Origin: Candidatus Vogelbacteria bacterium RIFOXYD1_FULL_44_32
Lineage (GTDB): Bacteria > Patescibacteriota > Minisyncoccia > Phycocordibacterales > XYD1-FULL-46-19
Direction of reading: 5' to 3'
Length of the DNA: 34,788 nucleotides
Assembly: GCA_001823065.1 (NCBI GenBank)
Contig: MHTJ01000002.1
Span: 119,532 to 154,319, forward strand
How positions within the stretch are numbered: the first letter of the stretch is position 1; each line of letters opens with the position of its first letter. The notes beneath the pieces were generated by a model. It did not search any database and was not told where the DNA came from. It was given only the letters and a program-made list of their open reading frames with translations. This document shows positions 1 to 34,788 of the stretch, in pieces. A program made the position numbers and the translations under genes.

Positions 1-1
1 A

Positions 2-415
2 TTGGGGGTAACACCTGAAATAGCCGAAAAAATTACCACCGATTTAAATACCAAAATATTTATTCCAGTGATTGAATCCCTAAAAAATAATGAGTATAAA
101 GATACTGATTATTTAGATAAAGTTGTTGAGGAAACCAAGAGTGTTAGTATAAACTCTGATCAAAAAATACCCCCAGAAGACAAAGCCCCTGCAACAAATC
201 TAGCCCCAAATACCGCCCCACCCGACTTTTTTGAGAAAAAAATGAGCCACTTATTCACCAGCACCGCCGATTTGCGGGCGGGTCGGGAAGAGGTAGAAGA
301 ATACACCCCACCACCTAGTGCCCCCGTCGATGACAAAGCTCCACTGGCCACCAATCTGCCATTGGCCAAAAAACGCCCAGAAGGGTTGGACCCGTATCGG
401 GAGATGCCCCAATAA
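2..415 (+). CDS. Hypothetical Pro-rich protein, 5'-truncated by the window edge, ending in DPYRE
   Basis: Open from the window start. Internal repeat PEDKAPATNL / VDDKAPLATNL. A hairpin follows the stop codon. Confidence 0.7.
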   Translation: MGVTPEIAEKITTDLNTKIFIPVIESLKNNEYKDTDYLDKVVEETKSVSINSDQKIPPEDKAPATNLAPNTAPPDFFEKKMSHLFTSTADLRAGREEVEEYTPPPSAPVDDKAPLATNLPLAKKRPEGLDPYREMPQ

Positions 416-416
416 A

Positions 417-463
417 TTAATTCCAAATCCCCGCCAGCAAAGCTGGCGGGGATTTGGAATTAA
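417..463. terminator. Perfect 22-bp inverted repeat (terminator or REP-like palindrome)
   Basis: TTAATTCCAAATCCCCGCCAGC-AAA-GCTGGCGGGGATTTGGAATTAA lies immediately after the stop at 415. Confidence 0.75.
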
Positions 464-512
464 CCCCAGCTAATACTCCTAACGACAACTAAACTGTAGT
501 ATAATTAGGGTA

Positions 513-914
513 ATGAATTTTCAGGTCCCGCAATTTATTGAAGTGGAGGATAAAATTTTTGGCCCGCTCACTTTTAAGCAATTTTTGTATGTGGCGGGGG
601 GAATTGGCTTGGCTTTTATTTTCTATGTTTTTTTACCTTCGCTGTTTTTATCGGCCATACCCATCGCCCTAGCTATCGGTTTGGGCGCTATGTTGGCCTT
701 TCTTAAAATAAATAATCGCCCTTTTATCTACACTTTTGAATCGGCCATTAAATATTATATTCACTCCAAGCTCTATATTTGGAACAAAAAACCAAATGCC
801 CAGAAATTAACTATGGAAACCACCAAACAAGACACTGCTGGTTTACCAAGACTGTCCGACAGCAAATTATCTGATTTATCCTGGAGTTTGGATGTTAAAG
901 ACAAGATAAACTAA
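513..914 (+). CDS. PrgI-family (VirB3-like) membrane protein
   Basis: N-terminal FQVPQFIEVEDKIFGPLTFKQF motif, two TM segments, KINNRPF after TM2, upstream of a VirB4-type ATPase. Confidence 0.85.
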   Translation: MNFQVPQFIEVEDKIFGPLTFKQFLYVAGGIGLAFIFYVFLPSLFLSAIPIALAIGLGAMLAFLKINNRPFIYTFESAIKYYIHSKLYIWNKKPNAQKLTMETTKQDTAGLPRLSDSKLSDLSWSLDVKDKIN

Positions 915-918
915 ACAT

Positions 919-1560
919 ATGGCCCTAACTAACAGCTCCACTCAAGACTTTATTCCCATCAAAGAAATCCGCGAAAATGTGGTGATTTTGAAAGATGGCT
1001 CTATGCGTGCGGTCCTCATCGCTTCGTCTCTCAACTTTGCCCTAAAATCGGTCGACGAGCGCACGGCCATCCTCTTGCAATATCAAAATTTTCTTAATTC
1101 TCTGGATTTTCATATTCAATTTTTTATTGAATCCAAAAAACTCGATATTCGACCATATATCACCGCCATCGAGGAACGCGGTAAGGAACAAACCAATGAA
1201 CTAATCAAAGTCCAGACTAGAGAATATGTTGAATTCATTAAAAACTTTACCGAGGTTACCAATATTATGACCAAATCTTTTTTTGTGGTCGTACCATATT
1301 CTACCCCTATTATTGAAACCAGGGGATTTATGGCCAAAATTCCACTCTTAAACAGTAAAAAAAGTCGGTTGGAAGCCAATCAGACCGACAATTTTCGTGA
1401 ATACAAAATTCAACTAGAACAGCGGATTAGCGTGGTCCAAGATGGCTTAAACCGGATTGGGGTCCGCACCACCGAGCTAGGCACCGAGGAACTAGTCGAG
1501 TTATATTTTAAAATTTTCAACCCCGGCGAAACCTCTTCCCCTAATATAAAAAACCTATAA
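919..1560 (+). CDS. Conserved T4SS-associated protein, resembling a stand-alone VirB4/TraC N-terminal-type domain
   Basis: Lies between prgI and virB4 with 2-4 nt gaps. STQDFIPIKEIRENVVILKDG...LNFALKS...QYQNFLNSLDF pattern, no P-loop. Confidence 0.6.
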   Translation: MALTNSSTQDFIPIKEIRENVVILKDGSMRAVLIASSLNFALKSVDERTAILLQYQNFLNSLDFHIQFFIESKKLDIRPYITAIEERGKEQTNELIKVQTREYVEFIKNFTEVTNIMTKSFFVVVPYSTPIIETRGFMAKIPLLNSKKSRLEANQTDNFREYKIQLEQRISVVQDGLNRIGVRTTELGTEELVELYFKIFNPGETSSPNIKNL

Positions 1561-1562
1561 CT

Positions 1563-3368
1563 ATGTCGCTTTTTTCTTTTAAAAAACCAAAAACCAATCT
1601 GACGCCAATTTTACCCGAACAGATTTATGAAATGGGTAAGCTCGAGCTCCGCGATATTATTGCCCCCTCGGCCCTGCGCGTGTCACCTAAAAATATTAAC
1701 CTGGGTGAGAAAATGGCTCGCACTTTGTTTGTTATTTCCTACCCTCGCTACCTCAATGAAGATTGGTTTTCACCGATCATCAACCTCGACAAGGTTTTCA
1801 ATGTGGCTATTTTTATTCACCCGATCGACTCAGCCCTCGTCTTACGCCAACTACAAAAAAAAGTAGCCGAAGTCCAAAGCCAAATCGACACTAAAGCCGA
1901 AAAGGGGTTTGTCCGTGACCCGATGCTCGATATTGCCTACGAGGATATCGAGACTCTGCGTGACCAGCTCCAGCAAGCCCGCGAAAAAATATTTAATGTG
2001 GGCGTCTATATCACTATTTATGGTGAAAATGAAGAAGAGTTAAACCGCACCGAATCAGAAATTAAATCTATTCTCGATTCCAAGTTGGTCTATTTAAAAC
2101 CAGCTTTGTTTCAGCAAGACGATGGCTTTCGGACGATTATCCCCACCGGGGAAGATATTTTAGGCGTCAACCAAATGCTAAATTCATCACCACTGTCGTC
2201 ACTCTTTCCCTTTATTTCTTTTGACCTGACATCTAATAAGGGGATTCTCTACGGGGTAAACCGCCACAACTCATCTTTAGTCCTGTTTGACCGTTTTTCC
2301 CTCGAAAACTATAACTCTGTTATCTTTGCCAAATCTGGTTCGGGTAAATCTTATACCACCAAGCTCGAAATTTTGCGGAGTCTAATGTTTGGTACCGACG
2401 TGATAGTCATTGACCCGGAACGAGAATATGAATTTCTCGCCGATGCCGTCGGGGGGCGCTATTTCAATATTTCTCTGACCTCCGAACACCATATTAACCC
2501 CTTTGACTTACCCTTCCCGCGCGAAGATGAATCACCAGCCGATGTACTACGGTCTAATATCATCAACCTGGTTGGCTTGATGCGTATTATGCTTGGCGGT
2601 CTATCACCTGAAGAAGATTCGATTATCGACAATGCTATCAGTGAAACCTATGCCCTAAAAGATATCACCGCTTCGACCGATTTTACCAACAAGCCCGCCC
2701 CTTTATTGTCCGACCTAGAGCTGGTGCTCGCGGGGATGGAAGGCGGGGAGTCGCTGGCACAGAGATTGGCCAAATATACCCAAGGCACTTGGTCGGGCTT
2801 TCTCAACCGGCCCACCAATGTGGATATTAATAAACAATTTGTCGTCTTTTCCGTGCGAGATATGGAAGACGAGCTAAAACCAGTGGCGATGTATATTGTG
2901 ATGCACCATATTTGGAATACTGTCCGCCGGAACCTAAAAAAACGGTTACTGGTCATCGATGAGGCCTGGTGGATGATGAAGGCCGAAGACACCGCTTCTT
3001 TCTTGTTTTCCCTAGTAAAAAGAGGCCGAAAATATTTTCTCGGTGTGGCGACTATCACCCAAGACGTGGGCGACTTCCTCAAAAGCCCTTATGGCACACC
3101 GATTATTACAAACTCCTCGATTCAAATTCTCTTAAAACAATCACCGGCTTCCATCGACCTAGTCCAAACTACCTTCAATCTCACCGATGAAGAAAAATAT
3201 CTCTTACTCGAATCAAATGTGGGGGAGGGAATATTTTTTGCTGGTCTAAAGCGGGTGGCCATTAAAATTATCGCTTCCTACACCGAAGACCAAATTATTA
3301 CCTCCGACCCCTCACAACTCCTCGCAATTAAAAAAGCCAAGGCTGACTTTAAAAATTCTGAAAAATGA
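1563..3368 (+). CDS. virB4: VirB4/TraC-like conjugation-type ATPase (HerA/FtsK superfamily)
   Basis: Walker A AKSGSGKS, VIDPEREY, INPFD, Walker B LLVIDEAW, KRGRKY, ITQD motifs. Confidence 0.88.
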   Translation: MSLFSFKKPKTNLTPILPEQIYEMGKLELRDIIAPSALRVSPKNINLGEKMARTLFVISYPRYLNEDWFSPIINLDKVFNVAIFIHPIDSALVLRQLQKKVAEVQSQIDTKAEKGFVRDPMLDIAYEDIETLRDQLQQAREKIFNVGVYITIYGENEEELNRTESEIKSILDSKLVYLKPALFQQDDGFRTIIPTGEDILGVNQMLNSSPLSSLFPFISFDLTSNKGILYGVNRHNSSLVLFDRFSLENYNSVIFAKSGSGKSYTTKLEILRSLMFGTDVIVIDPEREYEFLADAVGGRYFNISLTSEHHINPFDLPFPREDESPADVLRSNIINLVGLMRIMLGGLSPEEDSIIDNAISETYALKDITASTDFTNKPAPLLSDLELVLAGMEGGESLAQRLAKYTQGTWSGFLNRPTNVDINKQFVVFSVRDMEDELKPVAMYIVMHHIWNTVRRNLKKRLLVIDEAWWMMKAEDTASFLFSLVKRGRKYFLGVATITQDVGDFLKSPYGTPIITNSSIQILLKQSPASIDLVQTTFNLTDEEKYLLLESNVGEGIFFAGLKRVAIKIIASYTEDQIITSDPSQLLAIKKAKADFKNSEK

Positions 3369-3892
3369 ACCCTCATGATGACTTTCGTCCCAGAGATTTA
3401 CACCTACCAAGTACTGCACCTAGTGCTCCGGCTAAAGTAGCCCCTCAAACAACCCAACCAGGACGGTTCAAACAAGCGAAAGATATTGCCTCTAGATTGT
3501 GGGCCTTGGAAGGAAAAAACAGTCGGGTCAACAACACGACCGCCATGTTGATGGTGGCCGTAGCTTTTTTCTGTTTTAACCTACCCCAAATAATTTTAGA
3601 GTGGCTCTTGATTGGCTTTTTATTTAACTGGATTATTACTACTTTTGCTTGGCTTACAATGTGGTTTTGGTTTCGCCTCCATGGAGTCGGGTTTATAAAT
3701 CCGACTCGTTTGGTCACCCTTACCCTCTCGGCTCTGATAGATTATTTTCCCGGCGCCGACGCTAGTATTGTTTTCGGCTTCACTTGGACGATAGGAACGA
3801 TTATACTTATAGCAATCGTCCGCGCCGAAGATATGACCGGCATAAATATTGAAAAAATAATCAAAGGTAAATTTGCTTCACTAAAAGAATGA
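3365..3892 (+). CDS. Hypothetical multi-pass membrane protein in the T4SS-like operon
   Basis: ATGA overlap with virB4. About four hydrophobic segments after a Pro-rich N-terminus. Confidence 0.7.
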   Translation: MNPHDDFRPRDLHLPSTAPSAPAKVAPQTTQPGRFKQAKDIASRLWALEGKNSRVNNTTAMLMVAVAFFCFNLPQIILEWLLIGFLFNWIITTFAWLTMWFWFRLHGVGFINPTRLVTLTLSALIDYFPGADASIVFGFTWTIGTIILIAIVRAEDMTGINIEKIIKGKFASLKE

Positions 3893-4881
3893 CCAAAAAA
3901 ATAATTATTCTAATAATACTAGTAGTTTTACTTTCCCCCTTGGCGGCGACAGCCAGTGAGCGGGGCAAGAATATTTTATTTACAGTTGAGCCGGCCACAC
4001 CAGGGGCTTTTACCAATACCACTATTTCGATCCGTAGTTTCATGTTCAATCTAGTAGCGAGCGAAATTACCTGGTATTTGGACGGAGTAGAATATGCCAA
4101 AGATTTTAATCTCTCGACCATAGACTTTATAACCGAGAATTGGGGTAACCCCACCGAGGTCAAAGCCCAAGCCAAGCTAATTAGCGGTAAAACCCTCACT
4201 GAAGCGATTACTATTTATCCCGCTCGCGTGGACCTCCTGTGGCATGCTAATTCCTATATTCCAGCCTTTTATGAAGGTAAAAGACTAGCCACTAGTGGTA
4301 ATACTATAACTGTTACCGCCGAACCAACCCTAGTCAGCGAAAAAGGACTAGTAGACCCTAAAGCTCTTATCTATGAGTGGCAAAAAAATAATGAGAAACT
4401 GATTTCAGCTTCAGGTATAAATAAAAAAACACTCAGTTATATTGGGGGACAGACGACTGATAATATTAATATTAAAGTTTCGACCCAAAATGGACGGTTG
4501 GTGGCGGAAAATAAAATCACTATCGAAAAAGTTAAGCCATTTATCACTCTCTATGAGACCAAACCTCTATCTGGTCTAAATTGGTTGCGGAGTATTAGAA
4601 CTGGTAATAAATTAACTGGTGAAGATATTACCCTAAAAGCGGAACCTTACTTTTTTAATACTAATACCGGGGCCGATAATTTAGTTTATAATTGGACTAT
4701 CAATGACAAAGTGGTAGCCGGGAGGGAAGACAGTAAAAAACTCCTAACTTTAATCAATGATAGTTTGGCGGGTGAGCAAAAAATAACGCTCGGTTTAAAT
4801 ATTAAAAACCGCAACCAACCCCTGCAAACTGCCCAGAAAAATATTGAGTTGTGGTCTAGTTATTATAGTATTGGCTTTTAA
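3889..4881 (+). CDS. Secreted protein with probable tandem Ig-like beta-sandwich domains
   Basis: Signal peptide. Three repeated (I/L)xxxWxxD/N motifs (ITWYLDG, LIYEWQKN, LVYNWTIND). ATGA overlap with the upstream gene. Confidence 0.7.
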   Translation: MTKKIIILIILVVLLSPLAATASERGKNILFTVEPATPGAFTNTTISIRSFMFNLVASEITWYLDGVEYAKDFNLSTIDFITENWGNPTEVKAQAKLISGKTLTEAITIYPARVDLLWHANSYIPAFYEGKRLATSGNTITVTAEPTLVSEKGLVDPKALIYEWQKNNEKLISASGINKKTLSYIGGQTTDNINIKVSTQNGRLVAENKITIEKVKPFITLYETKPLSGLNWLRSIRTGNKLTGEDITLKAEPYFFNTNTGADNLVYNWTINDKVVAGREDSKKLLTLINDSLAGEQKITLGLNIKNRNQPLQTAQKNIELWSSYYSIGF

Positions 4882-4889
4882 TTAAATTT

Positions 4890-5414
4890 ATGACAAAAAT
4901 TATAAAAATAATTATTATATCTCTATCTTTGACCACTGGCCTGGCTTTAGCTGAAGAACCATTACCCCAACAACCAGCTGGAGCCCAATCGGGCTATGTT
5001 TTACTGTCACCATCTTTTATTGGAGCAAATGAAGGCGACACCGTTGGGCCCAGCGGCACTTTGTCTTTTGCTGGTTATTTACAAAAAATATATATCACCG
5101 CTCTCTCGATCGCCGTTTTTGCCGCTATTATCACCTTTGTCTATGCTGGTTTTATGTATCTCTGGCCTAAACCAGGTGAAAAAACCGAGGCCAAGGCGAT
5201 GATGTGGCAAGCGATGATTGGCCTGGTTTTAGCCCTAACGAGTTATTTAATCCTCTATACGGTCAATCCTAATCTCTTAAAATTTGATAGCTCAATTTTT
5301 GGGGGGCTAAAATCAAGCGCACCAGCCCCTGCCCCCGCCCCAGTTGACAACAGTATGCCCATTACACCCGATACCCCTATCTACAATCCGATTGATATAG
5401 GCGCTGGAATATAA
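4890..5414 (+). CDS. VirB2/TrbC-like pilin (CPR-type T4SS pilin)
   Basis: Signal peptide, then a TM hairpin with YAGFMY...EAK...AMIGLVLALTSYLILYTVNPNLL. Pro-rich tail. Confidence 0.75.
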   Translation: MTKIIKIIIISLSLTTGLALAEEPLPQQPAGAQSGYVLLSPSFIGANEGDTVGPSGTLSFAGYLQKIYITALSIAVFAAIITFVYAGFMYLWPKPGEKTEAKAMMWQAMIGLVLALTSYLILYTVNPNLLKFDSSIFGGLKSSAPAPAPAPVDNSMPITPDTPIYNPIDIGAGI

Positions 5415-5440
5415 TACTAATCAATAAACCACCTAAATAA

Positions 5441-6664
5441 ATGCTTAAAAAAATATTTAGTCTGATAATAATTTTACTGGTTATCGTCCTAGGGTGGTAT
5501 GGTTTTGTTTGGTATCAAAATCAAAAGCAATTAGCCCCAACCGGTCAGACCGCCAGCTCTACCACTAATGGTTTTTTTCCAACAATTGGTATTGTTGCCC
5601 AAAATATCGCGGATAGTATTACAGGAACAATCGATAATGCAACTAGTTCTAATACTCAACCTCCTGACCAAGAAATTAGGGGTCTATTGCGTGAAATAAT
5701 TTCCACCCCTAGCCCGGGTTTTATCCTAAATGAGGATGGGGTCAAACCTTCAATTATTTATGTGGACAACCAGACCGGCAATCTATTTGCCCTAGACCTG
5801 ACTGACCTAAAACAAAAACCAACCAAAATATCCTCCATGACCATCACGGATATTTTTCACCTCACTGGTGTAGTTAAAAATAACAGTTTATTGGCTGTTT
5901 TAGATACAATAAACAAAGCGGATGAAAGAAAAAAATATACGATTTTTAAACGTGATATTGCCGGACCAACTCTCACAGAAACCGGCGAGTTGGTAGGTGG
6001 GGGACGAGCGGTGGTGGCCAAAAAAGACCAGGCTATTTACTATACCGAGAATATGTCAGATCTGACTTTGGTCTACAAGGATGTACTGGGGAGTAAAAGT
6101 CTAGTGGGCAACCTACCTTTGTCTGACTGGAATCTACATATTAGTGGTAATAAGCTAATTACTAGTACCTACCCCGACCCTAGCGCTAAAGGTTTTGCCT
6201 ATGCTTTTGACCTCGACTCCACTAAAAAAGAAAAAGTAGTAGTTGATAGACAAAATTTAAGTTTAAAGGTTAGTCCGGACTATAAAAAAATTATCTATTC
6301 CACTGGCGACCAAACTACCAATAGTTTGCATTTACTTAATAAAAGTGAAAAAACCAGTCAAACCTTAATTACTAATACTTTTGCCGACAAGTGTTTATGG
6401 TCAGCTGATGCTGAAACTATTTATTGTGCTGTACCTAACAAAAAACCAGTCGGGGGTGATTTAAACCTTTGGCAGAGAGGAGAAATATCTTTTAGCGACT
6501 ATTTTGTGGCTATTTCAGCTAATACTGGTCGGGTAACTAAAATAAACAACCCAGCCGAATCTGGGCAAGCGGTCGACGTAATAAATTTAAACTATTCTAA
6601 AACCCTTAATTCACTCGTCTTTACTAATAAGACAGATTTGCACACTTATATTTTAGGACTTTAA
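5441..6664 (+). CDS. Membrane-anchored beta-propeller (TolB-like) protein
   Basis: N-terminal TM anchor, Thr/Ser linker, propeller-type motifs VSPDYKKIIYS and CLWSADAETIYC. Confidence 0.65.
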   Translation: MLKKIFSLIIILLVIVLGWYGFVWYQNQKQLAPTGQTASSTTNGFFPTIGIVAQNIADSITGTIDNATSSNTQPPDQEIRGLLREIISTPSPGFILNEDGVKPSIIYVDNQTGNLFALDLTDLKQKPTKISSMTITDIFHLTGVVKNNSLLAVLDTINKADERKKYTIFKRDIAGPTLTETGELVGGGRAVVAKKDQAIYYTENMSDLTLVYKDVLGSKSLVGNLPLSDWNLHISGNKLITSTYPDPSAKGFAYAFDLDSTKKEKVVVDRQNLSLKVSPDYKKIIYSTGDQTTNSLHLLNKSEKTSQTLITNTFADKCLWSADAETIYCAVPNKKPVGGDLNLWQRGEISFSDYFVAISANTGRVTKINNPAESGQAVDVINLNYSKTLNSLVFTNKTDLHTYILGL

Positions 6665-7399
6665 CTAACTATTTTTCAAAATAAGTTTAGCACGTTGTTT
6701 CACTACCATCTCGTGCAAAATACCAAAGATATTACCAGTGAGCCAGTAGAGGGCGACCGCGACGGGAAATTGGGAAGCAACCACCGCAATAATCACCGGC
6801 ATCACATAACGCATCTGCATATTCATACTGCGGGCAAAATTGGCTTGGAGTGAATGTTCCTGATCTTTAGCCTTTACCTCAATCGGCGGTAAGGTGAGTT
6901 TAATTTGAAAAAATTGGGTTACTCCAACCAATAAAGCTAAAATATAACTTTTATCGGTAATGAGCATTAAGCCAAAGACCGAATGGTTGATGGCTTCCGG
7001 ACTGTGGACAAAGGGATATAAAATATCTAAATTTAACTGAAAACCACGGGAAAAAACATAAAACAAGGCTAAAATAATTGGTAATTGAATAAATAACAAA
7101 CCAATACTAGTGAGGGGATTGATCCCGTGCTCCCGATACAACTCCATTATTTTTCGCGCTTGCTCTTGTTTATCGTCTTTATGGTCGTCTTTTATTTTTT
7201 TTAAAATTGGTTCAATTTCTTTTATCTTACGTTGGGTGTGATTAGATTTATGATAAAGAGGTAAGAGCAGGATACGGATAATGATAGTTAGAATAATAAT
7301 TGCTAGCGCCACACTCTGGCCCGGAACCACCGCACTAATAAAAACTAGAGCATTATATAATGGTTGAAATAAAATGGTGTGAAAGAAAGAGGAGATCAT
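6665..7399 (-). CDS. yidC: YidC/Oxa1 membrane protein insertase (start may be 7405)
   Basis: AIIILTIIIRILLLPL, ELYREHGINP, QLPI, ALYW motifs. Synteny with rnpA-rpmH. Confidence 0.95.
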   Translation of the reverse strand: MISSFFHTILFQPLYNALVFISAVVPGQSVALAIIILTIIIRILLLPLYHKSNHTQRKIKEIEPILKKIKDDHKDDKQEQARKIMELYREHGINPLTSIGLLFIQLPIILALFYVFSRGFQLNLDILYPFVHSPEAINHSVFGLMLITDKSYILALLVGVTQFFQIKLTLPPIEVKAKDQEHSLQANFARSMNMQMRYVMPVIIAVVASQFPVAVALYWLTGNIFGILHEMVVKQRAKLILKNS

Positions 7400-7407
7400 T
7401 GGCAAAA

Positions 7408-7755
7408 TTATTTATTACTTAAACCAGCCTTAGCTAATAGATAAAGAATATCCTGTTCAAGGGCACTAAACAAGGCAGTAGAGGCCTTGGGTGAGGCTAA
7501 AACCACCACTTGCCACCCCAACTTAATAAACTTTTTATTTTTATAAATAATATGTCTTAGGCGCCGTTTTATTTTGTTTCTACCCACCGCTGTTGGCTCA
7601 ACTTTAGCACTAACCACCACTGTAAAAACTGTTAGAGCAGTGGGGACTGGGGAGGCCACCACTTTTAGGCTAACAAGAGGTGAAAAAAAAGATCGCCCCT
7701 TGGTCATTATTTGGGGTATTTGGCTTTTCCGCACTCTTAATTGGCGCGGTAACAT
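7408..7755 (-). CDS. rnpA: Ribonuclease P protein component
   Basis: MLPRQLR start, VVVSAKV..AVGRNKIKRRLR (RNR motif). Synteny. Confidence 0.93.
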   Translation of the reverse strand: MLPRQLRVRKSQIPQIMTKGRSFFSPLVSLKVVASPVPTALTVFTVVVSAKVEPTAVGRNKIKRRLRHIIYKNKKFIKLGWQVVVLASPKASTALFSALEQDILYLLAKAGLSNK

Positions 7756-7761
7756 AGGGTT

Positions 7762-7896
7762 TTAAACACTTAATTTAGCCCGCCCTTTACGGCGTCGGGC
7801 CAAAAGGACCTTCCGCCCCCCTGGGGTAGCGGTCCGCACTAAAAAACCATGAGTAGTGGCTCGTTTACGCTTGTTGGGCTGATAGGTTTTTGACAT
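7762..7896 (-). CDS. rpmH: 50S ribosomal protein L34 (absent from the ORF track)
   Basis: Manual translation [44 protein letters not shown]. Canonical position divergent from dnaA. Confidence 0.97.
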
Positions 7897-7903
7897 AAAG
7901 ACT

Positions 7904-7932
7904 AGTCTACATCAGAAATTTAATCCTGACAA
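7904..7932 (-). promoter_or_regulatory. Sigma70 promoter of rpmH-rnpA-yidC, probably leaderless
   Basis: TTGTCA-17-TAGACT on the minus strand, ending 7 nt before the rpmH ATG. Confidence 0.6.
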
Positions 7933-7975
7933 CTAGAAAGACCCAATGGTTTTTTGCGATAATACTATTTGCTAT

Positions 7976-8036
7976 TAATCCACTGGTTATCAACAGATAG
8001 GCAAGGTTTGTGGTAGGCGGGTGCTGTTCGTATAAT
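7976..8036 (+). promoter_or_regulatory. dnaA promoter with upstream DnaA boxes
   Basis: TAATCCACT (7976-7984), TTATCAACA (7987-7995), then TTGTGG-17-TATAAT (8008-8036). Confidence 0.6.
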
Positions 8037-8058
8037 AGAGGCACTTAAGTTCATAACA

Positions 8059-9423
8059 ATGGTCGACAATAAACAATTATGGGACGGGGCATTAGCCCAA
8101 ATTGAGCTTGGTATTTCCAAGGCTAATTTTGGTACTTGGTTTAAAAACACTTATATTTATAAACAAGAGGAAGGAATAATATTTATTAGCGCTCCCAACA
8201 CTTTTGTTAAAGATTGGCTAAAAAATAAATATCATAAGTTTATTCTTAAATCTTTAAGAGATATATCCCAAGAGGTGAGGGGTCTAGAGTATGTTATTAT
8301 TCGACGCGATGAAAAAACAAAATTAACCGACGCAGTCCAGACCACCAATCAAAATGAGCCTGTATCAGATTTGGGTTTGAGTGAACTTTATATTAATAAA
8401 GACAGTAATTTAAATCCTAAATATACTTTTGACACATTTGTGGTTGGATCATTTAATGAAATGGCTTACGCCGCCTCACAGGCGGTAATCAAAAACCCTG
8501 GGATGAATTATAATCCTCTGTATATTTATGGCCCAACTGGGGTTGGTAAAACTCATCTCCTCCAATCAATCGGTAATTATATTGCCAAACTAAACAGTAA
8601 TAAGCGGGTCTTTTATATTACATCCGAAAATTTTACCGTTGATTGTGTTAATGCCTTAATGAATAATAAAATAAATTTATTTAAAGAAAAATATCGTAAA
8701 TATGATTTAATTATTATTGATGATATTCAATTTTTTTCCAATAAAGAAAAGACTCAGGAAGAATTATTTCATTTGTTTAATCACTTCTATGAAAACAATA
8801 AACAAATAATATTTTCCTCCGATCAACCCCCTAAATATATTGAACACCTAGAGGAACGTTTACGCTCACGTTTTGAAGGAGGGATGATTGTTGATATAAG
8901 TAAACCAGACTATGAATCTAGACTGGCTATCCTAAAAACTAAAGCTAAACAACTAGACCAAGTAATTCCAGCTGAAATATTGGAATATATTGCTTCAGTT
9001 ATTCAAGATAGTATCCGCGAATTAGAAGGGACTCTTAAGTCTATTATTGTCCAAACCCAAGCCAAAAAAAAGGACTTATCTTTAAATGATGTTAAAAATA
9101 TACTTAAAAACAATATTAAACCTAAAAAGGCTGTTTCTTTTAAAGATGTTATAAAAATAATAGCCGAATATTATAATATTGAAGAAAAATTTCTCTATGA
9201 GAAAACTAGACGGAAGGAAGTAGTAAAACCTAGACAAATAATAATGTATATTTTACGAGAAGATTTTAATACTTCTTATCCATTTATTGGCCAAAAATTA
9301 GGTGGTAGGGATCATACTACTGTTATTCATGCTTACGAAAAAATTAAAAAAGATATAAAATGTGATAATTTATTAAATCAAGAGATTGAACAAATTAGAC
9401 AACAGCTATATAGTAGCACTTGA
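8059..9423 (+). CDS. dnaA: Chromosomal replication initiator DnaA
   Basis: LNPKYTFDTFVVG, YNPLYIYGPTGVGKTHLL, DDIQF, RLRSRFEGG, GGRDHTTVIHA. Confidence 0.99.
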   Translation: MVDNKQLWDGALAQIELGISKANFGTWFKNTYIYKQEEGIIFISAPNTFVKDWLKNKYHKFILKSLRDISQEVRGLEYVIIRRDEKTKLTDAVQTTNQNEPVSDLGLSELYINKDSNLNPKYTFDTFVVGSFNEMAYAASQAVIKNPGMNYNPLYIYGPTGVGKTHLLQSIGNYIAKLNSNKRVFYITSENFTVDCVNALMNNKINLFKEKYRKYDLIIIDDIQFFSNKEKTQEELFHLFNHFYENNKQIIFSSDQPPKYIEHLEERLRSRFEGGMIVDISKPDYESRLAILKTKAKQLDQVIPAEILEYIASVIQDSIRELEGTLKSIIVQTQAKKKDLSLNDVKNILKNNIKPKKAVSFKDVIKIIAEYYNIEEKFLYEKTRRKEVVKPRQIIMYILREDFNTSYPFIGQKLGGRDHTTVIHAYEKIKKDIKCDNLLNQEIEQIRQQLYSST

Positions 9424-9618
9424 TAAAGTGTGGATTAGTTTGTGAATAAAGTAATTATAAATTGTTAATAATTTAGGGATAAATTTAATTAATATAAATA
9501 TCCTCAATTAATCCCCAACTATAAACACAATCCGCGCAATAAAAATTTCCATTTTAACTTTATTTATCAACCTATAAATAAGATATACCCATTTCCACAG
9601 TCTAATATAGTAAAAAAT
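9424..9618. other. Probable oriC (DnaA-box cluster plus AT-rich unwinding region)
   Basis: TGTGGATTA 9429-37, TGTGAATAA 9441-49, TGTTAATAA 9463-71, TTATCAACC 9564-72, ATTTCCACA 9591-99. Pure A/T run at 9481-9500. The + strand looks C-rich to the left and G-rich to the right. Confidence 0.8.
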
Positions 9619-10722
9619 ATGAAAATAGAATGTCTAAAAAATAAATTACAAAAAGCAGTTTCATTAGTTGAAAGAGCTACTTCTCATAACTTATCATTAC
9701 CAGCTTTAAAAAACATTATTTTTAAAGCTGAAGGTTCTAATTTAATTATTAAGGCGACTAATTTGGAAATAGGGGTGGAAATAAATTTACCAGTTAAGGT
9801 AATAAAAGATGGTATAGTGGCTTGTAATCCAGCTATTTTATCTAGTTTTTTAACAAATATAAAAGATGAAGATAAAATAACTGCCGAATTAGAAAATGGT
9901 AATTTAATCATAACTACCCAATCAAATTCTACTCTAATTAAAAGTGAAGATTATGAAGATTTTCCAATTATTCCTAAAATAAACTCAAATAAACCAACTA
10001 TTATTAAAAGTAATGAATTAATATCTGGTATAAGGTCAGTTATATATTCCGCTGCAATATCTGATATTAAACCAGAAATATCAAGTGTTTATATTTACAG
10101 TAAAGAGGATAAATTATATTTTGTGGCCACTGATTCATTTAGATTAGCTGAAAAGAATTTTTTAACCAATCGTAAGCCAGATGGTTTGTTACCACTTATT
10201 ATTCCCTTTAAAAATGCCGCGGAAATAGTTAGGGTTTTTGAAAATGAAGATGTTGAGGTGGAAATACATTCTGATAATAATCAATTGTCTTTGATTGGGG
10301 GGAGTATTCATATAACCTCCCGTCTGATCGATGGTGTTTATCCTGATTATAATCAAATAATGCCTAAAAGTTTTACCACTACAACTTCTATTTTAAAAGA
10401 AGATTTAAGCCAGGCTTTAAAAGTGTCTAATATTTTTTCTGGTAAATACCATCAAATTAAAATAGATTTGATTCCAGATAAAAAACAAATAGTTATATAT
10501 TCGGAAGCGGCTGATGTTGGTAAAAATACAACTATTATTAAAGCTAATATAGAGGGGCCGGCTTTCTCGGCCAATTATAATGCCCGTTATATTTTGGAGG
10601 CATTTCAATCGATTAACTTTAGTGAAATCATGATTGGGGCCAATGAATCAAATAAGCCAATGGTAGTAAAGGGTAAAGGCGACAGCACTTTTACTTATAT
10701 AGTTATGCCAGTAAATAGATAA
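9619..10722 (+). CDS. dnaN: DNA polymerase III beta sliding clamp
   Basis: ATNLEIG, VATDSFRLAEK, SRLIDGVYPDY, C-terminal YIVMPV. Confidence 0.98.
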   Translation: MKIECLKNKLQKAVSLVERATSHNLSLPALKNIIFKAEGSNLIIKATNLEIGVEINLPVKVIKDGIVACNPAILSSFLTNIKDEDKITAELENGNLIITTQSNSTLIKSEDYEDFPIIPKINSNKPTIIKSNELISGIRSVIYSAAISDIKPEISSVYIYSKEDKLYFVATDSFRLAEKNFLTNRKPDGLLPLIIPFKNAAEIVRVFENEDVEVEIHSDNNQLSLIGGSIHITSRLIDGVYPDYNQIMPKSFTTTTSILKEDLSQALKVSNIFSGKYHQIKIDLIPDKKQIVIYSEAADVGKNTTIIKANIEGPAFSANYNARYILEAFQSINFSEIMIGANESNKPMVVKGKGDSTFTYIVMPVNR

Positions 10723-10725
10723 TAA

Positions 10726-10983
10726 ATGAATAATTTAGGAGGTATATTTGATAAATATATCAAATTATTAGATAGTCTAAGTAAACAAAAAGTAATTATT
10801 AAAGAAGTAATTACTCAGATTGCTGGTTGTGAAATTAATGAAAGTGATATTAAAATTAAAAAAAATATTGTATATATAAAAACCAATCAATCAAATAAAG
10901 CCCTTATTTTTATAGCTAAAACAAAAATTCTCCAATCTTTGACAGAAAAATTAGAGAATTTTTTAGTAATTGATATTCGTTAA
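10726..10983 (+). CDS. Small protein, probable divergent DciA/DUF721-like helicase loader
   Basis: Starts 3 nt after dnaN. Helix-G-strand-strand-helix-helix-strand pattern ending VIDIR, as in the DciA KH-like domain. Confidence 0.5.
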   Translation: MNNLGGIFDKYIKLLDSLSKQKVIIKEVITQIAGCEINESDIKIKKNIVYIKTNQSNKALIFIAKTKILQSLTEKLENFLVIDIR

Positions 10984-10986
10984 TAA

Positions 10987-13404
10987 TTATTTTTTGATTT
11001 TTAGTGTGGTTGTATCTTCAATTAAATTATTATCACGATCAGAAGCTATTACTTTAATAATATTTTCTTCTCTAATATCCGCCATTTCTGATGGATAAAA
11101 ACTAAACCGATATGGTTTTTTAGTAACTAAGCCAAGATAATTATCATTTAAATAAAATTTAGCTTCTTTAACACCACTAAATTTTTCTAAAGTTATAGTG
11201 ATCTCATCGCTTATGTCGTACCGATGGTTTAGCTTTTTTATGGCAATATCTAATTGACCAGCTTCGGCTTGATTATCGGTTGAGTTGTCTGTGGTGGTGT
11301 TGATTGATAATCCAGTTTGGCCAGCCCAGGCGAGGACGGCTGTTTCCCAGTTGTTGAATTGAGCATCAGCCCTTGGATTGGCAGGAGCGGGGCCACGAGG
11401 ATTGTCTTTATCAACATAATAAAGGATAGAGTGGATACTGCCACCAGCGTCAAAGACCGAGCCACTGCCACCCTGCCAAGAACCACGGAGAACTGGCTTT
11501 ACATCAGCTGGGGTTGGTTCAGGGGCGATAAAATATTCCACTGGCTGGTCGGCTAAGTACTCTTTCATAAAAGCGTTCCATAGGGGGGCGACAATAATAC
11601 CCGCCACTCGTTTGTCCATTGGGGTGTTGTTATTGTTTCCCACCCAGGCTCCAACTGTGACACTTGGGGTATACCCAATTATCCAACCATCACGGTAATC
11701 ATTGGTTGTACCAGTTTTAACACCAACTTGGCGGCCGGGAATATTAAGTGGTGAATTGGCGCCAAAAATAGGTGAGCGGGCGACATTGTCAGCTAGGATA
11801 TTAGAGATCATTCTAGCGGTATTGGGCGGTAAAACTTGGTCACTATTATCCTCAAATTTTTGTAGTATTTTGCGGTCACGATCACGTACTTCCAAAATTG
11901 CTTCTTTAGGGTTTAGCACCCCATCGTTGGCAAACACACTATAAGCATTGGTCATATCTAGCAAGGTTACCTCACCGCCACCAAGGACTAAAGTTAAACC
12001 ATACCGGCGATAATCTTCTAAAGTGGTAATACCCATTTTACGAGCGGTATCAAAGGAATCTTTAATTCCAGCTAAATATAAAGCTTTAACTGCTGGAATA
12101 TTGCGCGACTGGGCCAAGGCGTTGCGGAAAGTAATAGGTCCCGCATAGGTGCCGTCGTAGTTTATTGGGGCGTAACAATTTGTCCCTGCGTGATTGGGGC
12201 TACAACTAGAGTTAAACTCGGTGGGAACATCAAAAACAACAGTATCAGCGGTATAACCTTCATTAAAGGCGGTGGCATAAACAAAGGGTTTAAAGGCTGA
12301 TCCTGGCTGACGTCTAGCGGTGGTAATATTGAAGTTGCCTTCGTGCTCCATATCAAAATAATCAATAGAACCAACCATGGCTAATATTTGGCCGTTTTTA
12401 GGGTCCATTACGACCATACCAGCGTTGCCGGCGTTGTAGTTGGCTCTATTTTGTTCACCAAAACGTTTGACCACTTCTTCAGCCTTTTGTTGGGTTTCCC
12501 AGTCTAGAGTGGTAATTACCCTCAAACCTTCGTTTAACACCTCTTCTTTACCATATTTTTCTTCCAATTGGTCTAAAACATAAAAAACAAAGTGGGGCGC
12601 TTTGATACTGCGATTGTCGGGTTTGGCAAATAAAACCTTGTCTTTAAGCGCCTCCTCGTACTCGGCTTTGGTAATAAATTTTTGTTCCAACATCCGTTTT
12701 AAGACCAAATTTTTCCTTTCTTCTAGTTTGTCTTGGTGATTACCATAAGGTGAAAGGTAGCTAGGGGCTTGGGGTAAAGCAGCCAAATAAGCCGCTTCGG
12801 CTAAACTTATATCTTTAGCTGATTTACCAAAAAAAGCTTTAGCTGCTTCTTCAATACCATATAAAGTGCCACCATAAGGTATTTCGTTGAGGTAAAGCTC
12901 TAAAATTTGTTTTTTGGTCAGTTTCCTTTCAATTTTGATGGCTAAAATCCATTCTTTAATTTTACGCGTAATTTTTTTATCTTGAGTTAAGAGAGTGTTT
13001 TTTATCACCTGCTGAGTGATAGTCGAACCGCCTTGCTCGAGACGACCGGTGTTAATATTAACGACCACGGCTCGGACGATCGCCAGTGGTTCAACCCCAT
13101 AGTGGTTATAGAAATTAGAGTCTTCAATAGCAATGGAAGCATTTTCCGCTTGATCAGATATTTGAGTCAAAGGGACCACTGTTCGTCTAATTTGGTCGTG
13201 GGCATTGTAAAGCAAGACTTTCCCTGTCCGGTCATATAGTTTGGTTGATTCGGCCACAATCCGGTTTTCATAAGAGTCAAAGTCGGGGATACGGAGGGTG
13301 AGAAGCCATAAAATAATAATACTACCACTAATAAGAGCGGCGATAACGACCATTTGGGTAAATTGTTTGAACCAGGGTTTAAAGTGCACCATTGTTTTTT
13401 TCAT
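10987..13404 (-). CDS. Bifunctional penicillin-binding protein (class A, PBP1A family) with C-terminal Ig-like domain
   Basis: Transglycosylase motifs IEDSNFY, GGSTITQQ, RKIKE. Transpeptidase motifs SAFK, SRN, KTG. Confidence 0.95.
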   Translation of the reverse strand: MKKTMVHFKPWFKQFTQMVVIAALISGSIIILWLLTLRIPDFDSYENRIVAESTKLYDRTGKVLLYNAHDQIRRTVVPLTQISDQAENASIAIEDSNFYNHYGVEPLAIVRAVVVNINTGRLEQGGSTITQQVIKNTLLTQDKKITRKIKEWILAIKIERKLTKKQILELYLNEIPYGGTLYGIEEAAKAFFGKSAKDISLAEAAYLAALPQAPSYLSPYGNHQDKLEERKNLVLKRMLEQKFITKAEYEEALKDKVLFAKPDNRSIKAPHFVFYVLDQLEEKYGKEEVLNEGLRVITTLDWETQQKAEEVVKRFGEQNRANYNAGNAGMVVMDPKNGQILAMVGSIDYFDMEHEGNFNITTARRQPGSAFKPFVYATAFNEGYTADTVVFDVPTEFNSSCSPNHAGTNCYAPINYDGTYAGPITFRNALAQSRNIPAVKALYLAGIKDSFDTARKMGITTLEDYRRYGLTLVLGGGEVTLLDMTNAYSVFANDGVLNPKEAILEVRDRDRKILQKFEDNSDQVLPPNTARMISNILADNVARSPIFGANSPLNIPGRQVGVKTGTTNDYRDGWIIGYTPSVTVGAWVGNNNNTPMDKRVAGIIVAPLWNAFMKEYLADQPVEYFIAPEPTPADVKPVLRGSWQGGSGSVFDAGGSIHSILYYVDKDNPRGPAPANPRADAQFNNWETAVLAWAGQTGLSINTTTDNSTDNQAEAGQLDIAIKKLNHRYDISDEITITLEKFSGVKEAKFYLNDNYLGLVTKKPYRFSFYPSEMADIREENIIKVIASDRDNNLIEDTTTLKIKK

Positions 13405-13467
13405 ATGTCTATACTAACACAAGGTTTAGTGGAAAAAAAGCCTAATTCATGATATCTTTCACATAAC

Positions 13468-14640
13468 ATGTCTGGTCAAAATAAATTTAGTGACAAACTA
13501 TTTGAACGCGGAGTTGAGCAGATTTACCCTTCGCGGGAGGAATTGGACAAGTTTTTAGCCGAGGGAAATAAGTTAAAAATATTTTACGGCATTGATCCAA
13601 CCGGCTCAACATTACACATTGGCCATGGTTCTAACCTCCTGCGGTTAAAGGCCCTCCAAGAGGCTGGTCACGAAATAACTATTTTATACGGCGATTTTAC
13701 CGCCATGATTGGCGACCCTACTGACAAATTATCGGCCCGAAAAAAACTTTTACCAGAGCAAATTAAAGAAAACTATGCGTCTTACCGCGACCAAATTGGC
13801 CGAATTTTAGATTTAAAAAAAACCAAATTTACTTTTAATAAAGATTGGTTGGGTTCAATGTCTTTTGCTGAGGTGGTGGAGATAGCTTCTGAATTTACGG
13901 TGGGACAAATGATTGAGCGTGATATGTTTCAAGAACGAATCAAAAATGGTGAGCCTATTTATATTCATGAATTTTTATATCCCCTGATGCAGGGTTATGA
14001 TTCGGTAATGATGGATATAAACGCCGAAATGGGGGCCAGTGACCAGATTTTTAATATGCTAGCTGGTCGGACAATGATGAAGCGTCGTGGTCGAGAGAAA
14101 TTTGTCATTGCCAATAAACTTTTAGTTGACCCAACGGGCAAAAAAATGGGTAAGTCCGAGGGTAATATGGTGGCTTTGTCTGATGATCCAAAGGATATGT
14201 ACGGTAAAGTGATGAGTTGGCCAGACTCACTGATGCCTTTGGCGTTTGAGATTTGTACTGAGTTGCCAGCTTTAATGGTGGCTGAAATTCTAGCTGGTAA
14301 CCCTCGTGATGCCAAAATGCGTTTAGCTAAAGAAATTGTCTCTATTTTTGCTTCACCAGAAGAGGCCGAACACGCGGAAGCTGATTTTATTTCCAAATTC
14401 CAAGATAAAGAGATTCCTGATGATATTCCGGAAATTGGAGCCACTAAAAATATGTTATTGCGCGATATTTTAGTGACAGCCGAAGCGGTGTCCTCTAATT
14501 CCGATTTTCGCCGGCTGGTAGAGGGTGGTGGGGTTACTATTTTACCAGATACCAAAGTTGTTGATGTTGATTTAAAAGTGACGAACGAAATGGTGGTTAA
14601 GGTTGGTAAAAAGAAGTTTTTTAAAATTACTCTTAATTAG
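13468..14640 (+). CDS. tyrS: Tyrosine-tRNA ligase
   Basis: YGIDPT..LHIGH, YPLMQGYD, KMGKS, C-terminal S4-like domain. Confidence 0.97.
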   Translation: MSGQNKFSDKLFERGVEQIYPSREELDKFLAEGNKLKIFYGIDPTGSTLHIGHGSNLLRLKALQEAGHEITILYGDFTAMIGDPTDKLSARKKLLPEQIKENYASYRDQIGRILDLKKTKFTFNKDWLGSMSFAEVVEIASEFTVGQMIERDMFQERIKNGEPIYIHEFLYPLMQGYDSVMMDINAEMGASDQIFNMLAGRTMMKRRGREKFVIANKLLVDPTGKKMGKSEGNMVALSDDPKDMYGKVMSWPDSLMPLAFEICTELPALMVAEILAGNPRDAKMRLAKEIVSIFASPEEAEHAEADFISKFQDKEIPDDIPEIGATKNMLLRDILVTAEAVSSNSDFRRLVEGGGVTILPDTKVVDVDLKVTNEMVVKVGKKKFFKITLN

Positions 14641-14655
14641 ATTTTAAAAATACAA

Positions 14656-14679
14656 AGCCGTGCCCTTTAGGGCACGGCT
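14656..14679. terminator. Intrinsic terminator hairpin between convergent genes
   Basis: AGCCGTGCCCT-TT-AGGGCACGGCT followed by T-rich sequence. Confidence 0.75.
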
Positions 14680-14712
14680 GTCTATTTTGTTTTTTAAAAC
14701 TCCAACAATCTA

Positions 14713-14922
14713 CTAGGCCTCAAACTCGTCTTCTAGCCCTTCAATATCGGCTACATATTCTTCATCGTCATCTAGTTTTTCTTCATCCTCTTCGTCTACA
14801 ATACCACTGGGAACCATTACCTCTTCACCTACAATCAGATCATCCACAACCAGATCATCCACAATCGGATCATCTAAAAGTTCCTCAGCGTTGGTATTTC
14901 CAAGTATAGGATCTTCGTTCAT
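14713..14922 (-). CDS. Small, extremely acidic hypothetical protein
   Basis: 29 of 69 residues are D/E with a single Lys. Co-oriented downstream of ruvC. Confidence 0.7.
   Translation of the reverse strand: MNEDPILGNTNAEELLDDPIVDDLVVDDLIVGEEVMVPSGIVDEEDEEKLDDDEEYVADIEGLEDEFEA
14831..14875. repeat. 3 x 15-nt in-frame tandem repeat
   Basis: ACAATCAGATCATCC / ACAACCAGATCATCC / ACAATCGGATCATCT, encoding DDPIV-DDLVV-DDLIV on the minus strand. Confidence 0.85.
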
Positions 14923-15025
14923 GTCTTTTAAAAATCTAAATCTTTTAATTTGTTAAATCATCGCTTTTAGCGTTTGATTTTTTATGTTGTAACAAATGTC
15001 GTCTCCGAGCGCAACTTTAGTTTAA

Positions 15026-15526
15026 TTAAAGTGTGGATAAAAGTGATTTCCGCTTATCAATACCGGTTAGGCCAGCGAGGGCAATAACAATTGCATCAAA
15101 CTCGTCGTCATATTTTATTGATTCAGGTATTTTAATCAACAGCTTGGCCATAGCTGTTACCTGGTCCTTGTTGGCCAGACCATAACCAGTGACCGCTAAT
15201 TTGATTTGGGGTGGGGTAAATTCAGTCACTGGTATCTGGTTTTTACCAGCCAAAAATAAAATCATTCCTCGCACCTCGGCAACACGCATGGCAGTTTTTT
15301 GGTTTTTAGTAATAAATAAATTTTCGATGGCTAAAATATCAACTGGATATTTATTTAAAATTTTTTCGATGGCTTGACCCAGGGTGGCTAGTCGAACCGG
15401 GAAGGTTTCATTTTTTGGCGAAGATAAACACCCACTCTCGAGCAACTCTTCTTTGGTGCCAACTTCCTTTTGTACTAGGGCGTAGCCCAGCCGATCATAT
15501 CCAGGGTCAATACCAAGTATGGTCAT
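15026..15526 (-). CDS. ruvC: Holliday junction resolvase RuvC
   Basis: ILGIDPG, LAIE, IKLAVTGYGLANKDQV, DDEFDA. Confidence 0.96.
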   Translation of the reverse strand: MTILGIDPGYDRLGYALVQKEVGTKEELLESGCLSSPKNETFPVRLATLGQAIEKILNKYPVDILAIENLFITKNQKTAMRVAEVRGMILFLAGKNQIPVTEFTPPQIKLAVTGYGLANKDQVTAMAKLLIKIPESIKYDDEFDAIVIALAGLTGIDKRKSLLSTL

Positions 15527-15541
15527 TTTAAAAATATGATT

Positions 15542-16075
15542 TTAAAATTCAGCATTAGTAAATACGTTTTTTATATCTTCTTGGTCAAGAATAATATCAA
15601 TCAGGGCCGCCACTTTTTCTTTATCACTATCAGCTAGGGGTAATAGAATTTGCGGTACCCATTCATCACCACTTTTCTTAAAGGCCCAAATAGCCGAACC
15701 AGTTGTACCCAAACTACCACCGTTTTCTACTAGAAGGTGCTTTATAACTGGTGTTGTGCGATTTTTGTTATTGGTAATACCTTCAATAACCAAAGCCACA
15801 CCACTGGGGCCATAGGCTTCATAGAGTACCTCTTCTAAATCGGCCCCACCACCACTTTTACCTTTCTCGACTGCGCGAGCAATGTTGTCCGCCGGCATGT
15901 TAACAGCTTTAGCCCGGTCAATAGCCGCTCTTAAAGCCGGCGAGTTGGTGTCACCACTGGCGCGCTTAGACTCCATTGTAATAGTCCGCACGTGCAGAGA
16001 AAAAACTTTGCTTTTGCGCGCATCCTCAACTGCTTTTTTATTTTTTATTTTTGACCATTTATTATGTCCAGACAT
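15542..16075 (-). CDS. yebC: YebC/PmpR family protein, short form
   Basis: MSGHNKWSKIK, YEAYGPSG, TNNKNRT, C-terminal VFTN. Located between ruvB and ruvC. Confidence 0.93.
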   Translation of the reverse strand: MSGHNKWSKIKNKKAVEDARKSKVFSLHVRTITMESKRASGDTNSPALRAAIDRAKAVNMPADNIARAVEKGKSGGGADLEEVLYEAYGPSGVALVIEGITNNKNRTTPVIKHLLVENGGSLGTTGSAIWAFKKSGDEWVPQILLPLADSDKEKVAALIDIILDQEDIKNVFTNAEF

Positions 16076-16102
16076 GGTAAAATATTTTGCTAACCAATAA
16101 TT

Positions 16103-17137
16103 TTAAATTAATTTATTTTGTCTATTGGTAGGTATCTTTTGGCCTAAATGCTCATAACCCTGGTCGGTTAGGACTCGACCACGGGGGGTTCTTTCAATAA
16201 ATCCACATTGAATCAGATAGGGTTCATAAACTTCTTCGACGGTGGCTTCTTCTTCCGACATGGCCGTAGCGACAGTGGAAAGTCCCACCGGGCCACCTTT
16301 AAATTTATTAGCAATTATTTCCAAAACAGCTCGGTCAGCCCCCGACAGACCCAAAGCATCGATCCCAAGCAGGGTTAGAGCCTTGGTCACTGTTTCTTGG
16401 TTTAAAGGTAGGTTGGCCACCTCGGCATAATCACGAGCTCGCTTTAATAGGTGGTTAGCGGTGCGTGGAGTAAATCGACTACGTTTGGCAATTTCGGTGA
16501 CCGCCCCGTCTTCAATTTCAATATTTAATATTTTAGCTGAACGTTTAATAATTTCACCGATTTCTGGTTCCGAATAAAATTCCAGACGGTGGGTACCACC
16601 AGAAAAGCGAGACCGAAGGGGGGAGGATAAAAGAGCAATTCGGGTAGTGGCGGCAATGAGGGTAAAAGGGGGAAGCTCTAGTTGGATCACTCGCGCCCCC
16701 GGCCCTTTGCCAATAATAATATTTAAACTACCTTGTTCCATGGCGGGGTACAAAACCTCCTCAATCATTTTGTTGAGGCGGTGAATTTCGTCAATAAACA
16801 GTACATCACCTGGTTCAAGGTTGGTAATAATCGACGCTAGGTCGCCAACCTTTTCTATGGCTGGTCCCGAGGTGGCCTTAATCTGGGCCCCTAGTTCGCT
16901 GGCAATAAGATAGGCTAGGGTGGTTTTACCTAGGCCGGGTGGACCATAAAAAAGTAAGTGTTCTGGGGGGTGGTTACGACCTTTGGCGGCCCCCAGAAGT
17001 ATTTTCAGGTTATCTTTAATGTTTTTTTGACCAATATATTCTTCCCACACCAGTGGCCGTAAGGCTTTATCAAGAAAAGCATCTCCTTTTAAGGGGTTTA
17101 CTGAGTTTTTGGTTGATAAGGGGGTATTACTTGACAT
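16103..17137 (-). CDS. ruvB: Holliday junction branch migration helicase RuvB
   Basis: LRP..EYIGQ, GPPGLGKTT, DEIHR, EEVLYPAME, ERTPRGR. Confidence 0.98.
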   Translation of the reverse strand: MSSNTPLSTKNSVNPLKGDAFLDKALRPLVWEEYIGQKNIKDNLKILLGAAKGRNHPPEHLLFYGPPGLGKTTLAYLIASELGAQIKATSGPAIEKVGDLASIITNLEPGDVLFIDEIHRLNKMIEEVLYPAMEQGSLNIIIGKGPGARVIQLELPPFTLIAATTRIALLSSPLRSRFSGGTHRLEFYSEPEIGEIIKRSAKILNIEIEDGAVTEIAKRSRFTPRTANHLLKRARDYAEVANLPLNQETVTKALTLLGIDALGLSGADRAVLEIIANKFKGGPVGLSTVATAMSEEEATVEEVYEPYLIQCGFIERTPRGRVLTDQGYEHLGQKIPTNRQNKLI

Positions 17138-17282
17138 ATTTCCAAGTTTATGCTAACATCATAAAAGTAAGCAAAAAAGGTGTTGGGGTATTTACTACCA
17201 CTCACCATGCCTATATAATAGCATCTTCATATCCTGGTGCCGATTTTAAAGAGGGGGCCAGGTTTTGACTCAAAATTGACAG

Positions 17283-17482
17283 TATCGAGAACATAAACCT
17301 CCAAGCAATTTAAGTCGTTCCGGCTTAACGGGTTTATTGAAAAGGACGTTTTGGTACTACTACTTGTAGTAGGTGTCTGGAGCTATCCTTGCCAATTTAC
17401 CTAACTTTATTTGCATAAATAAAGAGATTACTTGGAGGTTTATATTCTTGATGACAATGGGCTCGCCGAATGGCGGGTTTTT
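17283..17482 (+). ncRNA. Candidate structured ncRNA (6S-RNA-like rod / four-way junction)
   Basis: 27-bp closing stem 17283-17309 / 17427-17453, side hairpins 17310-28 and 17405-24, long central arm. Plus-strand terminator and upstream plus-strand promoters. No credible ORF. Confidence 0.6.
17461..17482 (+). terminator. Intrinsic terminator
   Basis: GCTCGCC-GAAT-GGCGGGT followed by a T run on the + strand. Confidence 0.75.
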
Positions 17483-17489
17483 TGTTGTT

Positions 17490-19187
17490 CTAAATTATTT
17501 CTTCGTATAAATCTATCACCCGAGATAATTCTCGAAGAGAGGTGGACCCTTCTAATACTTTTACAATACCATCTTGGCGCATGTCTAATATCCCTTGGGG
17601 AATAGAAGCGAGCCGTAGATCACGTTCATTGGGATTTAAGACCGAGGCCTTGGCAATAGAGTCATCCATCACAATTGCTTCGAATATACCCTGGCGACCT
17701 TTATAACCAGTGTTATTACATTTTTCACATTTGCCTGGCCCCCAGGTTTTAACTGTTTGGGGGGGGACATAGTCTGGGCGACGTTTTTTTATACTGGCAA
17801 TCACTGCTAAAATATGTTCTTTATCCTGTCCAGTCAGATTTTCCTCCACCTTACAAACAGGGCAGAGCTTGCGCACTAGTCGTTGAGCGATCGACAAAGT
17901 GAGGGCCGAGCTAATGATTTTAGCGTTCACCCCAAGGTCGATTAGGCGAGGAATGGCGCCAGCAGCGTTGTTGGTGTGTAAGGTGGAAAATACCAAGTGG
18001 CCAGTCAGAGCCGAGTTAATCGCAATTTTAGCTGTTTCGGAATCACGGATTTCGCCCACCATAATAACATCAGGATCTTGGCGGAGGGCACTACGGAGGC
18101 CAGATAGGAAAGTATAACCTTTGGCGCGATTGACCTGAGTCTGGTTTATCCCTTTTAGGTGATACTCGATCGGGTCTTCAATAGTGATAATTTTAGACTC
18201 AGTGGAATTTACCTCGCGCAAAAACGAGTAGAGGGTGGTGGTTTTACCGGAACCAGTCGGGCCAGTGAGGAGGACGAGGCCATTGGGCTTGTGAATTTCC
18301 CGGGAAAATATTTCATACAAATCGGTAGGAATACCCAAATTGTTGAAAGTGGTCTCGATGCTTTTAGGGTTTAGCACCCGCATCACAATAGACTCACCGT
18401 AGGCGCCCGGAATAACTGAAGTCCGGATTTCGATATCAACGTCAGAACCAGCATTAATCGAAAAACGGCCATCTTGCGCTGATTGTTTGACGTTCAGTTT
18501 AAGGCCAGACACCAGTTTAAGCCGAGACAAAATTGGGCGATAAATTTTTGGGTCGAAGTCTACCACATCCTGGAGGACACCATCGATTCGATAACGCAAG
18601 CGGATGTCAGTTTCCTCTGGTTCAATGTGCACATCAGAAGCTTCTAGGGCAAGCGCTCCTGAGAGGATAATTTCAAGAATAGTAGAGATGCCACCTTCCT
18701 TTGATACTCGTATGCTTTCACTTAAAATCATCACTCTGACATCTTCTAACTTCTTAAAATCCTTGAGAAAAGCCGCGATGTGTTCATTAGAAATATCAAT
18801 CATACCCGCCTCGGTTTTTTTGGTGGCTAAAACTTCTGAATATCTTTCCCAAGCCCAGTCTAGACTGGCTTGTGAGACGATATATAAAGTGACAGTAAAG
18901 TTTTTTTGTTCCAAATCGGCAATAATGTCTTTCAATTTATCGTTATTGGGTGACAAAATACCCAAAGAAAGTTTTTTACCGATTGTGCGAAAGGCCACCA
19001 GATTGGCTGCTTTAGACTCGGCTTCTGGCACAAGACGTAAGGCATCAGCATTGATCGAAGTTTTTGAAAGATCAGCATATGGTAGTTGGTAGCGCCCAGA
19101 CAGCACCTGAGCTAACTCTTCAGCTTCTTGGTAGTGAAGTTCATCTAGACGTTTTTCTTGTTTTTCTTCATCGAAGATAAGTGTCAT
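17490..19187 (-). CDS. pilB: Type IV pilus assembly / T2SS ATPase (PilB/GspE family)
   Basis: ASDVHIEP, RIDG, QDGR, GPTGSGKTTT, EDPIEY, LRQDPD, tetracysteine motif CPVC..CEKC. Confidence 0.92.
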   Translation of the reverse strand: MTLIFDEEKQEKRLDELHYQEAEELAQVLSGRYQLPYADLSKTSINADALRLVPEAESKAANLVAFRTIGKKLSLGILSPNNDKLKDIIADLEQKNFTVTLYIVSQASLDWAWERYSEVLATKKTEAGMIDISNEHIAAFLKDFKKLEDVRVMILSESIRVSKEGGISTILEIILSGALALEASDVHIEPEETDIRLRYRIDGVLQDVVDFDPKIYRPILSRLKLVSGLKLNVKQSAQDGRFSINAGSDVDIEIRTSVIPGAYGESIVMRVLNPKSIETTFNNLGIPTDLYEIFSREIHKPNGLVLLTGPTGSGKTTTLYSFLREVNSTESKIITIEDPIEYHLKGINQTQVNRAKGYTFLSGLRSALRQDPDVIMVGEIRDSETAKIAINSALTGHLVFSTLHTNNAAGAIPRLIDLGVNAKIISSALTLSIAQRLVRKLCPVCKVEENLTGQDKEHILAVIASIKKRRPDYVPPQTVKTWGPGKCEKCNNTGYKGRQGIFEAIVMDDSIAKASVLNPNERDLRLASIPQGILDMRQDGIVKVLEGSTSLRELSRVIDLYEEII

Positions 19188-19359
19188 TAGTATTTATTGT
19201 ACCTTTGAATAAAGTTAAAAACAATTTTTTCAATTACTTTTTTGCAACTAATTAAATTACTAACAATGGTTTTCAATCGGTGCAAACATTTAACTGTGTA
19301 CAAGTTTTTTTAAGCTCTAAAAATAAAGATTAAATAAAAATGGGGGAGTAATACGTGCC

Positions 19360-19387
19360 TTGACAAAATATGTAAATATGCTATACT
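19360..19387 (+). promoter_or_regulatory. Sigma70 promoter of orphan gene
   Basis: TTGACA-16-TATACT with extended -10 TG. Confidence 0.7.
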
Positions 19388-19446
19388 AAAGAGTAGTTAA
19401 GGTGTTTGTAATTTTCCACGATTCCGCACAGCGGAGGGAGGTTCAC

Positions 19447-20079
19447 ATGCGAGTTTTTATCATGTTTTTGGTGCTGGTGTTTGTTGGTTTCGTGGCTGGA
19501 GCTCAGACTGGTGGCCCAAAGCACACCCAAAAGTCTCGGCCGGCCAACAAGACCGAGCTGGCACCGGTGGTCATCGAAGAGATAGGGGAAGTAGAAGTTC
19601 AGCTTCTACCTCCGCCCGCCCCCGCCCAGACACCTGCCTATGGCGTGGCGCCAGTGGCTTCGGTAAACTCTGGTCTCGTGGAGACTGGAAGCCGGAGTTA
19701 TAAGGTGGCGTCGTCGACCAATTCGGCGGTACCGCTTTTGCCACCACCTGCCTTCCAAGCGGCCCCGCCGGCGCGGTATATCGCCGAGCGGGGCGCCATG
19801 AAGCGCCAGTATGATCGGCCTCAGGAGCTGGTGGACGGTCAGGAGCTCCAGGTGGAGAACTCCAGAGCCGACGATGATTTTCGTTGGTATCAAGAGAAAA
19901 ATCGCCACCAGGAGCAGGTTTTACATACCTACTCCAACTTTGGGCAAGAAGTTCTGCGTCAGCAGAATTATCGCCAAAGCGGCTCCACCTCCCGCTCCTA
20001 CCAGCGAGTGGAGGGGCAAGTGCAACGCCTCCCTGGTGGGGAGATAGTGGGGATTATAGGTGGCTTTCTCCAGCACTAG
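19447..20079 (+). CDS. GC-rich orphan secreted protein (signal peptide, Pro/Ala-rich, Gln-rich tail)
   Basis: ATG at 19447 follows SD GGAGGGAGG. Signal peptide MRVFIMFLVLVFVGFVAGA. Has its own promoter and terminator. Confidence 0.75.
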   Translation: MRVFIMFLVLVFVGFVAGAQTGGPKHTQKSRPANKTELAPVVIEEIGEVEVQLLPPPAPAQTPAYGVAPVASVNSGLVETGSRSYKVASSTNSAVPLLPPPAFQAAPPARYIAERGAMKRQYDRPQELVDGQELQVENSRADDDFRWYQEKNRHQEQVLHTYSNFGQEVLRQQNYRQSGSTSRSYQRVEGQVQRLPGGEIVGIIGGFLQH

Positions 20080-20099
20080 GCGCTGGGGTGGCCACAGAC

Positions 20100-20128
20100 A
20101 GCCCGGGTTCGCTACGCGAACCCGGGCT
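20100..20128 (+). terminator. Terminator hairpin
   Basis: AGCCCGGGTTCGC-TAC-GCGAACCCGGGCT followed by TAAATTTTT. Confidence 0.75.
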
Positions 20129-20177
20129 TAAATTTTTATACAAACCGCCGGGTGACTATGCTAAACTCATTTATAAG

Positions 20178-20618
20178 ATGCCAAAAGTTACAACTAATAA
20201 TTTAAATGAAACCAAGGTCCTAGCGAAGGAAATTGTGAACAAGTTAGGGCTGGCAGCAAAAGGGGCGACAATCTTGGCCTTGTTTGGCGATTTGGGAGCA
20301 GGTAAAACTTCTTTTACTCAAGGGGTAGCAGAAGCGCTGGGGATTGCCGAGACTATTTCCAGTCCAACTTTTGTTATTGAAAAAATATACGATTTACAAA
20401 ATCAGTCTTTTCACAAATTAATTCATATCGATGCTTATCGGCTTGAGAGCGGAAGTGATTTACTTAAACTTGGTTTTATGGATATTTTGGCTGATGAAAC
20501 AAATTTGATTATTTTAGAATGGACAGAAAATGTTTTAGAGATTTTGCCACCAACAATTAACAAAATTAATTTCAAGTTTGTTGACGAAAATACCAGGGAA
20601 ATAAATTATGAAATCTAA
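20178..20618 (+). CDS. tsaE: tRNA threonylcarbamoyladenosine biosynthesis ATPase TsaE
   Basis: GDLGAGKT, SSPTF, HIDAYRL, LEW. Likely start at ATG 20178. Confidence 0.95.
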   Translation: MPKVTTNNLNETKVLAKEIVNKLGLAAKGATILALFGDLGAGKTSFTQGVAEALGIAETISSPTFVIEKIYDLQNQSFHKLIHIDAYRLESGSDLLKLGFMDILADETNLIILEWTENVLEILPPTINKINFKFVDENTREINYEI

Positions 20619-22965
20619 TTATAAAAAAAGATTAGTGTTATTTGATGCCCATGCGATATTACATCGGGCGTATCATGCTTTGCCGGATTTTGTTTCGGCG
20701 GGGGGCGAGCCGACCGGTGGGTTGTATGGTTTGTCGGCGATGTTGTTGCGCATTATTTCTGATTTGAAGCCAGATTATATGGTGGCTTGTTATGATTTGG
20801 CCGAGCCAACCTTTCGCAAAAAAGTTTATGACGAATACAAGGCTGGTCGCGCCAAAGCTGATGATGCTCTAGTGGCTCAGATGACCCGGTCGCAAGATAT
20901 TTTTACCGCTTTTCAGATACCGGTTTTTTCGGCGCCCGGTTTTGAGGCCGACGATATTATTGGTACCGTTGTTGAACAAACTAAAAACAATAAAGACCTA
21001 GAAGTAATTATTGCTTCGGGTGATATGGATACAATGCAGTTGGTGGTGGGTGACAAGGTGAGAGTGTTTACTCTGAAAAAAGGAATAAATGATACGGTTA
21101 TTTATGACGAAAAAGCGGTGGTGGAGCGGTTTGGGTTTACTCCAGAATATTTGCCAGATTTTAAGGGTTTGTCGGGAGATCAGTCGGACAATATTATTGG
21201 GATAAAGGGGATTGGTGAGAAAACAGCGACGACCCTTATTGCTAAATTTGGCACGATTGAAAATCTCTATAAGCAAATAGCTAAAGATGAGACAAAAATA
21301 TTGGAAGCTGGTTTGTCACCACGGATTGTTGCCCTACTTAAAGAAGGCGAGGAGGAGGCCCTGTTTTCTAAAACCTTGGCCACTATTAGGCGGGATGCTC
21401 CGGTCAGCTTTGTGGTCCCAGAGAAAACTTGGCCAGAAATCTTTAGTATGACTGGAATAGAAAAGATTTTTAATGAACTAGATTTTTGTACTTTACTAGC
21501 GCGGGCCCGCACAGCGTTTGGGGCCACAGGTGATACTAAAGAGGAAGCCTTTGCCAAAGAAGATGTTGACCCAGAATTATTTAAACAAGCGCAGATTATG
21601 TTGTGGCTGCTGGATTCAGAAAAAAACAATTCTGATTTAGATCAGATATATTCTCATACTAAAACGGAAAAATTTACTGAGGCGTTTAAAAAATTAAAGC
21701 AGAAAATAATTGAGAAAAAATTAGATAGTGTTTATAAAAATATTGAATTGCCACTTATTCCAATTTTAGCTAGAGCGGAAAGGCGGGGTATATTGATTGA
21801 TAAAAATTGTTTCACTAAATTATCGCAGGAATTTCATTTGGAACTCACTAAACTCGAGACAGAGATTTTTGCTTTAGCTGGACATAAATTTAATATTAAT
21901 TCACCCAAACAACTTGGTATTGTTTTGTTTGATGAATTAAATTTAACCGCCAAGGGTTTAAAAAAAACCGCTGGGGGGGCGCGGTCAACTAAAGAATCGG
22001 AATTGTTAAAATTAGCCTCGATCGCGCCGATTGTGGATTTTATTTTGAAATATCGAGAATTGGCGAAATTGGTCTCCACTTATGTCGATGCGATTCCTAA
22101 GTTGGTGGATGAAGGGGGACGATTGCACTCTAAACTAAACCAAGCCGGAACGACCACCGGGCGGATGTCTAGCACCGACCCCAATCTCCAAAATATTCCC
22201 GCGTCCGCCGGTTATGGTATGGATATCCGACGTGGTTTTGTGGCGACCCCGGGTCACATACTGGTTGCCGCCGACTATTCCCAGATTGAATTGCGGGTAC
22301 TGGCCATATTGTCGGGTGACCCAGTGCTTAAAAATATTTTTCAGTCTGGTAAAGATATTCACACCTCGGTCGCGGCGCGGATTTTTGGGGTTAAAGAGGC
22401 CGATGTTACCTATGATATGAGACGTAAAGCCAAAGTGGTCAATTTTGGCATAATTTATGGTATGGGGGTAAATTCATTGCGGGCCAATATGGGGGGTACA
22501 CGAGAAGAGGCCCAAAAATTTTATGATGGTTATTTTGAGGAATTTAAAACAGTCAAGGAATATTTTGATCAAGTGGTTCACGATGCCTATGCTTTGGGCT
22601 ATACCGAAACAATGTTTGGTCGACGACGTTATTATCCTGGGTTACAGTCTAAATTACCCTTTATTAGGGCCCAGGCCGAGCGCCAAGCGGGTAATGCTCC
22701 GATTCAGGGGACTGAAGCCGATATCGTAAAAATAGCGACAATTCGGATTGAAGAGGCCCTAACCAAGTCTAAATTAAATAATCAGGCCCATTTTTTACTT
22801 CAAGTGCACGATGAGCTGATTTATGAGGTGGAAAAAGAGGCTTTAAATCAAGTTATTCCACTGATAAACCAGGAAATGGTAGGGGTAGTAGAAACCGAAG
22901 TGCCCCTGGCGGTAAACATTGAAATTGGCCCAAATTGGGGTGATTTAGAAGAGTGGCGGGGTTAA
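20608..22965 (+). CDS. polA: DNA polymerase I (5'-3' exonuclease plus polymerase, with the 3'-5' exonuclease region largely deleted)
   Basis: FEADD, GDQSDNIIGIKGIGEKTA, TTGRMSS, ADYSQIELR, KVVNFGIIYG, QVHDEL. 785 aa. Confidence 0.97.
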   Translation: MKSNYKKRLVLFDAHAILHRAYHALPDFVSAGGEPTGGLYGLSAMLLRIISDLKPDYMVACYDLAEPTFRKKVYDEYKAGRAKADDALVAQMTRSQDIFTAFQIPVFSAPGFEADDIIGTVVEQTKNNKDLEVIIASGDMDTMQLVVGDKVRVFTLKKGINDTVIYDEKAVVERFGFTPEYLPDFKGLSGDQSDNIIGIKGIGEKTATTLIAKFGTIENLYKQIAKDETKILEAGLSPRIVALLKEGEEEALFSKTLATIRRDAPVSFVVPEKTWPEIFSMTGIEKIFNELDFCTLLARARTAFGATGDTKEEAFAKEDVDPELFKQAQIMLWLLDSEKNNSDLDQIYSHTKTEKFTEAFKKLKQKIIEKKLDSVYKNIELPLIPILARAERRGILIDKNCFTKLSQEFHLELTKLETEIFALAGHKFNINSPKQLGIVLFDELNLTAKGLKKTAGGARSTKESELLKLASIAPIVDFILKYRELAKLVSTYVDAIPKLVDEGGRLHSKLNQAGTTTGRMSSTDPNLQNIPASAGYGMDIRRGFVATPGHILVAADYSQIELRVLAILSGDPVLKNIFQSGKDIHTSVAARIFGVKEADVTYDMRRKAKVVNFGIIYGMGVNSLRANMGGTREEAQKFYDGYFEEFKTVKEYFDQVVHDAYALGYTETMFGRRRYYPGLQSKLPFIRAQAERQAGNAPIQGTEADIVKIATIRIEEALTKSKLNNQAHFLLQVHDELIYEVEKEALNQVIPLINQEMVGVVETEVPLAVNIEIGPNWGDLEEWRG

Positions 22966-23100
22966 AATATAGGGTTTTACCCTTGACGATTGGTCATATT
23001 ACTTATCCACATTAGATAAAAGATTGAAAACTAGGGTTTTAAATGTTATTGTCTGGTTATCGTAATCTGAAAGGTCGATTACAAAACAATCAAAGCAACT

Positions 23101-23325
23101 ATGTCCAAGAATGTAATTATTGCCATTGTTGTCATTGTTATCATCATCGCTGGTGTTGTTTGGTACATGAACCAAAACGCCGCTGTTGATACTACTGACA
23201 CCACTGATGTGGTAGATACTGGCGACAACGGCACCGGTTCTTTCACAACTGGTGACGACACAACCGCTACTGATGCTTCTGTTGAAGCAGGCGCAGGCGT
23301 TGACGCCGGAGCAAGCGCTCAGTAA
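23101..23325 (+). CDS. Small membrane-anchored acidic Thr/Asp-rich surface protein
   Basis: N-terminal TM helix followed by a low-complexity D/T/A/G tail. A terminator follows. Confidence 0.75.
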   Translation: MSKNVIIAIVVIVIIIAGVVWYMNQNAAVDTTDTTDVVDTGDNGTGSFTTGDDTTATDASVEAGAGVDAGASAQ

Positions 23326-23337
23326 TCTCTTCAAGAG

Positions 23338-23384
23338 CCCCGCATTCATTCCGCTAAATATAGCCGATTGAATGCGGGGTTTTT
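23338..23384 (+). terminator. Intrinsic terminator
   Basis: CCCCGCATTCA...TGAATGCGGGG-TTTTT. Confidence 0.75.
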
Positions 23385-23439
23385 GTGTGGTCACAATCGT
23401 CTTGCTCACCGGGGCGCACTCATCTATGATTGAAGTGAA

Positions 23440-24042
23440 ATGTCCACTACTACCAAAACAGAATTAATGAAAGCCATCCGGGATGAGGTTTTAGCGCTAA
23501 AAATTTCACCCCTATACGAATATCGGGCGGCCAATGGCTATTTCCCGGTGATTGGGGAGGGTAGCCATGAGGCCTCAATTATGTTTATTGGCGAAGCGCC
23601 CGGTAAAAATGAAGCTCAAACCGCACGCCCTTTTTGTGGGGCGTCTGGTAAAATTTTAGACGAGTTGCTGGCGACTATTGGTCTCGCTCGAGCCAGTGTC
23701 TATATCACTAATATTGTCAAAGATCGGCCACCCGAAAACCGGGACCCACTACCGGCGGAAATTATGCTCTATTCGCCATTTTTAGATCGGCAGATTGATA
23801 TTATTCGCCCCAAAGTCATCGCTACTTTAGGGCGCTTTGCGATGAAATATATCCTTGATAAATATGGGGCGATTGAAAATTCTAATTCGATTTCTAGTTT
23901 GCATGGCACCTTGATTAAAGCCCTTGCTCCTCATGGGGAAGTAGTGGTTTTACCGCTTTATCACCCAGCCGCCACTATTTACAATCAGTCACTCAAAGAG
24001 ACCTTAAAGAAAGATTTTAAAGAGCTGAAAAAATTCATTTAA
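23440..24042 (+). CDS. udg: Uracil-DNA glycosylase, family 4-like
   Basis: GEAPG, RPF.G..G, TNIVKDRPPENRDP, YHPAA. Confidence 0.93.
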   Translation: MSTTTKTELMKAIRDEVLALKISPLYEYRAANGYFPVIGEGSHEASIMFIGEAPGKNEAQTARPFCGASGKILDELLATIGLARASVYITNIVKDRPPENRDPLPAEIMLYSPFLDRQIDIIRPKVIATLGRFAMKYILDKYGAIENSNSISSLHGTLIKALAPHGEVVVLPLYHPAATIYNQSLKETLKKDFKELKKFI

Positions 24043-24064
24043 AGATTATGATATACTCGAAATA

Positions 24065-24844
24065 ATGAAACCAGTAGCTTTAATTTCTTGGAATGTCAAC
24101 GGGATTCGGGCAGCCGAGCGGAAAGGTTTTTTGGATTTTTTAGCCACCAGTAAATATGATGTGGTCGCTGTGCAAGAGACCAAAGTTCACAATATCGCCC
24201 AACTGTCCCCAGCCCTAGTTCAGCCTGAGGGCTATAATTCTTATTGGGATTGTTGTGAGACCAAAAAGGGCTACAGTGGTGTGGCAACTTTTTCTAAACT
24301 TATTCCGGAAAAAATAAAAACTGATTTTGGTAATAATATTTTGACAGCCGAGGGGAGAATGATTGAAACTCACTTTGCAAATTTTATTTTTTTGAATATT
24401 TATTTTCCTAATGGGGGAGCCAGTCCCGCTCGGCTGGCCTACAAGCTAGAGTTTTATCAGGAATTTGTCGCTTATCTTAAAAAATTAAAAAAATTAGGCA
24501 AACCGATTATTTTCACCGGTGATGTCAATACAGCCCACGAGGAAATAGATTTGGCCCGACCAAAGCAAAATGAGAAAGTCTCGGGTTTTATGAGGGTCGA
24601 GCGTGATTGGCTGGATGAGTTTGCTAAAATTGGTTTTGTGGACACTTTTCGCTTTAAACATCCAGAAACTGTAAAATATAGCTGGTGGGACCAAAAAACA
24701 GCCGCACGGGAGCGTAATGTGGGTTGGCGGATCGATTATTTTTATGTCAGTACTGATTTGGTCGATAATATAAAGCGGGCGGCCATTCTCGACGAAGTTT
24801 ACGGTTCCGATCACGCGCCGATTTTATTGGAGTTGGAGTTTTAA
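24065..24844 (+). CDS. xth: Exodeoxyribonuclease III (AP endonuclease)
   Basis: SWNVNGIRA, QETK, GYSGV, YFPNG, GDVNTAH, GWRIDY, SDHAP. Confidence 0.97.
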   Translation: MKPVALISWNVNGIRAAERKGFLDFLATSKYDVVAVQETKVHNIAQLSPALVQPEGYNSYWDCCETKKGYSGVATFSKLIPEKIKTDFGNNILTAEGRMIETHFANFIFLNIYFPNGGASPARLAYKLEFYQEFVAYLKKLKKLGKPIIFTGDVNTAHEEIDLARPKQNEKVSGFMRVERDWLDEFAKIGFVDTFRFKHPETVKYSWWDQKTAARERNVGWRIDYFYVSTDLVDNIKRAAILDEVYGSDHAPILLELEF

Positions 24845-24861
24845 GGAAGAGTAAAATTAAT

Positions 24862-24987
24862 AGCCAAATTTCGTTGCCGGTGTTTGGATGCTGGAACCTT
24901 GCACAGCGCGACGGCGCGAGCAGAGCAAAAACTTAACAAAGTTTTATGTGTGTTCCAGCAGACAAATACCAAGAAAGAAATTTGGCT
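24862..24987 (+). repeat. Long-hairpin intergenic element, copy 1 (30-nt core at 24896-24925)
   Basis: Nested inverted repeats AGCCAAATTTC/GAAATTTGGCT, GGTGTTTG/CAAATACC and TGCTGGAAC/GTTCCAGCA enclose ACCTTGCACAGCGCGACGGCGCGAGCAGAG. Confidence 0.85.
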
Positions 24988-24999
24988 TACCTTTAATTT

Positions 25000-25716
25000 A
25001 TGTTATACATCTACTTTGGATCAGACATAAATAAATCTCAACTGGCTTGGCGGAAATTTGCCGAGGCGGTAAAAACTAAACGCCCAGACGCCGAAGTTTT
25101 TGAATTGGCGGAGGATATTTTTTCGGAAACATCTGCCGACGAGCTTTTGCATGGACAGGGTTTGTTTGTGAGTAAACATATTGTTTTAGCTAAAAGATTA
25201 TTGCAAAACCAGGAGGCCGAGCAGTGGTTATTTGATAATCTAAAAGATATTAGTGAAGCCGACCATATGTTTTTACTATGGGAAGAAAAATTGTTGGCAC
25301 CCCAAAAACAAAAATTAGAAAAGTTTGGGGCTGAACTAAAAGAATTTATTAAAAAACCAGAAGCAGAAATTAAAGACAATTTTATTTTTTCAATTGGTGA
25401 TGCATTGGGAGCGCGTGATCGGCTAAAGTTGTGGAAGGCGGTGGCTGGGGCTAGTCTAAAGGGCTATGAACCAGAAGAAATTTTTTGGCAGTTGTTTGGG
25501 ACAGCACGCAATATGGCCTTGGTCGCTAGGGAAGAGAGTGACCAAGATATACCACTTCATCCATTTGTAGCTAAAAAGACACGGGGTTATTTAAGGAATT
25601 GGGGTGACGAAGGTGCGCTCAAGCTCACTGGTGACCTGATGGCCTTATATCATAATGTGCGGCGCGAGAGTCGGGATTTAGATGTAGCACTGGAGCGGTT
25701 TGCGCTTGAGATATAG
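25000..25716 (+). CDS. holA: DNA polymerase III delta subunit, short form
   Basis: MLYIYFGSD start, GLFVSKHIV (SLF-like clamp-contact motif), IFSIGDAL, LHPFVAKK, ALERFAL end. Confidence 0.75.
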   Translation: MLYIYFGSDINKSQLAWRKFAEAVKTKRPDAEVFELAEDIFSETSADELLHGQGLFVSKHIVLAKRLLQNQEAEQWLFDNLKDISEADHMFLLWEEKLLAPQKQKLEKFGAELKEFIKKPEAEIKDNFIFSIGDALGARDRLKLWKAVAGASLKGYEPEEIFWQLFGTARNMALVAREESDQDIPLHPFVAKKTRGYLRNWGDEGALKLTGDLMALYHNVRRESRDLDVALERFALEI

Positions 25717-25757
25717 ACTAATGATATTTTTTTATGTAGAATACGTGCGTTAGATTT

Positions 25758-25830
25758 GCCCTGTTAGCTCAGTTGGTAGAGCAGCTCCCTTTTAAGGAGA
25801 TGGTCGCAGGTTCGACTCCTGCACGGGGCA
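25758..25830 (+). tRNA. tRNA-Lys (anticodon UUU), CCA not encoded
   Basis: Acceptor GCCCTGT/ACGGGGC, D-arm GCTC/GAGC, anticodon loop CTTTTAA, T-arm GCAGG-TTCGACT-CCTGC. Upstream promoter TAGACT-17-TAGAAT at 25714-25742. Confidence 0.96.
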
Positions 25831-26180
25831 CAAAAAGGCACTTTTTGTGCCCCGTGAGCGAGACAACTGCTTGTCTCGCGTCAGGAGTCGAAAGGACTTT
25901 CAATGTTTGTGAGCGAAGAGCAAACAAACCTGAAAGTCACCCGCGACCGTAGGTCGAGACTCACTTATTGTTACTGTAAAAATATCTTGTCTCCCGTGCA
26001 GGAGTCGAACGCCGGAGCGCACGAAGTCGGAGGTCAGCAGAGCTGGAGGTCAGCAGAGCTCCGGTGCGAGGCGGTGCCTAGACCGAGACTTGGCGACGGC
26101 CCAGGATCGAGTCGAGGGAGACTCCTGCAAAAGTATCAGTCGAAAGTCACCCGCGACCGTAGGTCGAGACTCCTGCACCA
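25831..26180 (+). repeat. tRNA-3'-end mirror repeat array
   Basis: Antisense copies of the tRNA 3' end at 25847-25892 (split by a hairpin) and 25989-26010. Sense fragments GACTCCTGCA near 26120 and 26168. 31-nt direct repeat at 25932-62 / 26142-72. 2 x 16-nt tandem at 26029-60. Confidence 0.85.
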
Positions 26181-26261
26181 CTTCAAATCTTGCCATTTCC
26201 CAATTTAGGCATAGAATCGGTGATAGAAAAAACATCCGCATAGCGGAGGAGGATTGTAAAA

Positions 26262-26561
26262 ATGGGAACAGTAACAACAGGTGTAAATCCTCAGTTATTA
26301 CCGAGAGTCAAAGATTTGCCGAAAAGAGACAGAGCCCTTCGTTTTGGGGACAGTCTTGTCTTTCATTCCGAAACCCATCGGGTCTTGGTGGTGCGTCGGG
26401 GGCCTGATGGGCCGGTGGTTGTCCACTCGGCCGACTTCGACGGCCTTACCCATTTTGGGTTCCTTCAGTATGTCGAACAGCAGGTATATCTGTTTGGGCT
26501 TAAATACCAGAAGTCCAGCCTGGTTTTTGGCCCGACAGATATTGCTTATGATGTTTACTAG
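26262..26561 (+). CDS. GC-rich orphan hypothetical protein
   Basis: Promoter TTGCCA-16-TAGAAT (26190-26217), SD GGAGGAGG (26245-52), hairpin at 26568-26595 after the stop. Confidence 0.7.
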   Translation: MGTVTTGVNPQLLPRVKDLPKRDRALRFGDSLVFHSETHRVLVVRRGPDGPVVVHSADFDGLTHFGFLQYVEQQVYLFGLKYQKSSLVFGPTDIAYDVY

Positions 26562-26620
26562 TCTTTTGGCCCGGGGCGCGTTTGCGTTCCGGGTCGTCGT
26601 TTGTTACAAATATCATACTT

Positions 26621-27100
26621 GTGACTAAGAAAACTTTTTTAATTCTCTATAACATTCGTTCTGCCTACAATGTGGGGGCTATTTTTCGTACAGCGGACGC
26701 GGTAGGGATAAGTAAAATATATTTGGTGGGGGTCACACCGTGCCCGGCCGACAAGTTTGGCCGAGTAAACAGCCAAATCGCTAAAACGGCTTTGGGGGCG
26801 GAAAAGACGGTGGCTTGGGAGTATAAAAAAACGATTGCCCCACTTATGGCCAAACTAAAAAAAGATGGGGCTCAGGTGGTTGCGCTTGAGCAAGATGAAG
26901 AGGCGATTGACTATCGGAAGCTAAAACCAAAAGGTGATTGGGCACTTATTCTAGGCGAAGAAACCAAGGGCCTGTCGAAAGCTATTTTAAGTCAGTCTGA
27001 TTCGATTGTAGAAATCCCGATGAAAGGGAAGAAAGAGTCTTTAAATGTGTCGGTTGCGGCCGGGGTGGCGTTATTTCAAATAATAGGCAATAAAATTTAA
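26621..27100 (+). CDS. SPOUT (TrmH/SpoU family) RNA 2'-O-methyltransferase
   Basis: NIRSAYNVGAIFRTADA, LILGEETKG, EIPMKGKKESLNVSVAAG. Likely GTG start at 26621. Confidence 0.93.
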   Translation: MTKKTFLILYNIRSAYNVGAIFRTADAVGISKIYLVGVTPCPADKFGRVNSQIAKTALGAEKTVAWEYKKTIAPLMAKLKKDGAQVVALEQDEEAIDYRKLKPKGDWALILGEETKGLSKAILSQSDSIVEIPMKGKKESLNVSVAAGVALFQIIGNKI

Positions 27101-27106
27101 AAGCCC

Positions 27107-27137
27107 AAAATATTGGACACCGAGTGTCCAATATTTT
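27107..27137. terminator. Bidirectional terminator
   Basis: AAAATATTGGACAC-CGA-GTGTCCAATATTTT. Confidence 0.8.
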
Positions 27138-27144
27138 TTACAAT

Positions 27145-27308
27145 AAAAAGGGCCGTCACTGGCTCGAGGACCCCTTTCACTCGCCGCTACTAGGGGATAC
27201 TTGGGATAATGTGTTTGGTCCCAGATGTATTGCCTGGGCACACCATCCTTAGTATTGTCTGCTCTTGCCAACCCAGATGGAATTCCTAAATGGGTTTGTG
27301 ACGGCCTT
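27145..27308 (-). ncRNA. Candidate multi-helix ncRNA with an AGUA/GAA (loop E / bulged-G) hairpin
   Basis: Closing stem GGCCGTCAC/GTGACGGCC followed by TTTTT. Several internal helices. Minus-strand promoter TTGCTA-16-TATAGT at 27340-27313. Confidence 0.65.
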
Positions 27309-27405
27309 GTTGACTATATAATATTAATCAAATTTAGCAAGATTTGGATGACAAAATTAGTATTATAGGCCAAAAAATAAGGGTATTGTAAGGTGGCTAA
27401 AACAC

Positions 27406-27434
27406 TTGACAAAATAGATAGAAAAGTGTATAAT
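27406..27434 (+). promoter_or_regulatory. Perfect consensus sigma70 promoter
   Basis: TTGACA-17-TATAAT. Confidence 0.85.
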
Positions 27435-27497
27435 CTAGGATAGGTAGTGTGGGTACCAGACAAAGACTCGCGTAGGCGGGTTGAAGGAGAAAGAAGA

Positions 27498-27977
27498 ATG
27501 AACAAAAAAGTGGAACCAATTCCTGAAGATAAGCGTCTTCAAGAATTGGTTGAAGAAGCTCTGGTCGGAGGCCAGAGCCGAGGTCTCACCCCAGAAATCG
27601 ACGGCGCCATGGCCACCATGGACTGCTATGAGCTGTCCAAGATGGCACAGTCTCTTTCGGGAGGAAGAGTGCATGCGCTCTCCTCATCGGAAGTCAATTC
27701 CATTGCTGGTGGAGCGGTCTCATCTTTTGAGTCTAGGTGGCTCGCCACTCAGATTCTGGAGGGAGATCGCGAACAGTTCTTGTTGGAGAACCCGGAATTC
27801 ATTTCCTCTTCAGAAGAAGAGGGTAGCGAATTCGGGTTTTGGAATCAGGCGGCGCGGGTGAAGGGGGAGGAGGTGCGGACTGCGGTGGTGCTGGCCTGGC
27901 ACGGTAAGTATGTGCGGGTCTCCACGCGCCGGTTGCGCGTCGGGGGTGTTCCAATTTTGTTCTACGTCAATGTTTAG
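27498..27977 (+). CDS. GC-rich orphan hypothetical protein
   Basis: ATG at 27498 after SD GAAGGAG. Consensus promoter upstream and terminator downstream. Confidence 0.7.
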   Translation: MNKKVEPIPEDKRLQELVEEALVGGQSRGLTPEIDGAMATMDCYELSKMAQSLSGGRVHALSSSEVNSIAGGAVSSFESRWLATQILEGDREQFLLENPEFISSSEEEGSEFGFWNQAARVKGEEVRTAVVLAWHGKYVRVSTRRLRVGGVPILFYVNV

Positions 27978-27990
27978 TCTTGTTTCTTTG

Positions 27991-28027
27991 GTCGCGTCTG
28001 GTCTTTATGATCGGGCGCGACTTTTTT
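27991..28027 (+). terminator. Intrinsic terminator
   Basis: GTCGCGTCTGGTC...GATCGGGCGCGAC-TTTTTT. Confidence 0.75.
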
Positions 28028-28034
28028 GTTTAAA

Positions 28035-28901
28035 TTACTTCTGACACTTCTCACAAAAGTGAGTTCCGCGTCCTGCGTGTTTTATTTTAGATATTTTAGT
28101 GCCACAGGTTGTGCAGGGTAGATTGGCACGGCCGTAAACATTTAAGTATTTTACAAAACCACCTTTCTCGCCCGTTGAGGTAACATAATTGCGGGCCGAG
28201 GTACCTTTCATTTTGATGGAGAGTTTTAGGACGGTGAGCATGGATTTATATAATTTTTCAATTTCACTTTTTGAAAGACTGAAAATTTTCCGAGTGGGGA
28301 GTACTTTAGCGAGGAAGCTAGCTTCGTCTATATAAATATTACCCATACCAGCGATGAGGTGCTGGTCGAAGAGGGTTTGCTTGATAGTCCGATTTGGATA
28401 CTTGGTGAGAAGCTCGGTAAAAATATTGAGGGTAAACTTTTTATCCAAAGGTTCAGCTCCGTGCGGGTCCAAAATGATATTTTTTTCCGCCTCGGTTACT
28501 AACTTGAGCCAGCCAAATTTGCGCAGGTCGTTGAAATAGAGGGTAGAGCCGTCGGTAAATTTAAACTCGGCCTGGGTATAGTTGTTTGGCAGATTTCTGC
28601 CGCCGTCACGCTGGGGGTGGCCGCCAACTACAGCTTTGCCAGTTTTGGGAACGAATATAAGCTGGCCGGTCATCTTGAGGTGAACTAGGAAAAAGTGTTT
28701 ACCCGAGAGGGAAATGACCACAATCTTGGCTCGGCGGGATACGCCCAAGACTTTTTTCTTGCTAATATTTTGGGCAAAGTCTTGGGCCGAAAGTGGGAGG
28801 ACCATTTTAGGCACGTGAACAACCACCGACTTGAAAGTCTTGCCACTGATCGCTTTATTTAATTGTCGGGAGACAGTTTCTACCTCTGGTAATTCAGGCA
28901 T
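28035..28901 (-). CDS. mutM: Formamidopyrimidine-DNA glycosylase Fpg
   Basis: MPELPEVE, HLKMTG, DLRKFG, GMGNIYIDE, C-terminal Zn finger. Confidence 0.97.
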   Translation of the reverse strand: MPELPEVETVSRQLNKAISGKTFKSVVVHVPKMVLPLSAQDFAQNISKKKVLGVSRRAKIVVISLSGKHFFLVHLKMTGQLIFVPKTGKAVVGGHPQRDGGRNLPNNYTQAEFKFTDGSTLYFNDLRKFGWLKLVTEAEKNIILDPHGAEPLDKKFTLNIFTELLTKYPNRTIKQTLFDQHLIAGMGNIYIDEASFLAKVLPTRKIFSLSKSEIEKLYKSMLTVLKLSIKMKGTSARNYVTSTGEKGGFVKYLNVYGRANLPCTTCGTKISKIKHAGRGTHFCEKCQK

Positions 28902-28933
28902 GTTCGTTCTAATTATTAGCTGTTACTCATTCG

Positions 28934-29025
28934 CCAATACTGTTTGAAATACACGAATATTTTTCTGCTGAAAAATTTCTCTGCTCGCGCCGTCGCGCTG
29001 TGCAAGGTATTTCAAACAGTGTTGG
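28934..29025 (-). repeat. Long-hairpin intergenic element, copy 2 (30-nt core at 28979-29008)
   Basis: 19-bp inverted repeat CCAATACTGTTTGAAATAC/GTATTTCAAACAGTGTTGG around the exact reverse complement of the copy-1 core. Confidence 0.85.
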
Positions 29026-29026
29026 T

Positions 29027-30319
29027 TCATTCGTCCACTTTGACTTTTTGTTGAAGGAAAGAAGTTAATTCACTACGGGCCACCTCCGCATCGCTCCACG
29101 GTTCTTTAGCGCCATTGGCCCGCATAATATATGGGTCAGTGCCTTTGCCGGTGATGATAATGACACTGCCAGTTTCGGCTTTCTCGATAGCTTTTCTAAT
29201 CGCCAGCCGGCGCTCCATAATTATTTCTTTCGGGGTGTGGGTGACACCAGATGCAACTTGGGTGGCAATTTGTTCGGGGTTTTCGTCGTAAGGGTCTTCG
29301 TCGGTGATAATAACTAGGCTGGCGTATTTGTCGGCGAGACCGCCCATAATTTGTCGGCGGTCGCTGTCGCGGCCACCACCGGTGCCACCCAAGACGGCAA
29401 TGATTTTATGGTCTTTGTAAATCTCGTAAACTTTTTGGAGCGAGTCGGCCGTGTGGGCGTAGTCGACAATGACTTTAAAATCTTGGAGACGGGCCAGTGT
29501 CGGGTCGGTGGGGGTGACTTGCTCCAGCCGGCCGGGGATACCAGAAAATTTTTCTATGGCTTGTTTTATTTTATCAGGACCAATGTTTTGACTTTTGGCG
29601 TAGGTAATCGCGAGCAGAATATTGTAAAGATTAAATTCACCCACGAGCTTGGTCTGGATCTTTTGGCCAGCGTAGGTGAAAAAGAGGCCGTCGACAAGGA
29701 GGGCATGGGGCTCGGCCTCGGCGAGGTGGCTCTCTAGCTTGGTCGCAATATTTATTTTCCGAAAATCATCAAGTGCTGGGTCGTCGCCATTGGTGACCAA
29801 AACTTTATTGGGTTTCCATGATGTGGCTAAAGCATGCGCGATTTTTAGTTTAGCTTCTTTATATTTGGCGAAAGAGCCGTGCGACTCAATATGCTCGGGT
29901 GAGAGGTTGGTGACCAAGAGAGCGTCGAGGGCAATAAATTTGTGGCGGAATTGTTTGGTGGCTTCGGAGCTGATTTCCAAAACGATATAGTCGCAATGGG
30001 CATCAACGGCTTCCCGAATTAGTTTTTGCAGGGTAAACCGTCCCGGGGTGGTCATTTTTAGGCGGTTTGGCCGGCTTTCGTTGCCGATTTTGAAACGCAC
30101 GGTCGAAACGAGGGCCGTTTTAAAACCAGCTTCTTCTAAAATCGCGCTCACGAGCTCGGTGGTGCTCGACTTGCCCTTGGTGCCAGTGACCGCTACTACT
30201 TTGATATGGCGGGCGGGGAAGCGGTAAATGAGGGCGCCAAGGAGGGCTAGTTTCCAGTGATAAATACTAAAAACCCAAGTGGGAACTATTTTTTTGATGA
30301 TATTTTTGATTTTTCCCAT
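29027..30319 (-). CDS. murE: UDP-N-acetylmuramyl-tripeptide synthetase MurE
   Basis: VTGTKGKSST, MTTPG, EISSE, TNLSPEH, VDYAHT, GGGRD, ITGKG. Confidence 0.92.
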   Translation of the reverse strand: MGKIKNIIKKIVPTWVFSIYHWKLALLGALIYRFPARHIKVVAVTGTKGKSSTTELVSAILEEAGFKTALVSTVRFKIGNESRPNRLKMTTPGRFTLQKLIREAVDAHCDYIVLEISSEATKQFRHKFIALDALLVTNLSPEHIESHGSFAKYKEAKLKIAHALATSWKPNKVLVTNGDDPALDDFRKINIATKLESHLAEAEPHALLVDGLFFTYAGQKIQTKLVGEFNLYNILLAITYAKSQNIGPDKIKQAIEKFSGIPGRLEQVTPTDPTLARLQDFKVIVDYAHTADSLQKVYEIYKDHKIIAVLGGTGGGRDSDRRQIMGGLADKYASLVIITDEDPYDENPEQIATQVASGVTHTPKEIIMERRLAIRKAIEKAETGSVIIITGKGTDPYIMRANGAKEPWSDAEVARSELTSFLQQKVKVDE

Positions 30320-31347
30320 TAGCGTCGAATTAGCTTTCTAAATATGTAGAGATAATACCACAAGCGTTTGATTGGCAGGTCATAGCTTGGGCCAAAGTCG
30401 ACCTCGGTGCCAGGGAAATTCTTTTTGAAATTAGTTAAATCGGCCCAGGATTCTTTTTTGTCATTTGGTGTGGATATTCCACCAAAACTATATTTGGTGG
30501 CGAGACGTTTTTTGGCTTCGTTTATTCCGGCCCAGTGGGCAAGATATGAAGGCAGTTTGTCCTTATGTTGAGCAGACGAACCACCAAAGATATGCAGAGC
30601 GGTGTTGCCAAAGATAATTAACAGGTTGATAACTAGCGGTTCGTTGTCAAATGAGGTGACAACCAAAAATCCAGCATGACTTTTTTCGGTTTCAATTAAT
30701 ACTTTTTCATAATAGGATTTGGGGTGAAGCTGAAAATGGTTGCGTTTGGCTGTCTCATTTAATAGTTTATAAAAGTTGTCTAGATGGTCTAAAAAATTTT
30801 CGGTAATAATTTGGGTTTCCGCACCTCTTTTTTCGGCGGTGCGAATAGAGTAGCGGGTGTCTTTGGGTAGTGAGTCAAAAATATTGTTAATATCTTGGCT
30901 AATGTCCATCACCCACTCAAAACGTGGTTGGGTGAGAACAGAATGTTTAATAGCGGGGGGAGTAAAAGAAAAATGTTTGGTAAACAAGTTTTGGTATTTC
31001 AAATCTTGATTAAATCTGACAAAAACGGCTTGGCGAACTTGGGCAATCCTTATTAATTGTTTTTTAAATTCGCGAATCAAATCTTCGCTCGGGGTGCTGG
31101 TAAGAAGGATTGGTCCGTGGGGGATATGGAGCTGGTTTTTGTTTCCAATCAGTGGGGCGGTGATAATTTGAAAAAAAAGAGCCGGGGCACCGTTTTCTTT
31201 GATAACAAATCGTTCCACGGTTAGACCGCGGTTTTCTTGCCAATCTCGGTAGAGACTAGATTGGGCAAAATGGGCATTGTGGCTAGAGAGTTCGGTATCA
31301 TATAATGGCCCCTCAATAGCGTTGATGGTGAATTGGTTGGTGGACAT
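30319..31347 (-). CDS. FemAB/FemX-family lipid II aminoacyl transferase
   Basis: HFAQS..Y, IPHGP, TRYSIRTAEKRG, LAHWAGI..AK, LTNFKKNF. Translationally coupled to murE. Confidence 0.88.
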   Translation of the reverse strand: MSTNQFTINAIEGPLYDTELSSHNAHFAQSSLYRDWQENRGLTVERFVIKENGAPALFFQIITAPLIGNKNQLHIPHGPILLTSTPSEDLIREFKKQLIRIAQVRQAVFVRFNQDLKYQNLFTKHFSFTPPAIKHSVLTQPRFEWVMDISQDINNIFDSLPKDTRYSIRTAEKRGAETQIITENFLDHLDNFYKLLNETAKRNHFQLHPKSYYEKVLIETEKSHAGFLVVTSFDNEPLVINLLIIFGNTALHIFGGSSAQHKDKLPSYLAHWAGINEAKKRLATKYSFGGISTPNDKKESWADLTNFKKNFPGTEVDFGPSYDLPIKRLWYYLYIFRKLIRR

Positions 31348-31922
31348 TAATGTTGGTTGCCGAGTAGGCGTAGGGCCTCTTTTATCCGTTTGTCGGTGGT
31401 GTCGGCCTCGGCCGATATTTTGTGAATAATGTCGCGAATATCGCGCGGTTGGTAACCAAGGGCTGACAGCGCGTCCAATAGATCATTGTCGCCCGAGGCG
31501 TGCATTAGTTCGCTGGTTTCGAGTGCGCCCAGTTTGTCCCGCAATTCAATAATTATTTTTTCCGCACTTTTGCGGCCAATGCCAGAAACCTTGGTCAGAT
31601 AATCGGTATTGCCCGACAGCACGGCCTGGCGCAGGGTAGAAGGGGGAGCGAGCGATAAAATAGCCAGCGCCGACTTGGGGCCAATACCCGAAATACCGAT
31701 GAGGAGTTTGAAATATGACAATTCCTCGCGGTCGGTAAAACCAAATAGGTCGAGGGCGTCTTCGCGGACGGACAGGTGGGTCCAAAGGGTGATTTTAGTC
31801 TCGAGGGTGATTTGGGCTAGGGTATGGGCTGGCAGATACACAATATAGCCTATTCCACCGACTGAAATAATCGCTGATTTATCGTCTTTGTATGTTAGCG
31901 AGCCTTGTAAGTAGCCAATCAT
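31347..31922 (-). CDS. ruvA: Holliday junction DNA-binding protein RuvA
   Basis: MIGYLQG, GIGY, VREDALDLFGF, GIGPKSA, GIGRKSAEKIIIEL, ALSALGY. Confidence 0.97.
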   Translation of the reverse strand: MIGYLQGSLTYKDDKSAIISVGGIGYIVYLPAHTLAQITLETKITLWTHLSVREDALDLFGFTDREELSYFKLLIGISGIGPKSALAILSLAPPSTLRQAVLSGNTDYLTKVSGIGRKSAEKIIIELRDKLGALETSELMHASGDNDLLDALSALGYQPRDIRDIIHKISAEADTTDKRIKEALRLLGNQH

Positions 31923-31928
31923 GACTTT

Positions 31929-31980
31929 ATGATACACGGCGCGGTCAACCCTTGCAATTTATAGCTAAATGCGGTATCGT
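31929..31980. promoter_or_regulatory. Divergent ruvA/rpsT promoters sharing one palindromic -35 (TTGCAA 31952-57)
   Basis: Plus strand TTGCAA-17-TATCGT, then 7 nt to the rpsT ATG. Minus strand TTGCAA-17-TATCAT, then 6 nt to the ruvA ATG. Confidence 0.7.
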
Positions 31981-31987
31981 TTCTCCT

Positions 31988-32260
31988 ATGCCAATAACTA
32001 AATCAGCTAAAAAGGAGCTACGCAAAGGCGTTAATAAACGAGCTTTTAATGAAGAGCGCAAGAAAAATATGCGTGATACAGTAAAAGTAGTTAGAAAATC
32101 TTTGACGGTTAAAAACCCAGCCGAAGCAGAAAAAGGTCTAGCGGCCGCCTACCAAGCTATCGACAAGGCAGCCAAGCGGGGGGTAATAAAGAAAAATGCT
32201 GCCAACCGGAAGAAATCGAGACTAGCGGCCGCGATTAAGAAAGCGAAGGAAATTAAATAA
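31988..32260 (+). CDS. rpsT: 30S ribosomal protein S20
   Basis: MPITKSAKKELRK, IDKAAKRGVIKKNAANRKKSRL. Confidence 0.97.
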   Translation: MPITKSAKKELRKGVNKRAFNEERKKNMRDTVKVVRKSLTVKNPAEAEKGLAAAYQAIDKAAKRGVIKKNAANRKKSRLAAAIKKAKEIK

Positions 32261-32266
32261 ATAGAA

Positions 32267-32298
32267 ACCAAAAAATCCGCGTGAGCGGATTTTTTGGT
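32267..32298. terminator. Bidirectional terminator
   Basis: ACCAAAAAATCCGC-GTGA-GCGGATTTTTTGGT between convergent genes. Confidence 0.85.
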
Positions 32299-32313
32299 GA
32301 AAGGACTTTTAAA

Positions 32314-32844
32314 TTATAGCCCCTGATTTTTTGATTGTCTGGTGCGTTGAATTAATTCATCTCGAAGTTGTTCGCCGACTGCCATAGAAACTGCAGGAAG
32401 TCTTCCCTCCGCACCACCGCCCATTATTCCATAACGTGACATTATTGCGCTCGCTCCAGCAGTTTGGATATTGAGGTCAGAAAGACCAAGAATGCGAGCC
32501 AAGATGCCACGGTCGATGTCAACGTTTTGAATTCGGTCGTAAGGAACAGTGACATATTTTTTATAAATGACACCCGATTCTTTACGAAATCCGTTATCAA
32601 GGAGGTCATAGCGATAAAAGTGATAAGTGAGTTTAGCCCAAACAAAACACAAGATTAGAAAGGCAGGAATAATAGCCCACAACCAATTCAGAAAGCCAAA
32701 CGAAAACTCACTGCTATTATTTAAGTTGTCAAAACCACCTAAAAATGCTGAGCCCCAAATACTCAAAAATATTATCGGTATGAACCAACGCAGAACAGAA
32801 CTAAAAAAGAAAAACCAGACTGCTTTTGGATCAAGTTGTTTCAT
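32314..32844 (-). CDS. YdbS-like membrane protein with bacterial PH domain
   Basis: Two TM helices, then GVIYKKYVTVPYDRIQNVDIDRGILARILGLSDLNIQTAG. Promoter TTGCCA-17-TATACT at 32959-32931. Confidence 0.88.
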   Translation of the reverse strand: MKQLDPKAVWFFFFSSVLRWFIPIIFLSIWGSAFLGGFDNLNNSSEFSFGFLNWLWAIIPAFLILCFVWAKLTYHFYRYDLLDNGFRKESGVIYKKYVTVPYDRIQNVDIDRGILARILGLSDLNIQTAGASAIMSRYGIMGGGAEGRLPAVSMAVGEQLRDELIQRTRQSKNQGL

Positions 32845-32988
32845 AATTTTATTTTAATTATTAAATAATAATTTAGTAGAAATCTTTTCCTACAGGGTGC
32901 TTTAGGGCAGGAATCTTTCATTACATGAACAGTATACCTTTGCGATTTTCTCTTGGCAAAGCCACTCAAAAATAGCTGACAGATTGGT

Positions 32989-33822
32989 TTATTTATTGAT
33001 AACTAAAAGATTCCTTTTATAATCAGTTATTTCTTCGTTTAAACCAGTCGGGTAATCTCTCCAGGCATTTGTGATGGTATTGTAACTGTATCTGAAACTA
33101 TTGCCATATATTGTCCCCGGTTCATTGGTGATAAATTCTTTATTTGTTTCATCGTAGCCCTTAATTATAATCATATGGTGTATTGGTCCGGGGGGTTTGA
33201 AGCGTGGGTTGTTTAATTTTCGGCCATCAAGCGGTATAAATACTATCTGGTTGCTATCAATAGCGTTTTTTATATCACCAATCGTTGCTTCTCTAATTAT
33301 TTTGACATTATTATATTTAAAATACCCCTTAAATATTTTTGCGGTGTCGGACACAGAAGTATCATAAAAAAAGTCGTAATTTTTTTTCTGCCAATCAACC
33401 AAGGCTAATATTTTATCTCGCGCGATAGTGGGAGAGGAAATTGGGGTGCTGGTTATCCAACCCCAAGCCATAAGCATCAGCGCTTCTTCACAGCCGTACT
33501 TTTGTTTCAAATCAGCCCATTCACCAAGGGGGGCTTGGGTGATAAAGGGTAGGCCAGATATTTGCTTTACTTCGGCCACATTATTTTGTGGGGCTGGTTG
33601 CTTAACAGCGATGATATTTTTAGTTTGAACAGATTGTTCTCTTGCAACTTTTTCATCGATAATGGTTTTTCCGGAAATTTCAGTACTAAATTCCTCAGCT
33701 ATTTTTGTTGCTGGTTTTTCAATTTGGATATTTGAATAATATACGGAAAAACCAAATACTAAAATAAAAACAGTTAGACTGCTAACAAAAAAAGTAATAA
33801 CAAATTTTTCAATGGAGGGCAT
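32989..33822 (-). CDS. Membrane-anchored C39-like cysteine peptidase
   Basis: TM anchor, PFITQAP..W...GCEEA (Gln/Cys), HMIIIKGYD (His), NEPG. Confidence 0.85.
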   Translation of the reverse strand: MPSIEKFVITFFVSSLTVFILVFGFSVYYSNIQIEKPATKIAEEFSTEISGKTIIDEKVAREQSVQTKNIIAVKQPAPQNNVAEVKQISGLPFITQAPLGEWADLKQKYGCEEALMLMAWGWITSTPISSPTIARDKILALVDWQKKNYDFFYDTSVSDTAKIFKGYFKYNNVKIIREATIGDIKNAIDSNQIVFIPLDGRKLNNPRFKPPGPIHHMIIIKGYDETNKEFITNEPGTIYGNSFRYSYNTITNAWRDYPTGLNEEITDYKRNLLVINK

Positions 33823-33932
33823 TTATTTGTAAAAGGGGGGAATTTGACTGACCCCACTCTGTTAAAGTTACAGAAAGGTACAGTGGGGCTCTCGCCTGCC
33901 AGTAGGCAGGTTTTGCGGTTTTTGGGTATTTT

Positions 33933-34373
33933 TTATACTATCTGCGCCCGAGCGGCTTTTATCTTGTTTAAATAGTTGTCTACCTGGTTTCGAATAGCTT
34001 GCAAATCGTCTGATATCTTTATTTTCTTTTCTTCGCTGATATCAACTTTTGTTTCCAGGGTTTCCATCGCGATGTTGATGTCTCCAGAGAAATTGAGAAG
34101 ATGTGTTTCAGCGTTATTTAGCCCACGCATAAATTCAGCTATTGGTTCGACAGCGCTCAAAAATTCTCGTCCTTTTTCTTCAGCATCTCCTTCATTTTCA
34201 AAAGGACCTTCCACATATCCTGCTCTTTCGAGAACTCCTTTGACATATTCTTCTGGTAATTCGCCTTGTTCTTGAAGTCTTTCAACCCTATTTTTAATTG
34301 TCTGGAAGTAGACATCCTTGAACGGCGATTGTTCTAAAGCGGATGTCTCTTCTGGTATTGATTCAAATGACAT
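33933..34373 (-). CDS. Acidic helical hypothetical protein
   Basis: 146-aa ORF with AT-rich upstream region and MSFE start. No recognisable motif. Confidence 0.7.
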   Translation of the reverse strand: MSFESIPEETSALEQSPFKDVYFQTIKNRVERLQEQGELPEEYVKGVLERAGYVEGPFENEGDAEEKGREFLSAVEPIAEFMRGLNNAETHLLNFSGDINIAMETLETKVDISEEKKIKISDDLQAIRNQVDNYLNKIKAARAQIV

Positions 34374-34505
34374 GTTTTAATTATAAATTATTAATCAAAA
34401 TTTTGGAAATTTATTAGGATTTAGTGTATTTATCCTCATTAAGCTTTCCACTGTTTGATTTCCTACCTGCCGGTAGGTCGGGTGAAGTGAGACAAACAGT
34501 TCTTA

Positions 34506-34788
34506 CCGGCAGGGATCTTTTCCTACGGGAACAGTACAGGCTTCACATCTCATTTCGCTGAATACAGCTTATTACGATAAGTTCAGCCTTTTCGATTCCT
34601 GACGCGAGCAAAGCAGTTTGCTCGCTCCGGGGGCACACTCCGCTCTGCTTCGTGTGCCCCCGGCAGGACGCTTAGCTATCTCACCCTTTGGAAACCCTCG
34701 GTTTTCCAACGAGCTTCGCTCTGCCTTCCTCCACGAGAAAACTACAGTTTTCCCGACCCCTTTCGAGTTCGATTCCTGCCGGGTAGAC
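34506..34788 (-). repeat. Second tRNA-3'-end mirror repeat array, truncated by the window end
   Basis: Minus strand reads GTCTACCCGGCAGGAATCGAAC ... CCTGCCGGGGGCAC ... GTGCCCCCGG[hairpin]CAGGAATCGAA ... GATCCCTGCCGG. Confidence 0.8.

What the first reader, a model, noticed from the sequence alone, without database searches (positions are those of the whole stretch)
24862..29025. Identical 30-nt core carried by two different long hairpins
Seen: ACCTTGCACAGCGCGACGGCGCGAGCAGAG occurs exactly at 24896-24925 (+) and 28979-29008 (-). In both copies it is followed by a small AT-rich hairpin (AAAACTT-AAC-AAAGTTTT versus ATTTTTC-AGCA-GAAAAAT) and GTGT, and it is closed by a long stem whose sequence differs completely between copies. 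Both lie in the sense of the flanking genes (xth to holA, murE to mutM), and both neighbour base-excision-repair genes. A conserved core with freely exchanged but still paired stems suggests selection on structure. Inference: a new three-way-junction cis-regulatory or processing RNA, or a REPIN-like element with a protein-recognised core.
Basis: partly seen in the sequence, partly recalled or inferred. Interest (0 to 1): 0.78.

Follow-up and report, generated by a model that had tools for sequence, protein, structure and literature searches.

The report
Structured palindromic repeat of ultra-small bacteria
The two hairpins are copies of a previously undescribed family of about 90-130-base repeated DNA elements in ultra-small (Patescibacteria) bacteria that fill gaps between genes in either direction and, in related genomes, sit in frame inside essential genes, much like the palindromic elements known from Rickettsia.

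Summary
In detail: the 30-nt core occurs exactly twice in the window, each copy inside a long, different stem. It is not a two-copy curiosity. A covariance model finds 11 strong copies (17 at E<=1) in this 705-kb genome and hits in 45 of 101 genomes of the order, 1-36 per genome; no Rfam family matches. Covariation supports a three-way junction: variable stem P1, a core hairpin, and hairpin P3. Orientation relative to genes is not kept: the xth copy is inverted in three sister genomes, and sense and antisense placements are about equal. In other genomes the element lies in frame inside 14 Pfam-supported housekeeping genes plus one unannotated ORF. One copy is missing from all four sister genomes. 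Best reading: a selfish, probably mobile palindromic repeat resembling Rickettsia palindromic elements, but with a conserved centre and freely changing stems. The mover is unknown; Y1 transposase presence does not track it. A cis-regulatory RNA is not supported. Other repeat families were noted earlier in this genome; this family was not.

The parts
24863..24986 (+). Copy 1, whole element (outer stem GCCAAATTTC...GAAATTTGGC enclosing core and P3), between the xth-like gene and ORF 25000-25716
   Evidence: Sequence; fold -58.4 kcal/mol, z -7.5; covariance-model hit 84.3 bits at G000:C2:144413-144504
24896..24925 (+). Copy 1, 30-nt core. It folds on itself: pairs 3:28, 5:27, 6:26, 7:25, then G.A-type mismatches, then P2
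   Evidence: Exact match. Covariation at 5:27 (UA 84, CG 10, UG 6 of 101); further pair types at 5:27, 6:26 and 3:28 read by eye from the subtype alignment
24906..24917 (+). Copy 1, P2 hairpin GCGC-GACG-GCGC inside the core
   Evidence: Pair 12:21 of the core takes CG 66, GC 21, UA 6, AU 3, UG 3 of 101. Sister-genome orthologues have GCAC..GUGC and GGCC..GGCC
24925..24949 (+). Copy 1, P3 hairpin (GCAAAAACTT-AACA-AAGTTTT, bulged A, TGT)
   Evidence: All 10 P3 pairs show changes on both sides; 95% of cells paired
24950..24952 (+). Copy 1, conserved GTG joining P3 to the 3' strand of P1
   Evidence: Alignment columns 70-72 read G, T, G in 98, 88 or more, and 95 of 101 copies, from the pair rows; GTA in subtype B
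28934..29025 (-). Copy 2, whole element (CCAACACTGTTTGAAAT...ATTTCAAACAGTATTGG), between the Mur-ligase gene and mutM
   Evidence: Sequence; fold z -5.1; best covariance-model hit in the genome, 96.5 bits
28979..29008 (-). Copy 2, 30-nt core
   Evidence: Exact match
28955..28979 (-). Copy 2, P3 hairpin (GAAATTTTTC-AGCA-GAAAAAT, bulged A, TTC). Its base GAA..TTC covaries with GCA..TGC of copy 1
   Evidence: pair 45:68: CG 79, AT 12 of 101
29026..29033 (-). CGAATGAA, left member of an 8-nt direct repeat flanking copy 2; it contains the stop codon of the Mur-ligase gene
   Evidence: Sequence. The repeat is perfect (CGAATGAG twice) in sister genome G002. Possible target-site duplication, not proven
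28926..28933 (-). CGAATGAG, right member of the direct repeat flanking copy 2
   Evidence: Sequence
24065..24844 (+). Flanking gene, Exo_endo_phos family (xth-like)
   Evidence: Pfam E 1.5e-30
25000..25716 (+).
28035..28901 (-). Flanking gene mutM/fpg
   Evidence: Pfam Fapy_DNA_glyco, H2TH, zf-FPG_IleRS
29027..30319 (-). Flanking Mur-ligase gene (murE-like)
   Evidence: Pfam Mur_ligase_M and Mur_ligase_C

Best explanation
The two hairpins are copies of a lineage-specific family of non-coding palindromic repeats, about 90-130 nt long, that behave as selfish and probably mobile DNA. One strand of each unit can fold into a three-way junction: a long outer stem P1 of free sequence, a conserved core hairpin (short helix, G.A-type mismatches, GC-rich P2 with a GRCG loop), and a hairpin P3 with a bulged A and an AGCA loop, joined by GUG. 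Shown: copies accumulate in the tiny gaps between genes in either orientation. Shown: where the reading frame stays open they persist inside coding sequences and add about 35-40 codons. Inferred: the conserved centre, not the ends, is the part recognised by whatever copies or moves the element, as in REP or attC-type structure-specific sites. Inferred: stem pairing is kept either by that requirement or by repair within the palindrome. The enzyme and the insertion chemistry are unknown.
For: Multi-copy and patchy: 17 hits in the own genome, 11 above 50 bits. Sister genomes have 2, 18, 4 and 12 hits. 45 of 101 genomes of the order have hits at 1-36 copies, while one genus has 0 of 9. Only 3 of 150 other genomes sampled across the phylum have hits. 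Recent copying: G000:C2:101051 and G000:C4:46149 share identical stems in unrelated flanks, and six further near-identical copies lie in four sister genomes, most in unrelated flanks (one pair looks orthologous); similarity stops at AGCGAGG...CCGAGCG. Presence/absence: the copy at G000:C5:26206 is missing from the orthologous spacer of all four sister genomes. The murE-mutM spacer holds the element in G000, G002 and G004 but a GIY-YIG ORF in G001 and G003. Orientation is free: the xth copy is inverted as a whole in G002, G003 and G004. Across 72 loci flanks are ++ 21, -- 18, +- 25, -+ 6. In the own genome about 4 copies are sense and 7 antisense. In-frame genic copies: 14 Pfam-supported hosts (LeuRS x2, GT4 x2, PMT_2, Aminotran_5, MiaA x3, RecR, MetAP, TsaD, PGM, MPG) plus one unannotated ORF, out of 72 loci. 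Of the 12 host proteins queried, G000 orthologues of 8 (RecR, MetAP, TsaD, MiaA x2, the Aminotran_5 protein, LeuRS, GT4) align with a clean gap at the insert, a ninth (MiaA L042) splits into two pieces around it, and 3 found no orthologue. No pair of flanking ORFs looked like two halves of one gene (86 flanking ORFs). Wobble pairs show no strand bias in the variable stems: P1 has G:U 47 against A:C 49, as expected for a DNA palindrome rather than an RNA-only helix. No sigma-70-like promoter or terminator-like site was reported at either window copy.
Against: No transposase or other partner gene was linked. Y1_Tnp genes are as frequent without the element as with it (38 of 56 against 29 of 45), and G061 has 30 copies but no Y1_Tnp. 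GIY-YIG ORFs are near-universal (99 of 101), so they say nothing either way. No target-site duplication could be established across copies. Conservation is the reverse of a classical MITE: the centre is kept and the arms vary. Orthologous copies keep pairing through compensatory changes, which also fits selection for a host function. In the core and at the base of P3, G:U outnumbers A:C (9 against 0, and 26 G:U at one P3 pair), hinting that one particular strand folds. Many core columns in the 101-sequence alignment were fixed by the search pattern used to collect it, so their invariance there is partly ascertainment. Orientation counts rest on a crude ORF caller of my own.
Confidence: 0.62

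Rival explanations
1. A host-serving structured RNA module. Transcribed as part of neighbouring mRNAs, the junction would act as a processing, stabilising or insulating signal, for example an RNase or RNA-binding-protein site, as reported for some REP, ERIC and Correia repeats.
For: Strong, helix-specific covariation: 89.3% of cells paired against 71.5% in shuffles, covariation score 0.485 against 0.170, 0 of 500 shuffles as high. The core is highly conserved across many families of the order. Orthologous copies show compensatory changes. G:U exceeds A:C in the core. Copies favour convergent gaps (+- 25) over divergent gaps (-+ 6). The 2024 MITE review describes such RNase effects for Correia and ERIC (PMC10969869, passages read).
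Against: Orientation to transcription is not kept: three sister genomes carry the same copy inverted, and ++ 21 against -- 18. There is no gene-class association. 56 of 101 genomes of the order have no hit, including a whole genus, 0 of 9. Wobble counts in P1 are symmetric. Copies inside essential coding sequences in both orientations are hard to reconcile with a cleavage signal.
Confidence: 0.2
2. A DNA-level host site: a hairpin or cruciform bound by a chromosomal protein (nucleoid organisation, replication or recombination), spread through the genome because the host uses it.
For: Orientation is irrelevant to genes. Palindromic symmetry is maintained equally on both strands in P1. Copies are dispersed over all five contigs.
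Against: Copy number runs from 0 to 36 among close relatives with similar genome sizes, and 56 of 101 genomes have none. Insertion into coding sequences and near-identical copies in unrelated flanks look like spread, not placement. No candidate binding protein was identified.
Confidence: 0.1
3. A self-removing RNA insert, intron-like: the junction directs excision of the element from transcripts, which would make insertions in essential genes harmless.
For: Compact conserved junction of ribozyme-like size; long P1 brings the two ends together. Insertions occur in essential genes.
Against: All 15 genic copies are in frame and free of stop codons. Yet over about 105 nt each of the three sense frames is open in only 43, 39 and 54 of 101 copies, and no gene split by an out-of-frame copy was seen. 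That pattern is what selection on a translated insert predicts and is not needed if the insert were excised. Antisense genic copies exist. No known ribozyme family matches, even at E up to 10.
Confidence: 0.04

Closest known systems
Rickettsia palindromic elements (RPEs)
   Same: Short (about 100-150 bp) palindromic repeats in a small, streamlined genome. They are found between genes and inserted in frame in unrelated housekeeping genes, where they encode a family-specific peptide, and no transposase is known. RPE features are taken from passages of the 2024 MITE review PMC10969869.
   Different: A different phylum and no sequence relation was tested. Here the centre is conserved and folds into a three-way junction while the arms vary with compensatory changes. 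Whether RPEs show that pattern I did not check.
REP / REPIN elements with RAYT (TnpA-REP) transposases
   Same: Structure-defined intergenic palindromes at the ends of genes, in both orientations, with a conserved recognised motif beside a variable stem (general description recalled from memory; the lead came from earlier scan notes).
   Different: Much longer and branched, and not built as a pair of short hairpins. Y1_Tnp gene presence does not track the element (29 of 45 against 38 of 56). The single Y1_Tnp gene of this genome is flanked by an unrelated palindrome, AAAATATTGGACAC/GTGTCCAATATTTT, and the covariance model finds only chance-level matches there (best 7.7 bits, E about 2).
ERIC and similar MITE-like repeats (Correia, BOX, RUP)
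   Same: Imperfect palindromes of about 100-150 bp with copy number varying between relatives, mostly intergenic with occasional intragenic copies and effects on transcripts (PMC10969869, passages read).
   Different: MITEs are defined by conserved terminal inverted repeats, a target-site duplication and a parent IS. Here the termini vary, a duplication is unproven, and no parent element was found.
Rfam structured RNA families (ribozymes, riboswitches, cis-regulatory motifs)
   Same: Size, three-way-junction shape and level of covariation resemble small ribozymes or riboswitch aptamers.
   Different: No match to any of 4227 families at gathering score, or at E up to 10, over either copy. Genomic behaviour (orientation, in-frame copies, patchiness) is not that of a cis-regulatory RNA.

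Membership tests
RPE-like in-frame palindromic repeats | Multi-copy palindromic unit of about 100-150 bp without coding capacity of its own | tested here: met
   Units of 92-131 nt; 11 strong copies in the own genome and up to 36 in relatives
RPE-like in-frame palindromic repeats | Copies inserted in frame in unrelated protein-coding genes, absent from orthologues | tested here: met
   14 Pfam-supported host genes plus one unannotated ORF. Of 12 host proteins queried against G000, 8 align with a clean gap at the insert, one splits into two pieces around it, and 3 found no orthologue
RPE-like in-frame palindromic repeats | Family-specific conserved peptide in genic copies | tested here: met
   12 of 12 sense genic copies use the frame giving ..LAQRDGASR.., although frames 0, 1 and 2 are open in 43, 39 and 54 of 101 copies. 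Nine of the 12 belong to one subfamily, so they are not independent
RPE-like in-frame palindromic repeats | Insert retained in mRNA and protein | not testable with these tools
   No RNA run was listed for the window
MITE | Conserved terminal inverted repeats shared by copies | tested here: not met
   Outer stems differ completely between copies while the centre is conserved
MITE | Target-site duplication | tested here: inconclusive
   An 8-nt direct repeat flanks copy 2, and CGAG-type repeats flank many copies, but they may be part of the element. An automated scan found no repeat of 4 nt or more in 71 of 99 copies; its stem boundaries were unreliable
MITE | Related autonomous IS carrying a transposase | tested here: not met
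   Genes between close pairs of copies are housekeeping genes; no element-bounded ORF was seen
REP/REPIN-RAYT system | Co-occurrence with a RAYT (Y1 HUH) gene flanked by the same repeat | tested here: not met
   29 of 45 element-positive against 38 of 56 element-negative genomes carry Y1_Tnp. The own Y1_Tnp gene has a different palindrome and only chance-level model matches
Cis-regulatory RNA (riboswitch or leader) | Fixed sense orientation upstream of a consistent gene class | tested here: not met
   Orthologous copy inverted in 3 of 4 sister genomes; ++ 21 against -- 18; diverse neighbours
Known self-cleaving ribozyme classes | Match to an Rfam ribozyme model | tested here: not met
   No hit at E up to 10. 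Catalysis itself is not testable here

The most novel reading that the evidence does not exclude
The element is the non-coding half of an undescribed, structure-specific mobility system. A folded three-way junction whose conserved centre (core hairpin with G.A mismatches plus the AGCA-loop hairpin) is the recognition signal would be copied into gene ends and coding loops by an enzyme that is not a Y1/RAYT transposase. This would make it a new way for selfish DNA to colonise, and remodel the proteins of, the smallest bacterial genomes.
Probability: 0.25. Interest if true: 0.8.

Novelty: new variant of a known kind. Interest (0 to 1): 0.6.

Why it matters
Patescibacteria have some of the smallest bacterial genomes, with almost no non-coding DNA. 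Even so, this one family supplies 11 or more units in 705 kb here and up to 36 in relatives, and it fills much of several intergenic gaps. It shows that strongly covarying, junction-shaped 'RNA-like' motifs in these genomes can be selfish repeats, which is a warning for RNA-discovery screens. It also gives a second, independent case, after Rickettsia, of palindromic repeats written in frame into essential enzymes such as LeuRS, TsaD, MetAP, RecR and MiaA. That makes two questions testable in a new lineage: how such inserts are tolerated, and whether they create new protein surface. The unknown mover is a concrete target for discovery.

Tried and rejected
- **Rfam:** searches at gathering score and at E up to 10 found nothing over either copy.
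- **Exact or near-exact core search:** gives only 2 copies in the genome and 7 of 101 genomes. This undercounts, and the covariance model replaced it.
- **Junction model pairing core positions 7-9 with the 3' GUG:** rejected. It shows no covariation, and subtypes B and D do not keep it, whereas 5:27, 6:26 and 3:28 covary.
- **Y1/HUH transposase as partner:** no association.
- **GIY-YIG ORFs as partner:** uninformative, 99 of 101 genomes.
- **Autonomous version:** ORFs between close pairs of copies in G076 and G069 are housekeeping genes.
- **Target-site duplication by automated stem tracing:** the fold over-extended the stems, so the result is unreliable.
- **Empty site at the G000:C4:55011/55145 spacer:** G004 has a membrane-protein gene there, so it is not a clean empty site.
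- **RNA evidence:** no RNA holder was listed for window 24000-29400.
- **Peptide search in the protein database:** only 8 proteins, limited by the word index.
- **Literature:** 'palindromic element' + Patescibacteria, 0 papers. 'miniature inverted-repeat' + 'candidate phyla radiation', 1 unrelated preprint. A 16-nt core string, 0 papers. Two broader searches gave nothing relevant in their listings.
- **Earlier notes of this scan:** a sequence look-up with copy 1 found no look-alike.
Full report
**1. Observation**

The 30-nt core occurs exactly at 24896-24925 (+) and 28979-29008 (-). No shuffle of the window gave any match even with three mismatches. In both copies the core is followed by an AT-rich hairpin and GTG(T), and is enclosed by a long stem whose sequence is unrelated between the copies.

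Each region folds much better than shuffled controls: z -7.5 and -5.1, with 0 of 200 shuffles as good. The neighbours are an Exo_endo_phos (xth-like) gene, an ORF without a Pfam match, a Mur-ligase gene and fpg/mutM. No Rfam family matches either copy, at gathering score or at E up to 10.

**2. It is a large family, not two copies**

Exact or near-exact search finds only these two copies in the 705-kb genome and hits in 7 of 101 relatives.

A degenerate core pattern scanned over one genome per prokaryote species gave 116 stretches. I set aside nine loci as chance matches in GC-rich non-Patescibacteria records. The rest are Patescibacteria/Paceibacteria-type MAGs, and 101 distinct copies had enough flank to align.

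A covariance model built from them gave these counts:

| Genomes searched | Result |
|---|---|
| Own genome | 17 hits at E<=1, 11 above 50 bits |
| Four sister genomes | 2, 18, 4 and 12 hits |
| 101 genomes of the order | 45 with a hit, 1-36 copies each; one genus 0 of 9 |
| 150 other genomes sampled across the phylum | 3 with a hit |

The own genome holds several subtypes that differ in the core.

**3. Anatomy**

An unbiased mutual-information scan recovers the following pairs:
- the outer stem P1;
- the AT-rich hairpin P3, including its base (GCA..UGC against GAA..UUC);
- one pair of the GC hairpin P2 that takes all four Watson-Crick types;
- a longer-range pair between core positions 5 and 27.

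On the named structure, 89.3% of cells pair against 71.5% in shuffles, and the covariation score is 0.485 against 0.170, with 0 of 500 shuffles as high. Slid controls drop to 28-56% paired.

The more diverged subtypes show further pair types at 5:27 (U:A, C:G, A:U), 6:26 (G:C, C:G, U:A) and 3:28 (C:G, A:U), read by eye from the alignment. Many P2 sequences occur (GCGC, GGGC, GGCC, GCAC, GACU, AUUC...). These subtypes do not support pairing of core positions 7-9 with the 3' GUG.

The unit is therefore a three-way junction:
- P1;
- a core hairpin: short helix, G.A-type mismatches, then P2 with a GRCG loop;
- P3 with a bulged A and an AGCA loop, joined back to P1 by GUG.

Caveat: many core columns of the 101-sequence alignment were fixed by the collecting pattern, so their invariance there is partly by construction.

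**4. Genomic behaviour**

- **Orientation is free.** The copy between xth and the next ORF is present at the same place in G002, G003 and G004. There it is inverted as a whole, including the asymmetric bulges of P1. Over 72 loci with enough flank, my simple ORF caller gives ++ 21, -- 18, +- 25, -+ 6, and 2 undetermined. In the own genome about four copies are sense and seven antisense to their neighbours, wedged 5-40 nt from the genes.
- **Neighbours are unrelated housekeeping genes.** Of 86 flanking ORFs I noted two base-excision-repair genes, so the repair-gene link in the window looks coincidental.
- **Copies come and go.**
  - The copy at G000:C5:26206 is absent from the orthologous spacer in all four sister genomes, which have 11-50 nt of AT-rich spacer instead.
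  - The murE-mutM spacer carries the element in G000, G002 and G004. In G001 and G003 it carries a small GIY-YIG ORF bracketed by an inverted repeat.
  - Two copies in the own genome have identical stems in unrelated flanks. Six more near-identical units lie in four sister genomes, most in unrelated flanks, and similarity ends sharply at AGCGAGG...CCGAGCG.
- **Copies sit in frame inside genes.**
  - In 14 Pfam-supported genes and one unannotated ORF out of 72 loci, the element is read through without a stop.
  - Twelve are sense: LeuRS twice, GT4 twice, PMT_2, Aminotran_5, MiaA twice, RecR, MetAP, TsaD and the unannotated ORF. Three are antisense: PGM, MiaA and MPG glycosylase.
  - Of the 12 host proteins queried against the own genome, 8 align with a clean gap of about 30-40 residues at the insert. 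One (MiaA L042) splits into two pieces around the insert. Three (PGM, MPG and the unannotated ORF) found no orthologue at E<=1e-5.
  - MiaA carries the insert at the same site in three MAGs, twice sense and once antisense.
  - Over about 105 nt each sense frame is open in only 43, 39 and 54 of 101 copies. Yet every genic copy is open, and all 12 sense ones use the frame giving ..LAQRDGASR... Nine of these belong to one subfamily, so they are not independent.
  - No flanking pair looked like the halves of a gene broken by an out-of-frame copy. This is the pattern expected if only translatable insertions survive.
  - A search of the protein database with the insert region found 8 proteins of different families.
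- **Pairing is kept in place.** Orthologous copies in sister genomes differ by compensatory double changes in P1 and P2. The LeuRS insert shared by two MAGs does the same even though this changes the encoded peptide.
- **Wobble pairs show no strand bias in the variable stems.** P1 has G:U 47 against A:C 49. P3 has 31 against 12, of which 26 G:U come from one position. In the core, G:U is 9 and A:C is 0. The stems therefore look like a DNA palindrome, while the core may fold on one particular strand.
- **No signal sites.** No promoter-like or terminator-like site was reported at either window copy.

**5. Interpretation**

The best reading (0.62) is a selfish, probably mobile palindromic repeat. 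The closest described analogue is the Rickettsia palindromic element: palindromic, about 150 bp, in a reduced genome, often inserted in frame in unrelated genes with a conserved peptide (PMC10969869, passages read).

It differs from MITEs in that the termini vary and the centre is conserved. No parent IS was seen and a target duplication is unproven. An 8-nt direct repeat flanks copy 2 and includes the murE stop codon. CGAG-type repeats flank many copies, and if folded they would give tandem G.A pairs, so they may be part of the element.

It differs from REP/REPIN systems in size and shape and in showing no link to Y1 transposase genes: 29 of 45 against 38 of 56 genomes, and 30 copies in a genome with no Y1_Tnp. 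The only such gene in this genome is flanked by a different palindrome.

What recognises the conserved centre, and how the unit is copied, remain inferred, not shown. In-place maintenance of pairing could reflect selection or repair within the palindrome; I could not tell these apart.

**6. Rivals**

- **Host-serving RNA module (0.2).** It keeps the covariation and core conservation on its side. It is weakened by free orientation, patchiness and coding-sequence copies.
- **DNA-level host site (0.1).** It fits the orientation data but not the copy-number range or the spread pattern.
- **Self-excising RNA (0.04).** It is disfavoured by the strict in-frame, stop-free state of all genic copies.

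No RNA run was listed for the window, so expression and processing remain untested.

**7. Novelty**

I found no description in the searched library. The 2024 MITE review does not mention Patescibacteria or candidate phyla (0 occurrences). Supplementary files were not consulted.

Earlier notes of this scan describe other palindromic repeat families and a hairpin-flanked Y1 transposase gene in this genome.

I rate it a new variant of a known kind, with interest 0.6. The boldest reading still open is a new structure-specific mobility system whose signal is the junction core (probability about 0.25).

Noticed in passing
G003:C48 (L130) and G001:C41 (L133), murE-mutM spacer; G000:C1:12972-13184 (L192, inverted repeat 1457-1479 / 1751-1773): Small GIY-YIG ORFs (about 85-97 aa) are bracketed by 16-23-bp inverted repeats; in G003 the start and stop codons lie inside the two arms. 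In two sister genomes such a cassette occupies exactly the spacer that holds element copy 2 in the window. PF01541 hits, mostly several small ORFs, occur in 99 of 101 genomes of the order. They look like a separate family of hairpin-bracketed mobile genes.
   Followed up: partly
G000:C4:46149-46273 (L150); G002 loci L178 and L182: A second small GC-rich hairpin (about 33 nt, CTGCCCGC...GCGGGC) is nested inside the P2 loop or other places of some element copies. An otherwise identical copy lacks it. This is one repeat family inserted into another.
   Followed up: no
L081:3-2558 and L082:1443-4022 (LeuRS genes of two MAGs): Besides the palindromic insert, one LeuRS carries a NUDIX domain and the other a Ham1p_like (ITPase-type) domain within the synthetase. 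An earlier scan note reported the Nudix-LeuRS fusion in this genome.
   Followed up: no
window 29026-29033 and 28926-28933 (minus strand): An 8-nt direct repeat, CGAATGAA / CGAATGAG, flanks copy 2 and includes the stop codon of the Mur-ligase gene. It is perfect in sister genome G002. Many other copies are closed by CGAG...CGAG, which would form tandem G.A pairs in a hairpin.
   Followed up: partly
L009 (G055:C14), minus strand 1231-1531; G000:C4:55011-55236: Copies can be clustered: three in tandem in one spacer of G055, and two of different subtype in opposite orientation in one spacer of the own genome.
   Followed up: no
window 25758-25830 (+): A tRNA gene (Rfam 69.4 bits) lies directly after ORF 25000-25716.
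   Followed up: no
several contig ends, e.g. L019, L049, L032, L060, L086: Some MAG contigs end 10-35 nt from the core or inside P3, which suggests that the repeat breaks assemblies. Copy numbers in fragmented MAGs are therefore lower bounds.
   Followed up: no

Follow-up and report, generated by a model that had tools for sequence, protein, structure and literature searches.

The question raised by this locus is why copies of the 3' end of a tRNA, in inverted orientation, stand directly behind the tRNA itself. In the window, by which the whole analysed stretch of 34,788 nucleotides from Candidatus Vogelbacteria bacterium RIFOXYD1_FULL_44_32 is meant, such antisense mirrors follow the gene of tRNA-Lys(UUU), and it was confirmed that they are real and represent the arms of small folded cassettes located behind the tRNA, tmRNA and ribosomal-protein genes of many CPR/Patescibacteria. 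The cassette would, with a probability close to one half, be a small, ORF-less integrative element that replaces the end of its target gene, and the window is best explained as holding two nested copies of it, an A-type and a D-type.

The target gene occupies positions 25758..25831 (ARAGORN; Rfam RF00005, 69.4 bits at 25758-25830) and does not encode CCA, while the promoter-like site 5' of it, at 25714..25742, is a consensus match only (9 of 12 positions); all features of the locus are given on the plus strand. A perfect palindrome, with 16-nt arms of 100% complementarity and a 3-nt loop, extends over 25822..25856 from the tRNA 3' end through the palindromic spacer of the A-type cassette (25832-25846) into the start of its antisense arm, and was not called as a terminator by the consensus scan. 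The first part of this arm (25847..25856), the complement of the tRNA positions ~65-74, is separated by a 25-nt inserted hairpin (25857..25881; predicted 9-bp stem, CUGC loop) from the second (25882..25892), whose 11 nt are 100% complementary to the T-loop and the T-stem 3' strand, and this is exactly the hairpin-split antisense copy described in the first-pass annotation. The stem of the inserted hairpin covaries, with both-side changes in eight of the nine pairs among 20 copies, six of those pairs having been pre-filtered for complementarity. The A-type core (25893..25959; predicted fold -45.9 kcal/mol, z -4.2) consists of a long variable hairpin at ~25894-25938, a 5-bp hairpin with a GUA loop at 25944-25956, and AGA, the same layout being found in six other copies of the source genome. 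The sense arm of this copy was apparently truncated by the second insertion to 3 nt (25960..25962), as judged from the complete copies behind tRNA-Tyr and tRNA-Ala(GGC) and from the orthologue in the genome G004.

The second element begins with a spacer, assigned by position to 25963..25986, and an unbroken 24-nt D-type antisense arm at 25987..26010, which is 92% complementary to the tRNA positions 25810-25833; the second mirror had been placed at 25989-26010, a shift of two bases. The D-type core (26011..26119; predicted fold -68 kcal/mol, z -3.1) includes a 16-nt tandem duplication at 26029-26060, and cores related to it were found behind tRNA-Leu genes of G010 and one tRNA of G006. The D-type sense arm (26120..26129) pairs with 25997-26006, closing the element, and is followed by a 12-nt linker (26130..26141) and a second A-type 3' end with the remainder of a sense arm (26142..26178). 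The sense fragments of the tRNA-Lys 3' end that had been reported are likewise present, at 26118-26129 and 26166-26177. An exact direct repeat of 31 nt, 25932-25962 = 26142-26172, was absent from the earlier description. The segment 26142..26178 appears to be the end that the A-type cassette originally had, now displaced. The A-type cassette behind tRNA-Lys would have come first, and the D-type cassette may have split it later, using the A-type sense arm as a target and duplicating the 31 nt. The end of the array is marked by the promoter-like site of the next gene (26190..26217; a consensus match only, 10 of 12). The consensus scan for intrinsic terminators (G+C-rich hairpin and T run) yielded none on the plus strand between 25500 and 26500, and the spacers of other cassette copies resemble terminators by eye.

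The mirrors might be suspected of chance similarity or faulty assembly, particularly as the assembly contigs frequently end near these repeats, the contigs C2 and C5 of G000 both starting ~400 nt before a cassette. Exact runs of at least 9 nt from the last 16 nt of each tRNA were sought downstream of the 38 tRNAs of the 705-kb genome. Matches to the own gene were found in antisense for 7 of 38 tRNAs, in sense for 12 and in either orientation for 14, so the mirrors expected at other tRNAs do occur there, while the non-own tRNA/downstream pairs matched in 21 (antisense) and 17 (sense) of 1406 cases (1.2-1.5%); therefore, the tRNA-end mirrors exceed chance. The same hairpin-split element stands behind the tRNA-Lys of G004, a relative of the same genus, which gives independent support with 87% identity over the tRNA-Lys and the element. 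An assembly artefact is not indicated either, since four overlapping Logan contigs of the run X1 cover 25200-26800 with 0 other letters and break only at the repeats; the support of X1 is, however, not independent, because it may be the source sample. Coverage by the runs X3/X4 and X5 is confined to the flanks or the tRNA, and they showed no junction spanning the cassettes. The X1 piece with the D-type cassette has a depth of 15.5 vs 21-22 for the flanks, which gives no basis for a claim. Thus, the explanation by chance or artefact, of virtually negligible probability, is refuted to the extent that these data allow.

The cassettes, ~100-170 nt in size and with no ORF inside, share a common order of units: the gene end, a palindromic spacer, the antisense arm, a conserved folded core of one of at least four types (A-D), and a copy of the gene end in sense orientation. 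The same cores stand behind many different tRNAs, with the arms each time matching the adjoining gene, which is in agreement with the earlier suggestion of small non-autonomous elements with tRNA-templated arms, elements that would also be mobile. Where the two copies of the gene end differ (75 loci, 8 skipped), the antisense arm agrees with the functional gene copy 32 times, with the downstream copy once and with neither twice. The antisense arm reaches deeper into the gene, the sense arm beginning a median of 7 nt past its gene-proximal limit. The premise that ordinary integration leaves direct repeats and not inverted ones has to be corrected for this case: a direct sense repeat is present too and is the more constant of the two, and the inverted arm is additional to it. 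The direct repeats of ~8-45 nt, possibly diverged copies, do not form the short target-site duplication of fixed length of a MITE derived from a DDE transposon, and the arms, which vary between loci with the adjoining gene, are not the constant terminal inverted repeats that serve as transposase binding sites in that type. As in tRNA-targeting integrative elements, the target 3' end is directly repeated at both borders with the gene left intact. A mature-tRNA origin of the sense arm was considered, as this arm is followed by CCA at tRNA-Tyr, tRNA-Ala(GGC) and tRNA-Gln(UUG), none of which has CCA in its gene, but was rejected, since in most loci the repeat extends into the genomic trailer and the arms there are therefore read as original gene ends. 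At protein genes the two gene ends diverge in a codon-aware manner: the rpmG downstream copies are in frame at all three loci, with 18 of 21 differences at third codon positions, and several rpsI downstream copies switch the serine codon family, the third-position bias being weak in rpsI (41 of 100). Nested or rearranged arrays occur in the window, at one intron-bearing tRNA locus and in G002, and plain partial tRNA 3' halves without cores stand behind tRNA-Ser(UGA) and tRNA-Arg(UCU) of the source genome.

The distribution was followed with the B core, whose model R1 detects 9 copies in G000 and 1-14 copies each in 25 of 43 family genomes (13 of 22 genera). Of a further 150 genomes sampled from the phylum, 10 have this core. 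A same-strand tRNA precedes 25 of the 29 B loci fetched from relatives. The exact 26-base B pattern was found in at least 119 stretches of a public genome-contig scan, and among the matches listed, all 80 record titles were of Patescibacteria/CPR or unclassified MAGs, while of 81 matches 52 follow a same-strand tRNA, 25 lack a tRNA call by ARAGORN and 4 are at the edge of a contig. The hosts comprise tRNAs of 26 anticodons, tmRNA, rpsI, rpmG and a class-II aminoacyl-tRNA synthetase (aaRS) gene; among 33 entries without a tRNA, 10 follow the tail of S9 and 3 that of L33, and Pfam confirms S9, L33 and the aaRS anticodon-binding domain at B loci. By Rfam, tmRNA lies directly upstream at L144 and L221, and another cassette intervenes at L154. 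Both empty and filled sites exist within one genus: among four congeners the rpsI locus of G001 is empty, the gene end being followed by a terminator, and in G000, G004 and G002 it is filled, with the downstream copy followed by the terminator and the promoter of the next gene. Cassettes are kept at orthologous sites in the genus although the flanking gene is only ~73-76% identical. The cores are not dedicated to one target each, the tRNA identity being almost random on a weak tree of 119 cores and ~89 positions (55 changes vs 60.5 +/- 1.9 in shuffles, with 3 of 300 shuffles as low), which indicates either frequent re-targeting or homogenisation of the cores within genomes.

The B core is under structural selection: 98.8% of the alignment cells are paired, both-side changes occur in 10 of 13 pairs, and 0 of 500 shuffles reached the observed values. 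On the gene-sense strand, 21 G-U vs 1 A-C were counted. For the tRNA-Lys with the antisense arm, the fold of lowest predicted energy (-72.4 kcal/mol, z -7.1) has the 3' half of the tRNA paired with this arm, and complete cassettes are predicted to close on themselves (-70.3 kcal/mol, z -8.6). The refolding of the tRNA precursor that would sequester the T-arm and the acceptor stem, as suggested in the first-pass annotation, is thus thermodynamically possible, but is not the general purpose of the cassettes, because the same architecture stands behind the protein genes rpsI, rpmG and the aaRS gene. REP/REPIN elements repeat a conserved imperfect palindrome of 20-40 nt as such; here, hairpins with GUA/GAA loops are common both in the cassettes and in ordinary G000 terminators, and their stem sequences vary. 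The GCGAAGC mini-hairpins (106 vs 57 expected by composition) were rejected as a mark of a single-stranded-DNA stage, since other permutations of the letters reach 221 and many ordinary terminators carry the loop.

Known families and enzymes were searched for to explain the cassettes. In the window region and 17 cassette loci, only tRNAs passed the gathering thresholds of Rfam 15, whose families include tRNA-like RNAs, group I/II introns and self-cleaving ribozymes, and an identity with LOOT, the best of the other matches, was rejected (full-length match of 23.5 bits vs the threshold of 46.4; generic hairpins). The genome G000 has one PF00589 tyrosine recombinase, which is Xer-like and located away from the cassettes, and one Y1_Tnp/RAYT-like gene; the searches for RVT_1 (reverse transcriptase), TnpB and IS110 in G000 gave no match, no integrase is encoded in the ORF-less cassettes, and no recombinase, transposase or reverse transcriptase linked to them was found. 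Neither excision junctions nor circles or identical recent copies were seen. Two scans of the IMG/VR viral contigs by pattern returned 76 and 14 stretches, numbers close to the chance expectation for 16-19 specified bases. A stem with loose complementarity was present in only 4 of the 76, and the other features of the element were absent from all stretches; the phage origin was rejected, as no true cassette copy was found by these scans. No description of such cassettes was found in the search listings of the literature.

Phages, ICEs and genomic islands with tyrosine integrases target the 3' ends of tRNA/tmRNA genes. Integrative elements with these targets were reportedly treated by Williams in 2002. 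The cassettes resemble them in the use of tRNA/tmRNA 3' halves and conserved gene ends as targets, in the replacement gene end brought in, in the displaced end that forms a direct repeat, in the crossover around the T-loop and in the arrays that can accumulate; however, they are only 100-170 nt long, lack an integrase or any ORF, possess in addition a target-matched antisense arm and a folded core, and the sole tyrosine recombinase of G000 is Xer-like. REP/REPIN-RAYT, BIME, ERIC, Correia and Rickettsia palindromic elements are small structured repeats, some families of which are thought to be moved in trans. Like these, the cassettes are short, ORF-less, hairpin-rich, multicopy and orientation-specific at gene 3' ends, whereas their arms copy the adjoining gene instead of being constant, a gene-end duplication flanks them, and no link to the RAYT-like gene was detected. 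With CTX-phi and integron attC the cassettes share the topology, which alone was compared: a sense site, loop, antisense site, cargo and sense site, with a hairpin of one strand. In a CTX-phi-type IMEX, the folded strand mimics the chromosomal dif site that XerCD uses. The cassettes, in contrast, show no apparent dif-like or common core site, their targets vary per copy, and they are two orders of magnitude smaller, with no evidence for Xer involvement. In IS200/IS605 and their miniature derivatives, a sub-terminal DNA guide base-pairs with the target, and the likeness here lies in the single-strand hairpins and in a short element-borne sequence complementary to the target beside the insertion point; however, the complementary stretch is 12-25 nt in the cassettes vs 4, their targets share no fixed motif, target duplications occur, and the Y1 gene is uncorrelated with cassette presence. 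PMC12045711 deals with TIGR-Tas and is unrelated to the cassettes, and its reference list contains titles on plant dicistronic tRNA-snoRNA genes processed by RNase Z. Judged from these titles, the plant genes are similar in placing a structured small RNA on a tRNA promoter, releasable by tRNA 3' processing, but appear to lack target-matched arms and gene-end duplication, and the processing of the cassettes is itself putative.

Among the alternatives, a cis-acting RNA device co-transcribed with the tRNA or mRNA, whose antisense arm would pair with the gene 3' end or the downstream sense arm, is rather unlikely, as is the role that it would tentatively have in controlling 3'-end maturation, termination or stability, or in releasing a stable small RNA via the tRNA-processing enzymes. 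The covarying core helices with G-U tolerated only on the gene-sense strand, the lack of a consensus terminator in the window from the tRNA up to the promoter-like site that follows it, the predicted sequestering and self-closing folds, and the retention at orthologous sites of the genus are consistent with it. However, the same design is found after protein genes, and the partner of the arm is then coding sequence; there is no sign of compensatory upkeep in the arm-to-arm helix, the antisense arm following the gene copy 32:1; and the downstream copy resembles a displaced gene end, for which an RNA device would have no use. The patchy presence, with tRNAs differing between the genomes, the B core in 25 of 43 family genomes and the rpsI site of G001 empty, also speaks against such a device.

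It is quite unlikely that the cassettes are non-autonomous ssDNA transposons that depend for movement on a hairpin-recognising enzyme acting in trans, either a Y1 HUH transposase of the IS200/RAYT type or Xer on a folded att-like hairpin, with the antisense arm as a DNA guide. The integration of a folded single strand is established for CTX-phi and leaves a sense end, loop, antisense end, cargo and sense end, the order found here; the one-strand G-T tolerance suits single-stranded DNA as well as RNA, and G000 has both Xer and the Y1_Tnp/RAYT-like gene, with 1-8 matches in relatives. However, RAYT as the cassette enzyme was rejected, since the presence of the gene does not track the B cores across 43 genomes (both in 16, B only in 9, RAYT-like only in 13, neither in 5, by a single-protein query that may miss divergent paralogues), and G004, G007 and G010 carry cassettes without a RAYT-like match. 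The IS200/IS605 elements insert 3' of a fixed 4-5-nt motif and are not known to make target duplications, as opposed to the repeats of 8-45 nt here, and a site-specific recombinase would need a common core site, which is absent among the targets (tRNA T-loop vs the rpsI and rpmG tails). Ordinary scars, left after phages or islands had integrated at tRNA genes and the remainder of the element had been deleted, are a very improbable origin: tRNA 3' ends repeated in direct orientation are a classic sign of integration, and the core-less tRNA halves of the source genome would fit, but the conserved covarying cores at hundreds of sites across the phylum, the antisense arms fitting each target and the outcome of the IMG/VR scans are against it.

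According to the preferred reading, a Patescibacteria-wide class of gene-end-replacing cassettes would occupy the 3' ends of strongly conserved genes of translation, chiefly those of tRNAs. Each cassette would bring a functional replacement for the final 15-25 nt of its target, so that the target gene stays intact, and an interchangeable multi-hairpin core, the downstream sense copy being the displaced original gene end. Its entry would proceed by recombination within the last ~20 nt of the target, precise loss may be possible between the direct repeats, and the cassette may be copied or exchanged between genomes. It is the gene-sense strand on which the core folds, probably as part of a read-through transcript. 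The compensatory changes in the core, together with the retention at orthologous sites, favour a retained function as much as selfish spread. A bolder and unlikely version is that the cassettes are protein-light, self-templating homing elements, in which the antisense arm is a programmable guide produced by fold-back copying of the upstream gene end and the cores A-D are catalytic or polymerase-recruiting folds. The gene end copied would be the one upstream of a terminator-like hairpin, and the folds, as RNA or single-stranded DNA, would perform or trigger the insertion; the unbroken palindrome from the gene end via the spacer into the arm fits such fold-back copying.

The cassettes explain the contig breaks beside tRNAs in CPR assemblies and can mislead the annotation of tRNAs, terminators and attachment sites. 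The B core represents at least one structured RNA or ssDNA family that is new and covaries strongly, present in hundreds of genomes and absent from Rfam. The gene-end replacement at tRNA, tmRNA, S9 and L33 genes would proceed without a visible integrase, and the matching of the inverted and direct arms to new targets may hide a new targeting mechanism; if the homing version were true, target sites would be chosen and rewritten in a new way, distinct from those of CRISPR, bridge RNAs and group II introns. If the preferred reading holds, a class of miniature elements not described before is widespread in the ultra-small CPR bacteria, with up to ~40% of the tRNA genes decorated in otherwise stripped-down genomes of 0.5-1 Mb.

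The tRNA-Lys(UUU) gene, the sole tRNA of the window (25758-25831, forward strand, as are all features of this locus; ARAGORN, Rfam 69.4 bits), runs into a perfect palindrome with 16-nt arms (25822-37 and 25841-56), in which the last 10 nt of the tRNA and a short trailer are set against the sequence after them. The first-pass annotation had reported mirrors of the tRNA 3' end here from the sequence alone, and they are indeed present: a first antisense copy in two parts (25847-56 and 25882-92) with a 25-nt hairpin between, a second, unbroken one (25987-26010, 24 nt, 92%), and two sense fragments at 26118-29 and 26166-77. The exact 31-nt direct repeat 25932-62 = 26142-72 was absent from that annotation. 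The assembly artefact that it had considered is not borne out by the Logan contigs of the sequencing run X1, possibly the source sample, which equal 25200-26800 with 0 differences and break into pieces at repeats only; independent support is given by the same-genus genome G004, where tRNA-Lys carries the same hairpin-split element.

The locus reads as two nested copies of a cassette, i.e., a small folded ORF-less element behind a gene end. An A-type cassette starts at 25847; its core extends to 25959, and its sense arm is reduced to 3 nt (25960-62). A spacer of 24 nt leads to a full D-type cassette (antisense arm 25987-26010, core ending near 26119, sense arm 26120-29), whose ends are predicted to pair together (-68 kcal/mol, z -3.1), then come a 12-nt linker and, at 26142-78, the final 31 nt of the A-type once more, together with the remainder of its sense arm. 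A promoter-like site of the next gene lies 3' of the array, at 26190. In the simplest history, the D-type cassette would have entered the tRNA-end-like sense arm of the A-type, duplicating the surroundings. The same pattern was found in this genome (G000) behind an intron-bearing tRNA, where a C-type and a B-type cassette stand before a duplicated 3' portion of the former, and a related one in G004, with an A cassette followed by a 3' remnant of another A subtype. The intron is of group I (RF00028, 55.2 bits, threshold 50; G000:C3:133708-133986, L034:709-987), inside a tRNA missed by ARAGORN.

In the 705 kb of G000 (5 contigs), the 320 nt behind each of the 38 ARAGORN tRNAs were printed and inspected, and a recurrent layout emerged: gene end, palindromic spacer, antisense copy of the last ~16-24 nt of the gene, structured core, and sense copy of the last ~15-18 nt. 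By a strict criterion, 9 or more consecutive nt of the tRNA's last 16 reproduced exactly within 300 nt downstream, tRNAs are followed by their own end in antisense in 7 of 38 cases, in sense in 12, and in either in 14, versus 21 (antisense) and 17 (sense) of 1406 mismatched tRNA/downstream pairs, so that the mirrors sought at the other tRNAs do occur. Three more cassette loci, Met, Lys-CUU (truncated) and Glu-UUC, were seen by eye only. CCA is encoded in 6 of the 38 tRNA genes, just one of which (Met) has a cassette; it also stands after the downstream sense copies of Tyr, Ala-GGC and Gln-UUG, though not after their genes. Behind tRNA-Ser(UGA) and tRNA-Arg(UCU) lie plain partial 3' halves without a cassette core (L006, G000:C2:157900-158365; L007, G000:C2:160225-160600), comprising the variable arm or T-arm and the acceptor strand, with compensatory T-stem differences; they resemble ordinary scars of integration, or alleles that were exchanged. 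Contigs C2 (330-620) and C5 (380-560) start about 400 nt upstream of A-type cassettes with arms matching no recognised upstream gene; the assembly probably broke at cassette repeats there, and a tRNA may have been left unassembled.

At least four core types (A, B, C, D) recur, with A, C and D defined by eye, BLAST and regular expressions rather than by calibrated models. In the A type, the antisense arm is split by a CUGC-loop hairpin and followed by a variable hairpin and a short GUA-loop hairpin, while the B type has an unbroken arm and two or three hairpins linked by invariant purine-rich strands; arm styles and cores combine freely, e.g., a hairpin-split arm with a D-type core in the related genome G006. 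Covariation of the B core was assessed in 85 copies of a phylum-wide set, fitted to its covariance model R1 and picked via an exact 26-base pattern in the second helix region: 98.8% of the pair cells hold standard pairs, both-sided changes occur at 10 of 13 pairs, 0 of 500 shuffles reach the observed values, and the signal is lost on sliding the partners. Non-Watson-Crick cells on the gene-sense strand are G-U 21 times and A-C once, which makes the tRNA-sense strand the folding one, either as RNA or as single-stranded DNA. The split hairpin of the A type shows both-sided changes in 8 of 9 pairs (20 copies), 6 of these pairs having been pre-filtered for complementarity; in G000 its motif is fully complementary in 10 of 12 cases where it adjoins the junction motif, versus 12 of 55 hits to the loop motif by itself. 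Behind tRNA-Tyr, a complete A cassette is predicted to form a closed four-branch fold (-70.3 kcal/mol, z -8.6). Judged by these alignments and folds, the cassette cores are selected structures. The B subtype without the optional middle hairpin (e.g., L001:285-361, minus strand) carries an invariant GGAGG, 5 nt, TTG, and an 8-codon open frame closing with a conserved TGA, which is probably a coincidence because the covariation pattern favours structure over coding. Separately, near-identical long palindromes (A-run, C-rich stem, GTA loop, G-rich stem, T-run) are scattered over G000 (e.g., C2:112504, C2:183355, C3:295124, C4:49674, C4:6682) and resemble a REP-like family of terminators; a CGAAG loop is present in many of the remaining terminators there.

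R1 matches 9 copies in G000, and 1-14 copies each in 25 of 43 genomes (13 of 22 genera) of the family, versus 10 of 150 other genomes of an even phylum sample (E <= 1e-6), counts that are not independent of kinship and come from metagenome assemblies, where repeats near tRNAs are often unassembled. With one genome per species, the exact B pattern occurs in at least 119 stretches; among the matches listed, 80 of 80 titles are Patescibacteria/CPR or unclassified MAGs (Kaiser-, Taylor-, Nomura-, Campbell-, Wolfe-, Yonath- and Zambryskibacteria, Paceibacterota, Minisyncoccia, many labelled 'uncultured Saccharibacteria', a few just 'bacterium'). Among the 81 matches listed, 52 lie behind a same-strand tRNA (26 anticodons), 25 are without an ARAGORN tRNA and 4 are at contig edges; within the family, 25 of 29 loci are behind a tRNA. 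For 33 cases lacking a tRNA, the preceding gene tail encodes the C-terminus of ribosomal protein S9 in 10 and of L33 in 3 (Pfam-supported); two cassettes stand directly behind tmRNA, with another cassette between in a third tmRNA case, and one follows a class-II aaRS gene of G000. All targets are conserved translation-apparatus genes. In L020 (G002:C20:1234-4857, ~821-1068), a single CUGC-loop hairpin is shared by tRNA-Val and tRNA-Lys, which are convergent, and has the antisense acceptor arm of each tRNA on its flanks. In G003 and G004 the tRNA-Lys is turned round with respect to the flanking gene. Inversion or rearrangement seems to take place at the cassettes.

At 75 of the 83 B loci linked to tRNAs (8 were skipped), the functional gene end was compared with the antisense arm and the sense copy. 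On average, the antisense arm is 17.3 nt long and has 5.9% mismatches against the gene, and the sense copy is 16.1 nt long with 4.0%; at sites of disagreement between gene and sense copy, the arm agrees with the gene in 32 cases, with the sense copy in one and with neither in two, and it extends into the gene a median of 7 nt beyond the sense-copy start (at least 3 nt in 59 of 75 loci), in tRNAs through the T-loop. Gene end, spacer and antisense arm thus form one unit, to which the sense copy does not belong. At the protein-gene loci, this copy is a gene tail that has diverged yet still respects the codons: it differs from the rpmG tail at third codon positions in 18 of 21 differences (3 of 3 loci) and from the rpsI tail in 41 of 100, with switches of serine codon family. 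Of four congeners, G001 has an empty rpsI locus (stop codon, terminator, next promoter) and G000, G004 and G002 filled ones, with terminator and promoter after the downstream copy, not after the functional one; the codons of the G004 downstream copy are those of the G002 functional tail.

A cis-acting RNA module, the main rival, would fit the strand-specific covariation of the cores, the absence of a consensus terminator in the window and the long retention of cassettes in one genus, but sits poorly with protein-gene targets, patchy presence and an arm-to-arm helix lacking compensatory upkeep. As to a moving enzyme, G000 has one tyrosine recombinase, Xer-like, no match to RVT_1, TnpB or IS110, and one Y1_Tnp/RAYT-like ORF (C4:61699-62361, L159:1327-1992; Pfam 43.4 bits, NCBIfam REP_Tyr_transpos 40.7 bits, below the cut-off of 80). 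This RAYT-like family is found in 29 of 43 family genomes, independently of B cores (both 16, B only 9, RAYT-like only 13, neither 5), so that it was rejected as the mover; up to 8 matches occur in relatives of 0.5-0.9 Mb, many for such a size. No true cassette copy was found on viral contigs, no matching family in Rfam, and no description of such elements in the literature searched.

The elements are best read as miniature integrative cassettes that lack an ORF, replace the gene end and carry a folded core under selection. The match of arm and gene, the codon-respecting sense copies and the empty and filled rpsI loci argue for insertion in the last ~20 nt of the gene, by which the element would bring its own gene end and push the resident one downstream; the direct repeats would permit precise loss. 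Fold-back copying of the gene end would be an attractive source of the antisense arm because the palindrome is usually continuous across gene end, spacer and arm. Target identity is almost uncorrelated with the core tree (55 changes versus 60.5 +/- 1.9), which would follow either from frequent re-matching of arms to new targets or from homogenisation of the cores inside a genome. The homeologous gene tails suggest that the cassettes may be exchanged between genomes.

Follow-up and report, generated by a model that had tools for sequence, protein, structure and literature searches.

The window analyzed here is a stretch of 34,788 nt from contig MHTJ01000002.1 of Candidatus Vogelbacteria bacterium RIFOXYD1_FULL_44_32 (assembly GCA_001823065.1, positions 119,532 to 154,319), and the element of interest lies in its interval between the DNA glycosylase gene fpg/mutM and a SpoU-type RNA methyltransferase gene. 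On the minus strand, fpg/mutM (28035..28901) was identified by its Pfam domains Fapy_DNA_glyco, H2TH and zf-FPG and is followed by a plain hairpin only. Next to it, a plus-strand gene (27498..27977) with a perfect TTGACA-17-TATAAT promoter (27406-27434) encodes an orphan protein of 159 aa, which retrieved only itself among 5.8 billion proteins and which matched no Pfam, PADLOC, PHROGs or NCBIfam family. Beyond this gene lies a predicted small RNA on the minus strand (27145..27310), delimited by its fold (z -4.69) and by a full-length match to the covariance model R3 described below. The RNA is separated from the SpoU stop codon by a REP-like palindrome of 38 nt (27103..27140, no strand assigned). 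This palindrome has at least eight copies in the genome, two of which flank a Y1/IS200-type transposase ORF, and its depth in the source metagenome was 150 versus about 20. It probably acts as a bidirectional terminator and stands outside the RNA family. The SpoU protein of the window is a catalytic-domain-only SPOUT 2'-O-methyltransferase, which is nearest to RlmB but scores below the RlmB cut-off.

Folding of positions 27310-27145 with ViennaRNA gave a minimum free energy of about -64 kcal/mol, which was not reached by any of 200 dinucleotide shuffles (-45.3 ± 4.0 kcal/mol; z -4.69). All helices proposed in an initial annotation of this DNA were reproduced in this minus-strand minimum-energy fold. 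The RNA measures about 157 nt from stem to stem and 166 nt with its 5' tail and U-run. Its ends are joined by a 9-bp closing stem, P1, formed by GGCCGUCAC (27298..27306; found by the minimum-energy fold, by covariation and by RNAalifold) and GUGACGGCC (27159-27151). P1 is followed by CUUUUU (27150-27145), and the 3' strand with this run (27145..27159) is presumed to be an intrinsic terminator; both the closing stem and the U-run had already been described in that annotation. Hairpin P2 (27270..27296) pairs AACCCA with UGGGUU in the minimum-energy fold around a loop of 15 nt, which holds the palindrome GGAAUUCC. A three-part helix (27161..27269), in which GGC-GAG-GAC (27269-27257) pairs with GUC-CUC-GCC (27171-27161), then encloses both inner hairpins. 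The long inner hairpin (27197..27255) is built from AUACU/AGUAU, GGAUGGUGUG/CACAUUAUCC and CCCAG/CUGGG, and in the other (27171..27196) the fold places CCCCU-AGUA-GCGGCGAGU-GAA-AGGGG, that is, CCCCU - AGUA - GC GGCGA GU - GAA - AGGGG. The overall fold is branched and is not a rod with a central bubble.

The plus strand of the same region folds nearly as well (-60.8 kcal/mol versus -63.8 kcal/mol for the minus strand, which is slightly better and has four G-U pairs), so that folding energy alone cannot set the strand of the RNA. What decides for the minus strand is the promoter, together with the U-run and the orientation of the 23S-like motif, in agreement with the initial assignment.

A sigma70-like promoter (27313..27340, minus strand) precedes the RNA, with TTGCTA (27340-27335) as the -35 box, a spacer of 16 nt and TATAGT (27318-27313) as the -10 box, exactly as initially proposed. 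It matches the consensus at 9 of 12 positions, and its -10 box ends 6 nt before the closing stem. Matches of equal quality are common here, with 6 in 2.4 kb versus 2.2 expected from shuffles. Promoters with at least 8 of 12 matches and with a -10 box ending 6-9 nt before P1 were observed in five of the seven copies of the element described below, compared to 7% of control sites. The promoter of the relatives reads TTGCCA or TTGTCA, 17 nt and TAnnnT, and its -35 box lies in the last fpg codons. At the other end, the P1 stem and the U-run are kept in all seven copies. The promoter and terminator motifs of a stand-alone small-RNA gene are thus present, and their position is conserved. As a separate observation, promoter-like hexamers are frequent in this AT-rich DNA, and the -35 box of the relatives is partly dictated by the zinc-finger codons of fpg.

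The hairpin at 27171..27196 resembles helix 13 of 23S rRNA. In a search with a query of 176 nt, 27196-27171 aligned to the LSU_rRNA_bacteria model without gaps (9.9 bits, E 0.31) at positions 237-262, which we take to be helix 13. A hidden Markov model of 23S segments from 26 relatives matched 27202-27171 with 20.8 bits (nhmmer, E 5e-6), and R2, a covariance model from 23S segments of 25 relatives (alignment A3), matched 27196-27171 with 26.4 bits (E 6.5e-6). The initial description of a 23S-like AGUA/GAA hairpin is thus borne out by all three models, and its likeness to 23S rRNA is far above chance. The succession of flanking stem, AGUA, 2-bp stem, GGCGA loop, GAA and flanking stem is that of 23S helix 13. 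By the criteria of the module, the hairpin is a sarcin-ricin (bulged-G) module with a 2-bp stem cap and a GGCGA loop, set inside a paired stem; PMC8450098 includes a sarcin-ricin motif under the label '23S-H13 E. coli'. In contrast to helix 13 of the ribosome, the window copy lies outside any rRNA gene and the adjoining 23S sequence is absent; moreover, its flanking stem is better paired than that of the genome's own 23S helix 13. The hairpin shares 23 of 26 positions with the genome's own 23S. That copy of helix 13 is found at G000:C2:219307-219333 (G000 being the window genome), in a 23S gene that lies elsewhere on the same contig and that is complete in the helix-13 region according to Rfam. 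Since this gene is intact, the window holds an extra copy of one hairpin and not a piece of a split rRNA.

The likeness to 23S is limited to about 26-33 nt of the element. Neither the adjoining 23S hairpin nor the other flanks gave a match in the hidden Markov model or in R2, and comparison of the element's 5' part with 23S in a semi-global test against shuffles yielded p values of about 0.03-0.05, which is too weak. A fragment or pseudogene of a 23S gene was thus rejected, the collinear likeness not extending beyond the single hairpin (nhmmer, 27171-27202; R2, 27171-27196).

The distribution of the exact 23S form of the 16-nt core was investigated in 401 sampled genomes of the phylum. This 16-mer was detected in 106 of them and was found twice or more in only four (G000, G464, G492 and G543). 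In G464 and G492, the second copy belongs to a true 23S, and the 10 matches in G543 are on small contigs; G543 excepted, the window genome is the only one of the 401 shown to carry the exact core outside a 23S gene. The 26-mer and the 23-mer of the window were not found in the searched genome and metagenome contigs, and contigs from four runs carried only the identical sequence at the locus. The locus is contained in 13 listed sequencing runs, none of them from RNA. The corresponding 21-mer of the relatives retrieved 19 loci, in which the small-RNA copies were those already known, identical in sequence, and the rest were mostly true 23S. Phage-borne look-alikes of helix 13 were also considered and rejected: the 16-mer occurred in 26 IMG/VR loci, 5 of them real 23S, and a flanking stem of at least 6 bp was present in 3 of the 21 non-23S loci versus 5% expected, which is not significant. 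Cultured-phage records contained nothing except host 23S contamination. The IMG/VR loci L072 and L081 remain curious.

By BLAST, the region of 206 nt matched only helix 13 of the 23S in 60 relatives, and when the hairpin was left out, the remaining 114 nt produced nothing but noise in 400 genomes of the class. At this stage the element seemed to be a singleton. R1, a model from the window sequence alone, was run over 43 genomes of the taxonomic family and gave full-length matches of 24.9-31.3 bits in 3 of the 42 others (G035, G016 and G006). Matches of R1 over model positions 54-140 in the 23S of relatives were discarded, reciprocal alignments with the hidden Markov and covariance models covering the helix-13 hairpin only. 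R3 was built from G035, G016 and G006 only, with the window excluded and the structure annotated by hand (alignment A5). It recovered the window element at full length (27145-27310, minus strand) with 37.5 bits and an E-value of 1.1e-7, such model E-values being rough by the tool's own statement. R3 also led to G028 (55.8 bits) and G954 (43.3 bits), each with one copy, and to a weaker second copy in G035 (20.7 bits). With filters off, its match in the window was shortened to 27145-27277 (17.6 bits, E 0.022), perhaps because the element exceeds the scanning window of the model, and under stricter whole-genome filters G000 was not reported.

The P1 pattern GGCCRTCRCA...GYGAYGGCC was present in 6 of the 43 family genomes, including G000, and in 4 of 22 genera. 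Seven copies were thus collected in six genomes, with one each in G000, G016, G006, G028 and G954 and two in G035, and the search for homologues that the initial annotation had called for was successful in five other genomes. The four other genomes of the genus, at 80-99% completeness, gave no sign of the element with R1, R3 or the P1 pattern. In 150 genomes of the order, R1 and R3 found 23S places only, where inspected, the one match of R3 being to that genome's 23S, and a strict hairpin-plus-P1 pattern run on 400 genomes of the order retrieved only G006, a member of the family. Extra matches in G012 and G141 turned out to be real 23S, and G016:C9 is a chance match to the P1 pattern that has no U-run. 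We define the new family by P1 (GGCCRUCRC/GYGAYGGCC) with its U-run, the P2 hairpin, the GAG/CUC helix and the position after fpg; the window element shows a full-length R3 match, the P1 pattern and fpg upstream on the same strand. As judged from these sequences, this is a previously undescribed and narrow RNA family, belonging to one family of Vogelbacteria-type Patescibacteria, which are ultra-small groundwater bacteria.

All seven copies begin with a tail of 4-5 nt, followed by P1 and directly by P2, and all carry the U-run after P1. P1 has 9 bp in six copies and 8 bp in the second copy of G035 (G035b). Its nine pairs are formed in 98% of cells over the seven copies, and two positions have changed from A-U to G-C. 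P2 differs in sequence in each genome, and still 100% of its cells are paired, with three of four pairs changed on both sides. The GAG/CUC part of the three-part helix is common to the relatives, with GAA/UUC at this place in G006. The RNAs of the relatives measure 93-136 nt and have different middles. Indeed, the long inner hairpin (27197..27255) is specific to the window genome, and shorter, unrelated hairpins occupy the same place in the relatives.

These pairings were quantified in A7, an alignment of the seven copies fitted to the model. In A7, 95.0% of 159 cells were paired, versus 85.5 ± 1.4% in shuffles, none of 500 of which reached that value. When the partners were slid by 1-3 columns, pairing fell to only 24-41%. 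Moreover, 8 of 25 pairs were changed on both sides, a number reached by 1 of 500 shuffles, with the restriction that the seven sequences come from related genomes, so that covariation counts are not independent and overstate independence. A procedure with no model fit (MAFFT and RNAalifold) likewise recovered P1, P2 and the stem of the inner hairpin, with five doubly changed pairs.

The hairpin core AGUAG(C/U)GGCGAG(C/U)GAA is present in five of the seven copies; it is degenerate in G954, and G035b has none. Since two copies have no intact hairpin, the hairpin, as judged from the aligned copies, is not indispensable. The flanking stem of the relatives' hairpin is GCC(C)/GGC, which is not 23S sequence. 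In the five hairpin-bearing copies, the mean pairwise identity was 0.95 for the 16-nt core, 0.91 for P1, 0.71 for the 3' part and 0.46 for the 5' middle. Within the core, only C has been replaced by U, always at a paired position, so that a wobble pair is retained. A core that stays near-constant while the rest drifts would fit a ligand in common with 23S rRNA.

We also compared the genomic neighbourhood of the copies. One neighbour does not vary, namely fpg/mutM, which is located upstream in the same orientation as the RNA; its identity rests on Pfam matches for the window, G016 and G006 and on the translations for the other carriers. In G016, G006, G028 and G954, a gap of 20-30 nt separates the fpg stop codon from the start of the RNA on that strand. 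The window RNA is separated from fpg by 725 nt that contain an opposite-strand gene, and an opposite-strand cassette is inserted next to the RNA in both G035 and G000. The cassette of G035 lies between its two copies and consists of a RelE-like toxin and antitoxin pair, named from the translations. The 159-aa gene was rejected as a partner of the RNA, as the homologous RNAs have other neighbours. On the other side, the next gene downstream is convergent in all six genomes and encodes SpoU, a cyclophilin-like protein, an asparaginase-like protein or a membrane protein (the latter followed by SpoU). SpoU is the immediate neighbour of the RNA in G000 and G035, whereas one gene intervenes in G006. 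Of the five other genomes, three have a different convergent gene. The convergent RNA methyltransferase gene pointed out initially is present, and we read its adjacency to the RNA as gene order and not as function.

Searches of Rfam with gathering and E-value thresholds, as initially recommended, were performed with the window, the 176-nt stretch and five homologue loci; they returned one tRNA and noise only, and no known family fits. The best match to a retron- or DGR-type RNA was Phage_DGR (RF03022; 13.4 bits, E 2.9), in which the AGUA...GAA hairpin and a preceding AAnACAUUA fall weakly in register. However, the gathering score of RF03022 is 50 bits, the genome has no reverse transcriptase and there is no second copy of the region to serve as a variable repeat. 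Retron, DGR and group II intron RNAs were thus rejected, with no RVT_1 in the genome and no match to an intron model. A REP or MITE repeat was discarded as well, since the 206-nt query has one full genome copy and the repeated element is the neighbouring palindrome. A ribosomal-protein leader acting in cis was rejected because the downstream gene is convergent in six genomes. The lack of an Rfam match, an overlapping ORF with no homologue (see below) and compensatory changes in five other genomes uphold the initial proposal of an unannotated structured noncoding RNA. We hold it very likely that the seven copies make up a real structured RNA family.

The explanation that we favour, and that we consider probable as a whole, is that the element is a small-RNA gene of a new family that acts through its helix-13 copy. 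Several other explanations were weighed against it. The region could encode the 66-aa protein of a minus-strand ORF (27271-27071), since an open frame with a TTG start exists and overlaps the RNA. Conservation of this ORF at the protein level had been named initially as an observation that would speak against an RNA; yet the protein has no homologue among 5.8 billion proteins and no match in Pfam, PHROGs or PADLOC, its frame crosses the U-run and the REP palindrome into SpoU antisense, and the elements of the relatives, at 93-136 nt, have different middles, so that we virtually discount a coding role. A very divergent housekeeping RNA, such as SRP RNA or 6S RNA, is also highly improbable. Its attraction is that no hit in the genome was obtained with the Bacteria_small_SRP, Bacteria_large_SRP and 6S models, that SRP RNA was detected in 0 of 21 genomes (G000 and 20 relatives) and that the two ends of the element pair, as they do in SRP and 6S RNAs. 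Nevertheless, the 176-nt stretch matched no SRP or 6S model even at an E-value of 10, its branched fold lacks the rod with a central bubble, and the protein partners of SRP were not found (no SRP_SPB, no Ffh M domain, and SRP54 at 17.9 bits, below its cut-off). Above all, a presence in 6 of 43 family genomes does not suit an essential RNA, and a replacement of SRP or 6S RNA was rejected on this distribution. Decay offers a further explanation, in which the element is a relic of 23S rDNA or of a mobile element in an intergenic hotspot, with promoter and terminator look-alikes arising by chance. The SpoU-fpg interval is indeed a hotspot, where orphan genes differ between species of the genus but follow a promoter module that they have in common: in G003 and G004 the SpoU stop leads directly into this module, which drives unrelated orphan genes, and in G002 the same palindrome is followed by a 113-aa ORF. 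The REP-like repeat that adjoins the element and the absence of the element from the four other genomes of the genus also agree with a relic. However, compensatory changes have preserved the structure in homologues from four genera, the 23S likeness covers only 26-33 nt with none of the neighbouring 23S sequence, the element is single-copy in the genome, and neither a reverse transcriptase nor a match to an intron, retron or DGR RNA was found. We thus regard a decaying relic as improbable.

In the main rival reading, the element acts purely in cis at the 3' end of the fpg transcript. It would terminate or stabilise this transcript in an elaborate way, or insulate the convergent genes from each other, with no function in trans, and the 23S-like hairpin would be a sturdy structural module only. 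In four of the five other genomes, nothing else lies between the fpg stop and the element, and the end stem with its U-run is the sole terminator-like feature after fpg. The next gene is convergent in each case, two copies manage with no intact hairpin, and G003, which does not carry the element, has a simple hairpin after fpg. Other observations are harder to reconcile with a role in cis. Intrinsic terminator stems that enclose 75-140 nt of structure are unusual, and here the enclosed structure is conserved and covarying. A promoter precedes the element at a consistent place, and the window copy lies 725 nt from fpg yet keeps P1, P2, the hairpin and the promoter. Moreover, near-invariance of 16 nt identical to 23S would be unneeded for stability alone. 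Taken together, we judge a cis-acting element of fpg to be a serious rival but an unlikely one.

If the element is instead a small-RNA gene acting through its helix-13 copy, as we favour, the RNA would be transcribed from its own sigma70-type promoter, and transcription would stop at P1 and the U-run, which would also end fpg transcripts. The small RNA predicted in this way would measure about 160 nt in the window genome and 93-136 nt in the relatives. Its hairpin would display the sarcin-ricin module and GGCGA cap that the ribosome also carries, and the RNA might thus bind whatever protein reads 23S helix 13, whether a ribosomal protein, an assembly factor or a nuclease (or toxin). Such binding could make the RNA a decoy, a store or a sensor. 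That the core copies a 23S hairpin and is kept while the rest drifts suggests a common reader, so that something may read the helix-13 hairpin both in the ribosome and in the small RNA. We see the arguments for and against the helix-13 copy being the functional ligand site of the RNA as evenly balanced. Action in trans as a decoy is a more tentative proposal and, in our view, rather doubtful. The same reserve applies to the idea of a free-standing rRNA mimic that would capture a helix-13 reader protein and thereby tune ribosome building or protect the ribosome, which we put forward as possible but unlikely.

Several known systems resemble the RNA in part. Leaders of ribosomal-protein genes sit in the 5' UTR of the gene that they control. 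Like these leaders, the element is a non-ribosomal RNA with a look-alike of a protein-binding rRNA site; unlike them, it has no downstream same-strand gene in any of the six genomes, and the mimic would be free-standing. One archaeal eL15 leader candidate resembles a bulged-G module, according to PMC7247131. By analogy, the working mode of the RNA would be most like that of an rRNA-mimicking ribosomal-protein leader, although it is not one, as no gene follows. Small RNAs of the DapZ and MicL type correspond to the 3' end of an mRNA; their promoter lies within the upstream gene, whose terminator they use as well, and they act by Hfq-dependent base pairing through a short seed. The family is similar in that its promoter overlaps the last fpg codons and its end stem with the U-run would terminate both fpg and the small RNA. 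In contrast to DapZ and MicL, however, the window RNA is folded over nearly its whole length, and what it conserves is a binding module of the protein type. 6S RNA and CsrB/RsmZ are decoy RNAs that titrate proteins, and the mode proposed here, in which a stable small RNA would stand in for the nucleic acid that a protein normally binds, would be the same as theirs. The window RNA nevertheless has a single binding module and not the many GGA loops of CsrB/RsmZ, and it does not match 6S RNA in sequence or structure.

In the limited set of literature searched, we found neither such an RNA nor a stand-alone bacterial rRNA decoy acting in trans, mimicry of rRNA being described in cis leaders only. 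As far as searched, almost no regulatory RNAs have been described for Patescibacteria (CPR). The genomes of these bacteria are tiny, and with so few regulatory RNAs described, a conserved, covarying small RNA is a rare handle on their RNA biology. Should the element be only an ornate terminator of fpg, it would be a curiosity of one bacterial family. If, on the other hand, the RNA does act through its helix-13 copy, mimicry of rRNA would extend from cis-acting leaders to a free-standing RNA, and this short RNA would be a simple bait for the ligand of helix 13.

The interval between the SpoU methyltransferase gene and fpg (mutM), in which the candidate small RNA with its hairpin resembling 23S helix 13 is located, is a hotspot whose orphan gene differs by species of the genus. 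We observed a promoter module of the form AAATAAGGGTAT...TTGACAAAATAG...TATAAT (window 27350-27440) that is conserved in this interval among species of the genus, as compared at loci L023, L024 and L026. The orphan gene behind this shared module encodes 159 aa in the window (27498-27977), 204 aa in the relative G003 and 242 aa in the relative G004. In another relative, G035, a cassette of two genes, encoded on the opposite strand, was found between two diverged copies of the small RNA (locus L107, contig C7:57545-60660), of which the fpg-adjacent copy has lost the helix-13 hairpin. Judged by its translations, this cassette reads like a putative RelE/ParE toxin and antitoxin.

A REP-like palindrome, AAAATATTGGACAC-CGAG-GTGTCCAATATTTT, was observed at window 27103-27140 and recurs in the same genome on contigs C2 (9993, 14512 and 63263), C3 (317517) and C4 (61658, 61882 and 62366), with at least eight sites in all. 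Its read depth in the source metagenome was 150, versus about 20 for the flanking DNA. Two copies on C4 bracket an ORF in which part of a Y1_Tnp (IS200-like) domain was recognized, which is the layout of a REP-associated transposase.

At lower window coordinates, a GC-rich stretch follows tRNA-Lys(UUU) at 25900-26180. It contains no convincing ORF and had no match in an Rfam search, and within it the 31-nt sequence GAAAGTCACCCGCGACCGTAGGTCGAGACTC occurs as a direct repeat at 25932 and 26143, alongside a tandem GGAGGTCAGCAGAGCT. It is followed on the plus strand by a small gene of 99 aa (26262-26561) with a ribosome-binding site. This gene has the sequence TTGCCA-16-TAGAAT, which resembles a promoter, at 26190-26217 and a terminator at 26567-26596, and its product fell into no family in Pfam and NCBIfam searches.

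In the 23S rRNA genes of the relatives, the small hairpin immediately 5' of helix 13 is enlarged, very variable in length and lineage specific in sequence; the segments spanning it range from 95 to 243 nt overall (for example, L002:1392-1539 and L015:1489-1731). The exact 23S 16-mer, the core of the helix-13 hairpin, was also found in a few IMG/VR contigs (loci L072, L081, L079 and L085), where it lies outside rRNA and caps a perfectly paired flanking stem. At L072, the stem has 7 bp and is located between two tRNA genes; at L081, a 10-bp stem is followed by a U-run; and at L085, an ORF that reads like a putative reverse transcriptase begins about 35 nt downstream of the 16-mer. Taken together, such loci in the IMG/VR set showed no excess over chance.

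SRP RNA was not detected with RF00169 in any of 21 genomes (this genome and 20 relatives) or with RF01854 in this genome, in which 5S rRNA and RNase P RNA were both detected. A search of this genome for the Ffh M domain (PF02978) found none, and the SRP54 GTPase domain (PF00448) scored 17.9 bits, below its cut-off. For these queries only, the SRP pathway was not found here; its absence, if true, would be striking.

What the first reader, a model, noticed from the sequence alone, without database searches (positions are those of the whole stretch)
34506..34788. A second mirror array with the same grammar but matched to a different tRNA
Seen on the minus strand: GTGCCCCCGG[AGCGAGCAAACTGCTTTGCTCGCGT]CAGGAATCGAA (34636-34591) parallels GTGCCCCGTG[AGCGAGACAACTGCTTGTCTCGCGT]CAGGAGTCGAA at tRNA-Lys. 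The inserted hairpin has the same position, length and CTGC loop, with compensatory stem changes (CAAA/TTTG versus ACAA/TTGT). GTCTACCCGGCAGGAATCGAAC (34788-67) parallels GTCTCCCGTGCAGGAGTCGAAC, including the same GTCT start. The arms now spell a different tRNA-like end (TTCGATTCCTGCCGGGGGCA). Prediction: a minus-strand tRNA with that 3' end lies just beyond the window. Inference: a family of tRNA-adapted structured elements whose arms track the local tRNA. This is the best candidate here for an undescribed system, either tRNA maturation control or a tRNA-targeting mobile unit.
Basis: partly seen in the sequence, partly recalled or inferred. Interest (0 to 1): 0.85.

Follow-up and report, generated by a model that had tools for sequence, protein, structure and literature searches.

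The report
tRNA-matched structured repeats behind tRNA genes
The stretch is part of a row of small folded DNA modules sitting just behind a tRNA-Arg gene; each module carries a backward and a forward copy of that tRNA's own tail, and similar modules sit behind nearly half of this tiny genome's tRNA genes and in many related genomes, a kind of repeat I could not find described.

Summary
A minus-strand tRNA-Arg(GCG) ends 18 nt beyond the window, and its 3' end is the one spelled by the arms.

Window 34500-34788 holds two modules in tandem behind that tRNA: family A (34654-34788) and family B (34500-34636). Each has three parts:
- an inverted copy of tRNA positions ~53-74;
- a conserved multi-hairpin core;
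- a direct copy of positions ~57-74.
The two arms pair and close the core.

In the 705-kb genome, 17 of 40 tRNA genes carry an A or B module. A third core, C, sits in the tRNA-Lys array.
- Family B occurs in 38 of 61 genomes of the order (0-23 copies) and in 30 of 121 sampled genomes of the class.
- Family A occurs in 18 of 41 genomes.
- In 62 of 67 B copies with a tRNA, the neighbouring tRNA is the best match to the arms among 52 distinct tRNA tails.
- Helices covary strongly. No Rfam family matches, and six literature searches found no description.
- The genome has no reverse transcriptase, DDE, IS110, TnpB or Cas1 gene. HUH gene presence does not follow the element.

Best reading (about 0.45): non-autonomous modules that spread and swap cores between tRNA loci through the conserved T-loop sequence. 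Main rival (about 0.3): a co-transcribed RNA acting in tRNA 3' processing.

The parts
34767..34788 (-). Family A module, 5' arm: inverted copy of tRNA-Arg(GCG) positions ~53-74 (GTCTACCCGGCAGGAATCGAAC). It differs from the exact complement at 3 positions at the acceptor end.
   Evidence: (3 mismatches in 20). The tRNA itself lies 18 nt beyond the window.
34669..34766 (-). Family A conserved core: GGGGTCGGG..hairpin..GTGGAGGAAGG, GCGAAGC mini-hairpin, GGAAAACCGAGGGTTTCC hairpin, GGGTGAGAT.
   Evidence: Alignment of 8 genome copies. Model R2 hit at 34654-34788, 137.2 bits; this copy was in the seed alignment. Fold z-score -4.16.
34654..34668 (-). Family A 3' arm: direct copy of the last ~15 nt of tRNA-Arg (TCCTGCCGGGGGCAC). 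It pairs with the 5' arm.
   Evidence: 14 of 15 plus the following C identical. The MFE fold closes the module with this helix.
34637..34653 (-). Spacer between the A and B modules (ACGAAGCAGAGCGGAGT). It resembles the 17 nt that follow the tRNA itself (ACGAATGCAATGAGTGT).
   Evidence: 8 of 16 positions match.
34627..34636 (-). Family B 5' arm, first half: exact complement of tRNA-Arg acceptor 3' strand + discriminator + next C (GTGCCCCCGG).
34602..34626 (-). Hairpin H1 of family B (A-GCGAGCAAA-CTGC-TTTGCTCGC-GT). It is inserted between the acceptor part and the T-stem part of the mirror arm.
   Evidence: 9 of 9 pairs covary. There are 11 such AACTGCTT hairpins in the genome, 10 inside B modules; four control loops gave 0-1 each.
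34591..34601 (-). Family B 5' arm, second half: complement of tRNA-Arg T-stem 3' strand and T-loop (CAGGAATCGAA).
34518..34590 (-). Family B core, subtype B2: long hairpin H2 (GGCTGAAC...GAAGCCTG) and hairpin H3 (GTTCCCGTAGGAA).
   Evidence: Model R1 hit at 34500-34636, 105.2 bits; this copy was in the seed alignment. Alignments; fold z-score -4.69.
34502..34517 (-). Degenerate 3' arm of the B module (GATCCCTGCCGGTAAG). It keeps the T-stem part; the acceptor part has decayed.
34462..34499 (-). Possible remnant of a further module end (CACCCGACCTACCGGCAGGTAGG hairpin, like the H3 region of B). Not confirmed by the model.
   Evidence: Read by eye; no R1 hit here.
25847..25975 (+). Family B module (subtype B1) behind tRNA-Lys. 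Its 3' end is interrupted by a nested family C module.
   Evidence: R1 hit, 96.7 bits. 90% identical to the copy behind tRNA-Lys in congener G004.
25987..26131 (+). Family C module: mirror arm GTCTCCCGTGCAGGAGTCGAAC, a third core type, short forward arm GACTCCTGCA.
   Evidence: (I2). The same core type follows tRNA-Leu(UAA) in G002.
26096..26185 (+). Displaced 3' end of the B module: second copy of the 31-nt repeat 26142-26172, then GACTCCTGCACCA. The R1 hit interval overlaps the 3' part of the family C module (row above).
   Evidence: D5, 31 nt, 100%; R1 hit, 28.6 bits.

Best explanation
Window 34500-34788 is the distal part of a tandem array of two small non-coding modules, family A then family B. 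They sit directly downstream of a minus-strand tRNA-Arg(GCG) gene whose 3' end lies 18 nt past the window.

Each module has three parts: an inverted copy of the tRNA's own 3' end (about positions 53-74), a conserved multi-hairpin core, and a direct copy of positions ~57-74. The two arms pair into an acceptor/T-stem-like helix that closes the core. In family B a conserved hairpin with a CTGC loop interrupts this helix.

I read these as non-autonomous DNA modules of at least three core families. They colonise the 3' flank of tRNA genes and move or exchange their cores between tRNA loci without an enzyme of their own.

Inferred mechanism:
- The core is bounded on both sides by sequence derived from the universally conserved tRNA T-loop: GAATCGAA on the left, GA-N-TCC on the right.
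- That shared sequence seeds recombination or replication template switching between loci.
- The acceptor and T-stem parts of the arms come from, or are kept identical to, the local tRNA by duplication and short-tract conversion.
- Because direct repeats flank a module, it can also be lost cleanly.

Shown: the anatomy, the tracking of the local tRNA, the family distributions, presence/absence among congeners, core replacement at a fixed locus, and the lack of candidate enzymes.

Inferred: the T-loop-seeded mechanism and the origin of the arms.
For: - Architecture and arm tracking: (62 of 67 copies have their own tRNA as top match; 25.4 versus 18.0 of 30 positions).
- Three unrelated cores share the same arm logic.
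- Copy number is patchy, as for mobile DNA. B occurs in 38 of 61 genomes of the order with 0-23 copies, and in 21 of 36 within one family. It occurs in 30 of 121 class genomes. A occurs in 18 of 41 genomes, and its distribution differs from B's (versus 41).
- Presence/absence within the genus: G000 lacks B behind Val-tac, Arg-ccg, Ile-gat, Arg-tcg and Arg-tct, where congeners carry it. At Val-tac the flanks are conserved on both sides.
- Nested and tandem copies.
- Core replacement with arms kept at the same tRNA in congeners: Tyr G000/G004 62%, Leu-gag G000/G003 59%, Arg-gcg G000/G002 62% overall identity. The left arm, H1 and T-loop part stay alike.
- Mirror arms copy the gene, not the mature tRNA. 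They include trailer bases, and include the CCA complement only where CCA is encoded (Met).
- Two family A copies sit at non-tRNA hairpins.
- G000 is 100% complete by markers and has no RVT_1, IS110 DEDD, Cas1, rve, DDE_Tnp_1 or TnpB domain.
- Y1/HUH presence is not associated with B: 24 genomes with both, 14 with B only, 15 with Y1 only, 8 with neither.
Against: - No insertion intermediate, circle or truly recent copy was seen. The best within-genome core identity is 86-90%.
- Orthologous copies are better conserved than their surroundings. Tyr is 89% against 77.8% for the 1,657-nt alignment around it; Lys-ttt is 90% against 73-74% for the flanking genes. Changes concentrate in the tip of H2. 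This points to constraint after insertion, not to junk.
- Hairpin H1 lies between two target-derived arm pieces. A simple two-switch copying model does not explain that.
- The direct repeat extends into the trailer in only 8 of 61 forward arms, so duplication of tRNA end plus terminator is not general.
- There is a mild excess of G.T over A.C mismatches on the tRNA-sense strand in the helices (94 versus 64). This fits some RNA-level selection.
- No consensus terminator separates tRNA-Arg from the modules, so they are probably transcribed with the tRNA.
Confidence: 0.45

Rival explanations
1. The modules are cis-acting RNA structures made as part of the tRNA precursor. The mirror arm can pair either with the tRNA's 3' end or with the module's own forward arm. 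The closed form imitates the acceptor/T-arm stack of a tRNA. They would act in 3'-end processing (for example as RNase Z or RNase P handles; enzyme roles recalled, not tested), in termination, or in protecting the trailer. They persist because they are useful.
For: - Strict placement just 3' of tRNA genes, in the same orientation.
- No consensus terminator between tRNA-Arg and modules A and B. The promoter-like sites lie upstream of the tRNA and after the arrays.
- Very stable, reproducible folds: z-scores -4.7 to -8.1 in 7 of 7 B copies.
- Strong covariation: 97.9% of cells paired, 14 of 15 pairs with double changes, 0 of 500 shuffles reach the score, and slid controls give at most 50% paired.
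- Conserved unpaired motifs (CTGC loop, GTA loop, junction GAAAG/GTAC).
- Orthologous copies more conserved than their flanks.
- G.T exceeds A.C on the sense strand, 94 to 64. The forward strand folds better than the reverse complement in 31 of 41 copies.
Against: - There is no reason in RNA function for three unrelated cores to share one arm logic, or for the arms to copy the trailer bases.
- Many complete genomes in the same family have none (B found in 21 of 36 genomes of family f1), so the modules are dispensable.
- Many B copies lie behind a terminator-like A-run/hairpin/T-run of the same form as the one that follows element-free tRNAs.
- Whole-unit G.U counts show no strand bias (79 of 1806 versus 87 of 1810). 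tRNAs analysed the same way show 252 of 2896 versus 114 of 2714.
- Only 4% of pairs are wobble pairs.
Confidence: 0.3
2. They are miniature transposable elements moved in trans by a dedicated, still unrecognised enzyme. That enzyme would recognise the tRNA-like closing helix or the conserved hairpin loops, cut at the tRNA gene's T-loop and 3' end, and leave a long target duplication.
For: - The direct repeat always starts in the T-loop and ends at position ~74.
- Conserved loops and junction bases look like protein contact sites.
- GCGAAGC mini-hairpins recur at loop tips. This is known from memory as an unusually stable single-stranded DNA hairpin.
- Copy numbers vary from 0 to 23 between related genomes.
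Against: - None of the transposase, integrase, RT or Cas1 families searched goes with the modules.
- The only Y1/HUH gene of G000 has its own, unrelated flanking palindromes.
- The terminal inverted repeats differ at every locus, which no known transposase tolerates.
- A staggered cut does not explain the inverted copy of the target.
Confidence: 0.15
3. They are decayed scars (attL/attR remnants) of ordinary integrase-borne islands or prophages that once integrated into tRNA genes.
For: - Direct repeats of the tRNA 3' segment starting in the T-loop, and arrays of them, are the classic mark of integration into tRNA genes (recalled: Williams 2002).
- A real 1.5-kb insertion flanked by ~19-nt direct repeats sits between tRNA-Lys and its B module in G003.
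Against: - The same 100-150-nt cores recur behind at least 17 different tRNAs in one 705-kb genome and across a whole class.
- They carry an inverted copy of the target, which att scars do not.
- G000 has one tyrosine recombinase gene only.
- The helices covary instead of decaying.
Confidence: 0.05

Closest known systems
REP / REPIN / BIME-type extragenic palindromic repeats mobilised by RAYT (HUH Y1) enzymes (recalled)
   Same: Short, non-coding, strongly folded, multi-copy and intergenic. No gene of their own. Often placed after genes.
   Different: REP sequences are the same at every site. Here the arms are copied from the neighbouring tRNA and only the core is shared. Y1/HUH gene presence does not follow the modules. 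The modules are placed almost only behind tRNA genes.
MITEs (miniature inverted-repeat transposable elements)
   Same: Size of 100-160 nt, terminal inverted repeats, flanking direct repeat, patchy copy number, nested copies.
   Different: The inverted repeats are locus-specific and equal to the tRNA 3' end. The direct repeat is 15-20 nt or more and always the tRNA tail. No DDE, rve, TnpB or IS110 gene is present in the genome.
Integrative elements that target the 3' end of tRNA genes through tyrosine integrases (crossover in the T-loop; recalled from Williams 2002)
   Same: The direct repeat of the tRNA 3' segment begins in the T-loop. Arrays build up downstream of the tRNA, and the tRNA stays intact.
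   Different: About 130 nt instead of kilobases, and no integrase. There is an extra inverted copy of the target. The same cores sit behind many different tRNAs.
Inverted-triplication rearrangements made by replication template switching (DUP-TRP/INV-DUP; quasi-palindrome template switching; recalled)
   Same: The tRNA tail occurs three times with the middle copy inverted. Palindromic terminators lie next to the junctions, and no enzyme is needed.
   Different: Those are one-off rearrangements. Here a conserved core is carried along and the pattern recurs at dozens of loci and in many genomes.
TIGR arrays (tandem interspaced guide RNA arrays) of parasitic bacteria and phages (PMC12045711; passages read with the find mode)
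   Same: Found in Parcubacteria-like genomes. Two short variable segments flank a conserved hairpin-like repeat.
   Different: TIGR units are 36 nt, in arrays of 5-15 beside a Nop-domain gene, with 9-nt spacers that match foreign DNA. The present modules are 110-160 nt, usually single, behind tRNA genes, and match the neighbouring tRNA.

Membership tests
Any Rfam 15 RNA family | Match to a curated covariance model | tested here: not met
   Only the tRNA model matched the window at gathering score. On L001 and L002 at E<=1, only tRNA and two chance-level hits appeared (24.5 and 23.6 bits against cut-offs of 78 and 65.7).
MITE | Short, non-autonomous, multi-copy | tested here: met
   13 strong B hits and 9 A hits in 705 kb. 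Up to 23 B copies in relatives.
MITE | Terminal inverted repeats conserved across copies of the family | tested here: not met
   The arms differ from locus to locus and follow the local tRNA (62 of 67).
MITE | Cognate transposase present in the genome or correlated with copies | tested here: not met
   No rve, DDE_Tnp_1, IS110 DEDD or TnpB domain in G000. Only these families were searched.
REP/REPIN with RAYT | Y1/HUH (RAYT) gene co-occurring with the repeats | tested here: not met
   61 genomes: 24 with both, 14 with B only, 15 with Y1 only, 8 with neither. The G000 Y1 gene is flanked by its own unrelated 27-nt palindromes.
tRNA-targeting integrative element (att scar) | Direct repeat of the tRNA 3' segment flanking the insert | tested here: met
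   Forward copies of the last ~15 nt lie 80-190 nt downstream of 9 of 38 tRNAs by a plain string search. 61 forward arms were listed.
tRNA-targeting integrative element (att scar) | Integrase gene inside or beside the insert | tested here: not met
   G000 has one Phage_integrase match, at C2:90983-91492, next to none of the modules. The genes between the two window loci read as housekeeping by eye from their translations; this was not family-searched.
Casposon | Cas1-family integrase; 14-15-bp target duplication at a tRNA 3' end (recalled) | tested here: not met
   No Cas1 domain in G000. The ~15-nt identity of some arms is the only resemblance.
Retroelement primed by or copying mature tRNA | Reverse transcriptase present; the copy of the tRNA end includes the non-encoded CCA | tested here: not met
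   No RVT_1 in G000. Mirror arms continue into gene trailer bases and lack the CCA complement unless CCA is encoded.
Intrinsic terminator | GC-rich hairpin followed by a T run | tested here: not met
   No terminator-like site within the Arg array and none on the tRNA-Lys strand across the Lys array (one on the opposite strand). The A-run/hairpin/T-run pieces between the tRNA and many B copies are separate from the module and also follow element-free tRNAs.
Structured functional RNA (generic) | Helices supported by compensatory changes | tested here: met
   14 of 15 pairs have double changes, 97.9% of cells are paired, and 0 of 500 shuffles reach the score. The alignment was fitted to the model, and DNA hairpins would give the same result.
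Structured functional RNA (generic) | Expression as RNA | not testable with these tools
   Only four DNA metagenome runs hold the sequence.

The most novel reading that the evidence does not exclude
A so far undescribed class of enzyme-less mobile cassettes in ultra-small (CPR-like) bacterial genomes. They use the universally conserved tRNA T-loop as their portable homology. At every landing site they rebuild a tRNA-mimicking closing helix from the target tRNA's own tail, as an inverted plus a direct copy. The rebuilt handle may further let the cell's tRNA-processing enzymes cut the core out as a separate small RNA, so that selfish spread and an RNA function go together.
Probability: 0.3. Interest if true: 0.85.

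Novelty: new variant of a known kind. Interest (0 to 1): 0.72.

Why it matters
If the reading holds, about 0.4% of a minimal 705-kb genome, and the 3' flank of nearly half its tRNA genes, is taken up by a repeat type whose ends are written by its target rather than by the element. That is unlike REPs, MITEs or integrase scars.

It would give a concrete, testable case of DNA spreading on conserved tRNA sequence without a transposase. These organisms cannot yet be studied by genetics.

The modules also matter practically:
- They break assemblies at tRNA loci.
- They are linked to inversions of tRNA segments between congeners.
- They can be mistaken for genes; a 71-aa open frame runs through this one.

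If the RNA rival is right instead, they would be a new class of tRNA-linked structured RNA, widespread in a major uncultured lineage.

Tried and rejected
- **Known RNA families.** Rfam at gathering score and at E<=1 gave nothing but tRNA.
- **Mobile element bounded by the two window loci.** I first considered the 8.7 kb between them as one element with terminal inverted repeats. I rejected this because the genes in between read as housekeeping (Fpg-, Mur-ligase-, RuvA- and S20-like, judged by eye from the translations, not family-searched).
- **Mature-tRNA (reverse transcription) origin of the mirror arms.** One copy (L054) seemed to include the CCA complement. It turned out to be a palindrome of the gene's own trailer with one mismatch. 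With no RT gene present, the idea is rejected.
- **CCA after the last forward arm as a mark of RNA origin or of the original gene end.** About 7-9 of about 30 terminal arms have CCA, against 6 of 38 tRNA genes. This is not distinctive, so I left it open.
- **The G003 'empty site' behind tRNA-Lys.** It is not empty. The B module sits 1.5 kb further on, behind an unrelated insertion.
- **A 52-nt perfect direct repeat around a family A copy in G012.** It borders a run of N and is probably a scaffolding artefact, so I discarded it.
- **Viral contigs.** A degenerate 26-nt B motif hit 77 contigs, but none is a B module by model R1. A family A motif hit none.
- **TIGR arrays.** Compared and rejected.
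- **Strand test by wobble pairs.** The MFE-based counts were symmetric and method-biased. The register-anchored count gave only a mild sense-strand excess. The copies are related, so the p-value overstates.
- **Weak R1 hit at window 32898-33041.** It scores 20.7 bits, has 32% GC and lies inside an ORF; I take it as chance.
- **Pfam on five neighbouring ORFs.** Nothing above cut-off.
- **Expression.** No RNA holder is listed. The four runs are DNA metagenome contigs. Laying them showed only that contigs break at the modules, plus some short-sided joints that I do not interpret.
- **Literature.** Six searches listed no paper describing such elements. I saw only listings and abstract starts, except PMC12045711, where I read passages. 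Supplementary files were not consulted.
- **Organism name.** Not determined.
Full report
**What is in the sequence.**
The repeat finder pairs 25846-25898 with 34585-34637 as a 53-nt inverted repeat, 83% complementary.

The window is G000:C2:119532-154319 of a 705,274-base, five-contig genome with 43-45% G+C. The four public runs that hold the sequence are groundwater and soil metagenomes, all DNA.

**The prediction.**
ARAGORN and the Rfam tRNA model find a minus-strand tRNA-Arg(GCG) at C2:154337-154409. Its 3' end is 18 nt beyond the last window base and reads ...GCAGGTTCGATTCCTGCCGGGGGCA. This is exactly the 'tRNA-like end' that the arms spell.

**Anatomy behind tRNA-Arg, in tRNA orientation.**
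The order of parts is:
1. the tRNA;
2. a 17-nt spacer;
3. a mirror arm, GTCTACCCGGCAGGAATCGAAC;
4. a conserved core of about 98 nt;
5. a forward arm, TCCTGCCGGGGGCAC;
6. a similar 17-nt spacer;
7. a mirror arm split by a hairpin, GTGCCCCCGG / A-GCGAGCAAA-CTGC-TTTGCTCGC-GT / CAGGAATCGAA;
8. a second, different core;
9. a decayed forward arm.

So the stretch holds two modules of different families:
- Family A lies at window 34654-34788 (model R2, 137.2 bits).
- Family B lies at window 34500-34636 (model R1, 105.2 bits).
Both copies were in the seed alignments, so these scores hold by construction.

Behind tRNA-Lys, the module at 25847-25975 is family B (96.7 bits; this copy was not in the seed). 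A third core type (C, about 25987-26131) has inserted into its 3' end. That insertion duplicated 31 nt (25932-25962 and 26142-26172, 100% identical).

**A genome-wide habit.**
A plain search with the last 20 nt of every tRNA found a forward or a mirror copy downstream of 12 of 38 tRNAs. Covariance models built from the genome's own copies give 13 strong B hits (17 at E<=0.1) and 9 A hits.

Two B hits with no called tRNA follow tRNA-Asp(GTC) and tRNA-Phe(GAA). Counting them, 17 of 40 tRNA genes carry an A or B module. Two more tRNAs show only fragments:
- Ser-tga has a forward T-arm plus acceptor copy.
- Glu-ttc has a B-type CTGC hairpin inside its terminator.

Two B hits near contig starts follow degenerate tRNA-like ends. 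Two A hits lie at non-tRNA sites, one after a protein gene's end and one between two copies of a 23-nt hairpin.

**Fold.**
Single B units fold into one recurring shape:
- P1: mirror acceptor part paired with the forward acceptor part, 9-10 bp.
- H1: a 9-bp hairpin with a CTGC loop.
- P2: mirror T-stem/T-loop paired with the forward T-loop/T-stem, about 8 bp.
- A junction bearing a long hairpin H2 and a short hairpin H3 with a GTA loop.

Z-scores are -4.7 to -8.1 in 7 of 7 units folded. A units close with the arm helix around two or three hairpins. Their z-scores range from -0.8 to -4.2 in 6 units, so they are less uniform.

On 34 distinct B copies aligned to the model, 97.9% of cells in H1 and H3 are paired. 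14 of 15 pairs show double changes. None of 500 shuffles reaches the covariation score, and sliding the partner drops pairing to 50% or less. The alignment was fitted to the model, and a DNA hairpin would give the same picture.

**Do the arms follow the tRNA?**
I examined 83 B hits from G000 and about 40 other genomes.
- 67 have a same-strand tRNA within 450 nt upstream.
- Their arms match that tRNA at 25.4 of 30 scored positions, against 18.0 for 4,268 pairings with other tRNAs.
- The neighbouring tRNA is the best match (ties allowed) among 52 distinct tails in 62 of 67 copies.
- 45 of 67 exceed the 99th percentile of the null.

The 16 hits without a tRNA include contig-end cases, second units of arrays, and the two intron-tRNA cases. 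Four copies from other orders of the class were checked by eye. All follow tRNAs, with forward and T-stem arms matching; the mirror acceptor part is degenerate in two of them. Six of nine family A loci from relatives follow a called tRNA with matching arms.

**Distribution.**
- B: 38 of 61 genomes of the order at E<=1e-4, with 0 to 23 copies, and only 21 of 36 genomes within the window's own family.
- B in the class: 30 of 121 evenly sampled genomes, G000 included.
- A: 18 of 41 genomes, in a different set (for example G006, G012 and G035 have A but no B; G014 and G023 have B but no A).
These are samples; absence means 'not found in those searched'.

**Dynamics.**
Within the genus, G000 lacks B behind Val-tac, Arg-ccg, Ile-gat, Arg-tcg and Arg-tct, where G002, G003 or G004 carry it. 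At Val-tac the tRNA on one side, and the terminator plus the next gene on the other, are conserved. G004 has about 160 extra bases there: a terminator-like hairpin, mirror arm, core and forward arm. G003 has two modules there.

At a fixed tRNA, congeners can carry near-identical modules:
- Tyr G000/G003, 89%
- His, 91%
- Thr, 92%
- Lys-ttt G000/G004, 90%

Or they can carry modules whose H2-H3 core belongs to another subtype, while the mirror arm, H1 and the T-loop-derived borders stay alike:
- Tyr G000/G004, 62%
- Leu-gag G000/G003, 59%
- Arg-gcg G000/G002, 62%

Tandem and nested copies occur. The tRNA-Lys-plus-array segment is inverted relative to its flanking genes in G003/G004 compared with G000/G002. 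In G002, convergent tRNA-Lys and tRNA-Val share one H1 hairpin between their mirror arms.

**Where do the arms come from?**
The mirror arms are copies of the gene, not of the mature tRNA. They run on into trailer bases. They contain the CCA complement only where CCA is encoded (Met).

Element-free tRNAs of G000 usually have an A-run/GC-hairpin/T-run palindrome right after the gene. In many B copies such a palindrome lies between the tRNA and the mirror arm, so the mirror extends that palindrome into the tRNA.

In 8 of 61 forward arms, the next 16 nt equal the tRNA's own trailer. These are mostly internal arms of arrays, plus the last arm of the G003 Val array. In the other 53 they do not. All three core families are bounded on the left by the T-loop complement (GAATCGAA) and on the right by GA-N-TCC, the 3' half of the T-loop.

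**Enzymes.**
G000 is 100% complete by marker genes. It has no match to RVT_1, IS110 DEDD, Cas1, rve, DDE_Tnp_1 or the TnpB zinc-ribbon domain, and the positive-control genomes did match. It has one tyrosine recombinase gene, far from any module.

It has one Y1/HUH gene, flanked by its own unrelated 27-nt palindromes. Across 61 genomes, Y1 presence and B presence are unrelated: 24 both, 14 B only, 15 Y1 only, 8 neither.

**RNA or DNA?**
For RNA:
- co-orientation with the tRNA;
- no predicted terminator between tRNA-Arg and its modules;
- conserved loops and junctions;
- orthologous copies better conserved than their flanks (89-90% against 73-78%);
- a modest sense-strand excess of G.T over A.C in anchored helices (94 versus 64).

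For DNA:
- three unrelated cores with one arm logic;
- arms that copy trailer bases;
- patchy presence;
- core swapping;
- only about 4% wobble pairs, with no strand bias in whole-unit folds (79 of 1806 versus 87 of 1810), where tRNAs show 252 of 2896 versus 114 of 2714.

No RNA data exist for this organism in the runs offered.

**Verdict.**
I commit, at about 0.45, to non-autonomous modules that colonise tRNA 3' flanks. They move or swap cores through the T-loop-derived borders, and their arms are taken from, or converted to, the local tRNA. A co-transcribed RNA with a role in tRNA 3' processing stands at about 0.3, an unknown trans-acting enzyme at about 0.15, and att scars at about 0.05.

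The placement of hairpin H1 between two target-derived arm pieces, and the strong conservation of orthologous copies, are not explained by the simple copying model.

No Rfam family matches. Six full-text searches listed no description. TIGR arrays, the one thematically close system found, differ in unit size, context and targets. Comparisons with REP/RAYT, MITEs, integrase sublocations, casposons, template-switch triplications and the GCGAAGC DNA mini-hairpin rest on recall.

Noticed in passing
G000:C4:27913-28198 and G000:C3:133680-134018 (outside the window): tRNA-Asp(GTC) and tRNA-Phe(GAA) carry 211-nt and 265-nt introns in the anticodon loop. They are found only when ARAGORN is told to allow introns. 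The intron type was not determined. Both tRNAs are followed by B modules.
   Followed up: partly
L030 1097-2640 (G003:C48, between tRNA-Lys and its B module): A 1.5-kb insertion with 51-59% G+C over most of its length, flanked by ~19-nt direct repeats (CACAAATAAAAATAC-Y-GCA). It carries a 262-aa ORF with no Pfam match and a 123-aa ORF with a sub-threshold receiver-domain match. It splits the tRNA from its module.
   Followed up: partly
window 25758-26200 versus L030, L031, L032: The segment holding tRNA-Lys and its module array is inverted relative to the same flanking genes in G003 and G004 compared with G000 and G002. In G002, tRNA-Lys and a convergent tRNA-Val share a single CTGC hairpin between their mirror arms.
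   Followed up: partly
G000:C4:61651-62390: The genome's single Y1/HUH (IS200-like) gene, in a 259-codon stop-to-stop open frame, is bracketed by 27-nt palindromes AATATTGGACAC-YSRG-GTGTCCAATATT. A third, degenerate copy lies inside it. The palindromes are unrelated to the tRNA modules.
   Followed up: partly
G000:C3:176540-177240: An ORF of roughly 230 aa lies between tRNA-Leu(UAA) and tRNA-Lys(CUU) in G000 and is missing at the same place in G002. It was not searched against families.
   Followed up: no
G000:C3:141318-141370 (behind tRNA-Glu UUC): A stand-alone B-type hairpin (GGACTGAA-CTGC-TTCAGTCC) forms the GC core of the terminator-like palindrome behind tRNA-Glu, without the rest of a module.
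   Followed up: partly
L063-L139 (IMG/VR contigs): The degenerate motif AAAGTACCNGCNNNNGTAGNNNGAGA hits 77 viral contigs, more than I would roughly expect by chance. None is a B module by the covariance model, and what these hits are is unknown.
   Followed up: partly
window 34572-34787 (minus strand): A 71-codon open frame runs through modules A and B. It is not conserved between copies and is most likely spurious.
   Followed up: partly
L186 (G012:C18:5110-5210): A run of N is flanked by the same ~50 nt on both sides, next to a family A copy behind a tRNA-like end that carries CCA. It looks like a scaffolding artefact at a repeat.
   Followed up: yes
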